Source: a virus
Lineage: Duplodnaviria > Heunggongvirae > Uroviricota > Caudoviricetes
Reading direction: 5' to 3' (one strand)
Virus record (IMG/VR): IMGVR_UViG_3300032116_012976
Length of the DNA: 64,000 nucleotides
The position numbers and the translations under genes are program-made. Shown here piece after piece: positions 1-64,000 of the stretch. The notes under the pieces are model-generated. The model worked only from the letters and a program-made list of their open reading frames with translations, searched no databases and was not told the DNA's origin. The stretch's first letter is position 1, and each line of letters starts with the position of its first letter.

Positions 1-612
1 TATGTCAAGCAGTTGTGCGACGGGCGCATAGAACACTTCATGCAGTACGTGAGTTTAGACGGCTGGGGCTCACAAGCAGAATACATGCGTCACGGTATGG
101 ACTTCAATTTACTATGGGACAGGGTAAATCAATTTCTAACAGAAGTACCCAGCTACAACAGTCTAACGTTTATTGTGACCATGAACAATCTATCAGTAAC
201 CAGCTTGGAAAACCTGTTTGCTGGCATTCTAGGTCTGCGTAAAACCTATAGCAAAACCTATCAACGTGTGTGGTTTGATACACCTGTACTACGCGAACCG
301 GCTTGGCAGAGTTTGCAAATACTGCCAGAAAGCTATGCTGAACGACTGGAATATCTCTGGGCGTGGATGATACGTTGGACAGAAACTGCCGAAGATCCAT
401 TCCACGGATTCAAAGACTACGAACTTGCTAGACTGGACAGAGACATTGCATGGATGCGAGCAGGCCAAGGACAAGATCATTCCGCAGCAAAGGCAGACTT
501 TTATAGATTCTTTCGAGAACACGATCGCCGCAGAGGCACTGACTTTTTAAAGACCTTTCCAGAAATGAAAAGCTGGTGGGCAGAATGTGCATATCATGCT
601 AGGAACACATAA
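1..612 (+). CDS. C-terminal part of a radical-SAM-family paralog (5' end outside window)
   Basis: Frame is open from base 1. Tail FYRFFREHDRRRGTDFLKTFPEMKSWW aligns by eye with the tail of ORF 1686..3017 (FKQFHTQYDQRRNKDFGTAFPNLQAWY). Confidence 0.5.
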   Translation, partial: YVKQLCDGRIEHFMQYVSLDGWGSQAEYMRHGMDFNLLWDRVNQFLTEVPSYNSLTFIVTMNNLSVTSLENLFAGILGLRKTYSKTYQRVWFDTPVLREPAWQSLQILPESYAERLEYLWAWMIRWTETAEDPFHGFKDYELARLDRDIAWMRAGQGQDHSAAKADFYRFFREHDRRRGTDFLKTFPEMKSWWAECAYHARNT

Positions 613-1699
613 GCTCATAGTAGACGAATGGGCCGAAGTCTGGGACTTGCTCAAGCCATATGCTGACAGCAGTTTTTGGCAGTTGCCCAGCTTGGATCCT
701 GCCAATGTGTATGTTGTTGGCCGTGTGATATTGAAAGACAACTGGCAGACAATAACTGACTGGGCCACTCAGCACCCTGGACGCATTGTGTTCTCCAACC
801 CTGCAGAAGGATCAGAAACCATACTGCTACAGCTCAAGCGACTGCGCATTGCTGACTTGGTCCAAGACGGGCGCATAGGACTGTTGACGTCTGGGGATTT
901 AGAACCAGGGTGGAGCTATTGTAAAACAGACTGTTACTTTTCAAACATAGTGGAATACACAGAAAACAAATCGGCGCAACTACAAGCTGACATGGATTCA
1001 AAAGCGCATCGCCCATATGATTTTCTTTTTTTAAATGGCCGCCTGCGCCCACATCGCAAAGCACTGATAGACGGCCTGCGTGAAAATCAGCTGTTGGATC
1101 ATGCATTATGGACCAACCTGGGCAGTTCTGTTGAAATGGCATTTACTTCTGCACTGCAAACCAATCAGCTTGAGCCTATTAGACTGTTGCCCCCAGAATA
1201 TGAAATTGAACGTGCTGTACCCAACATGGAATCAGCGTATGCACACAGTTTTTGCAAGCATCATTTGTTTGGCAATACCTGGGGCGATGCCATTGTTAAT
1301 CCTGCTTGCTACACAAGCACATGGTTCTCAGTGGTAACAGAAACCATATTTGATTACCCGCACACATTTAGAACAGAAAAGATATGGAAGCCCATATTAA
1401 TGGCACACCCATTTGTGGCAGCTGCCAACAGGGGTTACTTGCGAGACTTGCGCAACGCAGGATTCCGCACGTTCCACAACTACATCGACGAATCCTACGA
1501 CCAAATTGATTGTCCAAGCAAGCGAATAGATAGTATAATAGCAACAATTGGCGAGATCTGTCAGAACGGTGCTGCTGAATTCTGGACAGCCGCCCAGGAT
1601 ATCTGTAAATATAATCAACAGCACCTAGTGGAGCACAATCAATTGGAACGTGCCCAACTCCCCATCAATTTAGAAAAGTATTTAGATGAACGATCTTGA
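587..1699 (+). CDS. putative glycosyltransferase, fucosyltransferase (GT10)-like 'TEK-motif' family, paralog 1 of 6
   Basis: C-terminal block VVTETIFDYPHTFRTEKIWKPILMAHPFV...GFRTFHNYIDESYD recurs in ORFs 5478, 13420, 14594, 55318 and 58621. It resembles the E-x(n)-[ST]EK motif of alpha-1,3-fucosyltransferases. Start 587 or 596 is ambiguous. Confidence 0.5.
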   Translation: MHIMLGTHKLIVDEWAEVWDLLKPYADSSFWQLPSLDPANVYVVGRVILKDNWQTITDWATQHPGRIVFSNPAEGSETILLQLKRLRIADLVQDGRIGLLTSGDLEPGWSYCKTDCYFSNIVEYTENKSAQLQADMDSKAHRPYDFLFLNGRLRPHRKALIDGLRENQLLDHALWTNLGSSVEMAFTSALQTNQLEPIRLLPPEYEIERAVPNMESAYAHSFCKHHLFGNTWGDAIVNPACYTSTWFSVVTETIFDYPHTFRTEKIWKPILMAHPFVAAANRGYLRDLRNAGFRTFHNYIDESYDQIDCPSKRIDSIIATIGEICQNGAAEFWTAAQDICKYNQQHLVEHNQLERAQLPINLEKYLDERS

Positions 1700-3017
1700 G
1701 TTCCGTCAGCAAGTATTAGACCCTCTCTCAGCCAGCTTTTGTGCGGCAAAATGGTATAACGCAACCATTTGGTTAGGAAGTGGACAGACCACAAGTTGTC
1801 ATCACCCGCCAGCTCATTTGATCGACAAAGATAAAGTCAGCATCAACCCTAGGCTACTGCACAATACTGATCAAAAGAAGGCAGATCGCCAACAAATGAT
1901 CAACGGGGAGCGTCCCCCTGGCTGTGAGTACTGTTGGAAAATAGAAGACATGGGTCGCAATGCCATTTCAGACCGTGTGTATAAGAGTAAGATATATCCC
2001 ATAGAGGCATTACATGAAGCTAGAAATACACCATACACTGAAGACGTCAACCTCCGTACACTTGAGATCGCTTTTGATCGCACTTGTCAGTTTGCTTGTA
2101 GCTATTGTAATCCAGCTTTCAGTTCAACATGGGTTAAAGACATCCGACGCAACGGAGCTTACCAGAACTTGGTCAGTGATGGTCGCAACCATTTTACCCA
2201 TGATCATGCTAACGCACAACTTTGGGATTATGGAGAACACAATCCTTACATTGATGCATTTTTTAAGTGGTGGGAGTCGGATCTGCATCGCACACTGCAA
2301 GAGCTCCGTATCACAGGAGGAGAGCCCCTCATGTCTGGTCACACATGGAAGCTCATTGACTGGTTTCGAACAAATTCAGGCAAGAGTTCAACACGCCTGG
2401 CTATCAACAGTAACCTAGGCACAGACGTAGACATTGACCGCTTGCTAGATGCAACGCAAAACATGGCAATTGACATATACACTTCAAACGAAGCTGTGGG
2501 TGTGCAAGCAGAGTACATACGCGACGGGTTGGTCTGGGCGGACTGGATGAACAATGTCAACCGCTTGTTAAGTTCCAAGCAGTTCCGTAGCATACATGTG
2601 ATGTGTACCATCAATGCCCTGTGCCTAGACAGCTTGGATCAATTGCTAGAGTGCATAGTGAAATGGAAGCTGGAGTATGGGCGTGATGCTATATCATTCA
2701 CACTAAACATCTTGCGTTTTCCCAGCTTTCAAAGTCCGTTGATACTGCCTGCGGAGTTGAAAACACACTACAAAACAGTGTTGGAAACTTGGCTCACAAA
2801 TCACAGCCACAGTGAATACCTGCACGAACACGAAATCAATCATTTACAAAGATTGATTGATTACCTGGATGTGGTGAAAACACCGCATTCAGACACATTT
2901 GAAATGCCCAAGCTATTGAATGATTTCAAACAATTCCACACACAGTATGACCAGCGTCGCAACAAAGACTTTGGCACAGCGTTCCCAAATCTGCAGGCCT
3001 GGTATAATTCACTATAA
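1686..3017 (+). CDS. radical SAM enzyme (type A)
   Basis: CxxxCxxC motif CQFACSYC, GGEPLM motif, N-terminal Cys-rich FCAAKW...SCHHPP. Overlaps the upstream ORF. Confidence 0.85.
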   Translation: MNDLEFRQQVLDPLSASFCAAKWYNATIWLGSGQTTSCHHPPAHLIDKDKVSINPRLLHNTDQKKADRQQMINGERPPGCEYCWKIEDMGRNAISDRVYKSKIYPIEALHEARNTPYTEDVNLRTLEIAFDRTCQFACSYCNPAFSSTWVKDIRRNGAYQNLVSDGRNHFTHDHANAQLWDYGEHNPYIDAFFKWWESDLHRTLQELRITGGEPLMSGHTWKLIDWFRTNSGKSSTRLAINSNLGTDVDIDRLLDATQNMAIDIYTSNEAVGVQAEYIRDGLVWADWMNNVNRLLSSKQFRSIHVMCTINALCLDSLDQLLECIVKWKLEYGRDAISFTLNILRFPSFQSPLILPAELKTHYKTVLETWLTNHSHSEYLHEHEINHLQRLIDYLDVVKTPHSDTFEMPKLLNDFKQFHTQYDQRRNKDFGTAFPNLQAWYNSL

Positions 3018-3038
3018 TTCACTATAATGTCATATAAT
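3003..3038 (+). repeat. 10-nt tandem duplication TATAATTCAC x2 plus two further TATAAT hexamers across a stop/start junction
   Basis: Direct reading: tataattcac tataattcac tataatg tca tataat. Contains the stop of ORF 1686 and the ATG of ORF 3027. Confidence 0.8.
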
Positions 3039-4286
3039 TACAACTCTACAGATCTAGTAAGACCCACAGAATTAACTGAGCGTGAGGAATTCTTACTAAA
3101 AGATTCAAAGACATTTTGCATTTATCCCTGGATCCATTTGCACGCCTATCCCACAGGCGAGGCATATCCCTGCTGTCATGCTGAAATGAAGCCAGGCATA
3201 GTAGGCAACTGTAGAACAAATACCTTAGAAGAAATATGGCAGGATGCACCCATGCAGAAGCTACGTGCAGACATGCTGAGCGAAACGCCACACGCTGCCT
3301 GCACACGTTGTTATGAGCAGGAAGAATCAGGATTCTTTTCAGGCCGTAAGAGTGCCAACAAACATCACGGACATCACATAAAGAAGCTGGATCAAAATCC
3401 TTTTGAAATGACCTACTGGGACATTCGTTTCTCAAACTTGTGCAATCTAAAATGCCGTAGCTGCGGATACATATTCAGCTCACAATGGTATCAGGATCAA
3501 GCCAAACTTGCTGGCGGCGACTGGAAAGCCCGCAACACAGTGCTAAACTATGCAGGGCGTACTGAAACTGACATGTGGGAACAATTAAAGCCTCATTTGG
3601 ACTATGTGGAACAGATCTACTTTGCTGGCGGTGAACCCTTGCTTATGGCGGAACACTACAATATTCTAGACGAGCTGGTGCGAAGAAAACGCTTTGACGT
3701 TAGACTCATATACAACACCAACTTCACACACACGGATCTCAAGGGTCGTTCAGTATTTGAATACTGGCGCCAGTTCGATTCAGTTGCTGTGGGTGCCAGC
3801 CTGGATGCGTCGGGCGCACGTGGGGAATACATTAGAAAAGGCACAGACTGGGCCGTAGTAGAACAGAACAGACGTGATATGTTGCGTGTGTGCCCTGAAG
3901 TGGATTTTTACATTTCACCTACCTTGAGCATAATGAATGCCTGGCACCTGCCTGATTTCCACCGTGACTGGGTGGAAAAAGGCCTGATCCGCGCACAGGA
4001 TTTAAATATAAATATCCTACAAGATCCTGCGCACTATAGAATAGACATTGCCACAGCCGAATACAAACACTCACTCACAGCACTGTATCAAAATCATATC
4101 CATTGGCTTAAAGGTCAGGACCCGCTAAATCGTGCCACACAAGGCTTTGAATCAGCCATTACCTTTATGATGGCCACAGACAACACACACTTGATAGATA
4201 CATTCTGGCGCAAAACAAATGAACTAGATTCAATAAGAAATGAATCAATATTGGATATAATTCCAGAATTGGCGGCACTAAAATGA
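3027..4286 (+). CDS. radical SAM enzyme (type B, SPASM/twitch-like)
   Basis: N-terminal FCIYPWIHL...PCC motif, CNLKCRSCG cluster motif, AGGEPLL. Confidence 0.85.
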   Translation: MSYNYNSTDLVRPTELTEREEFLLKDSKTFCIYPWIHLHAYPTGEAYPCCHAEMKPGIVGNCRTNTLEEIWQDAPMQKLRADMLSETPHAACTRCYEQEESGFFSGRKSANKHHGHHIKKLDQNPFEMTYWDIRFSNLCNLKCRSCGYIFSSQWYQDQAKLAGGDWKARNTVLNYAGRTETDMWEQLKPHLDYVEQIYFAGGEPLLMAEHYNILDELVRRKRFDVRLIYNTNFTHTDLKGRSVFEYWRQFDSVAVGASLDASGARGEYIRKGTDWAVVEQNRRDMLRVCPEVDFYISPTLSIMNAWHLPDFHRDWVEKGLIRAQDLNINILQDPAHYRIDIATAEYKHSLTALYQNHIHWLKGQDPLNRATQGFESAITFMMATDNTHLIDTFWRKTNELDSIRNESILDIIPELAALK

Positions 4287-5500
4287 ATATTCCACACGAT
4301 CAATTTTGCGTATTGCCCTGGGTGAGTTTAGAAGCCTCTCCCATTGGCACTGTACGCCCATGTTGTCTGGCAGATGATGAACTGACGGATGACTCTGGCA
4401 CAAAGTTCTCGCTATTGAATGCTAACTTTGCTGACATACAAAACTCACGTGCAATGACACGCCTGCGTGAACAGTTTCTTGCAGGCGAAAAGCCACAGAC
4501 CTGCCGCAAGTGCTGGATGGAAGAACGTGCTGGCCGCACATCAAAACGCATGCACACCTTGGACAGAATGAAACACATGGGCATATCAGGAGAATGGACC
4601 ACTGACGCCAAGCCGCTGATGTTCCTGGATTTGAAGCTGGGCAACATCTGCAATTTAAAATGTCGTATATGCGGATCATGGTCATCAAGCCAATTTGCCA
4701 CAGAAGAATTAAATGACATGCATCCAGATGACGATAAGAAAAAGACATTTCCCTATCAGATGCTGCGAGCAGGTGCGTGGCCCAGGGAAAATCAATCATT
4801 TTGGACAGAAATTGATGCCTGTTTAAATGACATACGCTACATTGAATTTACAGGTGGCGAGCCATTCATGATTGATCAGCACTTTGACATGTTGCAGGGC
4901 ATTGTGGATCGCGGAATTGCACATCAAGTGGAAATACACTACAACACAAATGGCACACAATGGCCTGCTCGCGGCCCGGACATCTGGCGCCATTTTAAAA
5001 CAGTAGAAGTGGCGTTCTCAATAGATGATGTGGGTGAACGCTTTGAATATCAACGCACCAATGCAGACTGGGCATTGGTGCTGGACACAATCACAAGTTT
5101 TCAATATCTTAGAGATCAACTGCCCAACCTGCGTTTACAATGCTGTAGTACCGTGAATGTGTTTAATGTGCGGTACATTGATCAACTAGCACACTGGATA
5201 GCACTGCAACGCTTTGACTTTGTGTACTGGAACATGATGCATGATGCCTGGTACTTTTCAATTGCCACACTGCCTGACACAGCCAAAGCTGCTGTCACAG
5301 AACACCTACGTTCAGCAGATGTGCCCGCACAATATCGTGAGGAGTTTGATAGAATCACAGACTTTATGAATGGGGGTGCGTCAACGGACGGCTTTATGTT
5401 GCGAATGAAAGTACGTGATTTAGATCGCAAAAGAAAACAAAATTTACGTGATGTAGCGCCAGAATTTGCTGAAATAATTGGGTATGACTATGACCAGTAA
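4283..5500 (+). CDS. radical SAM enzyme (type B paralog)
   Basis: FCVLPWVSL...RPCC, CNLKCRICG, TGGEPFM. ATGA overlap with the upstream ORF. Confidence 0.85.
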   Translation: MNIPHDQFCVLPWVSLEASPIGTVRPCCLADDELTDDSGTKFSLLNANFADIQNSRAMTRLREQFLAGEKPQTCRKCWMEERAGRTSKRMHTLDRMKHMGISGEWTTDAKPLMFLDLKLGNICNLKCRICGSWSSSQFATEELNDMHPDDDKKKTFPYQMLRAGAWPRENQSFWTEIDACLNDIRYIEFTGGEPFMIDQHFDMLQGIVDRGIAHQVEIHYNTNGTQWPARGPDIWRHFKTVEVAFSIDDVGERFEYQRTNADWALVLDTITSFQYLRDQLPNLRLQCCSTVNVFNVRYIDQLAHWIALQRFDFVYWNMMHDAWYFSIATLPDTAKAAVTEHLRSADVPAQYREEFDRITDFMNGGASTDGFMLRMKVRDLDRKRKQNLRDVAPEFAEIIGYDYDQ

Positions 5501-6497
5501 TCTGGTATTGATGCACGACACCAGACTGGTTCCTGCCAATTTGTCAAGGCATTTTCCTGTGGACTATGAGTTTTTTGATCCTGGCAAAACATATCCCAGC
5601 AACACAGTTTTTGTTTATGATCATTATCTCAGTGAAATTGCAGTCAAACAGCATCTTGACAGTCATCTGCAAGCTGGCTACAGAGTAATATACGACAACA
5701 AAAATGAACATTGGTTTACCACTGACCAATGGTGGATTGTTGAGCTGCTACAAAAATATCCACAACAACACCTTTTGTTTAGTTTGGGATCACAGCCTGG
5801 CGCATTGCCTGGACTCAGAGTGCAGGCTGTGCCTGCTTGGATATGGCTGCGTTGCCGAGACTATTGGGAAAAATTGAACTATCACAATATTGCATATACT
5901 CCAACTGCACGGTATAAAACATTGTGTATGATCAACTACACACGACCCTGGCGAGACCTGGTGTGGCAAGCATTGAATCCCATGGAGGCAGATGTGATGC
6001 GTAGTTATTTGTCCCAGGGGATCAGCATGCCCGACGATGTTACAGGTGATGGACACTTGTGGCAGGTAAATCCACGTTGGTTTCATATTTCTGCAATGAG
6101 CTTGGTGTGCGAAAGTTCAATTGGTGCTGTTTCTGGAGAAATTTCAGTCACTGCACCGTCAGGTGTGTTTGTGAGCGAAAAAAGTCTAAAGCCCATGGCC
6201 ATGCAACATCCATTTATTGTGGTAGCAACCCCGGGTACCCTAGCAGAGATACAGAGTTTTGGATTTGAAACATTCCCAGAGTTATGGGACGAAAGCTACG
6301 ATTCAATTGTGGACTTTGGTCAGCGATTAAACGTCATTATGCAACAAGTGCAACAGTTTGATACAGCACAATTAAACCAGCTGGTAGTGCAACAAAAACT
6401 CCAACACAATCAGCACAGGATTTTTGATCCTGCGGTAACACAGCAATTGCTACAGCAACAGGTGTTGGATCCCATATTAGAATTTTTAAATGAATAA
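5478..6497 (+). CDS. putative glycosyltransferase, GT10-like TEK-motif family, paralog 2
   Basis: LVCESS...VFVSEKSLKPMAMQHPFIVVATPGTLAEIQSFGFETFPELWDESYD. Confidence 0.5.
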   Translation: MGMTMTSNLVLMHDTRLVPANLSRHFPVDYEFFDPGKTYPSNTVFVYDHYLSEIAVKQHLDSHLQAGYRVIYDNKNEHWFTTDQWWIVELLQKYPQQHLLFSLGSQPGALPGLRVQAVPAWIWLRCRDYWEKLNYHNIAYTPTARYKTLCMINYTRPWRDLVWQALNPMEADVMRSYLSQGISMPDDVTGDGHLWQVNPRWFHISAMSLVCESSIGAVSGEISVTAPSGVFVSEKSLKPMAMQHPFIVVATPGTLAEIQSFGFETFPELWDESYDSIVDFGQRLNVIMQQVQQFDTAQLNQLVVQQKLQHNQHRIFDPAVTQQLLQQQVLDPILEFLNE

Positions 6498-7779
6498 ACC
6501 TGATACCATGTGCCTGGCACCTTGGGTGCATACCTATCTAAGCCCGCAAACTGAACGGCGCATGTGCTGTGCGTCACGCGAGCCTGCACAGAATTTTCGG
6601 CAGTACATAGACACTGAGTCAGGTACTGGTCAGTATATTCCTGTCACACTTGAAGAACATTGGAATTCAAATCACATGCGATCAGTGCGTCGCAGAATGA
6701 TGGCCGGAGAAACTTTACCTGAATGCGAAGTATGCAATGACCGACTCCTTAACACTAGCGTTTACCGCACCTACTTCGATCATTTATTTCAGCACAAACT
6801 GCCAGAAGTATACGCTAACACACAGCCCGATGGCACTACGACTATGGAACCTGTTTCATGGGATTATAGGTTCTCAAACTTATGTAACTTCAAATGCAGA
6901 ACCTGCGGAGATATGCTTTCAAGTGCCTGGGAGAGTGAACAAAAACAGAACAACATGGTCAACTGGGCTGATCCTAAAAACAATTGGATGCGAGACAGTA
7001 TACGTGACAGCATCTCCCAATTTCAGGATAGTCAAATTGAAGCCGAATTTGCTGCCGCCGTTGAACAACATCGTGTAGAAGAAATCTACTGGGTGGGCGG
7101 AGAGCCGCTAATGTACGAACAGCATTGGCGCCACATGAAAAGAATTGTTGAACTAGGAGATGGACCACGTGTTTATGCTAGATATAATACTAATCTCAGC
7201 CGTGTGCGTTACGGCGGTGTGGATCTATTTGATGATATCCTGGCGCACATTCGCGATTGGCAAATATGTGCTTCCCTGGATGGAACTGAGCAGATCGGGG
7301 AATATATTCGTACAGGATTGGATTATGCACAGTTCTGTCGTAATTTTGAACACGGACTCAAATACGCTACCAACCCTAGACAGATGCGTCTTGACTTTAC
7401 CCTCACACTGCCCGGCATGTTCGAGACTGGCGCAATGGAAAAGTTATCACAGACGTATGGGGTACAATTGTTAGCCAAAGTGATATTCAGCTTTAGTCCA
7501 GACATTGTTATGAGTCCACTTGCGCTGCCCAGACACTTGTTGGATCCATGGGTTGACGAACTAGCAGGCCGCTCCGCAGGTGACATGCGTGATGTACTGC
7601 TACAATTAAAGAACCGTCCATGCTTTGAGGAACAATGGCCGGATACATATCGCGCAGGACTTGCAAAAGGCAAAGCTCGTGTGTTACAATTAGAAAGCAT
7701 ACGCACACAGAAGATTACTATGGCAGAAATACTTGCTCAAAGACCAGCAGTGCTAGAATGGTGGAATAAAATTGCTTGA
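6490..7779 (+). CDS. radical SAM enzyme (type B paralog)
   Basis: MCLAPWVHT...RMCC, CNFKCRTCG, VGGEPLM. Confidence 0.85.
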   Translation: MNKPDTMCLAPWVHTYLSPQTERRMCCASREPAQNFRQYIDTESGTGQYIPVTLEEHWNSNHMRSVRRRMMAGETLPECEVCNDRLLNTSVYRTYFDHLFQHKLPEVYANTQPDGTTTMEPVSWDYRFSNLCNFKCRTCGDMLSSAWESEQKQNNMVNWADPKNNWMRDSIRDSISQFQDSQIEAEFAAAVEQHRVEEIYWVGGEPLMYEQHWRHMKRIVELGDGPRVYARYNTNLSRVRYGGVDLFDDILAHIRDWQICASLDGTEQIGEYIRTGLDYAQFCRNFEHGLKYATNPRQMRLDFTLTLPGMFETGAMEKLSQTYGVQLLAKVIFSFSPDIVMSPLALPRHLLDPWVDELAGRSAGDMRDVLLQLKNRPCFEEQWPDTYRAGLAKGKARVLQLESIRTQKITMAEILAQRPAVLEWWNKIA

Positions 7780-8833
7780 TCACATTGAAATAGACCTACG
7801 CGGACAAAACAGCCTACTAACTGTGCATATAGATGTGGCGGACAACACACTAAGTCGCAAATGGCTAACCGCGCTAAATGACATCATTAGAACTGATCTT
7901 CATTTGGAAAAGAATTACTGTTGGATGGGATGGACTGAAAGTGAACGAAATGCACAATACCTTTGTGAGCAAATTAATGCTAGTATTGATCACATCAATC
8001 GAAGTGGTATTGGCTATTGTATTGATTGTGATGCTTATACTGTAGAGAATACCATTGAGCCAGGAATCATTGGCACCAATCTAATCATCGGTGGCGTGGT
8101 GCATGAAAAAATGAACAATCTACACAGGTATTTTGAAGACCTACAAGGGTGGTCAGGTGGCATTTCAAATTATTATACTCGTGCAGATCCTGCTACACGC
8201 TGGCACATACGTCAACTAAATCTCCTGTGTCATGAATATGAAAGTCTTGTATTGAGCATGCGCAAGGCTGTGCATGCCCCTGAATGGCGCAGACCCTCAC
8301 AGTTGATGTGTTGGCTTAATGCACCGCGTTTTGCACTAGAACCCGCGGACTATGAATTGTTTGGCGTAGAAACCATCAACAGAACTCTAGGCGGTGTTTA
8401 TTTGGGTGTAAATAAAGCAGTTGGCAAACATCACTGGGAGGTGTTCAATGATGAAGGTAGGGATTCGCGTGTTGGCGAGCTTGTTACTACAGGACTGCGT
8501 GCTCAAACTGAAGCCGCTGGCGACTTTGATATCGAATGGGCCCGTGACCCAGGAGCATATCACTGGCAAATCAAAAAGTTACAAGAATTCCGCGCCTGGC
8601 TATTGGACAATGGGTTTGATCCAGAGGACAAAAGTCTCACCATTGGTCACCCAAAGGTGGCACAAGTTGACGTGATGCGAACATTTGGAACAACGGATTA
8701 TGAAAAGATTTGGGCGCAGTTGGCTCAACATCTTGATGTGTTGAGCATACGTACCGGGTGGGGCGAAGCTACATACAACTATCGCTGGAGCGATCCAGAC
8801 TATCATGAACAGCAAATAAGGAGATTGAAATGA
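7772..8833 (+). CDS. hypothetical protein
   Basis: 353-aa ORF in operon context, overlapping its neighbours. No motif recognised. Confidence 0.6.
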   Translation: MLDHIEIDLRGQNSLLTVHIDVADNTLSRKWLTALNDIIRTDLHLEKNYCWMGWTESERNAQYLCEQINASIDHINRSGIGYCIDCDAYTVENTIEPGIIGTNLIIGGVVHEKMNNLHRYFEDLQGWSGGISNYYTRADPATRWHIRQLNLLCHEYESLVLSMRKAVHAPEWRRPSQLMCWLNAPRFALEPADYELFGVETINRTLGGVYLGVNKAVGKHHWEVFNDEGRDSRVGELVTTGLRAQTEAAGDFDIEWARDPGAYHWQIKKLQEFRAWLLDNGFDPEDKSLTIGHPKVAQVDVMRTFGTTDYEKIWAQLAQHLDVLSIRTGWGEATYNYRWSDPDYHEQQIRRLK

Positions 8834-8931
8834 ATTGGATTAGACAAATTTGGGATAGAATTACACTAGAGTATCGTTATCGTAAAAAACTAAAAGAGCT
8901 ACGCAAAAGAGATCCTTTTATCTACAAATGA
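8830..8931 (+). CDS. small basic protein (33 aa), below the ORF-track cutoff
   Basis: MNWIRQIWDRITLEYRYRKKLKELRKRDPFIYK. ATGA overlaps at both ends (8830-8833 and 8928-8931) fill an otherwise empty gap. Confidence 0.5.
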   Translation: MNWIRQIWDRITLEYRYRKKLKELRKRDPFIYK

Positions 8932-9575
8932 AAAATCAGTTACTCACAATAGGTGATAGCTTTACACATGGTGACGAATTGTCAGATGTGTATCAAGCCT
9001 GGCCCTATCGTCTGTCAGACAAACTAGGATACGAAGTCCACAATCTTGGACAGTCAGGGTGCAGTAACGCTAGTATTTTGCGTAGAACATTAGAAGAACT
9101 TGCGACCAATCATTATGATTTAGTTATTATAGGGTGGACTTATCCGGGTAGAATTGAATGGAAAGATGACATTGGCATAGCGTATGATTTATGGCCAGGT
9201 GTGCCCAACGATACTAAATTTTTTAAAGATCATCCTTGGAGAGTTGATTTTTTAAACTTTATAAGTCAACATCACAATTCTGCTTATCTATACCAACAGT
9301 ATCTGATACAAACAATTTTGTTGCAATCGTTTTGCCAAGTCAACAGCATTGATTATAGAATGTTAGATGTACAATGGCACAATTACTACAGAAAAGTTGG
9401 ATCAGAAATGCATGATAAGTTAGAAGCAAAAATAGATACAACAAAATTTATAGGTTGGCAAAAGTTTGGTATGAGAGAACTAGTGGCTGATTTACCAAAA
9501 GGTCCTCAAAATCATCCGCTAGAACAAGGACATGAGAGAATAGCAAATGAAATCGCAAAACATATTGGGAATTAG
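8928..9575 (+). CDS. SGNH/GDSL-family hydrolase
   Basis: N-terminal LLTIGDSFTHGDE (GDS block). C-terminal H in ...LEQGHERIANE. Confidence 0.6.
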   Translation: MKNQLLTIGDSFTHGDELSDVYQAWPYRLSDKLGYEVHNLGQSGCSNASILRRTLEELATNHYDLVIIGWTYPGRIEWKDDIGIAYDLWPGVPNDTKFFKDHPWRVDFLNFISQHHNSAYLYQQYLIQTILLQSFCQVNSIDYRMLDVQWHNYYRKVGSEMHDKLEAKIDTTKFIGWQKFGMRELVADLPKGPQNHPLEQGHERIANEIAKHIGN

Positions 9576-11037
9576 TGCAGGCTTTCATGACGCTGCCTTG
9601 ACCTTGTTAGACCAGCACGGCAAGATTGTGTTTGCCGGCCATTCAGAACGTTACAGCAAGCAAAAAAATGATGCTGATATTTCATCAGCCATGCTTGACG
9701 AAATTGACATGAGTCAGGTAGGTACCATTGCGTACTACGAACGTCCGTGGATGAAACAACTGCGTCAATGGTATGCAGGACAGGGTATTGAGTGGAACAA
9801 AGTAACCACAAGACAAATACTAGAGCAACAGCTTGGCGCTGACCAAGTCAATGGCAAACGCATTAAAAACTACAATCATCATTTGTGTCATGCTGCTGCT
9901 GGTTTTCAAACAAGCCCTTATCCCATAGCCACAGTGGTTGTGATAGATGCTGTGGGCGAATGGGACACAGTGTCAATCTGGGGAGCAATGTATGATAAAA
10001 ATCTTAAAGCAACGTATACTCGACTTTGGTCGCAGAGTTATCCACATTCAATTGGATTATTCTACAGTGCTATTACTAAGCGCATTGGCCTACACCCACT
10101 AGACGAAGAATACATCACCATGGGCATGGCCGGATGGGGAACACCTCGATGGACCGAAGTCATGCGTGATGTACTCGTGGACAATCCAGAACAACTGCGG
10201 TTTAGATCAAACTTACACACAGGACTTGATTCAAGTTTTTTAGATTGTGCAACCAATGAAGATATTGCTGCTTCGGCACAACAACTCACAGAGTATCTAA
10301 TACACCAAGTTATGACCAAGGCCAAAAACTTTGGGTGGAGTGACAACTTGGTTTACATGGGCGGAGTGGCGCTAAACTGTTTGGCCAATAGGAGGTTAGG
10401 TGAATACTTTGATAACATATGGATTATGCCTTGTCCTGGTGATGCTGGCAGTAGCCTGGGCGCCGCCGCTCTTGCACACGGCGGTTGTGTTCAGTGGACT
10501 AGTGCTAGTCTTGGCCATAATATACCTGGTGATTACCCTGTTTACAATGCCATGGCTGCTCTTCTCACTGATCGTATTGTGGGTGTGGCATCGGGCCGAG
10601 CAGAATTCGGACCCAGAGCCCTAGGCAATAGATCATTGCTAGCAGACCCCCGTGGCGCTGACATAAAAGACCAAGTGAATTCGATCAAACGCAGACAAAA
10701 ATTTAGACCTTTTGCCCCAGTTATTCTGGAGGAGTTGGCTGACGATTACTTTGATATGCCTCGTTGCTGGAGTGACAGTAGGTATATGCAAATTGTCGCT
10801 CGTTGCCGGCATCCTGACTTATTTCCCGCTGTTATTCATGTTGACGGCACTAGTCGTGTACAGACTGTGCCCCGCGACGGATCAGGCATAAGAAAGCTGT
10901 TGGAAGCATGGTACGCCGAGACAGGTTGCCCTATGTTGCTTAATACAAGTTTAAACATACGTGGGGAGCCAATGGTAAACGACAGAGCAGACGCAGACCG
11001 ATTTGAAACACTGTATGGTGTAAAGGTATGTTCATGA
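9547..11037 (+). CDS. carbamoyltransferase (NodU/CmcH family)
   Basis: ILGISAGFHDAALTLL, NHHLCHAAAGF, LNTSLNIRGEPMV are typical of O-carbamoyltransferases. Confidence 0.8.
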   Translation: MKSQNILGISAGFHDAALTLLDQHGKIVFAGHSERYSKQKNDADISSAMLDEIDMSQVGTIAYYERPWMKQLRQWYAGQGIEWNKVTTRQILEQQLGADQVNGKRIKNYNHHLCHAAAGFQTSPYPIATVVVIDAVGEWDTVSIWGAMYDKNLKATYTRLWSQSYPHSIGLFYSAITKRIGLHPLDEEYITMGMAGWGTPRWTEVMRDVLVDNPEQLRFRSNLHTGLDSSFLDCATNEDIAASAQQLTEYLIHQVMTKAKNFGWSDNLVYMGGVALNCLANRRLGEYFDNIWIMPCPGDAGSSLGAAALAHGGCVQWTSASLGHNIPGDYPVYNAMAALLTDRIVGVASGRAEFGPRALGNRSLLADPRGADIKDQVNSIKRRQKFRPFAPVILEELADDYFDMPRCWSDSRYMQIVARCRHPDLFPAVIHVDGTSRVQTVPRDGSGIRKLLEAWYAETGCPMLLNTSLNIRGEPMVNDRADADRFETLYGVKVCS

Positions 11038-11720
11038 TTATAATTATGGGCGATAGTTGGGGCGTGGGAGAATGGGGATCGGATAAAGATCGCAGTTGTT
11101 GTTTAACGGGTCCGGGAATAGGTCAATTGTTTTCTTTGCATGGCAAAGTAATAAATTTTAGTCAGGGCGGTGCTAATAATTTTGAACAACAACAGGAGTT
11201 TGAACGGTTGTTGGCAAAATTCAAACCAGATGACAATGATCAATTTTATTGGATAGTTACAGATCCTTTAAGAAATGTTGTACCTAGCACGTTACTAGAA
11301 ACTGCTTCAAGTATTGAATCTGCCGCACAAGAACTGTTAAATTTGTTTTTTAAAAATATTAATTTCATTGCAACTAGTCGCAATATAACCATTAGGTTAA
11401 TTGGAGGGCTCTGTGATCTTGAACCTATATCTTACAGCCATTTAAAAGTGGTTGTTCCAAGTTGGTGCAAAATGCTTAATGCAACTCATACATCATCAAT
11501 TTTTGTAGATGACACAATTAAAGAGCTTGCACCATATATTGCAGCGCATAGGCCTGATTTAAAACATGAATGGACAGAAATAGCCAAAACTGCATTGGAC
11601 AAAAGAAAAAGTGTTAAGTACTTAGAATCTTGTGGGCTAATAGTGGCAGACCATCCTTCAAGACAAGCGCACAGATTACTAAGAGATTATTTGTCACCGG
11701 GCAACGAAAATGTTTTTTAA
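11028..11720 (+). CDS. SGNH-like hydrolase (divergent)
   Basis: N-terminal IIIMGDSWGVGEWG. Confidence 0.45.
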   Translation: MFMIIIMGDSWGVGEWGSDKDRSCCLTGPGIGQLFSLHGKVINFSQGGANNFEQQQEFERLLAKFKPDDNDQFYWIVTDPLRNVVPSTLLETASSIESAAQELLNLFFKNINFIATSRNITIRLIGGLCDLEPISYSHLKVVVPSWCKMLNATHTSSIFVDDTIKELAPYIAAHRPDLKHEWTEIAKTALDKRKSVKYLESCGLIVADHPSRQAHRLLRDYLSPGNENVF

Positions 11721-11768
11721 AAACATTGGTGTTAATATAATGCTAATTCAATCAGTTGATTCTTGTGG

Positions 11769-11865
11769 GAGTTTGACCTTGCACATACGTGGTGAGCCCA
11801 TGGTCAACGATAGAGCAGATGCAGATAGATTTGAACGTGAGTATGGTGTCAAGGTCTGTTCATGA
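11769..11865 (+). pseudogene. duplicated 3'-end remnant of the carbamoyltransferase gene
   Basis: Translates ...LHIRGEPMVNDRADADRFEREYGVKVCS*, versus the true gene end LNIRGEPMVNDRADADRFETLYGVKVCS* at 10951..11037. It keeps the same gttcATGA junction to the next ORF and has no start codon. Confidence 0.75.
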
Positions 11866-12407
11866 ATGTGCATGCAATTCATTTGCCCAATCAGGCTCGA
11901 TGTTTTTTAATTGACAGCTTTTTCCCACAAAGTCATCTAGCCAGCATACATGAAATATGTGAGGCTTTCAGCAAAGAGTCTGTGGCCTGGCAGCATCCTG
12001 AGTGGACCACGTATCGTTACATATATCAAAACTGCTCACCTGAATGGCAGTCAGTTGTGGACTATCTAAAAGTTCCCAACCCAGAACTCACTCAAGCACT
12101 GGGCTATGCTGTGACATGTGATGAAGTGTTGTTATGGGCAGAGTTTCAAGGCATTGGAATATTGCAACCGCATGTTGAAATACCCGGCGGTAAAAATCTC
12201 AGTCAGTTGTATATTACCAAACAGCCAGTGCCCAATAACGGCACTACCATCTATACCGATCAAAAAGAAATATTATGCTTGTTGCCGTATCGTGACAACT
12301 TTGGATGGTTCTTTGATGACAGTGGTCGAGTCATGCATGGGCGTGACAATGACGTACCACCAGACATCATACGTTTTACCATGATGATGCACTGGTCTAA
12401 AGTGTAA
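11862..12407 (+). CDS. hypothetical protein
   Basis: 181-aa ORF starting at the ATGA junction of the remnant. Confidence 0.55.
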   Translation: MNVHAIHLPNQARCFLIDSFFPQSHLASIHEICEAFSKESVAWQHPEWTTYRYIYQNCSPEWQSVVDYLKVPNPELTQALGYAVTCDEVLLWAEFQGIGILQPHVEIPGGKNLSQLYITKQPVPNNGTTIYTDQKEILCLLPYRDNFGWFFDDSGRVMHGRDNDVPPDIIRFTMMMHWSKV

Positions 12408-13448
12408 TTACAGATAAGTTTCTAAACCGCCACGACGGCGGATATCCTGTGTGCAACAAGATATACCGCCGTCCCAGAAGTAGCTGTGACGCAACTCACA
12501 TATAATGGGTTCAATCCCATGCTTCCTACAGTAATCAAAAACTTCTTTGTTGTACGCACTAAAGATCACGTGCGATTCATCTAACACAAGACAGTTGACA
12601 TCAAACACAGTTTCGGCCACAAAGCCAGTCCATTTGGTCAGATAAGTGTTCACAAAGTCTGTGAACTCAGGTGTGGGTGTTTGGCCTTGCACATACCATG
12701 CGCCAGGTGATTGTTCGTACTTGAACTTGCCCACTTCCATAGCGGCCCAGATTGAACTGTCCCAGATCTTACATACGTCCCAGCCAGGAAAGTCTTTGGC
12801 TAGATCCAAGTTAACATCGTGCTTGCTGGACAGTAACACACCGGGTTTGAGAATAGCAAACACAGCATCACCGTGTCCATCTGTAACAGCTTCGTGTATG
12901 CGATACTCTGGACCTAGGCAATTGTCCACAATCCAACGAGTTTGATCAGGACGCAAAAAGTCTGAGTTGTCAAAGAACACATCACGCCCCACACGCACAA
13001 TACAACTTGCACTTGCACCATTTAGTATGCAATCTGGATCCCAGGCGCTTTTGTGTGGGTTAATGACTGCATCTCCGTAGCCTCGGCAAACGTTATCCAG
13101 TTCAGGCATGGCCAACACACGCAACAATTTGCCGCCCAAGGTGATTTGCCAGTCGCGTGGTGTGAGTGGCGGCAGCGGAGCACCTCCTCCTTCAGTTTGG
13201 AACCATACAAATTGATCTTTTGCAGGTAGATCTGGACGACGAACTTGAGCTCCAAACTGCTCAATGGTCTTGGACAAGTTAGCAAGATCTTCTTCAGTTT
13301 CATGGAGAATCTGTTGCAGTTGATTGCGCACTTGTGGATTGTCTATGAAATCAAAGTAGTCAGGCGAGTAAGCACGACCCACAATTACTTCTTCAAGTGG
13401 TTGCCAGCTGGTGTAGGAGTTAACGATATTGCTCATGTATTTTCTCAA
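12408..13448 (-). CDS. amidinotransferase (glycine / inosamine-phosphate amidinotransferase family)
   Basis: N-terminal WQPLEEVIVG. C-terminal active-site block FWDGGISCCTQDIRRRG matches the GG-x-HC-x-T-x-D-x-RRRG signature of AGAT/StrB1-type enzymes. Confidence 0.75.
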   Translation of the reverse strand: MRKYMSNIVNSYTSWQPLEEVIVGRAYSPDYFDFIDNPQVRNQLQQILHETEEDLANLSKTIEQFGAQVRRPDLPAKDQFVWFQTEGGGAPLPPLTPRDWQITLGGKLLRVLAMPELDNVCRGYGDAVINPHKSAWDPDCILNGASASCIVRVGRDVFFDNSDFLRPDQTRWIVDNCLGPEYRIHEAVTDGHGDAVFAILKPGVLLSSKHDVNLDLAKDFPGWDVCKIWDSSIWAAMEVGKFKYEQSPGAWYVQGQTPTPEFTDFVNTYLTKWTGFVAETVFDVNCLVLDESHVIFSAYNKEVFDYCRKHGIEPIICELRHSYFWDGGISCCTQDIRRRGGLETYL

Positions 13449-14610
13449 TCAAGCTATTTAAACGCTTGCTCTTGTTGGCAACAAATAATTGCTGGTTGTG
13501 TTCTATGTCTGCTCTGGCAGCTTCGAACAACTGCGGTAACCTGGGTTGAGCGGCTGCTATGCTGTCACGCAAGCTCTCCCAACGCTGTGTGTGGTTTGCA
13601 ATTTTATCGTAACTGTTATCCAGTATGCCATCAAACACACGATAGCCCAGATCACGCAACACTTGCAAACTACCAGCACCACCGCCCACAAAAAACAACT
13701 GCCCGTGTTTGATAGGTTTGAATGTTTTTTCTGTAACAAATGCACCATTTGACTGATCCACATCAAATTGACTTTCCAACACTATGTTACAGTATGCGTT
13801 TGCAAAATATTTTGGTTCCATTACAGAATGATTGTTGCGATCGCTATCACTTAGTTCATCGCTGATGTAAGGTGCCTGATCCAGGAACCGTTTGCGATCA
13901 TAACGCAGCTGACTGATCATATCTACTTCTATTGGGCAGTCGGTATCTTCACCGTAAGGTTCTTCACAATAACTCCAATAACTGTTGCTCAGTATACCAG
14001 AGCGATGCAGGTCTGCCATGGCAGTGGCCCGCCACCATTTGTGCAGTCTGCTCAAACAAGTAAAATCTCGTTCTCGTGGCAAGTTGTGAATTTCTAAAGG
14101 CGCACTGTTGATGTTGCGCTGATAATACCACAGTTCAAAGTCGTGAAATGTAACAAAGCCGGGCAACTGGTCTGCGGATGTATTACTGCTGACAAATATA
14201 TAACAGTCTGGTGGCAACAGGTGTTGTTCGGCTAATGCGTCCAGTCTGTTTTTGATTCGTCTAGGACTGTCACCTTCGTGGTACATGAACAACACACGTA
14301 ACTCACTGCGGTGCAGTTTTTTTCTTACAGCAACTGTCATTAATTCAAAGTAGTCAATGTCAAAGTCAAAGAATCCCAAGCAAACAGGATAGTATGTGTT
14401 GGCTGGCAAGCTGTGGTCGATGTTGTGAACTGTTAAATCAATACCATGTTGACCACAGTATTCTTGTATTCGCACAGGAGTAGTGTATGGCCAGTGCTCG
14501 CCAAACTGTCTCCAGCCGGGAGTGTAAGGTCTAGCTTCGTGCCGTGCCAGGGCAGGATATATTTTACCTTTGATGGTTTGATCAGCAACAAGATTAAGTT
14601 TGTAATTCAT
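13420..14610 (-). CDS. putative glycosyltransferase, GT10-like TEK-motif family, paralog 3
   Basis: NIVLESQFDVDQSNGAFVTEKTFKPIKHGQLFFVGG...LGYRVFDGILDNSYD. Confidence 0.5.
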   Translation of the reverse strand: MNYKLNLVADQTIKGKIYPALARHEARPYTPGWRQFGEHWPYTTPVRIQEYCGQHGIDLTVHNIDHSLPANTYYPVCLGFFDFDIDYFELMTVAVRKKLHRSELRVLFMYHEGDSPRRIKNRLDALAEQHLLPPDCYIFVSSNTSADQLPGFVTFHDFELWYYQRNINSAPLEIHNLPRERDFTCLSRLHKWWRATAMADLHRSGILSNSYWSYCEEPYGEDTDCPIEVDMISQLRYDRKRFLDQAPYISDELSDSDRNNHSVMEPKYFANAYCNIVLESQFDVDQSNGAFVTEKTFKPIKHGQLFFVGGGAGSLQVLRDLGYRVFDGILDNSYDKIANHTQRWESLRDSIAAAQPRLPQLFEAARADIEHNQQLFVANKSKRLNSLIEKIHEQYR

Positions 14611-15790
14611 ACAACATGTTTTGTAGTTCAGGCCAAAGTATGCTAGTCAATCCGCCTTGGTAAAAATGATGAAAGTTGTGTTCTACTAAGGGCACACATG
14701 CACGATGAATTTGCTCACGTTCTTTCAACGACAAACTGTCAAGGTCCTTGAGTAATTTTACTACCTTTTCCACACGCAGTTGATCATCGGTTTCTTGGTC
14801 GTAACTTTCGTCAAACACAGAATCAAATGTTTTGAAACCATAACTGCGCATGTATTCCAAACTGCCAGCAGGCGCCATCAACACAAACGGCATTTCTAAT
14901 GCAATGGCCTTGAATGTTTTTTCAGTAATGTGCAATCGACGTCCAAAATAAACTGTTTCAGTTGGCACATACACAAGAGAATCCTGCGCTTCTGTAAAAT
15001 TGGTAAGCCAACAGCTGGCCATCTGTTGAGTTTCTTCGCCAGCAAACAGTCTAGGCAATTCAGCAGTTCGAAACACTTGCTCAATGTCTGGATATATGTT
15101 ATTATACTTCTTAGCAATGTCAACAATGTCAACATTTTCATACACACAGACTCGTGGAGCTGAAATGTGATTGTGTTCCAATTGCTGTTTGAACACATGA
15201 TACAAAAACAACACTCGATGATCACGTTTGCCAGCAACAATCCGATTGGGACTCATGAACGTTTTGGTAGGAGCACGATCACGTGCTCTAGGAATCAAAA
15301 AAGACTTATCGTATCCACGAAACCAATCTTGACAGGCCCATCCATGATAAAAATAGTAATGACTTTTCCAGCCATATATATCACACAACTGTTCAACTTG
15401 TTCTCCATGCTCGCTAACAATAACATGTCCTTGTGATGTTTTTATTTGTTTGTTTTTAATAATGTTTGCTAAATTTAGATCAGTATAATTTGCAATTAAA
15501 AAATCAGCCATGTTAATGTAGTTGCTGTCAGGATCGTTAAGTCTGTACACAACATCAGCCATGCGATCTAACACTTCGTTAAACAATCCTCCATGTGCAT
15601 CTAAATGAACTGGTTCTTGATCATGAAAAAATATATAATCTTCTTCCTCGATGCCATCATACCCAAAATTCAACAATGCGTTGGGGCTGGTATCACCAGG
15701 TGGATCACAAAAGAACATGCGTGTGCCAGGAACATTTTGCTTGATCCAAGGCCAAAATGTATTGTTGTAAATTTCGTCTATTCTAATCAT
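14594..15790 (-). CDS. putative glycosyltransferase, GT10-like TEK-motif family, paralog 4
   Basis: VYVPTETVYFGRRLHITEKTFKAIALEMPFVLMAPAGSLEYMRSYGFKTFDSVFDESYD. Its start codon shares the CATG at 15788-15791 with the divergent ORF. Confidence 0.5.
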   Translation of the reverse strand: MIRIDEIYNNTFWPWIKQNVPGTRMFFCDPPGDTSPNALLNFGYDGIEEEDYIFFHDQEPVHLDAHGGLFNEVLDRMADVVYRLNDPDSNYINMADFLIANYTDLNLANIIKNKQIKTSQGHVIVSEHGEQVEQLCDIYGWKSHYYFYHGWACQDWFRGYDKSFLIPRARDRAPTKTFMSPNRIVAGKRDHRVLFLYHVFKQQLEHNHISAPRVCVYENVDIVDIAKKYNNIYPDIEQVFRTAELPRLFAGEETQQMASCWLTNFTEAQDSLVYVPTETVYFGRRLHITEKTFKAIALEMPFVLMAPAGSLEYMRSYGFKTFDSVFDESYDQETDDQLRVEKVVKLLKDLDSLSLKEREQIHRACVPLVEHNFHHFYQGGLTSILWPELQNMLYELQT

Positions 15791-18700
15791 GTTTGATGTT
15801 TTTTATTCGGGGAAAAAACCCAATGTTGTGGTGGGAGTACAAGAAGCTGAATCGATTGATCATGCACGTCAGTTGAGTCGCACACGATATTTTTGGTGGA
15901 TACACTACTTAGCAGATCTCGAGCACTGGGATTTTTCTTGGGAGCCTGTACCGTGGCAAAGTCACCAACGCCACGCCTGGGCCAACCAACATCAACCTGA
16001 CGCTGGCATATATCTTGTGCCTGCAAACTGGGATGGGCAAGAAACCAATTATCACTCTGCTCCTGCAATACATCACGGGGTTGATGCAAACTACTGGCAC
16101 ATTCCCGGCTGGATTGATGCTACCAGCATAGATCCACAATGGAGTCCAGACCCAATGGATCCACCTTATATCTACGAGTTTCCTGTGGAGTGGGGATGGG
16201 ATAGAATTGGTGGGCCACAGTATCGAGTTCCTGGTGCTAGTGAAATCAAATACGTCAACGCTTTTGTAACAAAAACTCAGCACAATCCATTGCCTTGGTT
16301 TCAGCATTGTGAGTTTAACTGGACTGACGAAGCCTATCGTTGGCGCCCATGTCCCGAAGATCCTCCTTACATCTATGTGTTTGGTAATCAATGGTATCCA
16401 GCTGAAGTCATGCCTACTGTGGAATATCGAGTTCCTGGCGCCACAGAACGCAAATACATGGATCTGCGTGTGCAGTTACCAGAACGTCACACTAACCACT
16501 GGCACACTTTGCATGATTGCGAATGGGATTATTCATGGGTGCCAGACCCAGGAGATCCACCTTATATCTATGTTTTTGGCAATCAACATTGGCCTGCTGA
16601 AAAAATGCCCACAGTGGAATATCATGTGCCAGGCGCTACCGAGCGCAAGTACATGCACATGACTGCAAGATTACTCAGTGACAAAACCAATTGGACCATA
16701 CACGAATACATCAAACGATGGGACTATTCATGGGTGCCGGATCCAGGAGACCCACCATACATCTACATATGGGGCAATCAACATTGGCCCGGCGAGATCA
16801 TGCCCACCTTAACATATACAATGCCTGGTGCAACAGATATCAAATACGTAGATGGACCACAACCTGAGTTGGGCAGTTGCATGGGCAATTGGGAATGGTG
16901 CGAAGATATCAACGACAGTGAGTGGGATTGGACGTGGGTACCCAACCCCAAGGACCCTCCCTATATCTATGTGTTTGGCAATCAATGGAATCCGCCAGAA
17001 TTAAAAGCCAGTATCAAGTATCATGTAGATGGTGCTACAGAAGTCAAGTATATGGATCGACGCACCACAAGATTGCCGCAGCCTGATCTTTTTACTAATG
17101 TTCTTCCAGTGACGCAGTTTGATTACTCTTGGGAACCTGATCCCACAGATCCGCCAATGACCTATGTGTTTGGTAGTCAGTGGAATCCTGGTGTGCTAGA
17201 ACCCGCTGTAACATACAGCACTGGAGGCACAGAAATCAAGTATGTAGACAACATAATTGCTCAAGTGGCACCAAACCCTGAGTCCTGGACACTGCTGGAC
17301 GATGTGATAGAGTTTGACTACAGTTGGAGACCAAATCCCACAGATCCCCCTTACATTTATGTGTTTGGTAATCAATGGCTAAGTGCAGAAGTCCGACCTG
17401 CACTAGAGTATCATGTGCCAGGTGCTACAGAACGCAAGTACATGGATCATCCACGGGCTCAACGTCGTGGCAACCCAGAGTTATTTGTGAAGTTACATCC
17501 TTGTGCGTTTGATTGGTCGTGGGAACCAGAACCAGGATCGCCTCCTTACAAGTATGTGTTTGGTAATCAATGGCACGCCGCAGAAATCATGCCCACAGTT
17601 GAATACAACATGCCAGGTGCTACTGAACTCAAGTATATGGACGAGCCAAAAGCTAAACTACCCGAAAACCCCAATCGACCTTGGTACAATGTAGTTGAGA
17701 GCGACATGGATTATTCATGGGTACCGGATCCCGGAGATCCTCCATATATCTATGTGTTTGGCAATCAATGGCACTCAGCTGAAATCATGCCCACAGTAGA
17801 ATATCGCATGCCCGGCGCTACAGAACGCAAGTACGTGGATATATCCGCACAATTGCTACCTGACTTGACACACTGGCACATACCTGATCATGTTGATGTC
17901 ACGGACATGGACTTCTCTTGGGTACCTGATCCAGGTGAGCCGCCCTACATCTATCAGTTTGCCACACAGCACCAAAAAACAGGCGGCCCGCAATATCGGG
18001 TGCCATGTGCTAGTGAAGTCAAGTATGTGGATATGATGCGAGCCGAAGTCAAACGTGAGGCTGTGCCTATTTTTGAAATTGATCACATGGACGGCAATGC
18101 TGGTCAGATCCCTAACGTGGTCAAAAAGATTCGATATTTTGACAACTATAGAGACACTCTAATACGTCTGGCCAAGAGTCTAGTGGGCGAATACGAGCAT
18201 GTGTGGGTGTGTAGCAGTATATGCGATTACACTGACTTTGATTTTTCATGGCATCCAGAAACATGGCAAAGCACCATGCTCCATGTGTTCCCTAGCAACA
18301 AACAAAAGTTTGGGGACACATTCTACATGCATGTGCCTACCTTTGCTGAACGAGCAGAAAAGAAACAGTTGTTAGAATGGTATTCGGTAAACTATGTGTC
18401 ACGACGGGCAGTGCCACGCAGACCTATGCCTGTGATTGTGCATGATGGCGACAGTCAAGTTGATGCTGTAAAGTCACAAGACTTTGTGGGTCCATTGGCC
18501 ATGTTTACCAATCATGACTATGTGCCTAGCGACCTTGTTACAGTGCCCTTGTGGCGGCAAGAAACCAAGACTATTGTGCCTGTAAGTTCAGGCGCTGGCA
18601 GTGTAGTTGTGCCTAAAGTGGCTGTGCCCTTTATCAAGACACAGTTGTATGACTATCCGCACATAGACAAAACACAACGAATGTTGAAAGACAAGCCATT

Positions 18701-19388
18701 AGACATTGTGTTTATCAGCAATGGTGAAATCAACGCTAATCGACACTTTGAACATCTAGCCAGTGCGACTTGTAATTTAAAAAATAAACTGCATCGTGTG
18801 GATGGTGTGAATGGACGTGTGGCTGCTTATCATGCTGCCGCACAGGTCAGCGGTACACCTTGGTTCTTTGCAGTATTTGCTAAGTTGCAGGTCAATAAAG
18901 AATTTGACTGGAACTGGCAACCTGACCGCATGCAACAGGCCAAACACTATATCTTTCATGCCAAGAATCCTCTCAATGGACTGGTATACGGACACCAGGC
19001 CATGATTGCATACAACAAGAAGTTAGTGCTAGAGAACAAAGGTCTGGGCCTAGACTTCACACTAGACCAGCCACACGAAGTAGTACCCATCTTGTCAGGC
19101 ACAGCATGGTACACTGACTCACCGTGGATGGCCTGGCGTACTGCTTTCCGTGAAGTAATTAAACTGATGACCACTTTGCCTGATGTGGAAAGTGAATACC
19201 GCTTGAACAAATGGCTTGATATCAACAGCGACGAAGCGGACCCGCAGTGGAGTCGACTTGGTGCAGAAGATGCTGAGGAATATTACAACTCAGTCAACGG
19301 AGACTTTGCAGAACTGCGAAAGAGTTATGATTGGGCTTGGCTGGCTAGCTATGCGTTTATTAAACGATCTCTAACAACTGATCAATAA
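15789..19388 (+). CDS. 1199-aa tandem-repeat protein (W-x-W-x-P-x-P-x-DPPYIYVFGNQW...PGATERKYMD repeats) with a distinct C-terminal domain
   Basis: About 10 well-conserved repeats of roughly 65 aa plus degenerate copies at both ends. C-terminal ~450 aa are non-repetitive (IVFISNGEINANRHFEHL..., FDWNWQPDR...). Confidence 0.8.
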   Translation: MFDVFYSGKKPNVVVGVQEAESIDHARQLSRTRYFWWIHYLADLEHWDFSWEPVPWQSHQRHAWANQHQPDAGIYLVPANWDGQETNYHSAPAIHHGVDANYWHIPGWIDATSIDPQWSPDPMDPPYIYEFPVEWGWDRIGGPQYRVPGASEIKYVNAFVTKTQHNPLPWFQHCEFNWTDEAYRWRPCPEDPPYIYVFGNQWYPAEVMPTVEYRVPGATERKYMDLRVQLPERHTNHWHTLHDCEWDYSWVPDPGDPPYIYVFGNQHWPAEKMPTVEYHVPGATERKYMHMTARLLSDKTNWTIHEYIKRWDYSWVPDPGDPPYIYIWGNQHWPGEIMPTLTYTMPGATDIKYVDGPQPELGSCMGNWEWCEDINDSEWDWTWVPNPKDPPYIYVFGNQWNPPELKASIKYHVDGATEVKYMDRRTTRLPQPDLFTNVLPVTQFDYSWEPDPTDPPMTYVFGSQWNPGVLEPAVTYSTGGTEIKYVDNIIAQVAPNPESWTLLDDVIEFDYSWRPNPTDPPYIYVFGNQWLSAEVRPALEYHVPGATERKYMDHPRAQRRGNPELFVKLHPCAFDWSWEPEPGSPPYKYVFGNQWHAAEIMPTVEYNMPGATELKYMDEPKAKLPENPNRPWYNVVESDMDYSWVPDPGDPPYIYVFGNQWHSAEIMPTVEYRMPGATERKYVDISAQLLPDLTHWHIPDHVDVTDMDFSWVPDPGEPPYIYQFATQHQKTGGPQYRVPCASEVKYVDMMRAEVKREAVPIFEIDHMDGNAGQIPNVVKKIRYFDNYRDTLIRLAKSLVGEYEHVWVCSSICDYTDFDFSWHPETWQSTMLHVFPSNKQKFGDTFYMHVPTFAERAEKKQLLEWYSVNYVSRRAVPRRPMPVIVHDGDSQVDAVKSQDFVGPLAMFTNHDYVPSDLVTVPLWRQETKTIVPVSSGAGSVVVPKVAVPFIKTQLYDYPHIDKTQRMLKDKPLDIVFISNGEINANRHFEHLASATCNLKNKLHRVDGVNGRVAAYHAAAQVSGTPWFFAVFAKLQVNKEFDWNWQPDRMQQAKHYIFHAKNPLNGLVYGHQAMIAYNKKLVLENKGLGLDFTLDQPHEVVPILSGTAWYTDSPWMAWRTAFREVIKLMTTLPDVESEYRLNKWLDINSDEADPQWSRLGAEDAEEYYNSVNGDFAELRKSYDWAWLASYAFIKRSLTTDQ
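16131..18032 (+). repeat. in-frame coding tandem repeats (period roughly 190-210 nt)
   Basis: Repeated DNA such as ccagg(a/t)gatccaccttatatctatgt(g/t)tttggcaatcaa, read directly. Confidence 0.85.
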
Positions 19389-20460
19389 TGTATTCTACCT
19401 CTAAGTCTGTAAGCTCAGGGTAGATAGGCAAACTCAAACATCTGCGGCTAAGTGCATAACTGGCACTCAACATGTCTGGCCCTTGGTACTGTTGGAATAC
19501 AGGCAGTTCCTGTAGTGGTTCGGCATAGTGGATCTTGGTTTCAATCTTGCGCAAAGAGAGATTGCGTTGCACAATGTCACGTTGATCCACTTCAATCACA
19601 AACTTGTGATAGCAATGTTTGTCAAAATTGCTTTTGTCAATCAATGATCGTATGGGTGACTTTTCCAAGCGGTTCATCCAATAGGCAGCAATAGTACTTC
19701 TACGACTTTGCCATGCAGCCAAGTGCCGGGTCTTGATCATCATTTGCGCACAGTCCACCTCACTCATGCGTGAGTTGGTGCCTATTTCGCTGTGCTTGAG
19801 ATACTTGCCGTTGTTTACATAGTCTCTAGCAAACTCTTGCAGTTCATACCTGTTGGTCACTACAGCACCACCGTTGCCGTAGTTGGCAAAGTTTTTTGTA
19901 GGGTCAAAACTTATAGCGGCTGATTCGCTATGTCTATGGCATTTGTCGGCCAACCAGTGCTGTGCGGCATCTTCCACAATGATGTCGCCGTGATTGCGCC
20001 AGTGCTGATGAACACTCTGTCCATACAGGCCAACAAGGCACACTGCTTGATAACTTAGGTCTCGAGGCAACTTTCTATAGTCCATTTGCCCATAGTTGTC
20101 TGTGTCCAAGATGTAGATATTCCAGCCGGCTCGAATCCAAGCATTGGCAGTGGCTGGATAGGTCAGCGCAGGTATGACCACTGTGGGTGGTGTGATGCCG
20201 ATCTTGCTTCTAAAGTATTCAGCAATGATCTCTAGGGCATGTGTGCCTGAGTGACACAAGGTAGCATACTTGACACCGTTCTTTCTGCTGATCCAATGCG
20301 CAAACTCAGCAGTATAGTTGCCATCCATCAGTTGTCCCGAACGCAACACTTCATCAGTCACGTCCAGGATTTCCTGTCGGAGATTGTTATACTGCTTGCG
20401 GAGACCAGTAAACGGAATTGTTAAGCCAGTGGTAGTAATTTTCAAATCCTTCTTGAACAT
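19360..20460 (-). CDS. DegT/DnrJ/EryC1/StrS-family PLP sugar aminotransferase
   Basis: IPFTGLRKQY...VLRSGQLMDG, ...AISFDPTKNF... The start must lie upstream of the IPF motif, so it overlaps the epimerase 3' end by about 50-90 nt. Converges on, and overlaps, the end of ORF 15789. Confidence 0.8.
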   Translation of the reverse strand: MFKKDLKITTTGLTIPFTGLRKQYNNLRQEILDVTDEVLRSGQLMDGNYTAEFAHWISRKNGVKYATLCHSGTHALEIIAEYFRSKIGITPPTVVIPALTYPATANAWIRAGWNIYILDTDNYGQMDYRKLPRDLSYQAVCLVGLYGQSVHQHWRNHGDIIVEDAAQHWLADKCHRHSESAAISFDPTKNFANYGNGGAVVTNRYELQEFARDYVNNGKYLKHSEIGTNSRMSEVDCAQMMIKTRHLAAWQSRRSTIAAYWMNRLEKSPIRSLIDKSNFDKHCYHKFVIEVDQRDIVQRNLSLRKIETKIHYAEPLQELPVFQQYQGPDMLSASYALSRRCLSLPIYPELTDLEVEYIIDQLLEIV

Positions 20461-21355
20461 CAACCCGGGGATCAAAGCCTAATACTTGTCTGGCCTTGTC
20501 GATATTTAGTGCGCCACGGCTGGGAAAGTCTGCGTCTTTGTCTTTTACTTCTATTGAGCCCGAGCCCACAATGTCAACCACCATTTGGGCGGCCTGGAGG
20601 AGTGAGACTGAATGAGATTTAGTGATATTGTAAGTGTCGTTCGCAGCACCCACTTCCAATGCAGCCGCCACAATGCCATCCGCAGCGTCATCAACATAGG
20701 TAAAGTCAAGAGTCTCTCCCGCTCCGTTGACATTGAGAACTTGACCACGCATGGCTCGGAGCATAAATTTTGCCACAACACGATCTTCAACATCCAACGG
20801 ACCGTATACCGCTGAGGGGCGTATAATAACATATTCCATTCCTGTTCGACGAGCATAATCTTTTACCAGCCATTCTCCTGCAAGTTTCATGATGCCGTAT
20901 TGTCCAATTGGATTGCACGGAGCATCCTCAGTTACCTGATCGTCGAAGTCTCCGTACACCATTGAGCTTGAGATGTACACAAAGCGTCTAACACCGTATC
21001 TTTTGGCACTCTCAAGAACGTTGATCAGGCCACGCATCATTACATCAGCGCCGTGTGCAGGATTGGCGTTGACAACTTTCTGACGTGGAAATGAGGCCAT
21101 ATGGACAATCACTTCAGGCTGTTGAACTCTGATCACATAGTCAATGGTGTCCGCAGTTTCAATTGAGGCTGCATACAAAGGATGCCGATCAATCTTGACG
21201 GCTCGTTCTTCCATCAAGTAGTCTAATTCGGCCTGTGGAATAATGCCATAGTTGGTTTTGTTGTCAATGATGCTGACTGTGTGACCCTGGCGTTTGAGCC
21301 TTTGCACCACATTGTGTCCAATTAGGCCGTAGCCACCAGTTGTTAGTATTTTCAT
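20387..21355 (-). CDS. NAD-dependent epimerase/dehydratase (SDR)
   Basis: MKILTTGGYGLIGHNVV Rossmann motif; YxxxK region ...QYGIMKLAGE. Start moved to the ATGA junction at 21355. Confidence 0.85.
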   Translation of the reverse strand: MKILTTGGYGLIGHNVVQRLKRQGHTVSIIDNKTNYGIIPQAELDYLMEERAVKIDRHPLYAASIETADTIDYVIRVQQPEVIVHMASFPRQKVVNANPAHGADVMMRGLINVLESAKRYGVRRFVYISSSMVYGDFDDQVTEDAPCNPIGQYGIMKLAGEWLVKDYARRTGMEYVIIRPSAVYGPLDVEDRVVAKFMLRAMRGQVLNVNGAGETLDFTYVDDAADGIVAAALEVGAANDTYNITKSHSVSLLQAAQMVVDIVGSGSIEVKDKDADFPSRGALNIDKARQVLGFDPRVDVQEGFENYYHWLNNSVYWSPQAV

Positions 21356-21651
21356 TTGTTTCTCCACTTCATTTGATACCACATATAGACTCGTTCGTCC
21401 ATTATGGTAAAGTTGCCTGCTCTACTGTAGTCCCAAAAACGCCCATTGATATATTGTCCTGGATAGCCATAAGTTTCGATCAACCAACGCTCTTGCTCTA
21501 TAGTATGCACACCTTTGTGTTTGTACAGTGTCATTGGCACAAACTTTTCACCATCCCATACCTGCTTGCGCACCGGAGGTGGGAGAACTATATCTGACTC
21601 GTCGGCATATTCTATTACTGGTTGCCACCCCATTTGAGCCTCCAGAAACAT
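21352..21651 (-). CDS. hypothetical protein
   Basis: 99-aa ORF, coupled to the downstream gene. Confidence 0.5.
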   Translation of the reverse strand: MFLEAQMGWQPVIEYADESDIVLPPPVRKQVWDGEKFVPMTLYKHKGVHTIEQERWLIETYGYPGQYINGRFWDYSRAGNFTIMDERVYMWYQMKWRNK

Positions 21652-21944
21652 TCATTCTGTTCGCTGAGTCTGGCCACAATATCATAACGATGCCCGTAAC
21701 TGGCATAGTCAGTAGTTCTGTGCCAGTAAGGTTTTTCCACAGCATGTTCCATGACGAATTTACCAGCATCACTTTCTTGCCATTCGTAAATGGGCTGTGC
21801 CACAAACAGGTCTGGATCTTCAACATCGCCCATGCGGATGGTGTGTACTATAACATCACGGAAACTGATCCATTTACCATCAACCCATTTGGTTTGAGAT
21901 GGTTGCCAGTGAGTGGGTTTGGTATGATCTTGTGTGATGCCCAT
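21615..21944 (-). CDS. hypothetical protein
   Basis: 109-aa ORF. Confidence 0.5.
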   Translation of the reverse strand: MGITQDHTKPTHWQPSQTKWVDGKWISFRDVIVHTIRMGDVEDPDLFVAQPIYEWQESDAGKFVMEHAVEKPYWHRTTDYASYGHRYDIVARLSEQNECFWRLKWGGNQ

Positions 21945-21950
21945 GTGCTA

Positions 21951-21978
21951 GTATAGCACACCGACTATGATTGTGCAA
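21951..21978 (-). promoter_or_regulatory. possible sigma70-type promoter (TTGCAC-N16-TATACT)
   Basis: Minus-strand reading of gtgcaa...agtata. Weaker match than the main promoter family. Confidence 0.3.
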
Positions 21979-22657
21979 CCAAGTCTGCAGCCATTGGAAA
22001 GATTGCAGTAATGGCCTGGGCACAAGCACGGGCAATATCCATGTGTTCTTTTTGGGTGCCATTGCTGGCACGAAGTTCGATGTAATGTATCCACGAGCGC
22101 AATGTACCGTTCATGTACATGCGGCTAACAGTGAGACCTTCGGGCAACACTGCACGAGCTTGTTCTTTGGCAATACCGTTGTCAATAGCCCACTTGTACT
22201 CTTTCTTCACAGCATACAACACACGCTTTTGAGCACGTTCCCACTCGTAAGCAAGAAGCTTCTGCTCCTCATCCTCCATGTCCAAGTCTACGCTGTTCTG
22301 TCTATTCCGGGTGTCTTGGAATCGTGCCTCACGTAACACAAACGCCTCATCGAGTTCAGCTGTAGGATCAGCATATCGCTGGGAGAACTCTTGAAAGCTG
22401 AAACTTCTGTGACGTAGAATCTGTCGCGCAATGTCACGGGTGGTGACAATTTCCATGCAGGCAGAGACCATTTCGAGTGGGCTCCAGTGCTGGTGCTTGA
22501 TAAGGTATCTGATGAGTCGTTCGCTTGTGTCTGTGTTGAATTGATTGGCTGGGTTGGACACACGGGCGCAATACGCAATGAGTTCCTGAGCGTCATCAAC
22601 ACCTTGGGATCTAAATGATTCAGTTGGTTGACTGTAGGAAAGTAGCTTAACATTCAT
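21965..22657 (-). CDS. thyX: flavin-dependent thymidylate synthase
   Basis: ThyX signature RHRSFSFQEFSQRY plus ...ELRASNGTQKEH... Confidence 0.9.
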   Translation of the reverse strand: MNVKLLSYSQPTESFRSQGVDDAQELIAYCARVSNPANQFNTDTSERLIRYLIKHQHWSPLEMVSACMEIVTTRDIARQILRHRSFSFQEFSQRYADPTAELDEAFVLREARFQDTRNRQNSVDLDMEDEEQKLLAYEWERAQKRVLYAVKKEYKWAIDNGIAKEQARAVLPEGLTVSRMYMNGTLRSWIHYIELRASNGTQKEHMDIARACAQAITAIFPMAADLVAQS

Positions 22658-22959
22658 TTTAATTTGATAAGAATTTTATCAGTTTCGGGTTGTACAATTT
22701 CGGCAACAGCCGCGGCATCAACAATAAAGTTAACGGTATGAAGATCAGCTTCAATTTCACTAAGTGTGCGGCCCACAACAATCTCTAGTTCTTCACTGTC
22801 GAGACCCTGGCGCCGCAGTGTCTGCAGATTGATGGTTTTCTGTTTGCCACCTTTCTGCCGAATCACCACTTTTTTAATACATTCAAGTGGAATTTGTGTT
22901 TTGGTAACCTCATCAATGAGGTGCTCCCACTTGGCTAGAAATTCGTCACTGAACGGCAT
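22654..22959 (-). CDS. hypothetical protein
   Basis: 101-aa ORF, ATGA-coupled. Confidence 0.5.
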   Translation of the reverse strand: MPFSDEFLAKWEHLIDEVTKTQIPLECIKKVVIRQKGGKQKTINLQTLRRQGLDSEELEIVVGRTLSEIEADLHTVNFIVDAAAVAEIVQPETDKILIKLK

Positions 22960-23674
22960 GTGCGGTTACCTTGGCAGGTCGACCACGTTTCTTTGCTGGT
23001 GCAGCCACAGGTGCTTGCACGGTGTTGTTTACAACCACTCCAGGAAACATACGTTCAGCTTCTTTTTTCATTCTAGCAGCTTCGTTGATCAAGCCCTGTG
23101 CGTCAGCTTCCATGCGCTTGGCTTGCGTTAACATATTTGATGCAAGTGTTTTGTCATCCAGTGCATTGGAGGCATCGGCTTGCATGACTGGCATGCCGGC
23201 ACGTTGTTGAGCAGCTTCTTGTTCTAAACGTTGACGTTTGAACTCTTGCTCGGCCTGGCGCTTTTGCGCAGGATCAACCAAGCCAGAATTTGAATCTAGA
23301 TCAGCCATGCGTTTGGCAGCATCTTGACCTGATTCCATTTCTTTGACCAGTCGATTGAGTTCGTCTAGCTTGACTGAACTGGTTGTGGTAGGAGTAACAA
23401 TAACTTGATTGGTAGGAATCTTTTTAAGCATGCCTTCTTTGTGCAATGCTTCAAGGATTGCACGACCATCAGGCAGCAAGCTACGATGTAATGCATTGGC
23501 TAATGAAGTTTCTTGTTGTCCTGTTGGACTTTCTAACACTCTCATTACGGTATCATGAATGTGTGTGGGCAACACATCTGGATAAATTACAAGGCACATG
23601 TGATCTTCGCCAGGTATCTCTCTGAATATAATTGCGACCTTTCGATCGCCGTGACGTCCTACGTGTTTAAGCAT
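22946..23674 (-). CDS. hypothetical protein with C-terminal AT-hook-like KKRGRPAK
   Basis: Start moved to MLKHVGRHG (RBS aaggagatcaaaATG). The longer ORF-track version overlaps the upstream ORF. Confidence 0.55.
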   Translation of the reverse strand: MLKHVGRHGDRKVAIIFREIPGEDHMCLVIYPDVLPTHIHDTVMRVLESPTGQQETSLANALHRSLLPDGRAILEALHKEGMLKKIPTNQVIVTPTTTSSVKLDELNRLVKEMESGQDAAKRMADLDSNSGLVDPAQKRQAEQEFKRQRLEQEAAQQRAGMPVMQADASNALDDKTLASNMLTQAKRMEADAQGLINEAARMKKEAERMFPGVVVNNTVQAPVAAPAKKRGRPAKVTAHAVQ

Positions 23675-23861
23675 TTTGATCTCCTTGTGCTTGTTGTGCT
23701 TGTAGTTGAGCTTGACTATGGTCGAGAAACTTAGACAGTTTGTCATAGAGTCCACCAACAGTGCTCATTTCGGCTGCTTTGAATGCACCCCGATTGCAAG
23801 CCGCTTCGAGAAGCGACTTCATTGAAGCCATATCGGCTAGGGTAAGTTGTACATTTTCCAT
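23667..23861 (-). CDS. hypothetical protein
   Basis: 64-aa ORF. Confidence 0.45.
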   Translation of the reverse strand: MENVQLTLADMASMKSLLEAACNRGAFKAAEMSTVGGLYDKLSKFLDHSQAQLQAQQAQGDQNA

Positions 23862-23899
23862 ACAGATATTTAATATATAAACATCTGACGGAAATGTTT

Positions 23900-24106
23900 T
23901 TATGGGGTATTTTGGAAGAATTTGTTGGCCTTTTGGACAGCCTCTTCAATGGTCAGCGCAGGCACTATCACAAATGCCTGGTTGCTCACTATCTCCATGT
24001 CGTAAGGTATGCTACCAGTAAAACAAAAATCTTCTGGCACTTCCACCTGCACTTCAAAGTCCTGCATGCGGCGTGCTCGATCAATTACGTCAAGATGATC
24101 GCTCAC
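23900..24106 (-). CDS. hypothetical protein
   Basis: 68-aa ORF in a coupled chain. Confidence 0.45.
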   Translation of the reverse strand: MSDHLDVIDRARRMQDFEVQVEVPEDFCFTGSIPYDMEIVSNQAFVIVPALTIEEAVQKANKFFQNTP

Positions 24107-24291
24107 AGGATCTTACGCTCGTGGATCAGTGTTTCAAAGGTATCCCAGACTTTTTGGAACTTGCGTTCGTAGTAGTCAATCAGGACCTTGGTGTCTTCAA
24201 TGCTGGCACCTTGATCAATGTACATTTGCAAATCATTCGTGATCTTCCAGCACTCCATAATTTCTTGCTCAAAATCAAAACGGTCACTCAT
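24103..24291 (-). CDS. hypothetical protein
   Basis: 62-aa ORF, ATGA-coupled. Confidence 0.45.
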   Translation of the reverse strand: MSDRFDFEQEIMECWKITNDLQMYIDQGASIEDTKVLIDYYERKFQKVWDTFETLIHERKIL

Positions 24292-24569
24292 TTGAACTCC
24301 TTTAGTTCTTTGGGTTTCACAAAAATAAAATTATGCACTCGGCCATCCAGCTTGATAGGCAAATCCAAATGCACACTCACACGCGGACCTTCTACTAAGT
24401 TTATCTGCGTGTCATTGCCTACAGTGCCTCGGAATGGAATTTTGTTCCAAGTGCCTTGCACACGGTCTCCTATAAACCAAGTTGGCTTATATCCCACACG
24501 ATTAAAATAATCAGTTTGATTACCCACGGGGCTGACTCCATTCATCACGTGCCAGTTTGAACTCTGCAT
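24288..24569 (-). CDS. hypothetical protein
   Basis: 93-aa ORF, ATGA-coupled. Confidence 0.5.
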   Translation of the reverse strand: MQSSNWHVMNGVSPVGNQTDYFNRVGYKPTWFIGDRVQGTWNKIPFRGTVGNDTQINLVEGPRVSVHLDLPIKLDGRVHNFIFVKPKELKEFK

Positions 24570-24663
24570 ACACTCGGCGGAGCATGGTCACCACAGGAAT
24601 AAAGAAAAAGCCCGCAATAAATCCATACAGCAACCACTTTACGGCTTCCCATAAATCCATCAT
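24520..24663 (-). CDS. possible 47-aa membrane peptide (below ORF-track cutoff)
   Basis: MMDLWEAVKWLLYGFIAGLFFIPVVTMLRRVYAEF... has one hydrophobic helix. ATGA overlap with ORF 24660, but about 50 nt overlap with the next ORF. Confidence 0.35.
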   Translation of the reverse strand: MMDLWEAVKWLLYGFIAGFFFIPVVTMLRRVYAEFKLARDEWSQPRG

Positions 24664-24893
24664 ACAATTTGTCCTAGTCCTGCATAGATAAGTTGATCCA
24701 GCTCTGTTTGATAATCTGTACGACCCATTCTGCGTTTAAGCCAAATAGCGTTCAACAAATCTTTGGCACCATGCGAACTGTCAACAGGCAACTCGGCTCT
24801 AGACTCTAGTTCTTCTAAGAGATCTTCAGTATCAAAGTCACCAAGATCAACATCTACTTCTACTTCTGTGGTAATAGTTCTATACATCTTCAA
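24660..24893 (-). CDS. hypothetical protein
   Basis: 77-aa acidic ORF. Confidence 0.45.
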   Translation of the reverse strand: MKMYRTITTEVEVDVDLGDFDTEDLLEELESRAELPVDSSHGAKDLLNAIWLKRRMGRTDYQTELDQLIYAGLGQIV

Positions 24894-25104
24894 TTCCTAA
24901 TGTTGCAGGAGCATGATCCAACACATCTTGATCATCGCGGCGATAAAAATGCGCATCTGGATCTGTTATGGTCACACACAAATCACTGTGAGCGATGTCG
25001 TAGTCAACAAAGTCTCCACTGCTATTGTATACTCTAAACAAATAGGTGTCAAGTAATGCACTGTAGATCAAATGCCCTTCCACGCCGTTTGCAGATTGTG
25101 TCAT
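24880..25104 (-). CDS. hypothetical protein
   Basis: Shortened from ORF 24880..25395 to the Met at 25104, immediately after the stop of the vWA gene. Confidence 0.45.
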   Translation of the reverse strand: MTQSANGVEGHLIYSALLDTYLFRVYNSSGDFVDYDIAHSDLCVTITDPDAHFYRRDDQDVLDHAPATLGIEDV

Positions 25105-25105
25105 C

Positions 25106-26416
25106 TTACTTTTCCTCGTAGTAGGCGTATTGACCCCAGGGCGGAACAATGCTGTCGGTGCCATGCAGTATCCATACAGTGTCTGCATAATTCTCATCAC
25201 CCCACGAACCAAACGGGTAGCCGTCTGTAAACACAACCAGACGCTTGGGCTCAATTTCATTTTCTTTGAGATAGCGGAAGATAGCATCAAAGTCTGTTCC
25301 GCCGCCACCTGCGACTTCGTAATCACAAATACCGTCCAAATTGTCCGAGTCGTATTGTGCAGGGTTATAACACTCGGTATCAAAGGTAACCACATGGATT
25401 CGGTATGCAGGGAACGATTCCATGATGCCTTGGATTTCGCTTAAGAAGTCCTTGAGCATGCTCTCGCTAATGGATCCACTTGCATCCAACGCCACTGCAA
25501 TATCAATCATAGGATCCAGCTTCATGCCTGGCATCACAGCATCCATGTGCCAACCTTTGCGGCTGGCTCGCATCCATGTGTAGTCTGACTTGATGGTTGA
25601 CTCCAATTGCATACGGAGCAATTCGCGCCAGTTCATCTTGGGCTCGGTCAAGTCCTGAATCAGACGTTTGACACCTGCGGGCAAGTTACCTGCTCCATCC
25701 ACTGTAGCGGCAGCCGCTAACATGGCTTCCTTGATCTCGTCCTTAATTGCTTGACGCTCTTCGGGTGTGAGTTTGGGGCGACCCTTGCCTTTGCCTTCCT
25801 CGTCTCCGTCTCCGTCACCATCTGCGGGATCGCCATCACCGTCCAGATGGTCGTCCAACAACTTGTCAACAAGGTCGCTCAAGTTAATTTTCTTGGCGTT
25901 CTTCATCAAGTCATCATACACTTCCTCCGAACTCATACCCTCATACTTCTTGTCATACAGGCAAGGCACGGAAGTAATGAACTCACCCACATTGTGCTTT
26001 TTCAAGTCTGCGTTAACACAGAAGTCATTGGCAACGTTCCAAATCTGCGGGTCCCGCTCGCCACGGCGTCCAAAGTGGTCATACACACAATGCAACACCT
26101 CATGTCCAAACAAGAATTCAACTTCTTTGGGCTTGAGCAATTTAATGAACTTGCAGTTATAGTAGAAATTGCGTCCATCCGTTGCGGCAGTAGGACACCA
26201 TTCGTCAGCGTTCACCAACTTCAAACGAGTAGCAAGATTGCCAAAGAAACTGGCCTTAAGCAACAAACCCACACGGGCAGTAATCAATTGTTCACGCACC
26301 TCGCGATCCAGTTTGGGATCCATCTTGCCCAATAGATTTTTAAACTTGTCTGCTTCTTTGGAGTCAGCAGTGGTGCCTGCTTTGGCATATAACATGTCTG
26401 GATTGAAATATTGCAT
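25106..26416 (-). CDS. vWA-domain protein with HExxH metallopeptidase-like N-domain (CobT-like partner of the AAA+ ATPase)
   Basis: FGHEVLHCVYDHF (HExxH), and a vWA MIDAS-like block IDIAVALDASGSIS. Start moved to MQYFNPDM (RBS aaggaa) because the longer ORF runs into the promoter at 26442..26470. Confidence 0.7.
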   Translation of the reverse strand: MQYFNPDMLYAKAGTTADSKEADKFKNLLGKMDPKLDREVREQLITARVGLLLKASFFGNLATRLKLVNADEWCPTAATDGRNFYYNCKFIKLLKPKEVEFLFGHEVLHCVYDHFGRRGERDPQIWNVANDFCVNADLKKHNVGEFITSVPCLYDKKYEGMSSEEVYDDLMKNAKKINLSDLVDKLLDDHLDGDGDPADGDGDGDEEGKGKGRPKLTPEERQAIKDEIKEAMLAAAATVDGAGNLPAGVKRLIQDLTEPKMNWRELLRMQLESTIKSDYTWMRASRKGWHMDAVMPGMKLDPMIDIAVALDASGSISESMLKDFLSEIQGIMESFPAYRIHVVTFDTECYNPAQYDSDNLDGICDYEVAGGGGTDFDAIFRYLKENEIEPKRLVVFTDGYPFGSWGDENYADTVWILHGTDSIVPPWGQYAYYEEK

Positions 26417-26441
26417 GGGCTGTTCCTTAGTTGATGTGTAT

Positions 26442-26470
26442 ATTATAGCAAAAGATGATTTATTCGTCAA
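26442..26470 (-). promoter_or_regulatory. sigma70-type promoter TTGACG-N17-TATAAT with TGn extended -10
   Basis: Minus strand: ttgacgaataaatcatcttttgcTATAAT. Confidence 0.65.
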
Positions 26471-26775
26471 CTTACGACTTCAGTATTAGTTGTGGGTCTG
26501 TTCAGGTATTTGAGCTGGAACCAACTTTGTGCGGCTTCGCTAAAGAAGTCAACATGCACTTGCTGTTCGTAGTGCATGCTGGGACCGTCTTTGTATGGAT
26601 GCTCGTTTGCAACCAAGCCACGATGGTGCCGATACGTGAAACCCATCTCTTTTCGAAGCTGAGTCCGCAGTGCCATTTTCATGCCAAAGTCTCGAAGAAT
26701 CATGGCATAGATGTCCGACCACTCTCCGGGGTTGTGAAAGATGATCAAGTTCTTTTTGACAGTTACTTTGGACAT
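26467..26775 (-). CDS. hypothetical protein
   Basis: 102-aa ORF. Confidence 0.5.
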   Translation of the reverse strand: MSKVTVKKNLIIFHNPGEWSDIYAMILRDFGMKMALRTQLRKEMGFTYRHHRGLVANEHPYKDGPSMHYEQQVHVDFFSEAAQSWFQLKYLNRPTTNTEVVS

Positions 26776-26778
26776 ACT

Positions 26779-26838
26779 CTAAAAAGAGAGAGCCGTGTAG
26801 TCCACAGCCCGTGTATTTAATCTACACAGCCCTCTCTT
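26779..26838 (-). terminator. 17-bp hairpin plus T-run between the AAA+ gene and the next ORF
   Basis: Arms 26784..26800 / 26822..26838. The two imperfect positions are G:U on the minus-strand RNA but C:A on the plus strand. Followed by ttttt on the minus strand only 6 nt before the next ATG. Confidence 0.6.
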
Positions 26839-26841
26839 ATA

Positions 26842-27927
26842 TTAGGCTGATGCCTGCAAGATGTACTTGCCGTATTTGCTGTGGAACTCGTCAAAGTTCT
26901 TGAGCTTGGTGGGCAAGAACGGCAAGTCGTATGTGGTAAGTGCAATACGAGCACCCATCACAGTGAGCTCAGTCTCAAAGTTCTTCATCATGAAACCCAG
27001 GAAGTTATCCGCCATCTCATGGAACTTCTTGTCCTCAACCTTCTTCTCCACTGCATCCTTGAGCTCATAGCACATGGAGATAACCAGTGAGTACATGGCA
27101 CTGACCTCTTTCACGTTCAAGTCCTTGACCTTGCCTGCCAACACATCTGCAGGGTTGGGCATCTTGCTGGACACCTTGCGGTGGGCCATGAACTTAACTG
27201 CAAGACCTTCGCCCACAGTACCAGCAATCAAGTTGGTAAGGGTATCATTGTCTCCATCCTCGTCCTCCAACAGCTGGCTCACAAAGGTCCAGGTACGTGG
27301 AGTAGCAAAGGCACGGCTAGAACTCTTGGCATCAAAGTCGTACAAGTCCTGCTTGGCAAAACTCAAGTAACCCACCACGTCCTTGTGGATTTTGTTTTTA
27401 ACAGCCCAGTCTTGGTAGCTGGCAAAGTCCACTTTCATTTCCTGGTGCAGGAAACGGTTTGCAAGCGGAGTAGGCATGCGGTAGGTAACACCCTTGTCCG
27501 ACTCACGGTTACCTGCGGCAACCATCACAACGTTCTTGGGCAAGTGGTACTTGCCAATGCGTCGATTCAGAATCAACTGGTATGCGGCACTCTGCACTGA
27601 CGGAGCCGCAGAGTTGAGCTCGTCCAAGAACAGTACCACAATGGGATACTGGCTGGCAGTAGCCTCATCAGGCAATTCCACAGGAGGTGCCCAATCCATG
27701 ACACCTTTGTCTTTGTTGTAATAGGGAATGCCACGGATGTCTGTGGGCTCCATCTGACCCAAGCGGAGGTCAATCATGAGTCCGTCAAGTTCTTTAGTAA
27801 TGCCCTCAACCAGCTCTGACTTGCCGATGCCGGGAGGACCCCACAGGAACAACGGACGCTGAACTTTAAATGCTTTGAGCAGGCTTTTACGTGCCTGGAC
27901 GGAATTGACGGTGCGGGTATCTGACAT
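26842..27927 (-). CDS. AAA+ ATPase, MoxR/CobS-like
   Basis: Walker A LWGPPGIGKSEL, Walker B VLFLDELN. Size and pairing with the vWA protein are typical of phage cobS/cobT-like pairs. Confidence 0.85.
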   Translation of the reverse strand: MSDTRTVNSVQARKSLLKAFKVQRPLFLWGPPGIGKSELVEGITKELDGLMIDLRLGQMEPTDIRGIPYYNKDKGVMDWAPPVELPDEATASQYPIVVLFLDELNSAAPSVQSAAYQLILNRRIGKYHLPKNVVMVAAGNRESDKGVTYRMPTPLANRFLHQEMKVDFASYQDWAVKNKIHKDVVGYLSFAKQDLYDFDAKSSSRAFATPRTWTFVSQLLEDEDGDNDTLTNLIAGTVGEGLAVKFMAHRKVSSKMPNPADVLAGKVKDLNVKEVSAMYSLVISMCYELKDAVEKKVEDKKFHEMADNFLGFMMKNFETELTVMGARIALTTYDLPFLPTKLKNFDEFHSKYGKYILQASA

Positions 27928-27961
27928 GGGCTGTGTCCTTAAAATGTGTTAGTAAGCCGTT

Positions 27962-27990
27962 AGTATAACTGAAGTTGATTTATTGGTCAA
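27962..27990 (-). promoter_or_regulatory. sigma70-type promoter TTGACC-N17-TATACT
   Basis: Minus strand: ttgaccaataaatcaacttcagtTATACT. Confidence 0.6.
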
Positions 27991-28163
27991 CTATTGCAAG
28001 TCTCAAAAGGACTAAACAATTCTTCGTGATTGTCGCTTTCTTGCGACAGTTGTTCGTAGACCCACTCCACAGGGATCTCAAGATATCGTGCAATGGCACG
28101 AGGTTCGTGGCCTTCTTCCAGCATGGATTGGATGTCAATGCTAAGTTCGCTCATTCTACTCAT
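27987..28163 (-). CDS. 58-aa protein (below ORF-track cutoff)
   Basis: MSRMSELSIDIQSMLEEGHEPRAIARYLEIPVEWVYEQLSQESDNHEELFSPFETCNS. TAATG overlap with ORF 28163. Confidence 0.5.
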   Translation of the reverse strand: MSRMSELSIDIQSMLEEGHEPRAIARYLEIPVEWVYEQLSQESDNHEELFSPFETCNS

Positions 28164-28465
28164 TATACAGTTCCTTCAAGGTAAGGTTGAATTCGTTTGG
28201 CTTGACGGAAATCTTTTTCGGTCCACAACAGCCAGCTGTCAATGTCTTTTCTAGAGTCAGACAGTGTCATGTAATAACAAATATGGTGTCCACTGGGTGA
28301 TTTGGCAAGCAGAGTATTTTTATAATCTTCGTATGTGACAGCGGCTGGATTAAACACCTTGACAAGGCGAGTGTAAGGATCGTAAAAATGCGTCTGTGTG
28401 ACCAGCTCCACGTAGAAATCTCTTAGTTCAGAAAAATTACTCATTATGCAGTCTCCTTCATGCAA
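28163..28465 (-). CDS. hypothetical protein
   Basis: 100-aa ORF. Confidence 0.5.
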   Translation of the reverse strand: MHEGDCIMSNFSELRDFYVELVTQTHFYDPYTRLVKVFNPAAVTYEDYKNTLLAKSPSGHHICYYMTLSDSRKDIDSWLLWTEKDFRQAKRIQPYLEGTV

Positions 28466-28707
28466 TATTCAAACAAAACCCACTTGGCGCGGTTCAAAAA
28501 TTGACGAGCATAGTCGGCACGCTTGGCGTTAACCTTACCATATTCCGAGTCGATCATTTCCTGGGCATCACTCATCAAACTGGCTACCAACGTAGCAGGA
28601 CTAGAATAACGATAGATCAGGTCTTGCTCAACTTCTTCGCGCAATTCTGCTTCGGTCATGCCATACATGTGGATATCGCGTTTTTGACTTTCATTTAGTT
28701 GCTTCAT
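28444..28707 (-). CDS. hypothetical protein
   Basis: 87-aa ORF downstream of the promoter at 28738. Confidence 0.5.
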   Translation of the reverse strand: MKQLNESQKRDIHMYGMTEAELREEVEQDLIYRYSSPATLVASLMSDAQEMIDSEYGKVNAKRADYARQFLNRAKWVLFEYCMKETA

Positions 28708-28737
28708 TCCAGGCTCCTTTTTGCTTTGTATGCCACT

Positions 28738-28766
28738 ATTGTAGCAGATAGGGATTTATTGGTCAA
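28738..28766 (-). promoter_or_regulatory. sigma70-type promoter TTGACC-N17-TACAAT (TGn)
   Basis: Minus strand: ttgaccaataaatccctatctgcTACAAT. Confidence 0.6.
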
Positions 28767-28768
28767 AC

Positions 28769-28797
28769 CAAAAAAAAAGCCCTACATGTTGTAGGGC
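28769..28797 (-). terminator. rho-independent terminator
   Basis: gccctaca-tgt-tgtagggc hairpin followed, on the minus strand, by a T9 run. Confidence 0.8.
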
Positions 28798-28843
28798 TAT
28801 TGTAACACTTGAGTATTACCTTTTGAAATGTAGTACTCTAGTA

Positions 28844-29575
28844 TTACATTGGGATCAAATGCTCCAGCTCGCTTTGCCCATGCACATCAATGATAAAGTG
28901 CAGTCTTGGATGTGGGCTGTTATTTTTTACCCAGTGCTTTAGACCTGCGTTGAAAAAATAAACACGACCGTCTGCTGGTAGGTGCTGTTCTTGTATGCCT
29001 TGTTTGGTTAGCATAAACATACTGACGTCAGGGTGAGTCAGCACAGGAATGTGAAACCTTGTGACATAACTGGGGTCATAATCAAAGTGCGGTTTGATTT
29101 CGTGACCTGCTCCTAGGTATGCCAGTCTTGCTCTAGTAATTCGACTGGTAAACATGTCAAAAATCCGTTCAATCTCACCAGTCACCATGTTGGTGCGTAC
29201 TCCGTAGTTGAGATCGTCAGCTTCGGGCACATACCGAGGATCATTGGGATCCTGACGCTTGACTCGTTCTATCATGGTTGTGGCTTTAACTTCCACAGGC
29301 CCACGGCTTTTTGATTTGTCAAACTCAGTAAGTTGTATCTGTCTAAATTTTTCACTTTCCAAACTGGGTGCATCTGCTTCTTTAAACAAATTATCCAAGG
29401 TCCATTGGTTGGCTTTGATGAATGGAGTGAATGCACCATCAGTACTGGCCTTGACATCAACATAGTGATCCCAGTCTAGGAGACTGTTGTCTTTCAAGTG
29501 TTTGATCAATTGTGGTGTGTCTATGTGAAAATTGTTCAGATAGCCAAACGCTGGAAGTTGTTTTCGTGTTTTCAT
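28844..29575 (-). CDS. aspartyl/asparaginyl beta-hydroxylase-family (LpxO-like) 2OG-Fe(II) oxygenase
   Basis: HFDYDPSYVTRFHIPVLT...FFNAGLKHWVKNNSPHPRLHFIID matches the H-x-D...R-x-H-x-P...H-x-V-x-N-x-S...R-x-H pattern of that family. Confidence 0.55.
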   Translation of the reverse strand: MKTRKQLPAFGYLNNFHIDTPQLIKHLKDNSLLDWDHYVDVKASTDGAFTPFIKANQWTLDNLFKEADAPSLESEKFRQIQLTEFDKSKSRGPVEVKATTMIERVKRQDPNDPRYVPEADDLNYGVRTNMVTGEIERIFDMFTSRITRARLAYLGAGHEIKPHFDYDPSYVTRFHIPVLTHPDVSMFMLTKQGIQEQHLPADGRVYFFNAGLKHWVKNNSPHPRLHFIIDVHGQSELEHLIPM

Positions 29576-30303
29576 TGTTTGACCAGTCTAATTAAATATC
29601 CAGCAACATCAATTTGCCACCACTTTAGTCCAAAGCGCCAGTCACTGGGATTGGCATGATGATTGTTGTGCCATCCTTCGCCCCACACAAGTACACCTAA
29701 AATAGGATTGTTAACACTGGTATCTTTGCCAGGATAATCTTGCCAGCCTATGGTGTGACCAATGTTGTTGATCAAACCGCCTGCATGGAATAAAAACAAA
29801 GCAGGCACCAAGTGAGCATAGACCACAGCCATTGGATCTATAGCATACAGTATCACAGCATACGCACCGTGTATGGCCCAATAGTAATTGTGCATGAATG
29901 CATGAAATCTACTGCGCATGAGATCAGTAACCATTCTAAGACTGGGCTGATTGAACATGATTAAAAATTGCACACGGAAGAATCCTTTGTGCAAGGGACT
30001 GTGGGGATCGCGTTCGGTATCCACAAATTTATGATGTTCACGATGTATGGCAACCCAAGCAATACTAGAGCCCACTCCACCGAGAGTGCCAATTATGGTG
30101 CCAAGGTATTCCCACCAAGCAGGTGCTTTATAACTTCTATGACTCAATAGTCTGTGAAAAGTTGCACTGGCACCAATACTGCCAGTTACAACGTATACGC
30201 CAAACGCTACGGCCCATTGCCACCATTCACCATTCACCATTAGGCACACCAAGGCAGCTATGCACATGGTTTGAAAAACAAACAACCAGTTTATGCGTTT
30301 CAT
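29572..30303 (-). CDS. membrane fatty-acid desaturase (acyl-CoA/lipid delta-9-like)
   Basis: Three His boxes: HRLLSHRSY, HREHHKFVDTERDPHSP, GEGWHNNHHANP. Confidence 0.85.
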   Translation of the reverse strand: MKRINWLFVFQTMCIAALVCLMVNGEWWQWAVAFGVYVVTGSIGASATFHRLLSHRSYKAPAWWEYLGTIIGTLGGVGSSIAWVAIHREHHKFVDTERDPHSPLHKGFFRVQFLIMFNQPSLRMVTDLMRSRFHAFMHNYYWAIHGAYAVILYAIDPMAVVYAHLVPALFLFHAGGLINNIGHTIGWQDYPGKDTSVNNPILGVLVWGEGWHNNHHANPSDWRFGLKWWQIDVAGYLIRLVKQ

Positions 30304-31001
30304 GATCTTACTACCTCGCCATAGATTCTTCTAGTGTTGTTGCCACCAGCCAAAGAAACAATCTCTCCCGGTTCTACATCTCTAGTAACAGTGATTCGAG
30401 GATGTAGTTCAGCATTACTACCAATATTTGGTCCGCGCTCATTGTTAAATTTGCCGTACCCTACAATTGCAGTGTCAGGGTGAATTAACACATTGTCACC
30501 TAATGTTACTCTACTACAAATTTTTACAAATTCATGTAGGATGCAATTTTTTCCAATAGTGGTATGATGCGCAACAGTAGTAGAATTATGTATTCGGCTG
30601 TGAGCACCAATCTTTGTATAATGTGCTACTCCGGCGTTGAATCCAATATAGCACCCTGGGCCAATTTCTGCTTCGTCATACACCTCACTGGCTGGATGTA
30701 TCAGCGTTGCACAGTTGAGTTTATGTTGATCAATCAGATCAATATACGCAAGTCTTTTGGATTTCGATCTTAGATCAAGACTTGACCAAGACATTCCAAC
30801 AAAAAAATCATACTGGTCTCGAGCAGCCTCAAAATCAAACGAGTCTTCGCTTCCAATCACAGGCAATCCATTTTTAGTATCAGTGTTCCTGTAATAATCA
30901 CTGTCAACAATACCTGCAACGGGTATGTTACGAAGAGTACACACTCTTATAAAAATTTCTAAGTTTGTACTGGTGCCTAAAAAAACAATTGGTTTGTGCA
31001 T
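30300..31001 (-). CDS. hexapeptide-repeat sugar acetyltransferase (NeuD/PglD-like)
   Basis: N-terminal KPIVFLGTSTNLEI...VAGIVDSD, plus a left-handed beta-helix repeat region. Start moved to MHKPIVF. Confidence 0.65.
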   Translation of the reverse strand: MHKPIVFLGTSTNLEIFIRVCTLRNIPVAGIVDSDYYRNTDTKNGLPVIGSEDSFDFEAARDQYDFFVGMSWSSLDLRSKSKRLAYIDLIDQHKLNCATLIHPASEVYDEAEIGPGCYIGFNAGVAHYTKIGAHSRIHNSTTVAHHTTIGKNCILHEFVKICSRVTLGDNVLIHPDTAIVGYGKFNNERGPNIGSNAELHPRITVTRDVEPGEIVSLAGGNNTRRIYGEVVRS

Positions 31002-31042
31002 GCGATTATTTAAGTTAGTGTGCGAGCAAATAAATATTTCAT

Positions 31043-31825
31043 ATGAAAATCTCTCGCTCCTTGATCGACCCAGTGGCACTCAGTTCCGTTGGCATGTTAT
31101 TTCCAATTTGGACAGTGATCTGGTTGACAATAAACTGGTCATGGACTACATTTTTTGTTGTGCTATTGACCAGTTGGTTTATGGGAATTCACATCACTAT
31201 GTTTGCGCATCGCGCCTGGTGTCATCGCGCCTGGAAACCTAGTTCAGTAGTTGATTTGTATGGACTTGTTGTATTTACCTTGTGCCTAGTAGGCAACAGC
31301 ATTGGATGGGTGGGAATTCATCGCGAACATCATGCACATTGTGACACTGACCGTGATCCACATTCTCCATATCATAAGAGTCGGTGGGCTATTCAATTTT
31401 TGAGCTATTTCAATCAAGTCAAAACCAAATACATTGTGGACCTTGGTAGAGATTCTCGCCATCTTTGGTTTTATCATTGGTACTGGGCCCTCAACATAGT
31501 TTGGTTTGCATTGTTATTTGCAATTGATCCTGCCCTGGTAGGATTATGGATAGCAGTAATTGGACTCACAGTGTTCAAACTTCACACAATCAATTCATTG
31601 TGTCATCGCACACCTTGGTTCTTGCTACCTATACACAATGATGACACCAGCAGTAACAGTGTGCTGATGGTGTTATTAAACATCAACAATGGCGAAGCTT
31701 GGCACAAGAACCATCATCAAAATGCAGCCAACTATAGATTCAGTCAACGCTGGTATGAAATTGACCCACCTGCCAGAATAATTGAACTACTGGCGCAATT
31801 CAAGCTGGCCAGTATCAATCGCTGA
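31043..31825 (+). CDS. membrane fatty-acid desaturase (second copy, plus strand)
   Basis: HRAWCHRAW, HREHHAHCDTDRDPHSP, GEAWHKNHHQN. Confidence 0.85.
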   Translation: MKISRSLIDPVALSSVGMLFPIWTVIWLTINWSWTTFFVVLLTSWFMGIHITMFAHRAWCHRAWKPSSVVDLYGLVVFTLCLVGNSIGWVGIHREHHAHCDTDRDPHSPYHKSRWAIQFLSYFNQVKTKYIVDLGRDSRHLWFYHWYWALNIVWFALLFAIDPALVGLWIAVIGLTVFKLHTINSLCHRTPWFLLPIHNDDTSSNSVLMVLLNINNGEAWHKNHHQNAANYRFSQRWYEIDPPARIIELLAQFKLASINR

Positions 31826-32698
31826 CCCATCAAATGGGCTAACATAGCCCATGGCTCTCCACAACAGACGGTTTTCAATATTTTCAAATGCAGGACGAGC
31901 ATGCATGCTCAACCACTGGCAATTGATAATTATTTCATAGTCTTGCCAATGATGAGCGTACTGGTACTTGGGCTGAGTTAGAAATTTGTACAGATAACTG
32001 AACCATGCTTGTTGTCCAGCGTTTGGAACTGGTGTTTTGCCAATATAGAATATTGGATTTTGCATGGGTGACCAATGGATGCCCGTGGCCCCTGATTTGT
32101 TTTGAGTAACAAATTTGTTAAATCCTGTTCTGCCTTGATAGTTAACGTCTGCAGCCATAGGCCCGTTATCTGTACTGCCTGAGTAATTGTAATAACACAT
32201 GAGCTGATCCAGACTTCTTAATAGTCCAACTGGTGTATCGGTTGCTTGCCTAAGATCGTTTAATGCTTGTATGCTGTTGGTAAATCCTGTGATGCTGCCT
32301 TCAGTATGTTCTACCCCGTACAAACACAAAGCATCGGGACGTTCTGCGGCAGTTCTTCCTGGTTCGTTGCAGTGCCAAGGCAAATCATCTGGCATGCCAA
32401 ATAATCCAGTGATTTCACCGTGGACATCTTTCTTACCAGTGACTCTGATAATTTCTTTGTTGGTTTGTTCGACAAATATTTTTTCTTTGGCTGGAAGATC
32501 GTTATTGAGATCATCAAACACACCAGAAGTAAATTGATGATATTGATCAATGGTTAACGGTTGCGTGTTATGGATTACAACCAGCAAGTTGGTATAAGGT
32601 AGCGTTCTTAATTGATCGCGTTCGGTGCTGTTTACATCTAGCACGTTTAGTTGATCTACATGCACTACCCAGCCGTTTGGATCTAAAGTTAATTTCAT
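31787..32698 (-). CDS. TauD/TfdA-like 2OG-Fe(II) dioxygenase (paralog A)
   Basis: DLPWHCNEPG... resembles the HxD region of TauD-like enzymes. Paralogous to ORF 33739. Confidence 0.4.
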   Translation of the reverse strand: MKLTLDPNGWVVHVDQLNVLDVNSTERDQLRTLPYTNLLVVIHNTQPLTIDQYHQFTSGVFDDLNNDLPAKEKIFVEQTNKEIIRVTGKKDVHGEITGLFGMPDDLPWHCNEPGRTAAERPDALCLYGVEHTEGSITGFTNSIQALNDLRQATDTPVGLLRSLDQLMCYYNYSGSTDNGPMAADVNYQGRTGFNKFVTQNKSGATGIHWSPMQNPIFYIGKTPVPNAGQQAWFSYLYKFLTQPKYQYAHHWQDYEIIINCQWLSMHARPAFENIENRLLWRAMGYVSPFDGSAIDTGQLELRQ

Positions 32699-32817
32699 AA
32701 TTGTAATAAAATTACCGGTTACGACTCCGGTGCTGAACTATGGTGTCAGCCGTTCTGATCTGTACCCTATCACTTCACCATACTTTCACAAGCAGAGGGC
32801 TAGGCAGAAAGCCGCCT

Positions 32818-33438
32818 TTAATCTACATGATGCTCAGTTTTGAAATTGCCGTTTTGCAAGCCAATCCGTCCACCTTCTGCTTCAATGCGTTTGTACACAT
32901 CTTCCAACAAGATAGGCGCAAAATCAGTCTGCTCCACACATACGCAATGATACCGCACATCCAGTTCTGTGCCATACAAGATCTCTCCTGTACGGGCATC
33001 AACACCACGAGCTTTCTTAACTCGAGTGGCGTGCAAGTGTCCGTGGATGTTTACACCAAAGCGACCCAAGCTAGATTCATGCACAGGAATGTGACTCAAG
33101 ATCATTCCGTTCAACACATGATATGCTCGCAATTCACGAAAGTACCTGCGGTACTCATCATCACGGAAGATATCATGGTTGCCGCGGATCAATACCTTGT
33201 CGCCGTTCAAGCGATGTAACGTAGGCAATGCCTTGCGGTTAATAACCACGTCACCCAAATGGTAGACCTTGTCTGATGGACGAACACGGTCGTTCCAACG
33301 GCGGATCATTTCCTCATCCATCTCTGCAGGATCATCCCACGGACGCAATTTCACAGTGTCATCATCTGGGTGTGTAAACTTGCACACGCCAACATGACCA
33401 AAATGCGTGTCGCTTACCAAAAATGTTGCTGGCATCAT
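32818..33438 (-). CDS. metallophosphoesterase (calcineurin-like)
   Basis: VSDTHFGH, LGDVV, RGNHD, GHLH motifs. Confidence 0.8.
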   Translation of the reverse strand: MMPATFLVSDTHFGHVGVCKFTHPDDDTVKLRPWDDPAEMDEEMIRRWNDRVRPSDKVYHLGDVVINRKALPTLHRLNGDKVLIRGNHDIFRDDEYRRYFRELRAYHVLNGMILSHIPVHESSLGRFGVNIHGHLHATRVKKARGVDARTGEILYGTELDVRYHCVCVEQTDFAPILLEDVYKRIEAEGGRIGLQNGNFKTEHHVD

Positions 33439-33449
33439 GTGCCTCCTTT

Positions 33450-33683
33450 TTATTCTACTACTTTACAATAACGGCACTGAAATGCAAATGCTAATTTTTG
33501 ATGAGTTTTTCTCTCACCATTGTCTTGCCATTCGTATTCAATCCAGTCACCGTCTACTGTGACAATTTTGACTTCGCGGTTACTGCCGTCGGCAGGTGCC
33601 CAGCGTTGACCGCTTGCAAGCTCGTCGGCCGGGAAGAAGTGGCCACAAACAAGGTTGCGACCGTTTACAGTTTCAATTCTCAT
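33450..33683 (-). CDS. hypothetical protein
   Basis: 77-aa ORF downstream of the promoter at 33710. Confidence 0.5.
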   Translation of the reverse strand: MRIETVNGRNLVCGHFFPADELASGQRWAPADGSNREVKIVTVDGDWIEYEWQDNGERKTHQKLAFAFQCRYCKVVE

Positions 33684-33709
33684 TTTGCACTCCTTTCTGT
33701 TAATGTGTA

Positions 33710-33738
33710 ATTATAGCAGATCAGGAATTTTTGGTCAA
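33710..33738 (-). promoter_or_regulatory. sigma70-type promoter TTGACC-N17-TATAAT (TGn)
   Basis: Minus strand: ttgaccaaaaattcctgatctgcTATAAT. Confidence 0.65.
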
Positions 33739-34608
33739 TCACACTAAAGTATTAGAAATGTTGCAGTGATCAAAGTTAAGAGCAATGCGATGCACCACTC
33801 GATTCTGAATGTTTTCACAGCGCCATCTTTTGTGAATACTTAACCATTGTTCACTTAACACAATGTCACCGTCTTGCCAATCGTGGTGATATGTGTATTT
33901 TTCTTGCTCCACATGTTGTCGTAATTTTTGAATTAGGGCATCGCTTTTGTCTTTGTCAAAACCCAGTATCTGATGAATTTGTAAAAACGAAAAAAACATG
34001 CCTGTGACACCAGCCTGGTTGGTGTGTAACAAACTTGGATACCAATTGTGGTTGATGGCATTTGAATCTCGACTGGTGATTGTGTAAGTGTCTTCAGAGA
34101 TCACCCTAGCATCAAACCCCATGACCAGTTTTAAATCTTTGATTTGTTCTTTGAGTTCTTGGTCAAGATCTTGATAACTCAAAATGTTGTTGATCCAACT
34201 GGTTCGGCTGCCAACAGAATCTTTTACTGAATACAACCAAATCAACGGATCTCGGTCTTCACTACCGGTTCTATTGCAGTGCCAATCTAGATCACTCACA
34301 TGTTCAAACACACCTGGTTGTCCATGATGGTGACCACCGCCACCTACTCTGACAATTTTACCACGCCCGCCTTGTACTAATTTTGTGCCCGGTGTTGGCG
34401 TATTAGCCGGCGCCACTTGCTCACATGCACCAATTTTTTCACAGATGTCAACTTCGTCTCCGGGCAAAAGGTGTTGATCGCGTATCACAACCACGGTGTC
34501 TTTGGCAGCAAGCCAAGCAATGGTATTCATCTCTTGCTGTGAAGCAGAACGTAAATCAATATCAGTAATGATTGAAGTCCAACCATTTTCGTGTAGTTGT
34601 ATTTTCAT
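33739..34608 (-). CDS. TauD/TfdA-like 2OG-Fe(II) dioxygenase (paralog B)
   Basis: LDWHCNRTGSEDRDP... Same N-terminal MK(L/I)xLxxNGW as ORF 31787. Confidence 0.4.
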   Translation of the reverse strand: MKIQLHENGWTSIITDIDLRSASQQEMNTIAWLAAKDTVVVIRDQHLLPGDEVDICEKIGACEQVAPANTPTPGTKLVQGGRGKIVRVGGGGHHHGQPGVFEHVSDLDWHCNRTGSEDRDPLIWLYSVKDSVGSRTSWINNILSYQDLDQELKEQIKDLKLVMGFDARVISEDTYTITSRDSNAINHNWYPSLLHTNQAGVTGMFFSFLQIHQILGFDKDKSDALIQKLRQHVEQEKYTYHHDWQDGDIVLSEQWLSIHKRWRCENIQNRVVHRIALNFDHCNISNTLV

Positions 34609-35030
34609 GTGTCTAATTGCACTTCTTGCCAGGTCGAGTCGCCGAGCATTTTAACTGCCATCACGTAGGTGTGCTGTTCTCCAGGGCCAGCGCACCAGTG
34701 ATGCGGATGATTCATACTCAACCAATGCTCGTTTTTTATTGAGTTAAAATACACATAGTAAGTTTTACCATGTCGAGGTTGTAAGCCGTACTTGACGCCG
34801 TGCATGATCTCACTAACATGCAGGCGTTGTTGAAGTGCGTCGGCCTGTTGTTTTAACACTTCAACTTGTTGCATGATCCTGTCATATTCTTGTTGAGCAT
34901 GCATTCGCCCTACATTGAGTATGACATCTTTTTCTCGTTCAACAGGAACAGGGGCAAACGCAGGACTGCCCAACTCCATTGGGTAAGGCAGACTGTTTCT
35001 TCTATCTCCGTCTTCTTTAGATAGATCCAT
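34605..35030 (-). CDS. hypothetical protein
   Basis: 141-aa ORF, ATGA-coupled. Confidence 0.5.
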   Translation of the reverse strand: MDLSKEDGDRRNSLPYPMELGSPAFAPVPVEREKDVILNVGRMHAQQEYDRIMQQVEVLKQQADALQQRLHVSEIMHGVKYGLQPRHGKTYYVYFNSIKNEHWLSMNHPHHWCAGPGEQHTYVMAVKMLGDSTWQEVQLDT

Positions 35031-35286
35031 TGGTTCTACGTCTACGTCGGGGTTCTAAATCTTGTTCGCGATAGAGATAGTCTCTTGTGATTTTGCCTTG
35101 TTCAATTTCTTCAAGTACTGCCACTGAGTTGCTGTTTTTACTTGCAACTTTTCGCATGTCGCCGCGATTGAGTTCGCGCAATCGTCGAGAAGCCACTAGC
35201 ACCAAGTCATAGCGATTGCCAATTGCGGCTACTGCGGCTTCGCTGGTCAACCCGGCTGTTCTGTCGTTACTGTGAATAATTTTCAT
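35017..35286 (-). CDS. rpoZ: RNA polymerase omega-subunit-like protein
   Basis: AAIGNRYDLVLVASRRLRELN...AVLEEIEQGKI closely mirrors the bacterial omega core (IGNRFDLVLVAARRARQ...AL(R/E)EIEEG). Confidence 0.6.
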   Translation of the reverse strand: MKIIHSNDRTAGLTSEAAVAAIGNRYDLVLVASRRLRELNRGDMRKVASKNSNSVAVLEEIEQGKITRDYLYREQDLEPRRRRRTNGSI

Positions 35287-35572
35287 TGTTGTTTCCGTTT
35301 GAGTGATGGTGGTTGAGGGAATCTAAATCTTGAAATAGTTTTTTCTCTTGGGCTGTAAGTTTGTCTTTATGTGTCTTACGTGGATTGCCACACAAGTAAC
35401 ATGCAGGATTGCCGCAGTCCATGGCATGATGTTTGGCCAGGCGATGTGTTTGCCTAATGCTTCGTAAGTTGTAGGTGCTATGACTTTTGGCAATTTTGAC
35501 TTGTCTAGCAATTGCAACATCTGTTTTATGACGGCGAGCTGAGTTTTTGAATTTAGCAAAGTCGTTAGCCAT
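35267..35572 (-). CDS. hypothetical protein (Cys/His-containing, basic)
   Basis: 101-aa ORF. Confidence 0.5.
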   Translation of the reverse strand: MANDFAKFKNSARRHKTDVAIARQVKIAKSHSTYNLRSIRQTHRLAKHHAMDCGNPACYLCGNPRKTHKDKLTAQEKKLFQDLDSLNHHHSNGNNNENYSQ

Positions 35573-35760
35573 CAGCCACCTCTTCCGCTGGCTTTTCTAA
35601 CAGGTGCTCCTTTGATCATTGGTGCGCCGTAGTTTTGTTTGGTCTTGGTAGTTTTGGTTTTTACTGTGGGTCGAGCAGCCTCATGCTTTTTGGCAAGAGC
35701 CTCTCGCACAGCGTCAGTGAGTTTGGAAGATTTTGGATCGTTCATATAACTATTTAACAA
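35572..35760 (-). CDS. hypothetical basic protein
   Basis: 62-aa ORF downstream of the promoter at 35770. Confidence 0.45.
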   Translation of the reverse strand: MLNSYMNDPKSSKLTDAVREALAKKHEAARPTVKTKTTKTKQNYGAPMIKGAPVRKASGRGG

Positions 35761-35769
35761 TGTAGAACC

Positions 35770-35798
35770 AGTATAACACAGTTCTACATTGTTGTCAA
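35770..35798 (-). promoter_or_regulatory. sigma70-type promoter TTGACA-N17-TATACT overlapped by an 8-bp inverted repeat
   Basis: Minus strand: ttgacaacaatgtagaactgtgtTATACT. The inverted repeat tgtagaac/gttctaca (35761..35788) spans the spacer and -10. Confidence 0.55.
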
Positions 35799-35799
35799 G

Positions 35800-35928
35800 T
35801 TACATTGCCTGGAATTCTTCCTTACCGCAACCACACTCTGGACAGTTATAGTATTTTGGCAAATCGTCAAATTTACCATCTGTCTCTTCATTGTGGACAT
35901 GGCCACATACAGTGCATACGTATTCCAT
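35800..35928 (-). CDS. rubredoxin-like domain protein (42 aa)
   Basis: MEYVCTVCGH...YNCPECGCGKEEF has two CxxC pairs. RBS aaggagacggaaATG. The longer ORF-track version overlaps the rubrerythrin ORF. Confidence 0.65.
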   Translation of the reverse strand: MEYVCTVCGHVHNEETDGKFDDLPKYYNCPECGCGKEEFQAM

Positions 35929-35938
35929 TTCCGTCTCC

Positions 35939-36376
35939 TTATTGTGCTTCTTTGTGAGCAGCCAGGGCTTTGGTGAAACGATTGGCATGTGAGCGTTCGG
36001 CTTTGGCCAGTGTTTCAAACCAGTCAGCAATCTCGTCTAAGCCTTCGTCTCTGGCAGTTTTGGCCATGCCAGGATACATGTCAGTGTATTCATGTGTTTC
36101 GCCATGAATAGCACTTTCCAGAGCCTGCTCAACAGATTTGGCACTCATGCCAGTGGCGGGATCTCCAGCACCACCTTCGATCAAGTATTCCATATGACCG
36201 TGTGCATGTCCAGTTTCGCCTTCGGCAGTTGAACGGAACAAGGCAGCAACGTCATTGTCGCCTGCTACGTCGGCCATGTTTGCGAAATACAAGTATCGAC
36301 GATTGGCTTGCGATTCTCCGGCAAATGCCGCCTTCAAGTTTTCTTCGGTACGGGTACCTTTTACAGATTGTGTCAT
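35939..36376 (-). CDS. rubrerythrin diiron (ferritin-like) domain protein
   Basis: [27 protein letters not shown]...[10 protein letters not shown]...HGETHEY...AERSHANRF. Confidence 0.85.
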
Positions 36377-36400
36377 GTTTCCTCCTATAGTGACATCACT

Positions 36401-36430
36401 AGTATATAGTATAGAACATACCTAAGTCAA
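36401..36430 (-). promoter_or_regulatory. sigma70-type promoter TTGACT-N18-TATACT
   Basis: Minus strand: ttgacttaggtatgttctatactaTATACT. Confidence 0.45.
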
Positions 36431-36478
36431 GGCATTTTGCTATTGTATTTTTCTATGACGGAGTTTGAGGTTTTTTAT

Positions 36479-36553
36479 TGGCCGGCCCTGAGAGGATCGA
36501 ACTCCCACCGCTTGTTTCGAAGACAAGCATGATATCCATTTCACCAAGGGCCG
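36479..36553 (-). tRNA. tRNA-Arg(TCG)
   Basis: Hand-folded cloverleaf: 7-bp acceptor (cggccct/agggccg on plus), T-arm, anticodon loop CTTCGAA, CCA encoded. Confidence 0.8.
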
Positions 36554-36558
36554 AGAAT

Positions 36559-36632
36559 TGGTGCTCCCAACTGGTAACGATCCAGTGTTTCTACATTACC
36601 AATGTAGTGTAATGCCTTTATACTATGAGAGC
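36559..36632 (-). tRNA. tRNA-Thr(GGT)
   Basis: Acceptor with one G:U, anticodon loop TTGGTAA, atypical T-loop ATCGTTA, CCA encoded. Confidence 0.7.
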
Positions 36633-36636
36633 TAAG

Positions 36637-36710
36637 TGGAGCAGGATACCAGAATCGAACTGGTGACTGGACCTTGGCAAGGTTCTATTTTACCCCTAAA
36701 CTAATCCTGC
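36637..36710 (-). tRNA. tRNA-Gly(GCC)
   Basis: Acceptor gcaggat/atcctgc, anticodon loop TTGCCAA, CCA encoded. Confidence 0.8.
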
Positions 36711-36723
36711 ATTCCGTTACTTA

Positions 36724-37200
36724 TTAGGCAGCTCGTAAACTCTTAAATCTATCTGCCGCGTATGATGCTGCAAATGCTTCTGGCTTCACAAACGGAATCA
36801 CATTGCATGTTCCTTTGATGTAGCCCACAGCTTGCGAGATCACACAACTTGAACCGTATTGTTCGTCTGGGTTGATGTCCAAGTGAACTTCAACTTGACG
36901 GCCTTCTAGTACGTCAGCCAGTTTCAAATACAGTTCTGAAACCTTGTACACTTCGGTCATCAAACGCATGGCAGGTTTGCCTGGTTTCACGTCCCACACA
37001 CGCTCGCGTTGAACTTCGCCAAACAGTTTGCAGCCGTTGTTGCCGTTGATGTGTACCACAATGGCCAACACATAGTCGGCATACCAGGTACCGTCAATTT
37101 TGATTCGTTCAGAGTCGCAGCCAAGGTAGATGCGAGTTTCGGGCGTTTGTTTCTGGATAAATTCTGCTACTGATGCTATATCGAGCTTTTTCATTTTCAA
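36724..37200 (-). CDS. YkuK/DUF458-like predicted RNase H-fold protein
   Basis: IYLGCDSERIKIDGTWYADYVLAIVVHINGNNGCKLF...EVHLDINPDEQYGS recalled as the ykuK-family pattern. From memory only. Confidence 0.45.
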   Translation of the reverse strand: MKMKKLDIASVAEFIQKQTPETRIYLGCDSERIKIDGTWYADYVLAIVVHINGNNGCKLFGEVQRERVWDVKPGKPAMRLMTEVYKVSELYLKLADVLEGRQVEVHLDINPDEQYGSSCVISQAVGYIKGTCNVIPFVKPEAFAASYAADRFKSLRAA

Positions 37201-37223
37201 CTTTCAAAAATATTTATTGATAG

Positions 37224-37300
37224 TGGTACCCCAGGAGGGATTCGAACCCTCAGAATTCTCCTTTTGAGAGAGACACGTATTCCAGTTCCGTCACCGGGGC
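37224..37300 (-). tRNA. tRNA with Leu anticodon CAA but class-I (short variable loop) architecture, 77 nt
   Basis: GCCCCGG TG ACGG AACTGGAAT ACGT G TCTCT CTCAAAA GGAGA ATTCT GAGGG TTCGAAT CCCTC CTGGGGT A CCA. Confidence 0.7.
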
Positions 37301-37306
37301 ATTTGC

Positions 37307-37341
37307 AAAAAAAAAAACAGTAGGACTGGCCTACTGTTTTT
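37307..37341 (-). terminator. rho-independent terminator (bidirectional shape)
   Basis: acagtagg-actgg-cctactgt hairpin flanked by A11 and T5. On the minus strand it is followed by a long T-run. Confidence 0.8.
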
Positions 37342-37371
37342 ATAACTTGTGTCAGACAATCTGATCATGCG

Positions 37372-37671
37372 TTATTCTGTATAATCTTCTACAGTAAATG
37401 ACACAGGAACAACACTAAAAGTTGAAAGTTGTGCAGTCATCCATTCAACAAAGTCTTCTGCATTTTTTTTGTTTTCCCATTTTCGAGTTACAGTTAAATG
37501 GGTGGGACCTAGTTCTGACGGGTCGAGACCTGCGGTACCAACCACAGTAAAGTCATCATGCCCACCGTCTCCAACAATTTGTAAATAATTACTCCAAGGG
37601 ATAATAGTTCTTGCTGTTTCTCGATCTTCTACAGACGCATACACCAACACAGTTTTAGCAACTATAGCCAT
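37372..37671 (-). CDS. hypothetical protein
   Basis: Start moved to MAIVAKTV, preceded by ggagat. Confidence 0.5.
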   Translation of the reverse strand: MAIVAKTVLVYASVEDRETARTIIPWSNYLQIVGDGGHDDFTVVGTAGLDPSELGPTHLTVTRKWENKKNAEDFVEWMTAQLSTFSVVPVSFTVEDYTE

Positions 37672-37690
37672 AATAATCTCCTTTTTGTAT

Positions 37691-38464
37691 TTATTGCTTT
37701 GCGGCAATCACGCTTAAATGCCAACCTAGCTGTTGATTGACAGCCTGGCGTTGTGCATCGCTCATGGCAGCAAACCATGGTTCCAACACATAATTTCCTT
37801 GTTTGTACTGCTCTACATTGTACATAAAACAGTAATCTTGCTTGATGCTTTTGATATCAAAGTGTACGTCCAGCAGTTTTTGTATTTCTCCTTGACTGTA
37901 AACTCTGGCATATGGGCAGTTGTCTTGCGCTTCAAACTGGTCCAGCCCAGACTGAATCATTGCCCATTTCCAACTGTTGCGAGCATACACTAGGAAACGA
38001 AACTCCCCATCAGATGCTAGACTTGCGTAAGCATTGCTGACCACTTGTTCTACATTGGGATAGTGATGCAATACACCACAAGCATACACCATATCAAATT
38101 GTCCTAGCCCTGCAACACGCTGACTGTCGCCTGCGTCCATGTGATAGAATTCAGCATCTAATCCCATAACAGTAAATCTCTGCTCACAAAGTTCTATGCT
38201 ACGACTGCTAAGATCAATCCCAACGTATTCAGCACCATGCCGTACAAATTGTTCAGCATCAGATCCAATGCCGCATCCTAGTTCTAGCACCCGCCGTCCC
38301 TTGCAGTTTTCAAAGTCGGCCAACTGCCACAAATGCGGCCCAACAAACCATCTACGACGATTGATGTTGTTCCAAAATTCTTCTGTGCCTTCTGGTGCCA
38401 ACCCATGCTTTATATTACAAGGTTGTTGATCCCAGTACTGTTCTATTTGAGTAATTGTAGCCAT
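37691..38464 (-). CDS. class I SAM-dependent methyltransferase
   Basis: Motif I VLELGCGIGSD. Post-I VGIDLS. Confidence 0.75.
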   Translation of the reverse strand: MATITQIEQYWDQQPCNIKHGLAPEGTEEFWNNINRRRWFVGPHLWQLADFENCKGRRVLELGCGIGSDAEQFVRHGAEYVGIDLSSRSIELCEQRFTVMGLDAEFYHMDAGDSQRVAGLGQFDMVYACGVLHHYPNVEQVVSNAYASLASDGEFRFLVYARNSWKWAMIQSGLDQFEAQDNCPYARVYSQGEIQKLLDVHFDIKSIKQDYCFMYNVEQYKQGNYVLEPWFAAMSDAQRQAVNQQLGWHLSVIAAKQ

Positions 38465-38502
38465 ACAGTGTATTTAAAAGTCTGTGCAAGCTACATTAAA
38501 TT

Positions 38503-38579
38503 TGGTGCCCCAGAGGAGACTCGAACTCCTAAAATTTGGCTTCTAAGACCAACACGTATACCAATTCCGTCACCGGGGC
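38503..38579 (-). tRNA. tRNA with Leu anticodon TAG but class-I architecture, 77 nt
   Basis: GCCCCGG TG ACGG AATTGGTAT ACGT G TTGGT CTTAGAA GCCAA ATTTT AGGAG TTCGAGT CTCCT CTGGGGC A CCA. Confidence 0.7.
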
Positions 38580-38590
38580 TTAAATACATC

Positions 38591-38794
38591 ATGCAAACCA
38601 AACAAGACTCCATCAAAAAAATAGAGCGTTTGCTTGCAATGGAAACATTGGGCAAAACGTTTGTGACCAAACAACAACAGTTGGCCTACGAGCGCGGATA
38701 TCTAACAGGCTTGCTGGCTGCTATGGCCTACAACGACAATTCAGTCGAGCATGTGGTGAATCAACGCATCAAACATCTTACACCTAAAATCTAA
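38591..38794 (+). CDS. possible 67-aa ORF on the opposite strand within the tRNA array
   Basis: MQTKQDSIKKIERLLAMETLGK... Internal Met of ORF 38333..38794, whose upstream part overlaps a tRNA. No obvious RBS. Confidence 0.3.
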   Translation: MQTKQDSIKKIERLLAMETLGKTFVTKQQQLAYERGYLTGLLAAMAYNDNSVEHVVNQRIKHLTPKI

Positions 38795-38795
38795 C

Positions 38796-38871
<76 letters not shown>

Positions 38872-38876
38872 ATGAA

Positions 38877-38951
38877 TGGTGGGTGATGAGAGGATCGAAC
38901 TCCCGACAAACTGCGTGTAAGGCAGCGACTCTACCGCTGAGCTAATCACCC
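38877..38951 (-). tRNA. tRNA-Val(TAC)
   Basis: Acceptor gggtgat/atcaccc, anticodon loop CTTACAC, CCA encoded. Confidence 0.8.
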
Positions 38952-38956
38952 GTATA

Positions 38957-39047
38957 TGGTGGAAGTGGTGAGATTCGAACTCACGGACCCCTTTCGGAGC
39001 CGGCAGTTTTCAAGACTGCTGCAATCAACCAACTCTGCCACACTTCC
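38957..39047 (-). tRNA. tRNA-Ser(TGA), class II
   Basis: 91 nt, acceptor ggaagtg/cacttcc, anticodon loop CTTGAAA, long variable arm, CCA encoded. Confidence 0.8.
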
Positions 39048-39241
39048 TAAAAAATTAAAAAAGATACTGCTTTGCGTTTAAAGGTACTGAACATCCTTTC
39101 GGGTAGCTCACATCCTTCCTGGCACATGGTTCGACTGTGACTAGCAGTCTGGAACTTAATCCCAGCGGCACCTGGATAACGTTAAGGTCCCTAGCAGTTG
39201 GGCCCATAGTCAATGAGTTTTTCACACATCTTTTCTAAACT
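39048..39241 (-). other. unassigned 194-nt spacer in the tRNA array (possible small RNA)
   Basis: No ORF. Contains the direct repeat ggtactgaacatcc / ggtagctcacatcc and a duplicated ctagcagt. The minus strand ends in a T-rich run before tRNA-Ser. Confidence 0.25.
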
Positions 39242-39317
39242 TGGAGTAGGTGACAGGACTCGAACCTGCATTATACGGATTTGCAATCCGGCGCCTAGCC
39301 ATTCGGCACACACCTAC
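39242..39317 (-). tRNA. tRNA-Cys(GCA)
   Basis: Anticodon loop TTGCAAA, discriminator U73 as expected for Cys, CCA encoded. Confidence 0.8.
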
Positions 39318-39323
39318 ATCTAT

Positions 39324-39400
39324 TGGTCGGAGTACGAGGGTTCGAACCTCGGACCTCCTGGTCCCAAACCAGGCGCACTACCAGGCTGTGCTATACTCCG
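39324..39400 (-). tRNA. tRNA-Pro(TGG)
   Basis: Acceptor cggagta/tactccg, anticodon loop TTTGGGA, CCA encoded. Confidence 0.8.
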
Positions 39401-39406
39401 TGTATT

Positions 39407-39625
39407 TTATTTTACTTTGGGTTCTTGACTTTTGTCAAGTTCATGGGGTTCAGCAAATCTTGTGCCGTGGCCCAGATTCCAACTGTCTGCTGTGAAAATT
39501 TTTACAGGCTTCCAGTAACGACTTATGATGTTGTTGACAGCAACAGCCGCCGCCACAATCACTACAAATCCTATTGCTGTCAAAATACTACCAGCTAAGA
39601 ATACAGCCGCTTGATCCATGTCCAT
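39407..39625 (-). CDS. small membrane protein (72 aa) inside the tRNA array
   Basis: One clear hydrophobic helix AAVFLAGSILTAIGFVVIVAAAVAV. Confidence 0.5.
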   Translation of the reverse strand: MDMDQAAVFLAGSILTAIGFVVIVAAAVAVNNIISRYWKPVKIFTADSWNLGHGTRFAEPHELDKSQEPKVK

Positions 39626-39638
39626 TGTTTGTTCCTTG

Positions 39639-39712
39639 TGGAGCAGGGTAGGGGAATCGAACCCCTCGCTTTAGCTTGGAAGGCTAAGGTATTACCACTA
39701 TACGAACCCTGC
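39639..39712 (-). tRNA. tRNA-Gly(TCC)
   Basis: Acceptor gcagggt/accctgc, anticodon loop CTTCCAA, CCA encoded. Confidence 0.8.
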
Positions 39713-39760
39713 GTTAAAATACTTATTATACAACACTCAGACACTGTTGTAAAGATCATT

Positions 39761-39835
39761 TGGTTGCCATGGACAGTTTCGAAATGTCGACCTATCGCTT
39801 ATCAAGCGATTGCTCTTCCTCTGAGCTACACGGCA
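39761..39835 (-). tRNA. tRNA-Ile(GAT)
   Basis: Anticodon stem atcgc/gcgat, loop TTGATAA, CCA encoded. Confidence 0.75.
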
Positions 39836-39841
39836 AAAACT

Positions 39842-39915
39842 TGGCACGGGTACTAGGGCTCGAACCTAGAATGACAGAGTCAAAGTCTGTAGTGTTACCA
39901 TTACACTATACCCGA
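39842..39915 (-). tRNA. tRNA-Gln(TTG)
   Basis: Anticodon loop CTTTGAC, unpaired U1-U72 and G73 (Gln-like identity features), CCA encoded. Confidence 0.75.
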
Positions 39916-39927
39916 ACAAAAACTATT

Positions 39928-40002
39928 TGGTGGATGTAAGTAGAGTCGAACTACCACTTGACTCCGTATGAAGGAGGCGCACTACCATTATGCTATACAT
40001 CC
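39928..40002 (-). tRNA. tRNA-Met or Ile2 (CAT)
   Basis: GGATGTA...CCTCC TTCATAC GGAGT... Full cloverleaf. Met versus lysidine-Ile cannot be decided by eye. Confidence 0.7.
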
Positions 40003-40006
40003 ATGT

Positions 40007-40098
40007 TGGTACCCCCACCGGGAGTCGAACCCAGATGAACCAATTATCTGTTGCTTACGGGATATAAATCCGCCGTTTTACCATTAAACTATAGGGGC
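40007..40098 (-). tRNA. 92-nt tRNA with a 22-nt variable region; best-fit anticodon TAT (identity undetermined)
   Basis: GCCCCTA TA GTTT AATGGTA AAAC G GCGGA TTTATAT CCCGT AAGCAACAGATAATTGGTTCAT CTGGG TTCGACT CCCGG TGGGGGT A CCA. The A31-C39 pair is a mismatch. Confidence 0.55.
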
Positions 40099-40103
40099 AT
40101 GTC

Positions 40104-40178
40104 TGGGGTGTCGTATGAGAATCGAACTCATGACAGCGGAATCACAACCCGCGGTTTTGCCACTAAACTAACGTCACC
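40104..40178 (-). tRNA. tRNA-His(GTG)
   Basis: Anticodon loop TTGTGAT, C73 and an encoded G-1 (His hallmarks), CCA encoded. Confidence 0.8.
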
Positions 40179-40267
40179 ATATAGGAACACACTCAGGCGT
40201 AGTAGTTCGTTAGCCCACTAAGATACACGGCTACCACCCGTGTCATTAGTTGAATGTGTTTTTATAT
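40179..40267 (-). ncRNA. clamp-stem element filling the His-Lys tRNA spacer (89 nt)
   Basis: Arms atataggaacacactc (40179..40194) and gaatgtgtttttatat (40252..40267) pair around a ~57-nt insert with an internal hairpin acacgg/ccgtgt. Confidence 0.5.
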
Positions 40268-40341
40268 GGTAGGGGCGCCGGGATTCGAACCCGAAATTGG
40301 CAGATTAAAAGTCTGCTGTGATACCGTTTCACCACACCCCC
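40267..40341 (-). tRNA. tRNA-Lys(TTT)
   Basis: Anticodon stem gcaga/tctgc, loop CTTTTAA, CCA encoded. Confidence 0.8.
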
Positions 40342-40402
40342 GGTATCTTGTCACTCTTGTCACTATTCATGACAGACTCTCCTTTTTAAAATAAGTATTT
40401 GA

Positions 40403-41527
40403 ATGAACAAATATTGTCCAAAACCATTTGTTAGTATTCATATGTATACTGATAAAGATCTCAATCCAACTGTTAGGCCTTGTTGCAATTACAAACCTAT
40501 CAAGCAGTACGCAACGATTAATGATTATTTGCAATCATCTGAACTAGCGTCTCTTCAGCAACATTTGCTTACAAAAGAATCATTGCCAGATGGATGCAAG
40601 GCATGCAAAGTAGACGAAGATAATAACTTGCCTAGTATCCGAAACAAGTATATTAAAGTGTTTGAGCATGAAACCAAAACTAAAATTGTTGACTTGGAAA
40701 TTTTCCCTGGCAACGCATGTAATCTCAGTTGCTTGTCGTGCAATCCTTCTCATAGTACCAAATCAGGTCAGGAATATGCCAAACTTGGATGGATTAAACA
40801 ATCAATAGTGATCAATCACGAAGATCATGCACTTGAAGTTATTAAACAGTTGCCAGACCTTAAATCAATAGGTTTTATTGGCGGCGAATTTTTTGTAACC
40901 AAACACAATATTGAATTGCTCGATGCGGTTATTGAAAAAAATCTTAAAACACGAATTATTACCAATGCCACTCAACTAACCAAAAAACATCTTGAGCGGT
41001 TACAAAAAATATCTGACCTTGATGTGATGGTTAGTGTAGACGGTACTGGGCCAACATTTGAATTTTTACGCTATCCGGCACAATGGTCAGTTGTGCAATC
41101 AAACATTGTTGCACTACAACAGGCATTGCCCGGAGCAAAGATACATTTGTCGGCAGTGTTGCAATTTTTAAATTTGCAAAATATCATTGAACTGTTTGAA
41201 TACGCCAATGTCCGTCGACTGCCATTTAATGTGATCCCTTTATCTTATCCTGTTTGGCTACAGTCAGAAGTGCTTACCACTCTCGAACGTCAGCAGTTGA
41301 TTGCAGTTATACAAAAACAACTAACAGTTGCAAAACTTACCAAAACACAAAAACAGTTAATGACTGATACATGTAGTATGCTAGAAACAATACAGCACTC
41401 ACCTGCTCAACGAGAACAGTTTGTGTCTCGAACAAGCCAGCTGATTCGACTGCGCAACATCACACAACACACAATCAACTCAGTGTTTGGTGTGCTAGAA
41501 AATTTAGCGCAAGAAGTTATACAATAG
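40403..41527 (+). CDS. radical SAM enzyme (type B paralog) embedded in the tRNA array
   Basis: YCPKPFVSI...RPCC, CNLSCLSCN, IGGEFFV. Confidence 0.8.
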   Translation: MNKYCPKPFVSIHMYTDKDLNPTVRPCCNYKPIKQYATINDYLQSSELASLQQHLLTKESLPDGCKACKVDEDNNLPSIRNKYIKVFEHETKTKIVDLEIFPGNACNLSCLSCNPSHSTKSGQEYAKLGWIKQSIVINHEDHALEVIKQLPDLKSIGFIGGEFFVTKHNIELLDAVIEKNLKTRIITNATQLTKKHLERLQKISDLDVMVSVDGTGPTFEFLRYPAQWSVVQSNIVALQQALPGAKIHLSAVLQFLNLQNIIELFEYANVRRLPFNVIPLSYPVWLQSEVLTTLERQQLIAVIQKQLTVAKLTKTQKQLMTDTCSMLETIQHSPAQREQFVSRTSQLIRLRNITQHTINSVFGVLENLAQEVIQ

Positions 41528-41567
41528 CCAGGGACCTAACTCGTCAAGGGAGAGTATGGCTATGTGT

Positions 41568-41645
41568 TGGTACCACCTGAGAGATTCGAACTCCCCGCCC
41601 CTGCGTTCGTAGCACAGTGCTCTAATCCAAATGAGCTAAGGTGGT
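41568..41645 (-). tRNA. tRNA-Arg(ACG)
   Basis: Acceptor accacct/aggtggt, anticodon loop CTACGAA, CCA encoded. Confidence 0.75.
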
Positions 41646-41653
41646 GTATTGAA

Positions 41654-41853
41654 TTTGAGAGTAGTAGCATCACTGTTATTGCTACCATTGACCCGTGTAA
41701 TAAAGCCGGCCGGGAGGGTGATACGTCACTTGGAATACTTAACACACAGATTGATTACTTAGTTGTGTACGGAATCACGCCGCCCGTGCTTTACACTAGG
41801 TTGACCTTCGAAGAATCTTCCTAGCGTGTCTTTCTCTTGCTGACACTCTCAAA
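41654..41853 (-). ncRNA. 200-nt clamped spacer element between tRNA-Arg(ACG) and tRNA-Thr(TGT)
   Basis: Arms tttgagagt (41654..41662) and actctcaaa (41845..41853) pair. No ORF. Internal hairpins include gtagca/tgctac and ctagg/cctag. Confidence 0.4.
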
Positions 41854-41856
41854 ACT

Positions 41857-41930
41857 TGGTGCCCCACGACAGAATCGAACTGCCATCACAGGATTACAAA
41901 ACCAGTGTACTACCATTGTACTAGTAGGGC
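41857..41930 (-). tRNA. tRNA-Thr(TGT)
   Basis: GCCCTAC TA GTAC AATGGTA GTAC A CTGGT TTTGTAA TCCTG... Two U-U mismatches in the anticodon stem. CCA encoded. Confidence 0.65.
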
Positions 41931-41936
41931 GAATTG

Positions 41937-42026
41937 TGGTGGAAGACTAGGGAGTCGAACCCTATGACCCTATTACTAGAATCTACAGATTAGCAATCTG
42001 CTGCATTACCGTCCTGCCCGTCTTCC
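41937..42026 (-). tRNA. tRNA-Ser(GCT), class II
   Basis: 90 nt, acceptor ggaagac/gtcttcc, anticodon loop TTGCTAA, CCA encoded. Confidence 0.8.
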
Positions 42027-42031
42027 TGACT

Positions 42032-42107
42032 TGGCTCCCCAGCGTGGGATCGAACCACGGACACCTTGATTAACAGTCAAGTGCAACTACCGCTGTGCTA
42101 CTAGGGA
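42032..42107 (-). tRNA. tRNA-Asn(GTT)
   Basis: Anticodon stem cttga/tcaag, loop CTGTTAA, G73, CCA encoded. Confidence 0.8.
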
Positions 42108-42147
42108 ATAATCTACTTAGTAGGCACTCGAGCCTACTACAAAAATA

Positions 42148-42240
42148 TGGTGGAGCAACTTGGAGTCGAACCAAGAATGTTTACCACGAGGGGACGGATT
42201 TACAGTCCGCCGATGCACACGCCATAGCATCAATTGCTCC
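42148..42240 (-). tRNA. tRNA-Tyr(GTA), class II
   Basis: 93 nt, acceptor ggagcaa/ttgctcc, D stem GATG/CATC, anticodon loop CTGTAAA, 18-nt variable region, CCA encoded. Confidence 0.75.
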
Positions 42241-42245
42241 ATATT

Positions 42246-42320
42246 TGGTGGACCGGCGGGGGATCGAACCCCGACTAAAGGCTTGCAAAGCCCCTGTGCT
42301 CCCATTATCACTACCAGCCC
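42246..42320 (-). tRNA. tRNA-Ala(TGC)
   Basis: Anticodon loop TTTGCAA. The acceptor stem carries the G3:U70 Ala identity pair. CCA encoded. Confidence 0.8.
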
Positions 42321-42326
42321 AAATTT

Positions 42327-42400
42327 TGGCATCCCGGGAGGGACTCGAACCCCCACGAACGGTTTTGGAGACCGTCATGCTGCCATTACACCACCGAGAC
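42327..42400 (-). tRNA. tRNA-Trp(CCA)
   Basis: Anticodon stem acggt/accgt, loop CTCCAAA, G73, CCA encoded. Confidence 0.8.
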
Positions 42401-42408
42401 ATAATTTT

Positions 42409-42431
42409 AACACACTCTTGCGAATGTGTGT
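42409..42431 (-). ncRNA. GCAA-capped hairpin, minimal member of the clamp-stem family, 8 nt 5' of tRNA-Trp
   Basis: Minus strand acacattc-GCAA-gagtgtgt: 8 bp with one G:U. The same position is a C:A mismatch on the plus strand. Confidence 0.6.
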
Positions 42432-42432
42432 A

Positions 42433-42482
42433 TTAAAACATTCTAAACTACTTAGGCTGCCTGTTTGTAAAGAATGTTTTAA
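42433..42482 (-). ncRNA. 12-bp perfect clamp hairpin with 26-nt loop
   Basis: ttaaaacattct (42433..42444) pairs with agaatgttttaa (42471..42482). Confidence 0.5.
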
Positions 42483-42582
42483 TACGCTCGGATTTTTTTA
42501 TGTACAAGAACATAAGCCATCCCCGAGGCCGCCCATTTGTAGTTTAGAGTGATACAGGCTCGCGTTGCCGTTGCACTAAATG

Positions 42583-42610
42583 AAAAAACCCAGGGTTTTT
42601 ACGCCTGGGT
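42583..42610 (-). terminator. rho-independent terminator inside the ORF-free block
   Basis: acccagg...cctgggt hairpin followed, on the minus strand, by TTTTTT. Confidence 0.65.
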
Positions 42611-42818
42611 CCTTGGGTAAGATACGGTTGTATACTACTTAGGACCCTCTGCCTCCTGGAATGCTATTCATGCGACCATAGGCGTGTGACCAAACTGGTG
42701 TCTGGGCAAACTTGGGTAGCAGTGAACAATATTGTGTTTTCATCATAAGTCCTATTGTACAGTATTTACCTTTTGAGGTCAACCACTGTGTTAAAGTTAT
42801 TTAGCCTTTCGGCTGAAT

Positions 42819-42893
42819 TGGTTGCGGGGGAAGGAATCGAACCTCCGTCTCCCAGGTTATGAGCCTGGTGGTCTACCGCTGACGTACCCCGCG
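42819..42893 (-). tRNA. initiator tRNA-fMet(CAT)
   Basis: C1-A72 mismatch at the acceptor end (bacterial initiator hallmark), anticodon loop CTCATAA with a G-C-rich stem base, CCA encoded. Confidence 0.75.
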
Positions 42894-42904
42894 ATTGAAT
42901 TATT

Positions 42905-42986
42905 TATATAGAAACACACTCTATGCTTGGGGAACAATTCATTGAATTGAGCAACCACCAACGGGTACGGAGTGCGTTTGTATATA
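42905..42986 (-). ncRNA. clamp-stem element 11 nt 5' of tRNA-fMet (82 nt)
   Basis: Arms tatatagaaacacactc (42905..42921) and gagtgcgtttgtatata (42970..42986), 15 of 17 positions paired. Confidence 0.5.
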
Positions 42987-42993
42987 AAGTGGC

Positions 42994-44010
42994 GGACTGA
43001 GAATACATCCTAACCCAGTAACACCTCGGACATTATTACAAACCTTGCGAGTCTGCTTTCTTCCGATTTCCACTGCAACCATATTGCTATGTATCACAGT
43101 CTGTTACCAGTATCGCCGTTTTTAAAGACAGGCAGTAGTCTTGTCATCACATGCTACTCTACACCATCTATCCCGTTGACCTTTAGAGCCATTCACTGTC
43201 GCTAAACAGTTACGAAACTTCCAGTATAAACAGATTTCACCTTGCGAGTTACGTCTGACTGTATTGCCTTGCGGCTACAGCATTAGATACTTTTCACACA
43301 TGACCGAGTCAGTCTTTGCTTTTATGTTAGATAGTGGTTTTGAAGCCACAGCCTATTCCTTAACAGGGAATTGCTCTACGATGAGCTATATCAACCTACT
43401 GCGATGTGCTGACTCAGTTGCTTCATACTCTTTTGGAATACAAAATACAACACACCACGTTCCTTTTGTCTTGCGAACTACTCAGACGTCTTTTGCGATC
43501 AGTGTCGGGTCTCGGCTTTCGCGTACCTCCACCAACCACTCAAACTGCATACGAGCCCTTGGGTGCAACCCCTCGGACCGATACGCTACCCTTTCTCATA
43601 CCAATTAACTGGGCTGGTTTTGTATAGAAGTCAGCACCACCTGTTACTTTTCTGCAACTCCGGTTACCCTTGCGGGCCGGTAAGTTACAGCTCTTTCCTA
43701 TACTCCCAGCGTCATTGTTACAACCACCGGTCTTATCAGTGATCGGATCCTCACGGACCTGAGCAGGCTTGTTTACATGAACCATTGCTGGCGGACTTAT
43801 GTAGGCATACATCCTTTGGCTGGGTCACCCCAGTTATTCTTCGTACAGCTGGGCGAACCATACTGCACAGGACAATAAACTGCCCTATGTATCTATTGTA
43901 AGACAAACGTCTTTTGTTGTCAAACAGTTTTGGATAAATTTGTTGTTTATCTATCCAAAATAGTCTGTAACAGTTTTCTGCAGTCGTGTTACAGTGGGCA
44001 AATAAGTACC
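42994..44010 (-). ncRNA. candidate large structured ncRNA (~1 kb), class unknown (GOLLD/ROOL-like context)
   Basis: No credible ORF in an otherwise gene-dense window. Five CGCAAG (GCAA tetraloop) and two GTGA-capped hairpins on the minus strand, plus many local stems. Flanked by tRNAs. Confidence 0.4.
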
Positions 44011-44014
44011 CCAC

Positions 44015-44986
44015 ATGATCACTGAAATCTTAACCTATCACCACAGTCTCGACTGGAACATTGAACAATTCGTTGATAGCACATGTCTAGCAAACATTGT
44101 TCAGCCACACTGGCCAATGGTAACTTCTTCCAAAGGAGGATTGATACCAACAAATAAACCCAGCCGAGACTTTTTTGAGCTCAATAAAAAACGAGGACGT
44201 CCTACTGAACTTAGGAACAGTACCATTGACGCCTTGGTCAGTCTTGTGGCAACAAAATTGCATCTCAACGGATTTGTTACGAATGTGGTAGCAGAATGCA
44301 GTGGAAGCATGCATGCCTTGTACACTGCATCCATGGTGAGCTTGCAACACCAATTACCAGTGATTGTTTTTTGTGCTGATAATTTAGTTGATGACGAACT
44401 TCACATGTGGCGATTTGCCAGTATGGGTGCATTGGATCAATCCTCAGGAAGAGCATTTGACTCAACCAGTACTGGATTTCGAATGGGTAGAGGCATGGCT
44501 GCAATGTTGATAAAACATCCAAGTGTAAAATTCAACATGAGTGCATTTGCCACAATCAGCAATTATATCTTTCGTACCAACCCCACACTCATAGCCAATC
44601 CAGGTGATGCGCACCAATTGGCCAGAGATATTTCTGGCATCAATTTTGACACCATTGATTTTTGGAATGCACATGCAACAGGCACTCCAGTGGGAGATCA
44701 ATTTGAGTACAATGTTTTTAATTCTTTAGTTCACAAAGACATACCTATTGTCAGCTACAAAAGCCGCATAGGGCACTGTATCTCAGCCAGCGGCGCCATT
44801 GAAATGTGCATGAGTTTTGACGATTACCGTGCAAAAACCCTAAGACCCAATGTGTTAGCTGGTGATCTCATAGTCAAAGATTCAAGGATCATCGTAGATG
44901 CTGTGCCGTTTCCGGGCAAACGCATACTCAAGGCCAATTTTGGATTTGGCGGCAAAAACAGTTTTTGCCAAATTGACATTGAATAG
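44015..44986 (+). CDS. beta-ketoacyl-ACP synthase I/II-like (short, 323 aa)
   Basis: Cys-His-His triad context: AECSGSMHALY, NAHATGTPVGD, KSRIGHCISASGAIE. C-terminal FGFGGKNS. N-terminal region is shorter than FabB/FabF. No obvious RBS. Confidence 0.75.
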   Translation: MITEILTYHHSLDWNIEQFVDSTCLANIVQPHWPMVTSSKGGLIPTNKPSRDFFELNKKRGRPTELRNSTIDALVSLVATKLHLNGFVTNVVAECSGSMHALYTASMVSLQHQLPVIVFCADNLVDDELHMWRFASMGALDQSSGRAFDSTSTGFRMGRGMAAMLIKHPSVKFNMSAFATISNYIFRTNPTLIANPGDAHQLARDISGINFDTIDFWNAHATGTPVGDQFEYNVFNSLVHKDIPIVSYKSRIGHCISASGAIEMCMSFDDYRAKTLRPNVLAGDLIVKDSRIIVDAVPFPGKRILKANFGFGGKNSFCQIDIE

Positions 44987-44990
44987 ATTC

Positions 44991-45140
44991 TATAGTCAAG
45001 CACCGAGAGATGCTCAATTTATGCGTCCTCCGCTAAGAGTGCAATAGCCGATAGCAGTTATATTAGGATCCGTTCCCGGCCGGTTGGACCCGAATAGCGT
45101 AAGCGTCCTTACACGATACCTTTATCGGTGCTTGACTATA
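44991..45140. ncRNA. 150-nt element closed by a perfect 16-bp clamp, directly after the KAS stop codon
   Basis: tatagtcaagcaccga (44991..45006) pairs with tcggtgcttgactata (45125..45140). The interior has gc-GTAA-gc, ccggccgg and gcg/cgc stems. Confidence 0.45.
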
Positions 45141-45173
45141 AAAACTAAAAGTTCGGATTTGAAAATCAAATCC
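45141..45173 (-). terminator. possible terminator of the upstream minus-strand RNA
   Basis: ggatttga-aaa-tcaaatcc hairpin (45155..45173) followed, on the minus strand, by T-rich gaacTTTTagTTTTTat. Confidence 0.45.
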
Positions 45174-45590
45174 TCCCACTGCTAACTACTGCTTCCCAAT
45201 TTATCGTCCATCGGCACCCGTGGTAGGGCTTGCGATGCTCATCGGCCCTGAGTTCTGGCTCAGGTGATCCTTGGGATAGGACTGCTGGGCCTTGTCCTGC
45301 CCAGCATCAGGAAAATTAGTTGCTCTGCATCCCCCGGCGGTAATTGTAGTGCATCATCTCTTGGGTTGCCCCGCAATTCTCACACACCTTCCACCCGCTT
45401 CCCGACAGGGACCGCTATCGTGTTGCTAACGGCCTTTCGGTAAGAAGACTACCACCCTTGAGAGTCACCTCACTTCTTATCCTGCGGGTCACAGTATCCG
45501 CTAACCAAGCGGAACGTCGGGGAGAAGCCACGGTTGCAGGACCTAGTGCTCTTGCGAGGAAGTGTCCAGGCGATGTGGCTTCAAACTTGA
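45174..45590 (-). ncRNA. candidate structured ncRNA (~420 nt), class unknown
   Basis: ORF-free. Hairpins cctgag/ctcagg, tgctggg/cccagca, agggc/gccct, tccgc/gcgga. Two more CGCAAG on the minus strand (plus CTTGCG at 45229 and 45551). Confidence 0.35.
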
Positions 45591-45679
45591 GGCATCATGT
45601 GGGATTCGAACCCACGCAAGAAAACCTTGATGATCATTCAAGGTTGAAGCAAACCACACTCCGTTACATCCTATGACGC
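45591..45679 (-). ncRNA. tRNA-like element A (89 nt; canonical acceptor and T arm, non-canonical core, no CCA)
   Basis: GCGTCAT...GTGGG TTCGAAT CCCAC ATGATGC C. The core is an 8-bp hairpin with loop ATGATCA. No D-arm could be folded. Confidence 0.4.
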
Positions 45680-45687
45680 CATAAACT

Positions 45688-45778
45688 TGGTGGACAACAA
45701 TGGGAATCTAACCCACTTCTTCCTCGTATGCTATTACGAAGTTTCATACCAGCCTCAGGTAATTGACACATCATGTCC
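45688..45778 (-). ncRNA. tRNA-like element B (91 nt; degenerate)
   Basis: T-arm GTGGG TTAGATT CCCAT, 5-bp acceptor, CCA encoded. No canonical anticodon arm (7-bp stem CTTCGTA/TACGAGG with a 6-nt loop). Confidence 0.35.
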
Positions 45779-45785
45779 ATAAACT

Positions 45786-45860
45786 TGGCGGTCCCAGGGG
45801 GTAACGATCCCCCTCCTCAGCAGTGACAGTGCTGTGTGCGTCCATGAACACCTTGAGACC
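45786..45860 (-). tRNA. tRNA-Asp(GTC)
   Basis: GGTCTCA AG GTGT TCATGGAC GCAC A CAGCA CTGTCAC TGCTG AGGA GGGGG ATCGTTA CCCCC TGGGACC G CCA. Confidence 0.75.
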
Positions 45861-46063
45861 AAATTAGGATAAGCTACTGGGTTCCACGCCAGCCCTTAAT
45901 TGAGCAGTTACTCTGTCCATCTCATTTATTCAAAGTCTGTGTGCAGTGAGATTCTGCCTATCAGAGTCTGTAAGGGTAGTCTCCATCCTTACGCTTACGG
46001 TCTTCTGCCACCGGATCTCTATCGCTAATCAAACGCTACTTTAACGAAAGTAGTAACGGGATT

Positions 46064-46138
46064 TGGTAGAGCGTAGGGGAATCGAACCCCTCTTACAGGC
46101 GTGAAAGGCTTGTGTCCTAACCGATAGACGAACGCTCC
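46064..46138 (-). tRNA. tRNA-Glu(TTC)
   Basis: G1:U72, T-arm agggg/cccct, anticodon loop CTTTCAC, CCA encoded. Confidence 0.8.
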
Positions 46139-46147
46139 ATAGTTCAC

Positions 46148-46376
46148 TATATGAAAACACATTAGGGAAGTTCTTGACACGCATCACCAACTTGCATCAA
46201 GACCTCATTACAGGCCCAGTAGTTCCGCCGCCTTCCTGGAGTTTGGTGTAGCCTTATCCCTCACGCTCGATGGTGTCTCGCGCTACTCTTAGGCCCTCCT
46301 GCTTCATGGGTATCCGGCTCGAATCAGCCTTTGTTCACCCCTAACGGACTAGGTAACCCTAATGTGTTTACATATA
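46148..46376 (-). ncRNA. clamp-stem element 9 nt 5' of tRNA-Glu (229 nt)
   Basis: Arms tatatgaaaacacattaggg (46148..46167) and ccctaatgtgtttacatata (46357..46376), 19 of 20 paired, enclosing ~190 nt without an ORF. Confidence 0.5.
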
Positions 46377-46473
46377 GTGCCCAGAACTTAATCTGGGGCA
46401 CTATACAAAATTAAATTTTTAACGAACTTCAAAGTAGTTTCGATCAACTGCCTTTGTTTTCTAACTAGTCTCT

Positions 46474-46502
46474 AGTATAGCATCTCCTGCTTTACTGGTC
46501 AA
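46474..46502 (-). promoter_or_regulatory. sigma70-type promoter TTGACC-N17-TATACT (TGn) reading into the tRNA/ncRNA array
   Basis: Minus strand: ttgaccagtaaagcaggagatgcTATACT. Confidence 0.6.
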
Positions 46503-46571
46503 CTTGTTTTGTAAATGCCCCGCCTTGTTGCAGGGTCTTTACAAACTTCGCTGTTTTTCTAACTTGTGTCT

Positions 46572-46600
46572 AGTATAGCACCAATCCAATTATTGGTCTA
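46572..46600 (-). promoter_or_regulatory. tandem second copy of the promoter (TAGACC-N17-TATACT)
   Basis: Minus strand: tagaccaataattggattggtgcTATACT. About 98 nt upstream of the first copy, with shared flank ttttctaact.gt.tctagtatagca. Confidence 0.45.
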
Positions 46601-46607
46601 CTGCCAT

Positions 46608-46637
46608 AAAAAAACCCGCCTACTTGGCGGGTTTTTT
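46608..46637 (-). terminator. rho-independent terminator after the porin gene (bidirectional shape)
   Basis: acccgcc-tactt-ggcgggt flanked by an A-run and a T-run. Confidence 0.85.
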
Positions 46638-46656
46638 GGTTTGTACTACTTCTGTT

Positions 46657-47547
46657 TTAGAACTGTACGACCAACCCGCCTGCTACTTGTTTGACATCAG
46701 TGGCTGCTGAGGTTCCCTCAACTGTACGATACAAAACTTGTGCATAGGTCTTTTTGCTGAAAGCATACTCAGCACCTACGTTGTAACTCTTGATGCCATT
46801 TTCAATGCGACCATAGCTGGCCTTCACTGTGACTGGTCCACCAAGTTTGTGTGCCACGCCGACCAACTGAGCACGGTTGGTGTTGGCAGCAACGCCTTTG
46901 TTGTCGCTTGCGCTGGCAAACACAGTGGTTGCACCAAATTTAGCACGAGCAGCCAACACGTCACTGGTTTCTGCGCCAGCTTCGTAACGAGCATAAGTCA
47001 ACACAGCAGGTCCAACTGCGGCAATCACGGATGCGGCATAAGGATCAGCGGCAGTGCCAACAGCACCAGTGCTACGATCAAAGTTAGCAGAGACATTGCC
47101 AAAGTTCACAGAAGTGAAAGCGGCATTGCTCAAACGCAAACCACGCAGGTTATGCACGTCGGCAGCTGAGCTACCAATCAATGTGCCAAATGGATCATTG
47201 TCGCTGATGGCCAAGAAGTGAGTGTGAACATTGCGACCAAGATCAACGCTACCCATTTTGTGAGCAATACCCACGGTGCTTTGGCGATCGCCAAGTCTAG
47301 TGTCAGTACCAGTGTCTGGGCTGTTGGCTTGGATGCCGGTCTCGTATGTGGCACGAGCTGTTAATCCGCCACCTAAGTTTTCAGTAGCACGAATGCCAAA
47401 GTGACTCAAGTCATTGGCCATGCCTTGCACGGTGGAAGCACCAGTTTTGGTGTTGTCAAGGTAAGTGCCAACACGACCATAGATACCAACTTGTGCGCTT
47501 GCAACACCAGCAACTGCCAGGGTCAACGCAATTAGAACTTTCTTCAT
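46657..47547 (-). CDS. outer-membrane porin (Gram-negative trimeric porin family)
   Basis: Signal peptide MKKVLIALTLAVAGVASAQV, alternating beta-strand pattern, C-terminal ...GGLVVQF with terminal Phe. RBS aaggaaa. Confidence 0.8.
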   Translation of the reverse strand: MKKVLIALTLAVAGVASAQVGIYGRVGTYLDNTKTGASTVQGMANDLSHFGIRATENLGGGLTARATYETGIQANSPDTGTDTRLGDRQSTVGIAHKMGSVDLGRNVHTHFLAISDNDPFGTLIGSSAADVHNLRGLRLSNAAFTSVNFGNVSANFDRSTGAVGTAADPYAASVIAAVGPAVLTYARYEAGAETSDVLAARAKFGATTVFASASDNKGVAANTNRAQLVGVAHKLGGPVTVKASYGRIENGIKSYNVGAEYAFSKKTYAQVLYRTVEGTSAATDVKQVAGGLVVQF

Positions 47548-47595
47548 AAGTAATTTTTCCTTGTTAATGAAATGATCAAATGTCGATCATAGAGT

Positions 47596-47625
47596 ATTAT
47601 ATAGCACAAACACTGAGAATGTCAA
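47596..47625 (-). promoter_or_regulatory. sigma70-type promoter TTGACA-N18-TATAAT for the porin gene
   Basis: Minus strand: ttgacattctcagtgtttgtgctaTATAAT. Confidence 0.55.
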
Positions 47626-47651
47626 AGAAAATGGCTACTTTCGCAGCCATT
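47622..47651 (-). terminator. terminator at the end of the tmRNA coding piece
   Basis: aatggct-gcgaaagt-agccatt hairpin followed, on the minus strand, by ttttcttt. Confidence 0.65.
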
Positions 47652-47813
47652 TTGGTGGTTTCTGTTACGAGGTATTTCCTACCCTAGACGACCTTAAGCG
47701 GCCATCAAGAATTTTTCATCATTTGCAGATAAAAGTTTTGCTTGATTTACGGTCATCGCCTACCGTGCTGTCCACTCTGTTACTCTTTGCCCTGTCGAAT
47801 CTAGGTCAGGCCC
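47630..47813 (-). ncRNA. ssrA: tmRNA coding piece (two-piece / permuted ssrA)
   Basis: Starts GGGCCTGACCTAGATTCGAC (compare the standard GGGGCUGAUUCUGGAUUCGAC). Contains the tag frame. The 3' boundary is approximate. Confidence 0.8.
47694..47726 (-). other. ssrA: tmRNA tag reading frame ANDEKFLMAA*
   Basis: GCA AAT GAT GAA AAA TTC TTG ATG GCC GCT TAA. The ANDE...AA pattern is typical of proteobacterial tags. Confidence 0.8.
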
Positions 47814-48028
47814 ATCATAAAGAAACTTAATCTACGCTTAATGTTGTTAACAACAAGCATAATATTGGAAAAACAATTAATAAAAATTTTGCTAAATTTT
47901 CCATATTACCATAACTCACAGTTTTTTATTTTCTCTTCGTCCAATGTGGTATCACGTGTAAAATAAAATACACCAAACACTAACCAAAATAACAAAAATA
48001 AAACATAACCTATCATTAAACTTCCTTA

Positions 48029-48093
48029 TGGTGGACCTGGGGGGATTCGCACCCCCGTCCAGAACACTTTTCTCTCGGCTTCATACAGCAATA
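48029..48093 (-). ncRNA. ssrA: tmRNA acceptor piece (T-arm + 3' acceptor strand + ACCA)
   Basis: ...GGAC GGGGG TGCGAAT CCCCC CAGGTCC A CCA. Pairs with GGGCCTG of the coding piece, giving G3:U70. The 5' boundary is inferred from the promoter. Confidence 0.75.
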
Positions 48094-48099
48094 ACTCGC

Positions 48100-48128
48100 A
48101 GTATATATTTATTCTTTGGGCTTGTCAA
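48100..48128 (-). promoter_or_regulatory. sigma70-type promoter TTGACA-N17-TATACT for the tmRNA precursor
   Basis: Minus strand: ttgacaagcccaaagaataaataTATACT. Confidence 0.6.
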
Positions 48129-48278
48129 CTGCTTTGGAGATGATGTCATACACTTGTGCGTATGCATCAGTAATTTTGTCTAGTTGTTGTTCCGACACCA
48201 AGTCTGTGTCCTCCAGACTGACCAAGTCTCGGGCTAGATTTTCTTGTAGTTTTTTTATGGGATTGAGCACATACCTAT

Positions 48279-48812
48279 TTATTCATCCCCGCTATCTACT
48301 GGGATCCAGCCCAACTTAAAAAAGTCTTCCTGGATTTCTTCTGTGACATGTCCTTCGGGTACATATCTTTTAACACCGTCAGCATCACCATTGCCCAGTC
48401 CATCGCCTATGCCCGAACAGTACCAATCAATATAGTCACCTTGTTCACGCATGTCGGCAACAATACCCCCGGCATAGCGCCACGAACAACTGTAGGTCTC
48501 TCCCTTTAGCAAAGGCCATACTTCGTTGCGTTGCCAGTCTTGATTGCACAAGGCTGCGTAGATGTTTTGAGCGTAGGTATCGCTGGCCTTGGCTTTGTCG
48601 CAAACCCACTTGGTGCTACGCAAATCATATTCAAGATTGTTTTCTCGCCACCGTTCGTCGGCTTCGCGTTGAGCCTGATGTTCGTTGATCATGCGTTCAA
48701 GATCTAAAGCTCGTTGAACATCTTCGTCAGTGGCAGGATCTCCTCCTTCCGCAATGACATCTTCAATTCTGCATTGACTGTGAAAGGTTCCGCGAGTAGG
48801 ACTTTTGTTCAT
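48279..48812 (-). CDS. hypothetical protein
   Basis: Start moved to MNKSPTRG, because the longer ORF-track version (to 48890) runs through tRNA-Leu(TAA). Confidence 0.55.
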   Translation of the reverse strand: MNKSPTRGTFHSQCRIEDVIAEGGDPATDEDVQRALDLERMINEHQAQREADERWRENNLEYDLRSTKWVCDKAKASDTYAQNIYAALCNQDWQRNEVWPLLKGETYSCSWRYAGGIVADMREQGDYIDWYCSGIGDGLGNGDADGVKRYVPEGHVTEEIQEDFFKLGWIPVDSGDE

Positions 48813-48818
48813 AATGTT

Positions 48819-48904
48819 TGGTACCAGAGACGGGACTCGAACCCGTATGCCCTTGCAAGCGGCAGATTTTAAGTCTGCTGTGTATACCATTCCACCACTC
48901 TGGC
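48819..48904 (-). tRNA. tRNA-Leu(TAA), canonical class II
   Basis: 86 nt: GCCAGAG TG GTGG AATGGTATA...GCAGA CTTAAAA TCTGC + 15-nt variable arm + ACGGG TTCGAGT CCCGT CTCTGGT A CCA. Confidence 0.8.
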
Positions 48905-48922
48905 TTTGCGTTATTTAATACA

Positions 48923-48997
48923 TGGTCCGGCGTAGAGGAATCGAACCTCTATAATGACTTTAGAAGAATCATGTCCTATCCGTTGAACGAACGCCAG
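48923..48997 (-). tRNA. tRNA-Arg(TCT)
   Basis: CTGGCGT TC GTTC AACGGATA GGAC A TGATT CTTCTAA AGTCA TTAT AGAGG TTCGATT CCTCT ACGCCGG A CCA. Confidence 0.8.
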
Positions 48998-49002
48998 ATG
49001 TT

Positions 49003-49077
49003 TGGTGGGCCAACTTGGAATTGAACCAAGACTCGACCGATTATGAGTCGGTTGCTTTACCATTAAGCTATTGGCCC
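49003..49077 (-). tRNA. tRNA-Met or Ile2 (CAT)
   Basis: GGGCCAA TA GCTT AATGGTA AAGC A ACCGA CTCATAA TCGGT CGAGT CTTGG TTCAATT CCAAG TTGGCCC A CCA. Confidence 0.75.
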
Positions 49078-49100
49078 TGTGCTACATTGTAGCAGGAAAA

Positions 49101-49481
49101 CTATTTAGTGTCAACTGTTCCGTCGGCCAGGTGGTCATGTTTGATTTCTTTTACAGGATGCCCTAAAATGCTGGCAACAGAATTTTTGTAAGCAATACGT
49201 TTGTTGTTATGATCTCTAATGGCAATGGCTCGGCGACCAATCTCCTGAAGGCTCAACATTTGCTCCACGCCTGATTTGAGCTGCCATTCTAGATCCCAGA
49301 TAGCATGATGGATGTCGGTCATTGCTTGAATGTCCTCATCTAGTTCTGCGCTTTGTGGTAGTTGTCGAAACTTGTCCTCGTACCAATCAAGTTCAACTTG
49401 GTTGGCGCCTTTGGTTCGTGCATGTTTTACTCTGGCAATGCAGAGTCGATCAATTAGTTCTAATACTGGAAGAAATTCCAT
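49101..49481 (-). CDS. hypothetical protein
   Basis: 126-aa ORF downstream of the promoter at 49511. Confidence 0.55.
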   Translation of the reverse strand: MEFLPVLELIDRLCIARVKHARTKGANQVELDWYEDKFRQLPQSAELDEDIQAMTDIHHAIWDLEWQLKSGVEQMLSLQEIGRRAIAIRDHNNKRIAYKNSVASILGHPVKEIKHDHLADGTVDTK

Positions 49482-49510
49482 AGCATACCCTTTCTATTTT
49501 GTATAGAATT

Positions 49511-49539
49511 ATTATACAAAAATGCTAAGTGTTTGTCAA
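49511..49539 (-). promoter_or_regulatory. sigma70-type promoter TTGACA-N17-TATAAT
   Basis: Minus strand: ttgacaaacacttagcatttttgTATAAT. Overlaps the 3' end of the desaturase ORF. Confidence 0.55.
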
Positions 49540-50300
49540 CGGTCTTTGTCAGTTCTTACCAATTGAATTAAGCGGTATCCAGGATCAAATTCCCACCATT
49601 TTTTGCCAAACTGTGGATCTGCGGCAGCGGCGTGATGATTGTTGTGCCAGCCCTCTCCACCAGTCAAATATCCTACCAGCAGGTTATTTGAACTTTGATC
49701 ACGTGTGTCAAAATTTCTATATCCTGATGGACTGTGAGTGAGAGAGTTGGTCAGTGAACTGGCATGTTGCAACAATAGTGACGGAACCAAATAAGCATAC
49801 ACTACTGCATAAGGATCTATCATGTAAACTGCCACCCCGACCAAGATAGTGTACAACCAATGATTGTAGTACATGTGCATGTGAAATTTGGATTTCACAA
49901 TCTCTGGAGCATAACTTAATTTTGGAGTAGCAGGTGTGAGTCTAAATTGCACGGCTAGATAACCGTATACCGCAGGTGAGTGCGGATCATCTTTTGTGTC
50001 AGAGTGTCTATGATGCGCTCGATGTATTGCTACCCAATACAACATTGGTAAAGTTGTGCCAGGAATAGCAATCAATGTTCCTAGATATTCAAACCATTTT
50101 GGTGCTTGAAAAGAACGATGGGTGATCAGCCGATGAACTGTTACAGTTCCGACTACCATCTTGATATAGTAGACCAACAGACATATTGCCCACTGCCATG
50201 CTTCACTGTTGAAGATAAAGTAGACCAGGATCACATGTAGACAGGCACTGTATGCAATCATTTCGTTGTGCGAAGGCACAAACCAGTTTTTCTTTTTCAT
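49536..50300 (-). CDS. membrane fatty-acid desaturase (third copy)
   Basis: HRLITHRSF, HRAHHRHSDTKDDPHSP, GEGWHNNHHAA. Confidence 0.85.
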   Translation of the reverse strand: MKKKNWFVPSHNEMIAYSACLHVILVYFIFNSEAWQWAICLLVYYIKMVVGTVTVHRLITHRSFQAPKWFEYLGTLIAIPGTTLPMLYWVAIHRAHHRHSDTKDDPHSPAVYGYLAVQFRLTPATPKLSYAPEIVKSKFHMHMYYNHWLYTILVGVAVYMIDPYAVVYAYLVPSLLLQHASSLTNSLTHSPSGYRNFDTRDQSSNNLLVGYLTGGEGWHNNHHAAAADPQFGKKWWEFDPGYRLIQLVRTDKDR

Positions 50301-50308
50301 GCAGATAC

Positions 50309-50467
50309 TTATGCATCTACTTGCAGTAGGTCAGCCTCTTGATCCATTTCCATTTCGGTAATCAGCAGGTCAGCAAATTGCTGACAGAAGATAGCAAACC
50401 AAAGTTGGTCCATCGCTTCTTCGGGTGCGCCAGCGGCCCGCACCAGGCGTTCAAGTTCAGTATTCAT
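50309..50467 (-). CDS. 52-aa acidic protein (below ORF-track cutoff)
   Basis: MNTELERLVRAAGAPEEAMDQLWFAIFCQQFADLLITEMEMDQEADLLQVDA. ATGA overlap with ORF 50464. Confidence 0.45.
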   Translation of the reverse strand: MNTELERLVRAAGAPEEAMDQLWFAIFCQQFADLLITEMEMDQEADLLQVDA

Positions 50468-50760
50468 AGCCTGGAATCATAAGTGAAGGCAGCAAGATAT
50501 CGCATGCTGGCACGGCTGGGAATGTGCTGATTACAGAACCGTTGGTATGCCGCACGCCAACGCTTTTGGACAGGTGCTGGCGCATGGCAAGCAAGATAAT
50601 GCAAGTGGCCAAATCTGCGCCCAATGCTGATGTGATTGGGCTTCCAGCCTGCAGGATACCATTTGTCGCGAGTTTGCCAATTGTAGTTTACCCAGACACC
50701 CATTCGGCGTTCTTGCATGATATACTTTTTAGATATATCTTGTGGTCTAAATCGGTTCAT
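50464..50760 (-). CDS. hypothetical protein
   Basis: 98-aa basic ORF, ATGA-coupled. Confidence 0.5.
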   Translation of the reverse strand: MNRFRPQDISKKYIMQERRMGVWVNYNWQTRDKWYPAGWKPNHISIGRRFGHLHYLACHAPAPVQKRWRAAYQRFCNQHIPSRASMRYLAAFTYDSRL

Positions 50761-51551
50761 TTTTGCATCATCAGCGCATTGAAGTTTGCAGGAACAACAA
50801 TTGTTTGCACACGACCGTTCTTGATACCTTCTGAGATATTCATCATAGCCTGCGCTTGCATGTAAGCAATTGACTGAGCACCTTGATTACTCAATGCTTG
50901 CATACGTTCTGCTTCCATCTTAGCAGTCTTAACTTCAACTTCTTTTTGTTTCAATTCATTCTTGGCACGAACCAACTCATTTGCACTCGCAACCACAGAA
51001 TCTGCAGGTACAATATTCCGAATCAACACTTGACCAACAACCAAACTACCATCAAGTTTTTCATCAGCCAAACTCTTTTGAATTTGTTCTTTAATTGCTT
51101 GTTCCATCACTTGGCGATTATCAGCCATGTCTAGTGCCTCGTACTTTCGGGCTTCTTTGTAGATGGCATTACGAGTGGTTTGAACCATATAGTTGTACAT
51201 CAAGTAGATGTCGCCGTTGTGCCGAGCATGGAATGCTTGACTCTTTTGGCTATACAACTCGGCTACCTGTGCTTGATTGATGTTATAGATAACCACTGCA
51301 TCAAAGTCTTTCATTGTTGAGTTATCTTTAGCAACAGGTGTCATGTCCTCCAGTTTGACATTAACGTCCTTGATTGGGAATGTAAGAACATCACCCCAAA
51401 AGGTTTGATTAAACGAGCCAGGCATTAATTCACCTTGCTGGACTTGTTTATCAAAGCCAACACGTACACCAACTTCACCTGTTTCGATACGAGTACAACC
51501 TGTTGCCAGCACAGCCGCGGCAAGAACGGAGAGAGTCAAAATACGTTTCAT
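50757..51551 (-). CDS. SPFH/band-7 (prohibitin-like) lipoprotein
   Basis: Lipobox LATGC after the signal peptide. SPFH-like GEVGVRVGFDKQV...DFDAVVIYNI... followed by a coiled-coil tail. Confidence 0.7.
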   Translation of the reverse strand: MKRILTLSVLAAAVLATGCTRIETGEVGVRVGFDKQVQQGELMPGSFNQTFWGDVLTFPIKDVNVKLEDMTPVAKDNSTMKDFDAVVIYNINQAQVAELYSQKSQAFHARHNGDIYLMYNYMVQTTRNAIYKEARKYEALDMADNRQVMEQAIKEQIQKSLADEKLDGSLVVGQVLIRNIVPADSVVASANELVRAKNELKQKEVEVKTAKMEAERMQALSNQGAQSIAYMQAQAMMNISEGIKNGRVQTIVVPANFNALMMQK

Positions 51552-51560
51552 TTTATTTCC

Positions 51561-51749
51561 TTAAAAAAGTACCACAAGGGCAAGTAGACTACCAAAAGTA
51601 AGTATAGCACAAAATGCACTGTAAGTCAAGAGTTTTACCAAACTCCACGATTCTTTTCCGGACATGTTCCGTAGGTACTGAATGCCGAAAAAGAACATGC
51701 CAAACACAACAACAAAAGCCAATAGGATTCTAATCATCACACTCTCCAA
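51561..51749 (-). CDS. small two-helix membrane protein
   Basis: MESVMIRILLAFVVVFGMFFFGIQY...AFCAILTFGSLLALVVLF. Confidence 0.5.
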   Translation of the reverse strand: MESVMIRILLAFVVVFGMFFFGIQYLRNMSGKESWSLVKLLTYSAFCAILTFGSLLALVVLF

Positions 51750-52210
51750 ATTTCTTCAAAACCTTCCGACAAGTCTGGCTCTTCCCAGTCCCGAATCATG
51801 CGAGCAATCACCTCAGATGGGATTGTTTTGCCCGGACGGCCGGCCAATCGTCTAGCCAATTCTTCAGGCTCGGGCGTTCGAAATACCACAGCAATGGCCG
51901 AGTATTCCGGCAACATGCGAAACTTTTTGGCCCGGCTTGCCCGTGTGGTGCTGGTCTGATCCCAGATGATGTCGTTGTTGTTAGCCTGTGCAGTCAACGC
52001 ATGGTTGGTCATCAGGCGAACAGCAATAGGCATGTATTCTTCAAACACTTCTGAATAGGTCTTGCCTTGGCTCCGGGCATAATCTTCCACCCAGGGGTCT
52101 GTGCTGACCACACTCAAGCCCAAGGCCCAGACCTGGTCTTTGATCCAGGTGCTTTTGCCTGATCCTGGCACTCCTACCAACATGTACAATTTAGGCACTT
52201 TCAACTCCAA
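51737..52210 (-). CDS. P-loop kinase/ATPase (AAA_33 / polynucleotide-kinase-like)
   Basis: Walker A LVGVPGSGKST at the N-terminus. Confidence 0.6.
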   Translation of the reverse strand: MELKVPKLYMLVGVPGSGKSTWIKDQVWALGLSVVSTDPWVEDYARSQGKTYSEVFEEYMPIAVRLMTNHALTAQANNNDIIWDQTSTTRASRAKKFRMLPEYSAIAVVFRTPEPEELARRLAGRPGKTIPSEVIARMIRDWEEPDLSEGFEEIWRV

Positions 52211-52418
52211 AATGTTCTTTGATATTCTTTGCAGAAAAGGTCAACGCTCTATCCCATTGATTATTACCGTGCCCGTTACCAATGCTTGCTTGTTCAATAC
52301 ATTCTCTCACAATCAACTCGGCGAATTTTTTACACTCTGGCATATCCCAGTGTCCAATGCCAAACATATCTTTTTCGTAGCCAGCCTGTTCAGCAAGTTG
52401 TCGAATTCGTTCGTTCAT
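52191..52418 (-). CDS. hypothetical protein (KFAELIVREC family, copy 1)
   Basis: Shares ...LAEQAG...KFAELIVRECIEQA with ORF 52785. Confidence 0.5.
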   Translation of the reverse strand: MNERIRQLAEQAGYEKDMFGIGHWDMPECKKFAELIVRECIEQASIGNGHGNNQWDRALTFSAKNIKEHFGVESA

Positions 52419-52624
52419 ATCATACCCTCAAACAATTTTTTAACCGATATCGCCTGACCTGTAGTATAAACAATATCAAAACTATCATTCTCAATGTGAT
52501 ACCGATTGCGGTTGCAATTTACATACTCACCCTTGTCATCAGTATACACTTGTCGCATCTGTGTATAGGTTTTATCCACAGCACCATCAAAGATAACCCG
52601 TGTAGTGATTTTACGCTTGTTCAT
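52415..52624 (-). CDS. hypothetical protein
   Basis: 69-aa ORF, ATGA-coupled. Confidence 0.45.
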   Translation of the reverse strand: MNKRKITTRVIFDGAVDKTYTQMRQVYTDDKGEYVNCNRNRYHIENDSFDIVYTTGQAISVKKLFEGMI

Positions 52625-52788
52625 TCTTCAACCTCTGTTTCAAAAGTAGAAATTTCTTGATCTTCTGTCAGATCCAGACTTTCTAGTGCGTATTCTAAAT
52701 TGTTCCTGGATGCAAACACACGGACACTCACATCGGGCACTTCACTGTCTTTGTCAAATGTTTGAACAGCATAGCCGTAGACTTTCAT
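52621..52788 (-). CDS. 55-aa acidic protein (below ORF-track cutoff)
   Basis: MKVYGYAVQTFDKDSEVPDVSVRVFASRNNLEYALESLDLTEDQEISTFETEVEE. ATGA overlaps at both ends. Confidence 0.5.
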   Translation of the reverse strand: MKVYGYAVQTFDKDSEVPDVSVRVFASRNNLEYALESLDLTEDQEISTFETEVEE

Positions 52789-53078
52789 TCTTCAACTCCA
52801 AATTTCTTTTTCGCTAATTCTTGTTCGCATTGAGCAATGGAGGCGTCAAGCATAGCAGTTGTGATTTCTTTGGGATTCATTCCAAAATGCAATTTAATCA
52901 AATCTACTCCCTGACCGCGACTGATCATGTCACGCAACATGGGATTCAATGCTATGCAACATTCCCGCACAATCAACTCGGCGAACTTTTCAATTTCGTC
53001 ATCTAACAATGAAACAGCATGGTCATTGCTGTATACTGCGCCAGCCTCAACCGCAAGTAGTTTAATTTGTTCGTTCAT
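52785..53078 (-). CDS. hypothetical protein (KFAELIVREC family, copy 2)
   Basis: LAVEAG...KFAELIVRECCIAL. Confidence 0.5.
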   Translation of the reverse strand: MNEQIKLLAVEAGAVYSNDHAVSLLDDEIEKFAELIVRECCIALNPMLRDMISRGQGVDLIKLHFGMNPKEITTAMLDASIAQCEQELAKKKFGVEE

Positions 53079-53182
53079 TTTACATCCTTATATAACCATC
53101 GGCGGAATCTTGTTGATACTGTTGTTAGCACATTTATGCCAATAATAACAACGACTGCAATAACAATAACAATTTCAATCAT
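53075..53182 (-). CDS. 35-aa membrane peptide (below ORF-track cutoff)
   Basis: MIEIVIVIAVVVIIGINVLTTVSTRFRRWLYKDVK. ATGA overlaps at both ends. Confidence 0.45.
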   Translation of the reverse strand: MIEIVIVIAVVVIIGINVLTTVSTRFRRWLYKDVK

Positions 53183-53289
53183 TCTTTAACTCCAAAATGT
53201 TTTTTACATTTGTGAAATGGCATAATACGACCAAGCCATCCAATCAGTTCACCGCAATTTTGGCAACAGTATGATGGGTATTTCTTCAT
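53179..53289 (-). CDS. 36-aa zinc-ribbon-like peptide
   Basis: MKKYPSYCCQNCGELIGWLGRIMPFHKCKKHFGVKE. Start moved to the ATGA junction with ORF 53286. Confidence 0.45.
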   Translation of the reverse strand: MKKYPSYCCQNCGELIGWLGRIMPFHKCKKHFGVKE

Positions 53290-53564
53290 TTCAAATCGCC
53301 ACGCAGGGTGTGCCACATTTTGGGATCGGTGCCCAAGTAGATGCGATACTTTTGATAATTGCGCCACTGGCTCAGTCGGTTCACACCACGCTCGACCCAG
53401 TCAAACATGGCACTGCGGAACCACAAGGGATTCACAATGGCCACAATCAGTGCTGCCGCCACAGGCACAATCAGCACAGCCACAACCACCCAATGAAATG
53501 TCATGGCACGGTAGTAACGGCCACCACCAGGCACCAGTTCAATTTCTTTACTCATATTTGCCAT
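53286..53564 (-). CDS. membrane protein
   Basis: Hydrophobic segment AMTFHWVVVAVLIVPVAAALIVAIV. Confidence 0.5.
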   Translation of the reverse strand: MANMSKEIELVPGGGRYYRAMTFHWVVVAVLIVPVAAALIVAIVNPLWFRSAMFDWVERGVNRLSQWRNYQKYRIYLGTDPKMWHTLRGDLK

Positions 53565-53965
53565 TCCTTTTTTGTTTTGCGTTTGAAAGTTGTTGGGTCA
53601 ATCACTGCCGACAGGGCTTGCGTGACATCTTCCGCAGTGTCTGGGTCAGTGCTCTTTTTGAGTCCTAGTGCAACCTTTTCTTCTGCTGTGAGTTTACGCA
53701 GGGCCGCACGCCGCAGGCGCAGACGCTCTTGTTTGCGTTCTTCCTTTTCGCGGGCCTTGCGGTCTGCTTCTTTGTGTTTAGCCCACCATTCACGCACCTC
53801 GTCATCACGGAGCAACAACAGATCTTCAATCTTGTTGTTTTCCAGTTCAGTCATGGCCTTGCAGGCAATGCGAGCCAGCATGTCAGCACGGTCTTTGAGA
53901 TCGCGATACTGCCAACTGTCAGTGGGGCTGGAATAACTGTCTGATGCATAATCTCTACAGGGCAT
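53552..53965 (-). CDS. hypothetical protein (charged coiled-coil-like)
   Basis: 137-aa ORF, KEADRKAREKEERKQERLRLRR. Confidence 0.5.
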   Translation of the reverse strand: MPCRDYASDSYSSPTDSWQYRDLKDRADMLARIACKAMTELENNKIEDLLLLRDDEVREWWAKHKEADRKAREKEERKQERLRLRRAALRKLTAEEKVALGLKKSTDPDTAEDVTQALSAVIDPTTFKRKTKKEWQI

Positions 53966-53966
53966 G

Positions 53967-54359
53967 TTACTCTCCTTGTGTCTGCAGGGCTTTCAAAAAC
54001 TCCACACATGCGGCCTCGGTGCGCTTGGTCACTACCACCCGGCCACCCCAGAAGCCCACATACAGACTGCGGTGCTCCACAAACTTCACTTCACCGTCAG
54101 CACCAGTATGCTTTTGACGAGCCGCTGGCTTTGCAGGCACTGCCTTTTTTGCAGGTGCTTTAGGCACTGCGGCCACCACAGGCTTTGCTGTCACTGCCTT
54201 TGCAGGTGCAGGCACTGCAAGCGGACGATGCTCAAAGCCATGTTTCTTATCATACTTGGCAATGGCTTTTTCATCCATGCCCCATGTGGCCAGTAGTCGG
54301 CGAACTTCAGTGCCGGGCAGTTGATTCCAGTGTATGATAGGGTCAGTCCAGTTGGTCAT
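53967..54359 (-). CDS. hypothetical protein
   Basis: 130-aa ORF with an Ala/Pro/Lys-rich linker. Confidence 0.5.
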   Translation of the reverse strand: MTNWTDPIIHWNQLPGTEVRRLLATWGMDEKAIAKYDKKHGFEHRPLAVPAPAKAVTAKPVVAAVPKAPAKKAVPAKPAARQKHTGADGEVKFVEHRSLYVGFWGGRVVVTKRTEAACVEFLKALQTQGE

Positions 54360-54369
54360 GTTGGGCTCC

Positions 54370-54570
54370 TTAATAAGATTGATGTGAATGTCCGATACGA
54401 TACACGGGTGCGCCTGGCGTCAAATCATTTTCCGGAGTATACACTTCCGGCAACATGATATCCGCAAACTCACCGTAGGAGTAATAACCAGACTCGGTCA
54501 CTACCAAGCGAGCATCAGCGGGCAGGGCACGGAGTGCCTCAATCATTTGTGCTACAGTTATAGTGGTCAT
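54370..54570 (-). CDS. hypothetical protein (66 aa)
   Basis: Start moved to MTTITVAQ (RBS taaggag), 21 nt downstream of the predicted start site of promoter 54598. Confidence 0.5.
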   Translation of the reverse strand: MTTITVAQMIEALRALPADARLVVTESGYYSYGEFADIMLPEVYTPENDLTPGAPVYRIGHSHQSY

Positions 54571-54597
54571 CTCAAGCTCCTTAGTGTCTATGTGTGT

Positions 54598-54626
54598 ATT
54601 ATAGCAAATTGGGAATTTTTGGTCAA
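54598..54626 (-). promoter_or_regulatory. sigma70-type promoter TTGACC-N17-TATAAT (TGn)
   Basis: Minus strand: ttgaccaaaaattcccaatttgcTATAATacacaca. Confidence 0.7.
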
Positions 54627-54823
54627 CCGTGCAGAGCAGTCCAGGTTTCCCAGGGCTGATCGCGAATGTATTGTATTGCCTTAACACCACCTTTAACCCT
54701 GCAGGCATACTGCATGGCTGTGGCAAATTTGCCACGCTGACGATGTGTTTTGCGAGCTAATCCTACCGGATTGAGCTTCCATTTCCACAGCGAGTCATAT
54801 TTGCCGCGAATCATCTTGTGCAT
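54623..54823 (-). CDS. hypothetical basic protein (66 aa)
   Basis: ORF with RBS gaggag downstream of promoter 54851. Confidence 0.5.
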   Translation of the reverse strand: MHKMIRGKYDSLWKWKLNPVGLARKTHRQRGKFATAMQYACRVKGGVKAIQYIRDQPWETWTALHG

Positions 54824-54850
54824 GGTGGCTCCTCTGTTGTCTATGTGTGT

Positions 54851-54879
54851 ATTATAGCAAAACGGTGATTTGGTGTCAA
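54851..54879 (-). promoter_or_regulatory. sigma70-type promoter TTGACA-N17-TATAAT (TGn)
   Basis: Minus strand: ttgacaccaaatcaccgttttgcTATAATacacaca. Confidence 0.7.
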
Positions 54880-55205
54880 CCGTTTTGCTTCACGCGAACG
54901 TCCGTGTTCAGCGCAGGTGCATACTTTTGTATTAACTCGCGCTCCAACTTATGTGCGGCATCTTTGCCACGCACAATGTCCACGATAGCCACGTTCATTG
55001 CTTCAGTACCGTTTGCGCGAATTGCTTCGTACAAGTTCCAGCCTTTGTCTTCTGTGCGGCTACGGTAGATGTGCTTGTTCACACGGCTACGGAGCGACAT
55101 GTTGATTGTGCGCTGGGTTTTTGCGGTAATACCAATGTAGTACTCAAATCCAATTTGGATCATGTACACTATGTGGCTGCGATCAGTACGTTTCTTTCTC
55201 ATCAT
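54876..55205 (-). CDS. GIY-YIG nuclease-domain protein (109 aa, free-standing)
   Basis: [17 protein letters not shown] (GIY...YIG), [16 protein letters not shown]. The ATG lies 6 nt after the -10 hexamer. Confidence 0.6.
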
Positions 55206-55211
55206 GTGTGT

Positions 55212-55240
55212 ATTATAGCATTTTGGGCATTTTTGGTCAA
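55212..55240 (-). promoter_or_regulatory. sigma70-type promoter TTGACC-N17-TATAAT (TGn), apparently leaderless
   Basis: Minus strand: ttgaccaaaaatgcccaaaatgcTATAATacacacATGATG. Confidence 0.7.
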
Positions 55241-55267
55241 CCGAAATGCCTGTTGCAAAAATACAAC

Positions 55268-55307
55268 AAAAGTACTACTTTTTTTAGCCCTAAAAGTAGT
55301 ACTTTTT
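55268..55307. terminator. 12-bp perfect hairpin flanked by A- and T-runs (bidirectional terminator shape) between divergent units
   Basis: agtactactttt (55271..55282) pairs with aaaagtagtact (55292..55303). Confidence 0.55.
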
Positions 55308-55317
55308 TCAGCAAAAA

Positions 55318-56433
55318 TTGAATATTTGGTCAACCAAAGTGTGGGCTATAAGTAACAGCATGGACACTGATCTTTACCACGACATTTACACTAGCGAAAT
55401 TTTTGACACCAGCCAATGCATATGGCACGAAAATAATACCATGAATTTCTTTCACAGTTTGTTGATCAAACTGGGATATGAGCCTGTGCAAGATGGACAC
55501 AAAACATGGCGCCGTGGAGACCGTACTGTGGTGCTGTGTCTGGTAGACGACTACATCTCTACCACATACGACTATGACACACCAGTGGCATATCGATTTG
55601 ATCGCAATACCACAGTGATCACAGACAACTATGTTACCAGTCCAACCTTGTACAAGGTGTTTCAACTGCCATCCAGTTTCTTTGGCATCTATCATTATGA
55701 ACCCAAGCTGACCAATTTCAATCCCACACGCAGATTTAATTTTTCAGTCAATCGCATTGATTCCAAACGCATGTTGACCATGCTGGAAATTGCGTTGCGT
55801 TGTGAAAAGTATCCAGATGCTGAAACGTTGGACTTTATCAATTTCAACTGCTGGAGTTGGGAAGGTGACAATTCCACAGCTGAAGGATGCAATCAAAATT
55901 TCAGAGATGCCTACGAAAAACTAGAGCCACAATACAAAGCAGTGTATGGTGACACTTTTGAACGCATTGCTCAAACCATGCCATTTAAAAATCATGACAT
56001 GTCAGTTGAGCAGGCACACCTCAGTGCTTATGTGAACATGGTAATTGAAACCTACTCCAGTGACAGTTCAATTGCTCTCAGCGAGAAGATATTCCGTGCA
56101 TTGGTCACTCCGGCACCCTGGCAAGTGTATGCTGGCCGCCATGCAGTGGCCTATCTGGAAAGTCTAGGATTTGACACACTCAAAGACATTGTCAATCACA
56201 GTTACGATGTCATGATGGAAAACAAAACTGCTGCCTATGGTGACAAACTGGTTGAATACATCTTTGCTGGCGCAGATACATTTACCAAACTCAGTGCTAT
56301 GGATCGCACAGAACTGCGACATCGTTGCCTTACTGCCAGCAGACAAAATCAAAAGGTGCTCAAAGACATGAGTGCTCGTTGGCCTGCAGAGTTTGCCGCT
56401 TGGTTGCCGGCTGTTATAGACCATATCAAATAA
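55318..56433 (+). CDS. putative glycosyltransferase, GT10-like TEK-motif family, paralog 5
   Basis: VNMVIETYSSDSSIALSEKIFRALVTPAPWQVYAGRHAVAYLESLGFDTLKDIVNHSYD. Start 55318 or 55360 is ambiguous. Confidence 0.45.
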   Translation: MNIWSTKVWAISNSMDTDLYHDIYTSEIFDTSQCIWHENNTMNFFHSLLIKLGYEPVQDGHKTWRRGDRTVVLCLVDDYISTTYDYDTPVAYRFDRNTTVITDNYVTSPTLYKVFQLPSSFFGIYHYEPKLTNFNPTRRFNFSVNRIDSKRMLTMLEIALRCEKYPDAETLDFINFNCWSWEGDNSTAEGCNQNFRDAYEKLEPQYKAVYGDTFERIAQTMPFKNHDMSVEQAHLSAYVNMVIETYSSDSSIALSEKIFRALVTPAPWQVYAGRHAVAYLESLGFDTLKDIVNHSYDVMMENKTAAYGDKLVEYIFAGADTFTKLSAMDRTELRHRCLTASRQNQKVLKDMSARWPAEFAAWLPAVIDHIK

Positions 56434-56434
56434 C

Positions 56435-57976
56435 ATGTGTGGTGTTCTATACGTAAAAAGCACCACTGATATACCGCTAGAAAAGCACAACCAAGCTCTA
56501 GAAATTTTAAAAGATCGCGGTCCAGATTTTACCTGTTACCAACATCATGGTCGTGTGTTCTGTGCGCAAACAGTTCTGCACATCACTGGCAACACACAAT
56601 TTTACAATCGACAGTCAGATGATTTTTTTGCATTCAATGGCGAAATCTACAACTATCGCTGGTTTGGTTCCTACAGCAACGACACTGAGCTGATGTATCG
56701 TGCTGTAAAAGACGCACCAGTAAAAAAACTCAAATACTTTGAAGGACCGTGGGCGTGGGTGTATGCTCAAGGCGACCAAGTGATATATGCCACTGATCCA
56801 CAAGGCGAAAGATGCCTGTACAGATATCAAGACAACAACATACTGATTGTGAGTTCTGAGGTGGCAGCTATTTTGGTATACATCCGACCAAAATTACAAG
56901 ACATTGATTACACAACCAAACACTATCCAATTTGGCAAAACACGCCTTGGCAAGGAATTGAACGATGTGTGCCAGGTGTGATGTATGATCAGTCGGGCAA
57001 CACCACAGTGATTGACAGTATCTTTTCATGGGCCAAACCCAGTAGTATTCAAACATTGGACCAGGCCTGGGAAGAATATCAACCCTTGTGGGAACGGGTA
57101 ATCACTGACATGCGGCCAGAAACATCTTATGCCTGCACATTCAGTGGTGGGCTTGATTCTGGCGTGGTTGCAAAAAGTCTTCCACAAAGTCAGCACTATT
57201 ATACCACCAACATGCTGGGCAAAGACCCAGTGAGTGAACAATCTCAACGTATGTTGGAAGGCAGTCAACGAGACAAAATCATCAACATTGGTGTTACAGA
57301 ACAGCAATGGGCCGATGCATTTGAGCAAGTGTGTCGTCGCACACTGATGCCAGTTCAAAGCTACAGTTTTGTTGGCCAGTGGATAATTGCTCAACACTGC
57401 AAAGAACGTGTGTTGTTTACTGGTGTAGGCGCTGATGAACTGTTTGGTGGCTATGGCGTTTACTCACAGCTTGAATACACCACACAAACAAGTGCAAGTC
57501 CTTACAGTTCATTTGGCAATGACACTCACGCTCAACAACTGTGGCAACAATGTTTGCATGCACATCAAGGTCAAGCAGAGCCAGCCACTCTGTTGATGGA
57601 TTATATCACTCAAATTTGTGCAATAGACATGCGTGGCATTGACGTTTGTACCATGGCACATGGCATTGAACCACGCTCGCCATTTGTGCATCCTAAGATC
57701 ATTCGGTTTGCACTTGGCCTTCCCATGCACCTGAGGCGCGGCAAACCTTTGATTCGTCGACAGTTTTTGGCCTCCTGGCCTGAAGAAATGATACTTCCCA
57801 AAAAAGGATTCACTGGACATTGCAATGATTCATTGCCTTGGATGAAATTCACTGTGCCAGATCAGGCTCGGGCACCACAGTGGAAGCAAATTGTCAAAAC
57901 TGGATTTAGATATTATGCCAATCAATATCTTGATCAAACCACTCAGGACTTATCCGCACATGCGGATGTTGCTTGA
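56435..57976 (+). CDS. asparagine synthase-like (class II glutamine amidotransferase + ATP-PPase domain)
   Basis: N-terminal MCG(V) nucleophile Cys. PP-loop-like FSGGLDSGVVA. Confidence 0.8.
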   Translation: MCGVLYVKSTTDIPLEKHNQALEILKDRGPDFTCYQHHGRVFCAQTVLHITGNTQFYNRQSDDFFAFNGEIYNYRWFGSYSNDTELMYRAVKDAPVKKLKYFEGPWAWVYAQGDQVIYATDPQGERCLYRYQDNNILIVSSEVAAILVYIRPKLQDIDYTTKHYPIWQNTPWQGIERCVPGVMYDQSGNTTVIDSIFSWAKPSSIQTLDQAWEEYQPLWERVITDMRPETSYACTFSGGLDSGVVAKSLPQSQHYYTTNMLGKDPVSEQSQRMLEGSQRDKIINIGVTEQQWADAFEQVCRRTLMPVQSYSFVGQWIIAQHCKERVLFTGVGADELFGGYGVYSQLEYTTQTSASPYSSFGNDTHAQQLWQQCLHAHQGQAEPATLLMDYITQICAIDMRGIDVCTMAHGIEPRSPFVHPKIIRFALGLPMHLRRGKPLIRRQFLASWPEEMILPKKGFTGHCNDSLPWMKFTVPDQARAPQWKQIVKTGFRYYANQYLDQTTQDLSAHADVA

Positions 57977-58622
57977 AATATTTTTCAACCCAATCCAAGC
58001 ATTGTGATTCGCTAGGAGTCACTGACCTAGTGCGAGAACTGTTGAATTCATACCAGTACAACCCGTATGGTGCCTGAGAATCTGTAAATCTAAAAGTAAA
58101 CAACTGTCCGGGATCTGCTCCGCACAGTTTGGCAAATCTATCAAAAGTTGTGATTGGTTCAAAGTCTGAATACAAGTGTGCTCGACTGTGATGTGTGGTA
58201 ATAAATCCTGGCACAGTTTGTATTTCGGGCAATCGTTCTAGACATCGCAATCGTGAATCTCCATTGCCAGCAAGATATGTGCCATCACCCTGATCTAACA
58301 CCAAAAATGGTTTTATAATGCCCTGTGCTCGTATGTCTCGTATCCACATGTTGAGCTTGACAAGATTGGCAATGTCATAGTGATTGCGCGGCTCAGCTAG
58401 AAACCCTGCTGGCCCATCATGATCTAGCCACTGATTGGCCCATTCGCAAAGATCATTCAGTCGTTGGTTGGTTGAAAAGTGTCGAAATTCGCAACTGGGA
58501 TTCCAGAACAAGCAATGCATGCCTTGATTTGAACTGATCTGAATGGGATCTTGTTTGCTGGGCCAGTGAAATTCCACAAGAGGATTATTCCAATACATAG
58601 ATCTACTTAGTAAATAGGTCAT
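57906..58622 (-). CDS. hypothetical protein
   Basis: 238-aa ORF. Converges on and overlaps the AsnB-like 3' end by 71 nt, and shares CATG (58620-58623) with the divergent ORF 58621. Confidence 0.5.
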   Translation of the reverse strand: MTYLLSRSMYWNNPLVEFHWPSKQDPIQISSNQGMHCLFWNPSCEFRHFSTNQRLNDLCEWANQWLDHDGPAGFLAEPRNHYDIANLVKLNMWIRDIRAQGIIKPFLVLDQGDGTYLAGNGDSRLRCLERLPEIQTVPGFITTHHSRAHLYSDFEPITTFDRFAKLCGADPGQLFTFRFTDSQAPYGLYWYEFNSSRTRSVTPSESQCLDWVEKYFKQHPHVRISPEWFDQDIDWHNI

Positions 58623-59580
58623 GGACTATACATCTTTGTTTGCCAACACACTCTCTGGCTTGGGGTTTGATCTGCATGCAGTTTACAACTGCTTTGATCC
58701 GCCATATCGTCCAGAAACTGGTTGGCCGTTAAAGTTGCCCAACATTGAATTCAAACACAACACACTGCTGTTGTTGCATTTTCAAGATTTCATAACACCA
58801 TGTCAGGGTCGCATACTTGAACTGGAACAAGTAGAACGCCACTATGGCGCCAATGCACATCGTGTGCTGGTAACTTATTGGAGTCATAATTTACAAAAAT
58901 ACTATCAAGGACCAGTGAACCTTATCGAATTCAGCAATCACAACATGGCCACTGTGACTGCTATCCAAGCTCGTGAGTCACAATGGACCAATTCAATAAA
59001 TGCAAAAACTTCAGCATGGCAATGCCTCAATGGTCGCATGTGCTTGCATCGTCGACGTGCTGTGGACATCTTGCAACATTGGCCTAATGGTGTGTTAAGT
59101 TACGGCAACGACATTCCACTTGATGCTTGGGCTTATGACACCTATCGCGGCACAGAAAACGAAGATAACTTCATGCGACTGTTGCCGGTATATGCAAAAT
59201 GTCAAGTGAACATTGTGACTGAAACACAGTATGATGAGCCGCCAGGCATTGTGAGCGAAAAAACATTGATGGCGATGATTGCACAGCAGGTACCCATTGT
59301 GATTGGTCACCAAGGTATTGTGCAAGACTGTAGAGAGCTTGGGTTTGACATGTTTGACGACCTGGTGGACACCAGCTATGATAGCATGTCCAATGACGTT
59401 CGAGTCGAACAAGCCATAATGAAAAATCAAGATCTCATACTGGGAAAAATTAACCTTGCGCCATACCAAGAGCGACTGCAAAAACAAAGAAGTTTTTTGC
59501 TTGATGAATTTATAACTGGCACACAACAACGGTACATTCAAGACGTTGAACAGTTGGCTAAAAAACTAAGTGCGATTTAA
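58621..59580 (+). CDS. putative glycosyltransferase, GT10-like TEK-motif family, paralog 6
   Basis: VNIVTETQYDEPPGIVSEKTLMAMIAQQVPIVIGHQGIVQDCRELGFDMFDDLVDTSYD. Confidence 0.5.
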   Translation: MDYTSLFANTLSGLGFDLHAVYNCFDPPYRPETGWPLKLPNIEFKHNTLLLLHFQDFITPCQGRILELEQVERHYGANAHRVLVTYWSHNLQKYYQGPVNLIEFSNHNMATVTAIQARESQWTNSINAKTSAWQCLNGRMCLHRRRAVDILQHWPNGVLSYGNDIPLDAWAYDTYRGTENEDNFMRLLPVYAKCQVNIVTETQYDEPPGIVSEKTLMAMIAQQVPIVIGHQGIVQDCRELGFDMFDDLVDTSYDSMSNDVRVEQAIMKNQDLILGKINLAPYQERLQKQRSFLLDEFITGTQQRYIQDVEQLAKKLSAI

Positions 59581-59931
59581 AAACTTCAACCACTTTTCTA
59601 GATCGCCGTACATGGCCAACATCACTGCCTGCTGACTGCCAAACAAAACAATTTGCGGATGCTTGCCAATTTTAATGTAGTAAGGGCAATCTAACTTTTT
59701 ATCCAAGGTCAGTAAATGTTTGGGTTTAGCAACCAAGTCAGAAGGAGCATCAAATGCGTATGTTTCTAAGTCACAAGTACCAATTGCTGTATATCCAGCA
59801 TTGGTCAGTCTGAATCCGCCGCCATCTCTAAAGTTCATCCACCATGACTTGCAGGCTTCGTCGTAGGTCAGTTGGTCTTCCGACGGAAGACCTGTCAGTA
59901 TGCGTTCGGTAATCTGTTGTTTAGTTAACAT
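59566..59931 (-). CDS. hypothetical protein
   Basis: 121-aa ORF. Confidence 0.5.
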   Translation of the reverse strand: MLTKQQITERILTGLPSEDQLTYDEACKSWWMNFRDGGGFRLTNAGYTAIGTCDLETYAFDAPSDLVAKPKHLLTLDKKLDCPYYIKIGKHPQIVLFGSQQAVMLAMYGDLEKWLKFLNRT

Positions 59932-60229
59932 TGGGGTACACTTGTTCCCCTTGTGTTAACAGCATGACTGTGAATTTGTCAGTCTTGAACTGTGCATTTA
60001 ATTTTTTTGCCAAATTTTTAGCATGCCCTGGATTTGAGAAACTGACTTTTTTGTACTTGGGTCCGGGGTATTGCGTAAGCATGTTACCAGTCTTGAGATT
60101 GATTGGCTTTTGATCGTAAAAGACCGCCCACACACCTTCAGAGGCCAATACTTGTTCGGTCTTATAGGTTTGTTTCTCAGTGTGCTCAATTAGAACTAGC
60201 GGTTTGGGTCTACTCATATTTTCTCCCAA
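59921..60229 (-). CDS. hypothetical protein
   Basis: 102-aa ORF. Confidence 0.5.
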   Translation of the reverse strand: MGENMSRPKPLVLIEHTEKQTYKTEQVLASEGVWAVFYDQKPINLKTGNMLTQYPGPKYKKVSFSNPGHAKNLAKKLNAQFKTDKFTVMLLTQGEQVYPNVN

Positions 60230-60247
60230 GTTTATTTATCTAATAAA

Positions 60248-60463
60248 CTAGGTGTTTTTGAAGCTTCCGCCTGCGAGTTCTACCGTAATCACTTCATTGG
60301 AATTTGTAGCAGTGTTTGACCGTAGTTCTTCCAAAGTTACCAATAGCTTGGTAATGTCTGCATGCAGATCCTTAGCGTCACGAAGTGTCATGATAAAATC
60401 ACGTTGGTTGCGTGACTCATGCGCCTTGATAGAATCAACAAATCGGTGTATGTGTAAACTCAT
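60248..60463 (-). CDS. hypothetical protein
   Basis: 71-aa ORF, ATGA-coupled. Confidence 0.45.
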   Translation of the reverse strand: MSLHIHRFVDSIKAHESRNQRDFIMTLRDAKDLHADITKLLVTLEELRSNTATNSNEVITVELAGGSFKNT

Positions 60464-60828
60464 TTTTTAAGATATGGGTTGAGATCAGGTGGCGTCCAGC
60501 CTACAGGTTTGAGTACCTTACCATCTTCGCGCTTGCGAACCTTGCCGGTGTCTCGATCAATCTTGGCAAAGTTAGTTTTCATGACTTCTTTCCAAGCACC
60601 TTCGGCATCTGCGCCCATACTGTGTAATGCACCAATAGTAACAACCAAAATGTCAATAAGTGCATCAACAGTTTCGACTTGGTCGTGTGCTGTGATTGCA
60701 TCAGCCAATTCGTTGGCTTCTTCTTCAATCAATGTAACATACAAGTTAAATTGATCTTTGTTAAACTCGTTGACACTTTGGTCGCAAGCCTTCATAAATT
60801 TTTCTTGATCTCTAAACGGATTGGTCAT
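60460..60828 (-). CDS. mazG: MazG-like nucleoside triphosphate pyrophosphohydrolase
   Basis: LIEEEANELADAI...VDALIDILVVTIGALHSMG (EExxE...D pattern). Start moved to the ATGA junction at 60828. Confidence 0.6.
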   Translation of the reverse strand: MTNPFRDQEKFMKACDQSVNEFNKDQFNLYVTLIEEEANELADAITAHDQVETVDALIDILVVTIGALHSMGADAEGAWKEVMKTNFAKIDRDTGKVRKREDGKVLKPVGWTPPDLNPYLKK

Positions 60829-61451
60829 AAGTTCTCCCGAAGTTCCCAAAGTGCTACCCAGCCATTAGATTTTGGAAAATAACTGGTTTGTAATTTATGT
60901 GATATTTTTAAATCATATCCCATATTTGACAGTGATTGATTAATAATAAAGAAGGGAGTTTTAAAATTGACCCCACAATGCTTCCAAGATTTTCGAAGTT
61001 GTCTCGACCCGCTGATATTAATATCTTCTGGTAGATAAGCTAACGGATGCTCGGCAGTTACACAATCAAGCATTATGTATTTTGGTGTATTATAATTTAC
61101 AAATAGTTCCAACAGATGCAATGAACTATGATGATGATACAACACACCAAAACAAATTACAACATCAAATGGTTTAGCATCTCTCATAAGCCAAACATCA
61201 TCAACCACAACTTTGTCTACTCCAGGAATATCTTCTAATGTAGATTGGTGAACTATATTCCCTTCAATGCATTCTAAGTAACATGGTGCATGTTTTGCAA
61301 TTAATTTAGTGTGTTTTCCAACATGCGGCCCTACTTCAAGTACTCGAGCATTAGCACATACCTTCAAATAGTTTTCATCTATAAAATTATAATATTCAGT
61401 CTCATTACCAGTAACAGTTTTTACATCTTCTTTAAAGTCATAAGGATGCAT
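60825..61451 (-). CDS. putative class I methyltransferase
   Basis: Motif-I-like VLEVGPHVGKHT, then DVVICFGVLYHH. Confidence 0.45.
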   Translation of the reverse strand: MHPYDFKEDVKTVTGNETEYYNFIDENYLKVCANARVLEVGPHVGKHTKLIAKHAPCYLECIEGNIVHQSTLEDIPGVDKVVVDDVWLMRDAKPFDVVICFGVLYHHHSSLHLLELFVNYNTPKYIMLDCVTAEHPLAYLPEDINISGSRQLRKSWKHCGVNFKTPFFIINQSLSNMGYDLKISHKLQTSYFPKSNGWVALWELRENL

Positions 61452-61881
61452 TTGCTTGCTCCTCGGTGTAAAATGGTCCTTGATAGGTATAACGTTCTAG
61501 CACAATTAGTTTGGGATTCTGTAGCACTTTCCAACTGCGATGTTGTTTGATCGAATACCATCCGGCAGCAAACCATGATTTGCTTTTGGTTGTTTTGGTA
61601 AACAACGGCAATTTTAACTGCACATTCCACATGCCATTGTGTGTTCGGCAACCTGTAGGATAACCATGCACACAATCTTTTGGAATAGGCGTGACATGTT
61701 CTGGTTCAGCAAATTCAATGTTGGCCTGTCGGCGCAACATTCGAATGGTTTTAAATTTAGCAACCTTGTTGCGGATGGTAAGAGCAAACCCACCATCTAC
61801 AGCTTGAACGTTGCCAATTTTTTCATCGTCTTGTTTGAGTATCCAGTATTGATTGTCAATTACCGGTTTTGCTACTATCAT
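61438..61881 (-). CDS. hypothetical protein
   Basis: 147-aa ORF. Confidence 0.5.
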   Translation of the reverse strand: MIVAKPVIDNQYWILKQDDEKIGNVQAVDGGFALTIRNKVAKFKTIRMLRRQANIEFAEPEHVTPIPKDCVHGYPTGCRTHNGMWNVQLKLPLFTKTTKSKSWFAAGWYSIKQHRSWKVLQNPKLIVLERYTYQGPFYTEEQANASL

Positions 61882-62912
61882 TTTAACACTCCTTGATATG
61901 TTTGATTCAGCCAGCGACCAATTGGTTCGGCTTGGTCACTCAGCTTGGTAAGCTCATACTTGCCACAGAACTTGAGAAAGTGTGCGCCCACCATCCCTAT
62001 GTCTTTGTTACTGACTTGTTCACCAATCACAGCATCCACAGTATCTTTTACTTCTTGTGGTTGTGCAGTAAGGTCAATTAGTGTGACATTGCGTTCGTAG
62101 TCTTCGAGCACCTTGTGTTCTTTTTCTTCGTGGTCGGTCCAACGTTGCAACATGAGATTGTTCCAATTGTAGCCTTTTTTGTTGCGATCTTCAAATGCTT
62201 CTGTAATGCCTACACGATTCTTTGTGCCTTTTACTGGTGCACCAGGGTATGCTGAGAACACATTGTCGCCGGGATCACCGCGCACACATTTCAAGAACAG
62301 CACCCATTTCTGATAGTCAGTTGGGGCCACAAAGCTCCGGTCGGCTTTGCCTACTTTGATCTTTGAATTGCTTTCGATTGTGAAACTCAATTTGTTGCCT
62401 TTGGCATCAGTTACGCCATCAATACTGAACAGGTGGTCGTTTATGCCATTGTACAATTGCACATTTGGTGCAACCAACTGAACGAAGTCTGAATCACTGC
62501 TGACAATAATATGTTCATCTTGGGGGTGTAGTGCAATCCAGCGGCCTATGATATCGTCCGCTTCTGCTGTTGCGCAACGAATCACGCTACAATTTGTTTT
62601 CTCAGACAAGTATTTAGTCAGCTCATCATAGGTTTCCCAAAACAACTTGTCCTCTTCTGCTTCAGTTTCACTCATGGCACCACGGGCCACAGCACGATTA
62701 GCTTTGTAGGGCTTGTAGTGATCTTTACGCCAGCTACGCCCTTCTAGTGCAAAAACCACATGGTCTACACCAAAACGCCTAGCTACTTTATTTGCACTCA
62801 TCATGGTCAAGTGCAGTGCAAAGCCTAATTTAGTCCATGTGTCGCTGGCCCTGTGTGCTGAATGGCGGGCACGGAAAAACATGTTAGCAGTATCAATCAG
62901 TAGATATTTCAT
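61878..62912 (-). CDS. 5'-3' exonuclease / flap endonuclease (T4 RNase H-like)
   Basis: N-terminal YLLIDTANMFFRARH PIN-like motif, EADDIIG, SSDSDFVQL acidic clusters. Confidence 0.8.
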   Translation of the reverse strand: MKYLLIDTANMFFRARHSAHRASDTWTKLGFALHLTMMSANKVARRFGVDHVVFALEGRSWRKDHYKPYKANRAVARGAMSETEAEEDKLFWETYDELTKYLSEKTNCSVIRCATAEADDIIGRWIALHPQDEHIIVSSDSDFVQLVAPNVQLYNGINDHLFSIDGVTDAKGNKLSFTIESNSKIKVGKADRSFVAPTDYQKWVLFLKCVRGDPGDNVFSAYPGAPVKGTKNRVGITEAFEDRNKKGYNWNNLMLQRWTDHEEKEHKVLEDYERNVTLIDLTAQPQEVKDTVDAVIGEQVSNKDIGMVGAHFLKFCGKYELTKLSDQAEPIGRWLNQTYQGVLK

Positions 62913-63621
62913 TAGGGCGGTCCAGAAGTTTGTGTTCCTTCAAGTATTGTAACACATATTCCGACCAAAATCTATGACCATCGGCTCCAAAGTGATAACT
63001 TTTGGGATTCACATGCTCAAATCCGTTGTTTTTTAGTATGGCATTCCAACTGTGGTCTCTTGAATATGGCTCAATGTAATGCCCTTGCCAATCTCTTAGA
63101 TTAAATAAATCACTAAATGTACTGTTGCCACTGTAGAATAAATGTCGTACATTTAGATCTTTCAACCGACAATGCAGGTGCCATATTTTGTTATGCCATT
63201 CATCTGTTTTTTGAGTCCAGTTGACATCCAAAATGTACTGACGATACCTATCTTCAAGCTCTGGTGGTACCATGTCCACACCACTGGCGTTTACTTGATA
63301 GCATCGGCCTTCATACTCCCATTCTTCTCGTTCCCAAGTGGTCCATTGGATTACCATCACAGTGTCATACAAACGGCTATAGTTCTCATGAATCCACTTG
63401 TTAGTGGTACGCAGTATGCGGTCATTGCTGGCTGCTGACTCAGCATCACAGTAAAATTCAGTGTTGAGCATTCGGCTCAATTGCTTGCCCCAGCTGGCTT
63501 CCAAGTTGATTGGATGAGGTCTACGGTCAATGCCATATCTACCATCATCCACAGCAAAGCAATCAGGCACCACTGCTTCGGCAGCCGCTGTATGGCTGCA
63601 TCCATTTACATACAAGATCAT
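62893..63621 (-). CDS. hypothetical protein, possible divergent SGNH-like hydrolase
   Basis: N-terminal MILYVNGCSHTAAAE resembles a GDS block with Cys in place of Asp. C-terminal ...FGADGH. Confidence 0.35.
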   Translation of the reverse strand: MILYVNGCSHTAAAEAVVPDCFAVDDGRYGIDRRPHPINLEASWGKQLSRMLNTEFYCDAESAASNDRILRTTNKWIHENYSRLYDTVMVIQWTTWEREEWEYEGRCYQVNASGVDMVPPELEDRYRQYILDVNWTQKTDEWHNKIWHLHCRLKDLNVRHLFYSGNSTFSDLFNLRDWQGHYIEPYSRDHSWNAILKNNGFEHVNPKSYHFGADGHRFWSEYVLQYLKEHKLLDRPNEISTD

Positions 63622-64000
63622 TTTTGTAGCAGTACTTTTTCGGTCTCTGCGGCAACCACACGCTTGCGCAGGCTACTGGATGAGAATGAGTGATCTCGGC
63701 CGTTGAATACTAGTTCAATCCCGCGGTCATAGCATTCGTCGCGACCGGTAAAGTCTTTGTGTTCGTATTCTACTCCCAGTACTCGAACATCTAATGGCAG
63801 AATTAGTAGAAGGTCACGTAGATCTTGTTCGGTTTGGTACACAACAACTTCATCAACGTAACGGCATGCAGCCAGCTGTATCTGTCTCTCCACAATACTT
63901 TGTATCGGACGATTCTTAGTCTCAGGCCTATCGATAGTTGGGTCCGTTTGGAGCCCACAGATGAGGTAGTCACAGTGATTTTTTGCTTCAGAAAGCATGG
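63618..64000 (-). CDS. cytidylyltransferase-family nucleotidyltransferase (RfaE-II/TagD-like), 5' end outside window
   Basis: ...YLICGLQTDPTIDRPETKNRPIQSIVERQIQLAACRYVDEVVVY. The upstream HxGH motif region is missing, so the gene probably continues past base 64000. Confidence 0.6.
   Translation of the reverse strand, partial: MLSEAKNHCDYLICGLQTDPTIDRPETKNRPIQSIVERQIQLAACRYVDEVVVYQTEQDLRDLLLILPLDVRVLGVEYEHKDFTGRDECYDRGIELVFNGRDHSFSSSSLRKRVVAAETEKVLLQK

What the first reader, a model, noticed from the sequence alone, without database searches (positions are those of the whole stretch)
40179..46376. Conserved 'clamp-stem' family immediately 5' of four tRNAs, with loops ranging from 4 nt to about 190 nt
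Four elements share the same arms, (TATAT)-N-AAACACAYTC / GAGTGYGTTT-N-(ATATA), and each ends 0-11 nt from the mature 5' end of a tRNA. (1) Trp, 42409..42431: the loop is just GCAA. (2) His, 40179..40267: ~57-nt insert. (3) fMet, 42905..42986: ~48-nt insert. (4) Glu, 46148..46376: ~190-nt insert. In the Trp copy the imperfect pair is G:U on the minus strand but C:A on the plus strand, so the structure belongs to the tRNA-sense transcript. Other spacers are closed by unrelated perfect clamps (41654..41853, 42433..42482, 44991..45140). The pattern looks like a conserved processing or leader hairpin whose loop has repeatedly accepted inserts, or like a family of small structured RNAs matured together with tRNAs. 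Phage T4 likewise has stable RNAs of unknown function in its tRNA cluster.
Basis: seen in the sequence. Interest (0 to 1): 0.6.

Follow-up and report, generated by a model that had tools for sequence, protein, structure and literature searches.

The report
Shared-stem hairpin RNAs in phage tRNA arrays
The four elements are real members of a large, apparently undescribed family of tRNA-sized hairpin RNAs in the tRNA gene arrays of big freshwater phages: all share one ~18-bp closing stem, carry very different structured interiors, and usually start exactly at the CCA end of tRNA-Lys(UUU).

Summary
All four elements fold as described.

The same arms occur in more than 140 IMG/VR phage contigs: 262 copies, 233 unique, none in shuffled sequence. 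They also occur in one cultured phage, Synechococcus phage BUCT-ZZ01. They are essentially absent from 185,579 bacterial and archaeal genomes.

The consensus is CCAUAUA-(A)-AAACACAYU [body] AGUGUGUUU-(C)-UAUAUGG. It has an A·C mismatch at position 8 and a U·G wobble at position 16. Orientation relative to the tRNAs is fixed. Eighteen of 20 stem pairs covary (0/500 shuffles reach the observed score).

The "inserts" are not junk. They fall into about 172 body types with a median element length of 87 nt. Within types, compensatory changes are five-fold above a shuffled null. Five alleles have no body at all.

125 of 233 copies start exactly at the encoded CCA of an upstream tRNA. In independently retrieved loci this is 10/12 tRNA-Lys(UUU) genes against 1/257 genes of tRNA types other than Lys, Gln and Glu. 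Copies also follow the CCA-ending 3' end of GOLLD RNA.

Best reading (inferred, about 0.5): an RNA-level processing and stability stem that punctuates polycistronic tRNA/ncRNA transcripts and carries diverse small structured RNAs. There is no Rfam match, and four targeted searches of the held paper library found no description.

The parts
40177..40269 (-). Clamp element between tRNA-Lys(UUU) and tRNA-His. The 5' arm is 40269-40253 (CCAUAUAAAAACACAUU; the first three nt are the CCA of tRNA-Lys). The body is 40252-40194. The 3' arm is 40193-40177 (its last GG is G-1/G+1 of tRNA-His).
   Evidence: Fold (-34.3 kcal/mol, z = -4.3); paired-arm scan. The same body recurs in L143 next to tRNA-Arg.
42904..42987 (-). 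Clamp element directly 3' of GOLLD RNA and 10 nt 5' of tRNA-fMet. The arms are UUAUAUACAAACGCACU and AGUGUGUUUCUAUAUAA.
   Evidence: Fold (z = -5.2). The orthologue in L001 has compensatory arm changes and a different body. A homologous body is visible in L053 (sequence; by eye). GOLLD 3' ends are followed by a clamp in 5 phages.
46147..46377 (-). Large 'Glu-type' clamp. The stem is 9 bp + U/U + 13 bp (arms CUAUAUGUAAACACAUU and AAUGUGUUUUCAUAUAG) and encloses a 197-nt conserved body. It is the first structured element after the promoter-like site at 46502-46474 and lies 8 nt before tRNA-Glu.
   Evidence: Fold. Nine homologues were aligned, with invariant GGUUACC...GUAGG and GUAAUG motifs and a covarying closing stem. 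Promoter scan.
42409..42431 (-). Mini-hairpin ACACACAUUC-GCAA-GAGUGUGUU. It is the inner half of the clamp stem capped by a GNRA tetraloop, 8 nt before tRNA-Trp.
   Evidence: Fold. The exact 20-mer is found in 27 IMG/VR stretches, upstream of varying tRNAs (Trp, Ala, Cys, Gln, Tyr, Ile, Glu).
42431..42484 (-). Short-bodied family variant (arms UAUUAAAACAUUCU/AGAAUGUUUUAAUA) immediately 5' of the mini-hairpin. In other phages the arms GUAUUAAAG/CUUUAAUAC are kept while the interior varies.
   Evidence: Fold (z = -7.1); covariance-model hit at 20 bits, E about 0.04; context in 28 loci.
40267..40341 (-). tRNA-Lys(UUU), whose encoded CCA forms the first three pairs of the clamp.
   Evidence: In independently retrieved loci, 10/12 tRNA-Lys(UUU) genes are followed by a clamp.
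42994..43895 (-). GOLLD RNA. The Rfam match is 42994-43458. The 5' part and the promoter-like site TTGACA-17-TACAAT at 43923-43895 are inferred. Its 3' end ...CAGUCCGCCA is followed 6 nt later by the clamp.
   Evidence: (204 bits).
44991..45140 (-). A separate clamp-closed small RNA (arms UAUAGUCAAGCACCGA/UCGGUGCUUGACUAUA). It belongs to a different family, and its body is conserved in L001.
   Evidence: Fold (z = -5.3); the L001 orthologue shows apparently compensatory differences when read by eye.
41654..41853 (-). A separate clamp-closed RNA between tRNA-Thr and tRNA-Arg, with different arms. It is partly conserved in L001.
   Evidence: Fold; sequence comparison.

Best explanation
The elements are RNA-level modules of the phage's polycistronic tRNA/ncRNA transcripts. 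Each has a constant AU-rich closing helix of about 18 bp, with a conserved A·C mismatch at position 8 and a U·G wobble at position 16. Each also has a lineage-specific structured body of about 50 nt (range 3 to about 200 nt).

The helix begins at the encoded CCA of the upstream RNA, which is mostly tRNA-Lys(UUU) and also GOLLD. It often ends in the first GG of the next tRNA. In the precursor it therefore pairs the 3' end of one RNA with the 5' flank of the next.

I infer that the helix is a recognition and processing stalk. A double-strand-specific or sequence-specific endonuclease would cut it: host RNase III is the default candidate, and a phage factor is an alternative. RNase P at the downstream tRNA and CCA-limited exonucleolytic trimming would complete the job. 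Together these steps would separate the neighbouring RNAs and release the body on a stable stem as a tRNA-sized small RNA.

Shown here: the structure, its strand, its covariation, its modularity, and its placement at CCA ends. Inferred: the cleavage, the enzyme, and any function of the released bodies.
For: - The stems fold as predicted.
- 262 copies (233 unique) in the window plus 147 fetched phage loci, against 0 in shuffles.
- 18/20 stem pairs show double changes; covariation score 0.313 against 0.146; 0/500 shuffles reach it; register-shifted controls collapse to 57% paired or less.
- Orientation is fixed: position 8 has A·C 133 against G·U 2, and position 16 has U·G 151 against C·A 0.
- 125 of the 132 copies with an upstream tRNA within 25 nt start at offset 0 from its CCA, and 49 end exactly at tRNA +1/+2.
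- Clamps follow 10/12 tRNA-Lys(UUU) genes against 1/257 genes of tRNA types other than Lys, Gln and Glu in loci retrieved without reference to the clamp.
- Clamps follow GOLLD's CCA-ending 3' terminus in 5 phages.
- Strong promoter-like sites lie upstream of the Glu and GOLLD units, so the clamps are internal to transcripts.
- Five body-free alleles, one at the same Lys-His junction, show that the stem alone is maintained.
- Bodies have 49% GC against 40% for the loci. Within body types there are 40 compensatory double changes, against 8.1 (maximum 13) in column-shuffled nulls.
- The same body plus arms sits between different tRNAs in different phages.
- From memory, not tested here: RNase III stalks around rRNAs and T7 early RNAs, and an RNase III cut 5' of tRNA-Gln in the T4 tRNA precursor, are precedents.
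Against: - There are no expression or end-mapping data, so cleavage is pure inference.
- The stem (7 bp + mismatch + 10 bp) is at the short end for RNase III substrates, and the 8-bp GCAA mini-hairpin is too short.
- Generic RNase III recognition does not explain why the stem sequence, not only its pairing, is conserved across more than 140 contigs. That points to a sequence-specific partner that I could not identify.
- No RNase III gene is present in the window or in any fetched locus.
- A pure punctuation role does not explain structural selection on the bodies or the preference for tRNA-Lys(UUU).
- Bodies folded alone are only slightly more stable than random segments (mean z = -0.57 against -0.31, p = 0.006).
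Confidence: 0.5

Rival explanations
1. The elements are free-standing functional small RNAs. The constant stem would be the docking site for one specific protein (phage or host). The variable bodies would be effector or decoy modules, for instance tRNA-like decoys or sponges linked to defence against nucleases that target tRNA-Lys. Processing would be only the way they are made.
For: - The stem is conserved in sequence, including a fixed A·C and a fixed U·G.
- The inner half-stem alone, capped by GCAA, is perfectly conserved in 27 loci.
- The bodies are under structural selection.
- Tandem arrays of 6-7 units occur with no tRNAs between them (L143).
- Element size clusters at tRNA size, with a median of 87 nt.
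- A minority of bodies carry canonical T-arms (12/233).
- There is a strong link to tRNA-Lys(UUU), a known target of anticodon nucleases (PMC10264068; PARIS, PMC11464382).
Against: - No partner protein was identified. No TROVE/Rsr or other RNA-binding candidate appeared in the Pfam summaries of 50 window ORFs; those summaries list at most 25 families per set.
- Body-free alleles exist.
- About 172 mutually unalignable body types argue against one shared effector function.
- Bodies show no extra complementarity to the upstream tRNA, and the window bodies have no antisense targets in the window.
Confidence: 0.27
2. The elements are miniature inverted-repeat mobile DNA elements (MITE-like). The arms would be terminal inverted repeats, inserted at TA dinucleotides in the A/T-rich spacers after tRNA CCA ends.
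For: - The elements have 17-18 bp inverted termini and a total size of 70-110 bp.
- The sequence CCA-TA-[TAAAAACAC...GTGTTTCTA]-TA-TGG is formally compatible with a TA duplication.
- CCATATGG junctions occur between some tRNAs.
- The same element is found between different tRNA pairs.
Against: - Orientation relative to transcription is invariant in 233 unique copies.
- G·U pairs work only on the sense strand.
- Copies within one genome have unrelated interiors, whereas MITE copies share theirs.
- The interiors show compensatory RNA-type evolution.
- The one empty Lys-His junction found is CCA-GTTTAT-GG, which is not a TA-duplication footprint.
- No transposase family appeared in the Pfam summaries of the window ORFs.
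- The family is essentially absent from bacterial genomes.
Confidence: 0.08
3. The element is a cis-acting regulator of the upstream tRNA. By pairing its CCA, the stem would keep tRNA-Lys(UUU), and in some lineages tRNA-Gln(UUG) and tRNA-Glu(UUC), as an inert pro-tRNA. Release would be timed, or the precursor would be shielded from host enzymes that act on the acceptor end or need a mature tRNA.
For: - The stem starts at offset 0 from the CCA in 125 of the 132 copies with an upstream tRNA within 25 nt.
- 73/98 Lys(UUU), 24/98 Gln(UUG) and 14/96 Glu(UUC) genes are followed by a clamp, against 34/2040 other tRNA genes.
- These three tRNAs are not paralogues of one another (about 60% identity, the same as unrelated tRNA pairs).
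Against: - The Gln and Glu link is absent from the independently retrieved subset (0/14 and 0/10).
- 101 of 233 clamps have no upstream tRNA within 25 nt.
- Clamps also follow GOLLD and other clamps.
- The phages are related, so the counts are not independent.
Confidence: 0.12

Closest known systems
RNase III processing stalks (16S/23S rRNA stalks; T7 early-mRNA R1.1-type sites; the RNase III cut 5' of tRNA-Gln in the phage T4 tRNA precursor). Recalled from memory, not tested here.
   Same: A long helix is formed by sequences flanking an RNA inside a polycistronic transcript. T7 sites also have an internal mismatch or loop in the helix. The enclosed RNA can be anything from a few nt to very large.
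   Different: Here the stem sequence itself is conserved across hundreds of copies and many phages. The helix is only about 18 bp and AU-rich. It is anchored on an encoded CCA. Cleavage has not been shown.
Phage T4 stable RNAs species 1 and 2 (rnaC, rnaD) in the tRNA cluster
   Same: They are non-tRNA stable RNAs of unknown function, encoded in line with phage tRNAs and matured from the same precursor. T4 rnaC has a tRNA-like T-arm, as a few clamp bodies do.
   Different: T4's region has no member of the clamp family. rnaC and rnaD lack the 18-bp closing stem. They are single genes, not a modular multi-type family.
GOLLD / ROOL large ornate RNAs of phage tRNA islands (Rfam RF02032; PMC12286853, PMC5737381)
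   Same: Same genomic niche: phage tRNA arrays, co-oriented with tRNAs, function unknown. In this window and four other phages a clamp directly follows GOLLD's 3' end.
   Different: The clamps are small (about 87 nt) and modular, with no sequence or structure relation to GOLLD. They are not in Rfam.
Bacterial MITEs (e.g. Correia, RUP, ERIC elements). Recalled from memory.
   Same: Short elements bounded by conserved inverted repeats that fold as hairpins when transcribed.
   Different: The clamps have a fixed orientation, unrelated interiors within one genome, sense-strand G·U pairs, and no transposase or duplication footprint.
Y RNAs / bacterial YrlA (constant protein-binding stem plus a variable, partly tRNA-like module). 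Recalled from memory.
   Same: A constant terminal stem with a conserved non-Watson-Crick feature plus a variable module. Some modules are tRNA-like.
   Different: There is no Rfam Y_RNA or YrlA hit. No Ro/Rsr (TROVE) family appeared in the Pfam summaries of the window ORFs. The stem sequence is unrelated.

Membership tests
Any Rfam 15 family | Covariance-model match at the gathering score or at E <= 1 | tested here: not met
   No hit overlaps any clamp in the window at E <= 1 over 36-50 kb. In 13 clamp-rich loci, the 150 listed of 242 matches were only tRNA, tmRNA and GOLLD; 92 lower-scoring matches were not displayed.
RNase III processing stalk (functional class) | A continuous dsRNA helix of roughly two turns, formed by sequences flanking the RNA to be released | tested here: inconclusive
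   The helix is 7 bp + a 1x1 mismatch + 10-11 bp. The Glu-type stem has 22 bp plus a U/U mismatch. The mini-hairpin has only 8 bp.
RNase III processing stalk (functional class) | Staggered cleavage by RNase III, in vivo or in vitro | not testable with these tools
   No transcript-end data are available. No RNase III gene was found in any fetched locus.
RNase III processing stalk (functional class) | Location at junctions between mature RNAs of one transcript | tested here: met
   125 copies start at the CCA of the upstream tRNA and 49 end at tRNA +1/+2. Five follow GOLLD's 3' end. Promoter-like sites lie upstream of the units.
MITE / TIR transposon | Terminal inverted repeats | tested here: met
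   The arms are 17-18 nt long.
MITE / TIR transposon | Insertion in either orientation, and target-site duplication visible against empty sites | tested here: not met
   The asymmetric positions 8 and 16 have the same polarity in all 233 unique copies. The empty Lys-His junction is CCA-GTTTAT-GG.
MITE / TIR transposon | Copies of one genome share their internal sequence | tested here: not met
   The three full window copies have unrelated bodies. The 233 copies fall into 172 body types.
tRNA / tRNA-like element | Cloverleaf with a T-arm; match to the tRNA covariance model | tested here: not met
   No tRNA-model hit falls on the window clamps at E <= 1. Only 12/233 bodies carry a T-arm-like hairpin.
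CRISPR array | Direct repeats separated by unstructured acquired spacers; cas genes nearby | tested here: not met
   Tandem arrays exist (L143). However, the 'spacers' are structured, with compensatory evolution, and recur between phages. No cas family appeared in the Pfam summaries of the window ORFs.
Y RNA / YrlA | A Ro/Rsr-binding helix and an adjacent rsr (TROVE) gene | tested here: not met
   There is no Rfam hit. No TROVE domain appeared in the Pfam summaries of 50 window ORFs. The rest of the phage genome was not seen.
T4 species 1/2 RNA | Sequence or structure homology to rnaC/rnaD | tested here: not met
   The T4 region contains no clamp. The folds of rnaC and rnaD lack the stem.

The most novel reading that the evidence does not exclude
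The clamp is the handle of a previously unrecognised phage RNA system. One sequence-specific factor would bind or cut the constant stem (A·C at position 8, U·G at position 16). The roughly 170 or more structured bodies would form a diversifying repertoire of tRNA-sized RNAs produced alongside tRNA-Lys(UUU), and in some lineages alongside tRNA-Gln(UUG) and tRNA-Glu(UUC). These are the three tRNAs whose wobble uridine is 2-thiolated in bacteria (from memory), and tRNA-Lys(UUU) is a documented anticodon-nuclease target. The bodies might act as decoys, inhibitors or sensors in the arms race over tRNA-targeting host defences.
Probability: 0.15. Interest if true: 0.85.

Novelty: new variant of a known kind. 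Interest (0 to 1): 0.62.

Why it matters
Phage tRNA arrays are increasingly seen as counter-defence loci, yet the non-tRNA RNAs inside them (T4 species 1/2, GOLLD, ROOL) have no known function.

This family adds a very abundant class that can be defined by computation. It has an unusual architecture: one constant stem with hundreds of bodies. It also has a precise anatomical rule, starting at an encoded CCA, above all that of tRNA-Lys(UUU).

It gives a concrete hypothesis for how long tRNA/ncRNA precursors, including GOLLD's 3' end, are cut up.

Because a cultured carrier exists (phage BUCT-ZZ01 on the model cyanobacterium S. elongatus PCC 7942), the question can be tested directly by experiment.

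If the bodies prove functional, this would be a new modular RNA system in phages. If not, it is still a new processing signal, and a useful annotation that stops these spacers being called hypothetical ORFs or left blank.

Tried and rejected
1. A covariance model of the stem alone (R1) missed the three known long-bodied window copies, apparently because it cannot bridge 50-200 nt bodies. It was useful only for the short variant. I used a paired-arm regex scan with shuffle controls instead.
2. Guide or antisense idea: the window bodies have no significant complementary targets in the window. Bodies pair no better with their own upstream tRNA than with other tRNAs of the locus (-24.2 against -25.2 kcal/mol). 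Rejected.
3. CRISPR-like reading of the tandem arrays. Rejected because the spacers are structured, covary and recur.
4. Anticodon-shift paralogy as an explanation of the Lys/Gln/Glu bias. Rejected: about 60% identity, the same as unrelated tRNA pairs.
6. Rsr/Ro or other obvious RNA-binding partners in the window: none appeared in the Pfam summaries.
7. Conserved promoter reading of the mini-hairpin: a TGnTAAAAT box follows it in the window, but the downstream sequence is not conserved in other phages.
8. MAFFT/RNAalifold on the 197-nt Glu-type body resolved only the closing stem. The interior needs a hand-curated alignment.
9. Megablast and blastn against 50,697 GenBank phage records are too insensitive for 17-nt arms. 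BUCT-ZZ01 was found only through the neighbouring PF04308 protein.
10. Literature: four targeted searches (GOLLD/tRNA/phage; tRNA cluster/RNase III/hairpin; tRNA array/noncoding RNA; Lys/Gln/Glu/anticodon nuclease), two look-up searches (S-CRM01; BUCT-ZZ01) and four papers read found no description of these elements. The S-CRM01 genome paper was not available.

Full report
**Context.** The window carries a 13-kb array of 30 tRNA genes on the minus strand, together with a permuted tmRNA. It also carries a GOLLD RNA (Rfam RF02032, 204 bits, 42994-43458). A few protein genes are interspersed in the array: a radical-SAM protein, a ketoacyl-synthase-like protein, a porin, a fatty-acid desaturase and a PF04308 RNase H-like protein. 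The rest of the window encodes sugar-modification enzymes, ThyX, TauD and similar auxiliary genes. This is a large freshwater-type phage with no close relative among 50,697 GenBank phage records.

**Observation check.** I read the minus strand and folded each element. All four elements exist at the stated places.
- His, 40177-40269: CCAUAUA-AA-AACACAUUC ... GAGUGUGUU-CC-UAUAUGG. The first CCA is the 3' end of tRNA-Lys(UUU), and the last GG is G-1/G+1 of tRNA-His.
- Trp, 42409-42431: an 8-bp stem with a GCAA loop.
- fMet, 42904-42987.
- Glu, 46147-46377: a 9 + 13 bp stem around a 197-nt interior.

Fold z-scores run from -2.9 to -5.2. The single 10-mer arm is not over-represented in the window (20 hits against 15.6 expected). 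Statistical support therefore comes from the paired arrangement and from other genomes.

**The family in other genomes.**
- A syntenic relative, L001 (radical-SAM protein 80% identical), has orthologous elements. Their arms are conserved with compensatory changes, for example C:G to G:C at the inner pair of the Lys-His copy. The post-GOLLD copy reads CAAACGCACUC/GAGUGUGUUUC in the window and AAAACACAUUC/GAAUGUGUUUU in L001. The interiors are completely different.
- The exact mini-hairpin 20-mer occurs in 27 IMG/VR stretches, on contigs up to 303 kb. There it precedes different tRNAs and always follows a second hairpin whose arms (GUAUUAAAG/CUUUAAUAC) are constant and whose interior varies.
Of 150 hits, 145 have a complementary 5' arm within 460 nt.
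- A relaxed two-arm scan of the window plus 147 fetched phage loci (1.37 Mb in all) found 262 copies (233 unique), against 0 in shuffled sequences.
- A two-arm pattern found one hit in 185,579 bacterial and archaeal species genomes. It lies on a 1.5-kb contig binned to a freshwater Planktophila MAG, and that contig itself holds three clamps.
- One cultured carrier was found through a neighbouring gene: Synechococcus phage BUCT-ZZ01, where tRNA-Lys(UUU) is followed by two tandem clamps and then tRNA-Met. All of this is unannotated.

**Anatomy of the stem**. Positions 1-7 and 9-18 pair.
- Position 8 is A·C in 133 of 233 unique copies, G-C in 45 and A-U in 16.
- Position 16 is U·G in 151, C-G in 58 and U-A in 23.
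- Double (compensatory) changes occur at 18 of 20 pairs. Examples are position 7 (A-U 105, U-A 31, G-C 12) and position 18 (A-U 53, C-G 20, G-C 19, U-A 10).
- The covariation score is 0.313 against 0.146 in shuffles (0/500 reach it). Sliding the register drops pairing from 89% to 57% or less.
- Part of the percentage paired is there by construction, because the scan required at least 14 of 17 pairs. The double changes are not.
- Summing the per-position table over positions 1-17 without position 8 gives 282 G·U against 32 A·C pairs. The polarity of positions 8 and 16 never flips. The folded strand is therefore the tRNA-sense strand, and the orientation is fixed.
- The stem is AU-rich (30% GC), against 49% for the bodies and 40% for the loci.

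**The interiors.** Total length clusters at tRNA size (median 87 nt). There are five body-free alleles (38-43 nt) and a discrete class of 213-248 nt.
- BLAST clustering gives about 172 body types among the 233 unique copies. Even so, types recur between phages together with their arms and next to different tRNAs. For example, the window's His-clamp body recurs in L143 before tRNA-Arg. One type sits after Gln, Lys or Leu. Another sits after Lys, Gln or Ala.
- Within types, changed pairs are 40 compensatory, 44 G·U-type and 5 broken. Column-shuffled nulls give 8.1 compensatory changes (maximum 13). Body structure is therefore selected.
- Folded alone, the bodies are only modestly more stable than random segments.
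- Twelve of 233 bodies carry a T-arm-like hairpin.
- The Glu-type body is a conserved RNA of about 190 nt with invariant GGUUACC...GUAGG and GUAAUG motifs in nine phages.
- L143 holds six to seven clamps in tandem, separated only by UAA.

**Placement.**
- 125 copies start at offset 0 from the CCA of an upstream tRNA, and 49 end exactly on the first GG of a tRNA.
- Across all loci, 73/98 tRNA-Lys(UUU), 24/98 tRNA-Gln(UUG) and 14/96 tRNA-Glu(UUC) genes are followed by a clamp, against 34/2040 other tRNA genes. These three tRNAs are not paralogues of one another.
- In the subset retrieved without using the clamp (window plus L001-L028), the Lys link holds (10/12, against 1/257 genes of tRNA types other than Lys, Gln and Glu). 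The Gln and Glu link does not (0/14 and 0/10). I therefore treat the Gln/Glu part as suggestive only.
- GOLLD's 3' end (...CUCAGUCCNCCA) is followed by a clamp in the window, L001, L030, L062 and L077, and by a tRNA in L033. The common denominator is an upstream RNA that ends in an encoded CCA.
- Strong promoter-like sites precede the Glu-clamp unit and GOLLD, so the clamps lie inside transcripts.

**Interpretation.** The data establish an RNA-level, sense-strand, modular element. Because the stem alone is maintained in some alleles, and because it bridges the 3' end of one RNA and the 5' flank of the next, the most economical mechanism is a processing and stability stalk. An endonuclease would cut the helix. 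RNase P would define the downstream 5' end. Exonucleases would stop at CCA. The body would stay on a stable stem as a small RNA. This mechanism is inferred, not shown.

Three things argue against a generic RNase III site: the stem sequence is conserved, the helix is short, and the bodies are under selection. These features favour a specific partner and possibly a function for the bodies. The second rival and the novel case cover that possibility.

A MITE-like origin is unlikely, given the fixed orientation, the unrelated interiors within one genome, the lack of a duplication footprint and the absence of a transposase.

Guide or antisense roles and CRISPR-like readings found no support.

**Comparison with known systems.**
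- No Rfam family matches.
- T4's rnaC and rnaD share the niche but not the architecture.
- GOLLD and ROOL share the niche (PMC12286853, PMC5737381).
- RNase III stalks share the logic (from memory).
- Four targeted literature searches, two look-up searches and four papers read gave no description of these hairpins.

I therefore rate the finding as a new variant of a known kind: a structured RNA or processing signal of phage tRNA arrays. There is a modest chance (about 0.15) that it is the handle of something new.

Noticed in passing
window 36724-37200 (-): A PF04308/DUF458 'RNase H-like' ORF (phrog_11311, function unknown) sits inside the tRNA array, co-oriented with the tRNAs. tblastn finds it in 35 of the 147 fetched loci besides the window, and in 77 cultured large, tRNA-rich phages. 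In Stenotrophomonas phage DLP6 it directly follows tRNA-Lys-TTT. It is a candidate tRNA-array-associated nuclease.
   Followed up: partly
window 42988-43000; L001, L030, L062, L077, L033: GOLLD RNAs of this phage group end in an encoded ...CUCAGUCCNCCA. This end is immediately followed by a clamp or, in L033, by a tRNA. That suggests GOLLD's 3' end is made by the same route as a tRNA 3' end.
   Followed up: partly
window 43325-43395 (-): A tRNA-model hit (50.6 bits) lies inside the GOLLD RNA. ARAGORN calls the equivalent in L001 tRNA-Asn(GUU). This matches the reported presence of tRNAs in the GOLLD linker (PMC12286853).
   Followed up: no
window about 45150-45575 (-); L001 14200-14554: A large GC-rich, apparently structured RNA has no Rfam hit and is conserved in L001. 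There, a tRNA-Tyr gene is inserted in its 5' part.
   Followed up: no
window 45590-45785 (-): Two tRNA-like sequences downstream of tRNA-Asp end in CCA and have T-arm-like hairpins, but neither ARAGORN nor the Rfam tRNA model calls them.
   Followed up: no
window 46147-46377 (-) and L002, L003, L007, L022, L066, L086, L133, L138: The 190-nt 'Glu-type' body is a conserved RNA in its own right, with invariant GGUUACC...GUAGG and GUAAUG motifs. Its internal structure was not solved.
   Followed up: partly
L094, L140, L019, L116, L022, L031, L055 (downstream of clamps): A recurrent unknown RNA-like sequence, GGUAAAUGUUAUCUGCAGGUAGCAUCCAUAUUGGGGAGUAAUUA, begins right after the clamp's terminal GG.
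   Followed up: no
L150 (Stenotrophomonas phage DLP6, KU682439.2 101089-115544): Its tRNA cluster has many tRNA-sized non-tRNA spacers with closing stems or T-arm-like hairpins. One repeated hairpin shows compensatory changes (GGUUGC/GCAACC against GGAUAC/GUAUCC). Small hairpin RNAs in phage tRNA arrays may therefore be general, with lineage-specific stems.
   Followed up: partly
L001 8920-9030 (-) and many loci after clamps: A tRNA-Ser(UGA)-like gene beginning GGAAGAUGAUGCAG... recurs directly after Gln-clamps but is not called by ARAGORN.
   Followed up: no
L148 (CAZQNP010000058.1, 1478 nt): The only genome-contig hit is a short contig binned to a Candidatus Planktophila MAG. It carries three clamps and is most likely a mis-binned phage fragment.
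   Followed up: partly
window 47603-48121 (-); 46657-47547 (-): The window holds a permuted (two-piece) tmRNA of betaproteobacterial type (tag ANDEKFLMAA) and a Gram-negative porin gene next to the tRNA array. Both are hints about the host.
   Followed up: no
window 46572-46600 and 46474-46502 (-): Two near-identical promoter-like sites (TTGACC or TAGACC, 17 nt, TATACT with an upstream TG) are followed by the shared sequence AGAsACwAGUUAGAAAA. They lie upstream of the Glu-type clamp.
   Followed up: no

Follow-up and report, generated by a model that had tools for sequence, protein, structure and literature searches.

GOLLD RNAs are made up of a 3′ region that is universally conserved and a 5′ region with less conservation, are often longer than 800 nt, and occur in phages and prophages close to tRNA islands (PMC12286853, PMC12990946, PMC5737381). 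The env-38 representative, which derives from a marine metagenome, was determined by cryo-EM to be a D7 14-mer nanocage of 380 Å (PDB 9MEE; Kretsch et al. 2025, PMC12286853). The GOLLD RNA of Streptococcus agalactiae forms a 12-mer (PDB 9L0R), whereas mainly a 10-mer is obtained with the 3′ domain on its own (PDB 9LMF) (PMC12990946). In the solved GOLLDs, the 3′ domains build rings, the 5′ domains serve as caps that fix the stoichiometry, and a linker faces the lumen (PMC12990946, PMC12286853). The env-38 linker (nt 497-538) is disordered and occupies the cage interior (PMC12286853), and tRNAs are “sometimes present” in the linkers of GOLLD RNAs (PMC12286853, PMC12990946). The cage has been proposed to encapsulate tRNAs or other cargo, or to keep them in “inhibited storage” (PMC12990946, PMC12286853). 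Furthermore, co-transcription with tRNAs and release by tRNA-processing nucleases have already been suggested for this family (PMC5737381).

Here we analyze a 64,000-nucleotide stretch of viral DNA (Caudoviricetes; IMG/VR record IMGVR_UViG_3300032116_012976), hereafter called the window. A first-pass annotation, made from the sequence alone, had singled out a block at 42994-44014 as a candidate large ornate structured RNA on the strand that carries the tRNAs. It had named GOLLD and ROOL as the obvious comparison and added that the block could equally represent a new class. We find that the best overall explanation for this ORF-poor kilobase is a minus-strand GOLLD RNA and not a new class, and we place the probability of this reading at roughly 0.93.

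Results

A match to the GOLLD family within a tRNA array

The entire window was scanned with Rfam 15 at gathering thresholds, and the sole match that is neither a tRNA nor a tmRNA is to RF02032 (GOLLD) at 42994-43458 on the minus strand. The match scores 204.1 bits (the gathering score is 150 bits; E = 3.5e-56) and extends over the full model, from position 1 to 416 of 416. The first-pass annotation was thus right about the type of RNA, its strand, and the family chosen for comparison. Its other suggestion, that the block could equally be a new class, is ruled out by the same full-length match. Rfam scanning of 13 relatives of the locus (described below) likewise recovered GOLLD above threshold in 13 of 13 (174-238 bits). 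A curated family therefore explains the block, nothing is left in favor of a large ornate RNA unrelated to known families, and we regard such a new class as scarcely credible.

Other known large RNAs were also considered. The location within a phage tRNA array is one that is common to ROOL RNAs (PMC5737381), and the first-pass annotation had listed ROOL, HEARO, group I and II introns, and RNase P RNA as models to be searched alongside GOLLD. None of these matches the region from 42700 to 44300 on either strand when permissive filters are applied at E ≤ 1; besides GOLLD, this rescan returned two tRNA matches only. That the block is one of these RNAs is thus exceedingly improbable.

RF02032 models just the conserved 3′ region of GOLLD. 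Given this restriction and the published two-part layout, the remainder of the block (43459-44014) should comprise the 5′ domain and DNA upstream of the RNA. The features that we assign to the locus are collected in Table 1.

Table 1. Features of the GOLLD locus and its surroundings (window coordinates)
Feature	Coordinates	Strand	Description
Complete GOLLD RNA, ~895 nt	42994-43888	-	5′ end inferred from the -10 box; 3′ end is the Rfam model end
Sigma-70-type promoter	43895-43923	-	TTGACA (43923-43918), 17-nt spacer, TACAAT (43900-43895); 11 of 12 consensus positions
Variable 5′ domain, ~430 nt	43461-43886	-	19 covarying helices plus the 5′-terminal hairpin
5′-terminal hairpin	43886-43868	-	AGGGCAG...GUCCUG
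GUGA-capped hairpins of 5′ domain	43833-43820, 43759-43746	-	
CGCAAG in 5′ domain	43669	-	GCAA loop of the 43680-43660 hairpin
CGCAAG in 5′ domain	43470	-	Helix loop
First long hairpin of conserved 3′ domain	43401-43458	-	CAAAA loop; Rfam model positions 1-62
Variable linker	43305-43400	-	Unpaired, insertion-rich stretch; Rfam model ~63-135
tRNA-Asn(GUU)-like insert, degenerate	43325-43395	-	Rfam tRNA 50.6 bits (threshold 29)
3′-domain core	42994-43304	-	Pseudoknot helix, GNRA hairpins, terminal hairpin
Pseudoknot helix (Rfam annotated)	43304-43296 / 43154-43146	-	A2 columns 680-688 with 832-840
Three GNRA hairpins with CGCAAG	43268, 43241, 43044	-	3′ domain
Terminal hairpin	43010-42994	-	UGUAUUCUCAG loop
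tRNA-Met(CAU)	42819-42893	-	ARAGORN and Rfam; 100 nt downstream of GOLLD
Terminator-like hairpin, then U6	42578-42614	-	-18.5 kcal/mol, z -2.96 (folding)
Canonical tRNA-Asn(GUU) of the array	42032-42107		ARAGORN
ctgtaaca/tgttacag hairpin	43965-43994		Divergent intergenic region that precedes the KAS-like gene
KAS-like gene	44015-44986	+	Pfam Ketoacyl-synt; adjoins the block

Relatives of the locus

Relatives were sought with a pattern composed of three degenerate GOLLD anchors (GAAA-N5-CUAAU ... CGCAAG ... AGAGUAG). This pattern occurs at no fewer than 104 loci in IMG/VR and at only 6 loci in the 185,579 species genomes of GTDB, which indicates that this GOLLD subfamily is mostly viral. Among the loci listed, approximately 35 align with the window over both halves of the RNA by blastn, with 65-91% identity from ~43900-43840 down to ~42995. 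The relatives are IMG/VR viral contigs that carry tRNA arrays, and the contigs reach ~500 kb. The window and 23 of these relatives were then aligned using MAFFT to give a set of 24 sequences (alignment A2). The relatives are co-linear by both blastn and MAFFT, and conservation in A2 spans window positions 43886 to ~42990.

A blastn search with the block against 50,697 phage genomes gave just one match, which is tRNA-like and 154 nt long. The lack of a GOLLD match among these deposited genomes indicates that the locus has no cultured close relative. A window-specific 26-nt pattern had no match in IMG/VR, and the KAS-like gene that adjoins the block, when used as a handle on relatives, found nothing in the same database. 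Homologues of this gene at 53-59% identity have no neighboring GOLLD, and thus the synteny of the two genes is not conserved. The exact KAS-like protein was recovered only from near-identical metagenome contigs, which reach 205 kb and are useless for covariation.

Covariation in the 3′ and 5′ domains

Using A2, RNAalifold predicted 209 base pairs, 151 of which show a compensatory double change in at least one sequence. The conserved 3′ domain (~465 nt) is interrupted by the variable linker after its first hairpin, which corresponds to covarying A2 pairs 515-525/562-572 and 529-536/544-551. Double changes are found in as many as 13 of the 24 sequences for individual pairs of the pseudoknot helix, and every other helix of the 3′ domain also covaries. 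The candidate for the published intermolecular kissing loop, CUACUGCC (43137-43130), is invariant in the subfamily and therefore gives no covariation signal. By eye, AGUAG (43400-43396) is complementary to CUACU (43138-43134), with a mismatch at one position in six relatives.

Covariation among related contigs had been put forward in the first-pass annotation as a check on its proposal, and it proved to be strong in the part of the RNA that Rfam leaves unmodelled. We examined predicted pairs in A2 columns 94-512 (window 43833-43461) and used the same pairs with partners slid by 1-3 columns as controls. The 99 predicted pairs, which form 19 helices, are 97.8% paired versus 34-41% for the slid controls. 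Both sides have changed in 73 of these 99 pairs, and the observed values were reached by none of 500 column shuffles. The 5′-terminal hairpin covaries by eye in alignments A1 and A2, where its fifth pair is C-G, G-C, or A-U depending on the relative.

The short motifs that first drew attention to the block are accounted for by this structure. All five copies of plus-strand CTTGCG (CGCAAG on the minus strand) that the first-pass annotation had listed are present exactly where claimed, and both of its GUGA-capped hairpins exist (Table 1). Each of these seven elements forms a loop within a conserved helix. The five CTTGCG copies compare with ~0.215 expected per strand in 1021 nt (Poisson P ~3e-6), the expectation having been derived from dinucleotide shuffles; the whole window contains 42 copies on both strands, against 27.0 expected. 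The minimum free energy of the whole RNA as a single sequence corresponds to a z-score of only -2.3, and thermodynamics alone would have been unconvincing evidence for a structured RNA.

It is conceivable that only 42994-43458 is GOLLD and that the upstream 430 nt is either a structured RNA in its own right or a processed leader, and simply accompanies it in this lineage. The Rfam model covers the 3′ half alone, and the two halves are separate three-dimensional domains in the solved structure (PMC12286853). Moreover, RNAalifold joins the halves by a weak link of 3 bp only (columns 64-66 with 875-877), and when env-38 was added to the alignment with MAFFT, its 5′ half gave no convincing alignment, with a query that was OCR-derived and held 816 of the 833 nt. 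However, the halves are contiguous in 23 of 23 relatives with a fixed 2-nt junction (43461 to 43458), and the promoter or upstream tRNA described below is in every case located 5′ of the first half, not between the two. In published GOLLDs, too, the variable 5′ domain and the conserved 3′ domain belong to a single RNA, which measures 700-833 nt or more (PMC12990946, PMC12286853). We therefore consider two separate RNAs to be very unlikely and treat both halves as a single GOLLD RNA. The locus has the full-model score, the covarying 3′ helices and pseudoknot, the structured 5′ domain, the variable linker, and the phage tRNA-array location that define members of the family.

Coding potential of the block

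The block had been described as lacking a convincing ORF, and its ORFs are indeed all short, but it is not free of them: frames of 52-114 aa exist on both strands. One of these frames has reached public gene annotations, because a 90-aa product encoded by minus-strand positions 43540-43812 (9526-9798 in L118) appears among the JGI gene calls. These frames are what could be cited for a decayed or small-protein coding region, the outcome that the first-pass annotation had named as counting against its proposal. When we examined this possibility, no ORF in the block had a match at or above a curated Pfam cut-off, and the only two matches obtained at E ≤ 1 score well under theirs (14.5 bits versus 35, and 10.9 versus 27). 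No frame is conserved among relatives: most have 2-9 in-frame stops, L020, L028, and the window have the terminal stop alone, and 16 of the 23 relatives differ in segment length by a number that is not a multiple of 3. Substitutions instead preserve base pairs. A coding origin for the block is thus hardly tenable, and the 90-aa ORF that public gene callers place inside the GOLLD RNA is spurious.

Predicted transcription and ends of the RNA

A sigma-70-type promoter directly precedes the conserved RNA (Table 1). The sequence TTGAC...TAnAAT occurs at the same alignment columns in L122, L044, L088, L020, L002, L028, L043, and L045, and in other relatives a tRNA gene is found directly upstream where these have the promoter. 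As a whole, the region shows no enrichment of promoter-like sites (4 found versus 3.3 expected), and so the argument for promoter function is based on the quality of the match and its positional conservation. The position of the -10 box places the 5′ end near 43888, giving an RNA of ~895 nt. Therefore, of the limits given in the first-pass annotation, the end at 42994 stands, whereas the upper boundary is too generous by ~125 nt; the conserved RNA occupies ~43888-42994. The ctgtaaca/tgttacag hairpin that had been counted among the stems of the candidate RNA lies upstream of the promoter, and thus outside the RNA, and it is weak (-7.3 kcal/mol; folding z-scores of -2.1 for the minus strand and -0.7 for the plus strand).

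At the other end of the RNA, tRNA-Met follows 100 nt downstream on the same strand, and relatives also have a tRNA within ~0-120 nt downstream of GOLLD. A terminator scan between GOLLD and tRNA-Met found none. The terminator-like hairpin beyond tRNA-Met was missed by the automatic scan, which allowed loops of 3-8 nt, as its loop is ~9 nt by eye; this hairpin is a candidate for the end of a GOLLD-tRNA-Met transcription unit. The simplest reading of this gene order is tRNA co-transcription followed by nuclease release. Transcription would begin at the strong sigma-70-type promoter that belongs to the GOLLD RNA itself and would probably include tRNA-Met, and tRNA-processing enzymes might then liberate the GOLLD RNA.

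A degenerate tRNA in the linker

The linker of the window is the counterpart of the linker at nt 497-538 of env-38, and most of it is taken up by a tRNA-like insert (Table 1). The anticodon loop of this insert, CUGUUAA, is read as GUU (Asn), but ARAGORN calls no tRNA here, either in the window or in L122, which is 96.5% identical. ARAGORN does call a linker tRNA in 14 relatives: Asn-GUU in 6, Lys-UUU in 3, Arg-UCU in 3, Thr-UGU in 1, and Pro-UGG in 1. The linker is short and has no tRNA in L003, L091, L040, L073, and L041, and it bears a tRNA in the remaining relatives. The linker tRNAs of L020 (Lys) and L043 (Asn) look identical by eye in A2 except for the change of G34 to U34.

Comparison with the intact copy in L044 reveals where the insert of the window has degenerated. 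Its D-loop reads AUCGUA versus AUUGGUA in L044, with GG lost, and its T-arm reads GUGGC-UUCAAAA-CCAC versus GUGGG-UUCAAAU-CCCAC, which reflects a 1-nt deletion and the loss of the G53-C61 pair. What remains of the T-arm is a stem of 4 bp that closes a loop of 8 nt. The insert retains a cloverleaf fold in which the acceptor stem is bulged, and its Rfam tRNA score is the lowest of the set (the others range from 52.7 to 64 bits).

We considered whether the insert is a functional tRNA and rejected this assignment on the basis of the missing D-loop G18G19, the lost G53-C61 pair, the 8-nt T-loop, and the bulged acceptor stem.

The insert is best described as a tRNA-derived pseudo-tRNA. Its decayed features and low score, together with the canonical tRNA-Asn present in the array, mean that it is best read as a redundant tRNA undergoing decay.

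Genome context and a second structured RNA

One strand of the window encodes 30 tRNAs along with a permuted tmRNA, as identified by ARAGORN and Rfam, and the GOLLD gene lies inside this same-strand array. Metabolic genes in the window include those for radical SAM enzymes, a carbamoyltransferase, an asparagine synthase, the KAS-like enzyme, and a porin. PHROG matches are few and comprise an ATPase, an exonuclease, and a nucleotide-sugar epimerase. The source of this DNA is most likely a large uncultivated phage.

We also observed a second conserved structured RNA of ~180-210 nt at ~45516-45335 on the minus strand, within the 800-nt ORF-free gap that separates the KAS-like gene from tRNA-Asp. 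No Rfam family matches it, even at E ≤ 10. A 23-nt core, GGTCCCNGTCGGGAAGCGGGTGGA, is found on more than 117 IMG/VR contigs among the matches listed. In 40 diverse copies, its 42 predicted pairs are 96.4% paired versus 40-49% when slid, and 25 of them are double-changed. At 115 of 124 loci listed, this RNA resides within a same-strand tRNA array, and at 58 of those 115 loci it is located 20 nt or less from the 3′ end of a tRNA. It would seem to be an undescribed RNA of tRNA arrays, which would make it more novel than the GOLLD block.

Discussion

The GOLLD RNA described here is an ordinary member of a family that has been known since 2009 and was structurally solved in 2025. Its modest value as data lies in providing a full-length GOLLD from promoter to end, along with a 24-sequence alignment that documents covariation for the 5′ domain that Rfam does not model. 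In addition, relatives differ in whether their linker tRNA is intact, has switched its anticodon, is degenerate, or is missing, and this variation bears on the purpose of GOLLD nanocages.

By homology with the two solved GOLLDs, the most likely behavior of this RNA is protein-free self-assembly into a closed nanocage, probably a 12- to 14-mer like those of the S. agalactiae RNA and env-38. In such a cage, the 3′ domains would form the rings and the 5′ domains the caps, and the linker, along with the tRNA-like insert that it carries, would point into the lumen. Perhaps such cages sequester or present tRNAs, or enclose other cargo during lytic growth.

A more speculative view, which we think is rather doubtful, is that the GOLLD of this lineage may be a distinct subtype, marked by a 5′ cap that does not align with that of env-38 by sequence, an anticodon-switching linker tRNA, and, in this genome, a decaying insert beside a cage scaffold on which purifying and compensatory selection is strong. 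If this is true, the states of the linker tRNA would constitute a natural series in which the cargo is full, swapped, dead, or empty, and this series could be used to determine whether GOLLD cages store or present tRNAs.

Among known systems, ROOL (RF03087) is likewise a large ornate phage or prophage RNA that occurs beside tRNA islands and forms nanocages from RNA only (PMC12286853, PMC5737381). However, its sequence and fold are unrelated to those of GOLLD, and the window has no ROOL match. The GOLLD of S. agalactiae shares the family behavior of a 3′ domain that assembles rings and a 5′ domain that caps them and fixes their stoichiometry (PMC12990946). It differs from the RNA in the window in that it is 700 nt long, is without several of the 5′ helices, and is encoded in a Gram-positive chromosome or prophage.

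As far as PMC12990946 relays the work of Morgado et al. 2020, the GOLLDs of Mycobacterium and Mycolicibacterium resemble the one in the window in having a tRNA embedded in the 3′ domain's single-stranded linker and in being located in tRNA arrays. In that account, the linker tRNA is tRNA-Phe, whereas the insert here is Asn-like and the relatives carry Asn, Lys, Arg, Thr, or Pro versions. The insert in the window differs further in the loss of the D-loop GG and the G53-C61 pair, and the type of host genome is also different.

The closest comparison is with env-38, which belongs to the same Rfam family and shares with the window the entire 3′ architecture, including the first hairpin, the linker, the pseudoknot, the GNRA hairpins, and a terminal UGUAAUCUCAG-type loop. 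The two RNAs also have in common the two-domain layout, a neighboring tRNA-Met gene, and similar dimensions (833 nt versus ~895 nt here). Their 5′ domains do not align by sequence and share only a GGGUGGUGCCG-type motif, as judged from the OCR-derived env-38 sequence (816 of 833 nt). Furthermore, the lineage of the window has ~150 nt of extra covarying helices (43586-43461) immediately before the 3′ domain. Finally, the linker of env-38 contains a disordered loop of 42 nt, whereas the linker of the window carries the tRNA-like insert.

A second conserved structured RNA in the tRNA array

The ORF-free stretch at 44987-45785 holds a second conserved structured RNA in addition to the GOLLD RNA. 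A pattern scan of IMG/VR found its core motif, GGTCCCNGTCGGGAAGCGGGTGGA, in more than 117 contigs at the least. When 40 copies were compared, 96.4% of positions in the 42 predicted base pairs were able to pair, versus 40-49% in slid controls, and compensatory changes were present at 25 of these 42 pairs. The genomic setting of this RNA is also consistent. Among 124 loci, 115 are located within a same-strand tRNA array, and the 3' end of a tRNA, most commonly Tyr or Ser, often lies no more than 20 nt away. Searches with Rfam models returned no match to this RNA, even at E<=10. It appears to be an undescribed RNA that is associated with tRNA arrays.

Structure prediction was also applied to a wider region of 611 nt on the minus strand (44990-45600), which folds better than its shuffled versions (z-score of -3.8, 20 shuffles). 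Within this fold, roughly 130 nt are closed off by a 16-bp stem, UAUAGUCAAGCACCGA / UCGGUGCUUGACUAUA, near 45135/44995. The 3' part of the region, where this stem resides, is present at 88% identity in L044, a GOLLD-bearing viral contig.

Features of the tRNA array and its surroundings
Feature	Coordinates	Strand	Basis or remark
Radical SAM enzyme gene	40403-41527	plus	Within the tRNA array
tRNA-Met/tRNA-Trp spacer, 418 nt	42401-42818	minus	69% identity in L044
Truncated KAS-like ketoacyl synthase gene	44015-44986	plus	Within the tRNA array
Conserved structured RNA, ~180-210 nt	~45516-45335	minus	Pairing and compensatory changes across copies
Two degenerate tRNA-like units	~45785-45684 and 45679-45591	minus	After tRNA-Asp
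13-bp perfect long-range stem, AAACACAUUAGGG / CCCUAAUGUGUUU	46369-46153	minus	Directly 5' of tRNA-Glu
Two ~27-nt direct repeats (gcuauacuaga..aguuagaaaa)	46576-46550, 46481-46455	minus	By eye and by repeat matches in sequence comparison
Gram-negative-type porin gene	46657-47547	minus	Porin_4, E 3e-25; within the tRNA array
Permuted (two-piece) tmRNA	47603-48132	minus	Rfam tmRNA_permuted, 115 bits

Other noncoding elements between the tRNA genes

Both degenerate tRNA-like units carry a T-arm-like GGGUU(A/C)GAUUCCC followed by an identical AAGUUURWRG spacer. Neither unit was called when ARAGORN was run on the window, and the Rfam tRNA model gives the second unit a score of only 20 bits. These units look like remnants of tRNA genes or non-canonical tRNA-like RNAs.

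The long-range stem preceding tRNA-Glu brackets an ORF-free segment of about 190 nt. Its fold z-score is only -1.7, its conservation is confined to near-identical contigs, and Rfam provided no match to this minus-strand region. Farther upstream, the two direct repeats sit 3' of the terminator-like hairpin of the porin gene (about 46640-46606), and each overlaps a TATACT -10-like box that was recognized by eye. They look like tandem promoters of the tRNA-Glu/Asp unit. The spacer between tRNA-Met and tRNA-Trp contains a 47-aa ORF, a terminator-like hairpin (about 42614-42578), and a second promoter-like site (42782-42754).

tmRNA and protein genes carried in the array

The permuted tmRNA, whose predicted tag peptide is ANDEKFLMAA, is placed inside the tRNA array of an apparent phage genome. 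The same gene is also carried by L122, a relative that is 96.5% identical to the window. Neighboring contigs add genes for a fatty-acid desaturase and a Band_7 protein, which together with the porin, KAS-like, and radical SAM genes are unusual auxiliary cargo for a phage. The porin gene hints that the host may be Gram-negative.

Variation among GOLLD RNAs

Public metagenome annotation includes a 90-aa protein gene within the GOLLD 5' domain (43540-43812, minus strand; 9526-9798 in the near-identical metagenome contig L118). This reading frame is not kept in most relatives, and we therefore rejected the gene call as spurious.

Depending on the relative, the tRNA in the GOLLD linker carries the anticodon Asn GUU, Lys UUU, Arg UCU, Thr UGU, or Pro UGG. 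As read from the rows of the 24-sequence GOLLD alignment, the tRNA bodies of two relatives (L020:1613-1684 versus L043:2735-2807) are apparently identical except for G34/U34. Such differences point to anticodon switching of a putative cage-tethered tRNA in the GOLLD linker.
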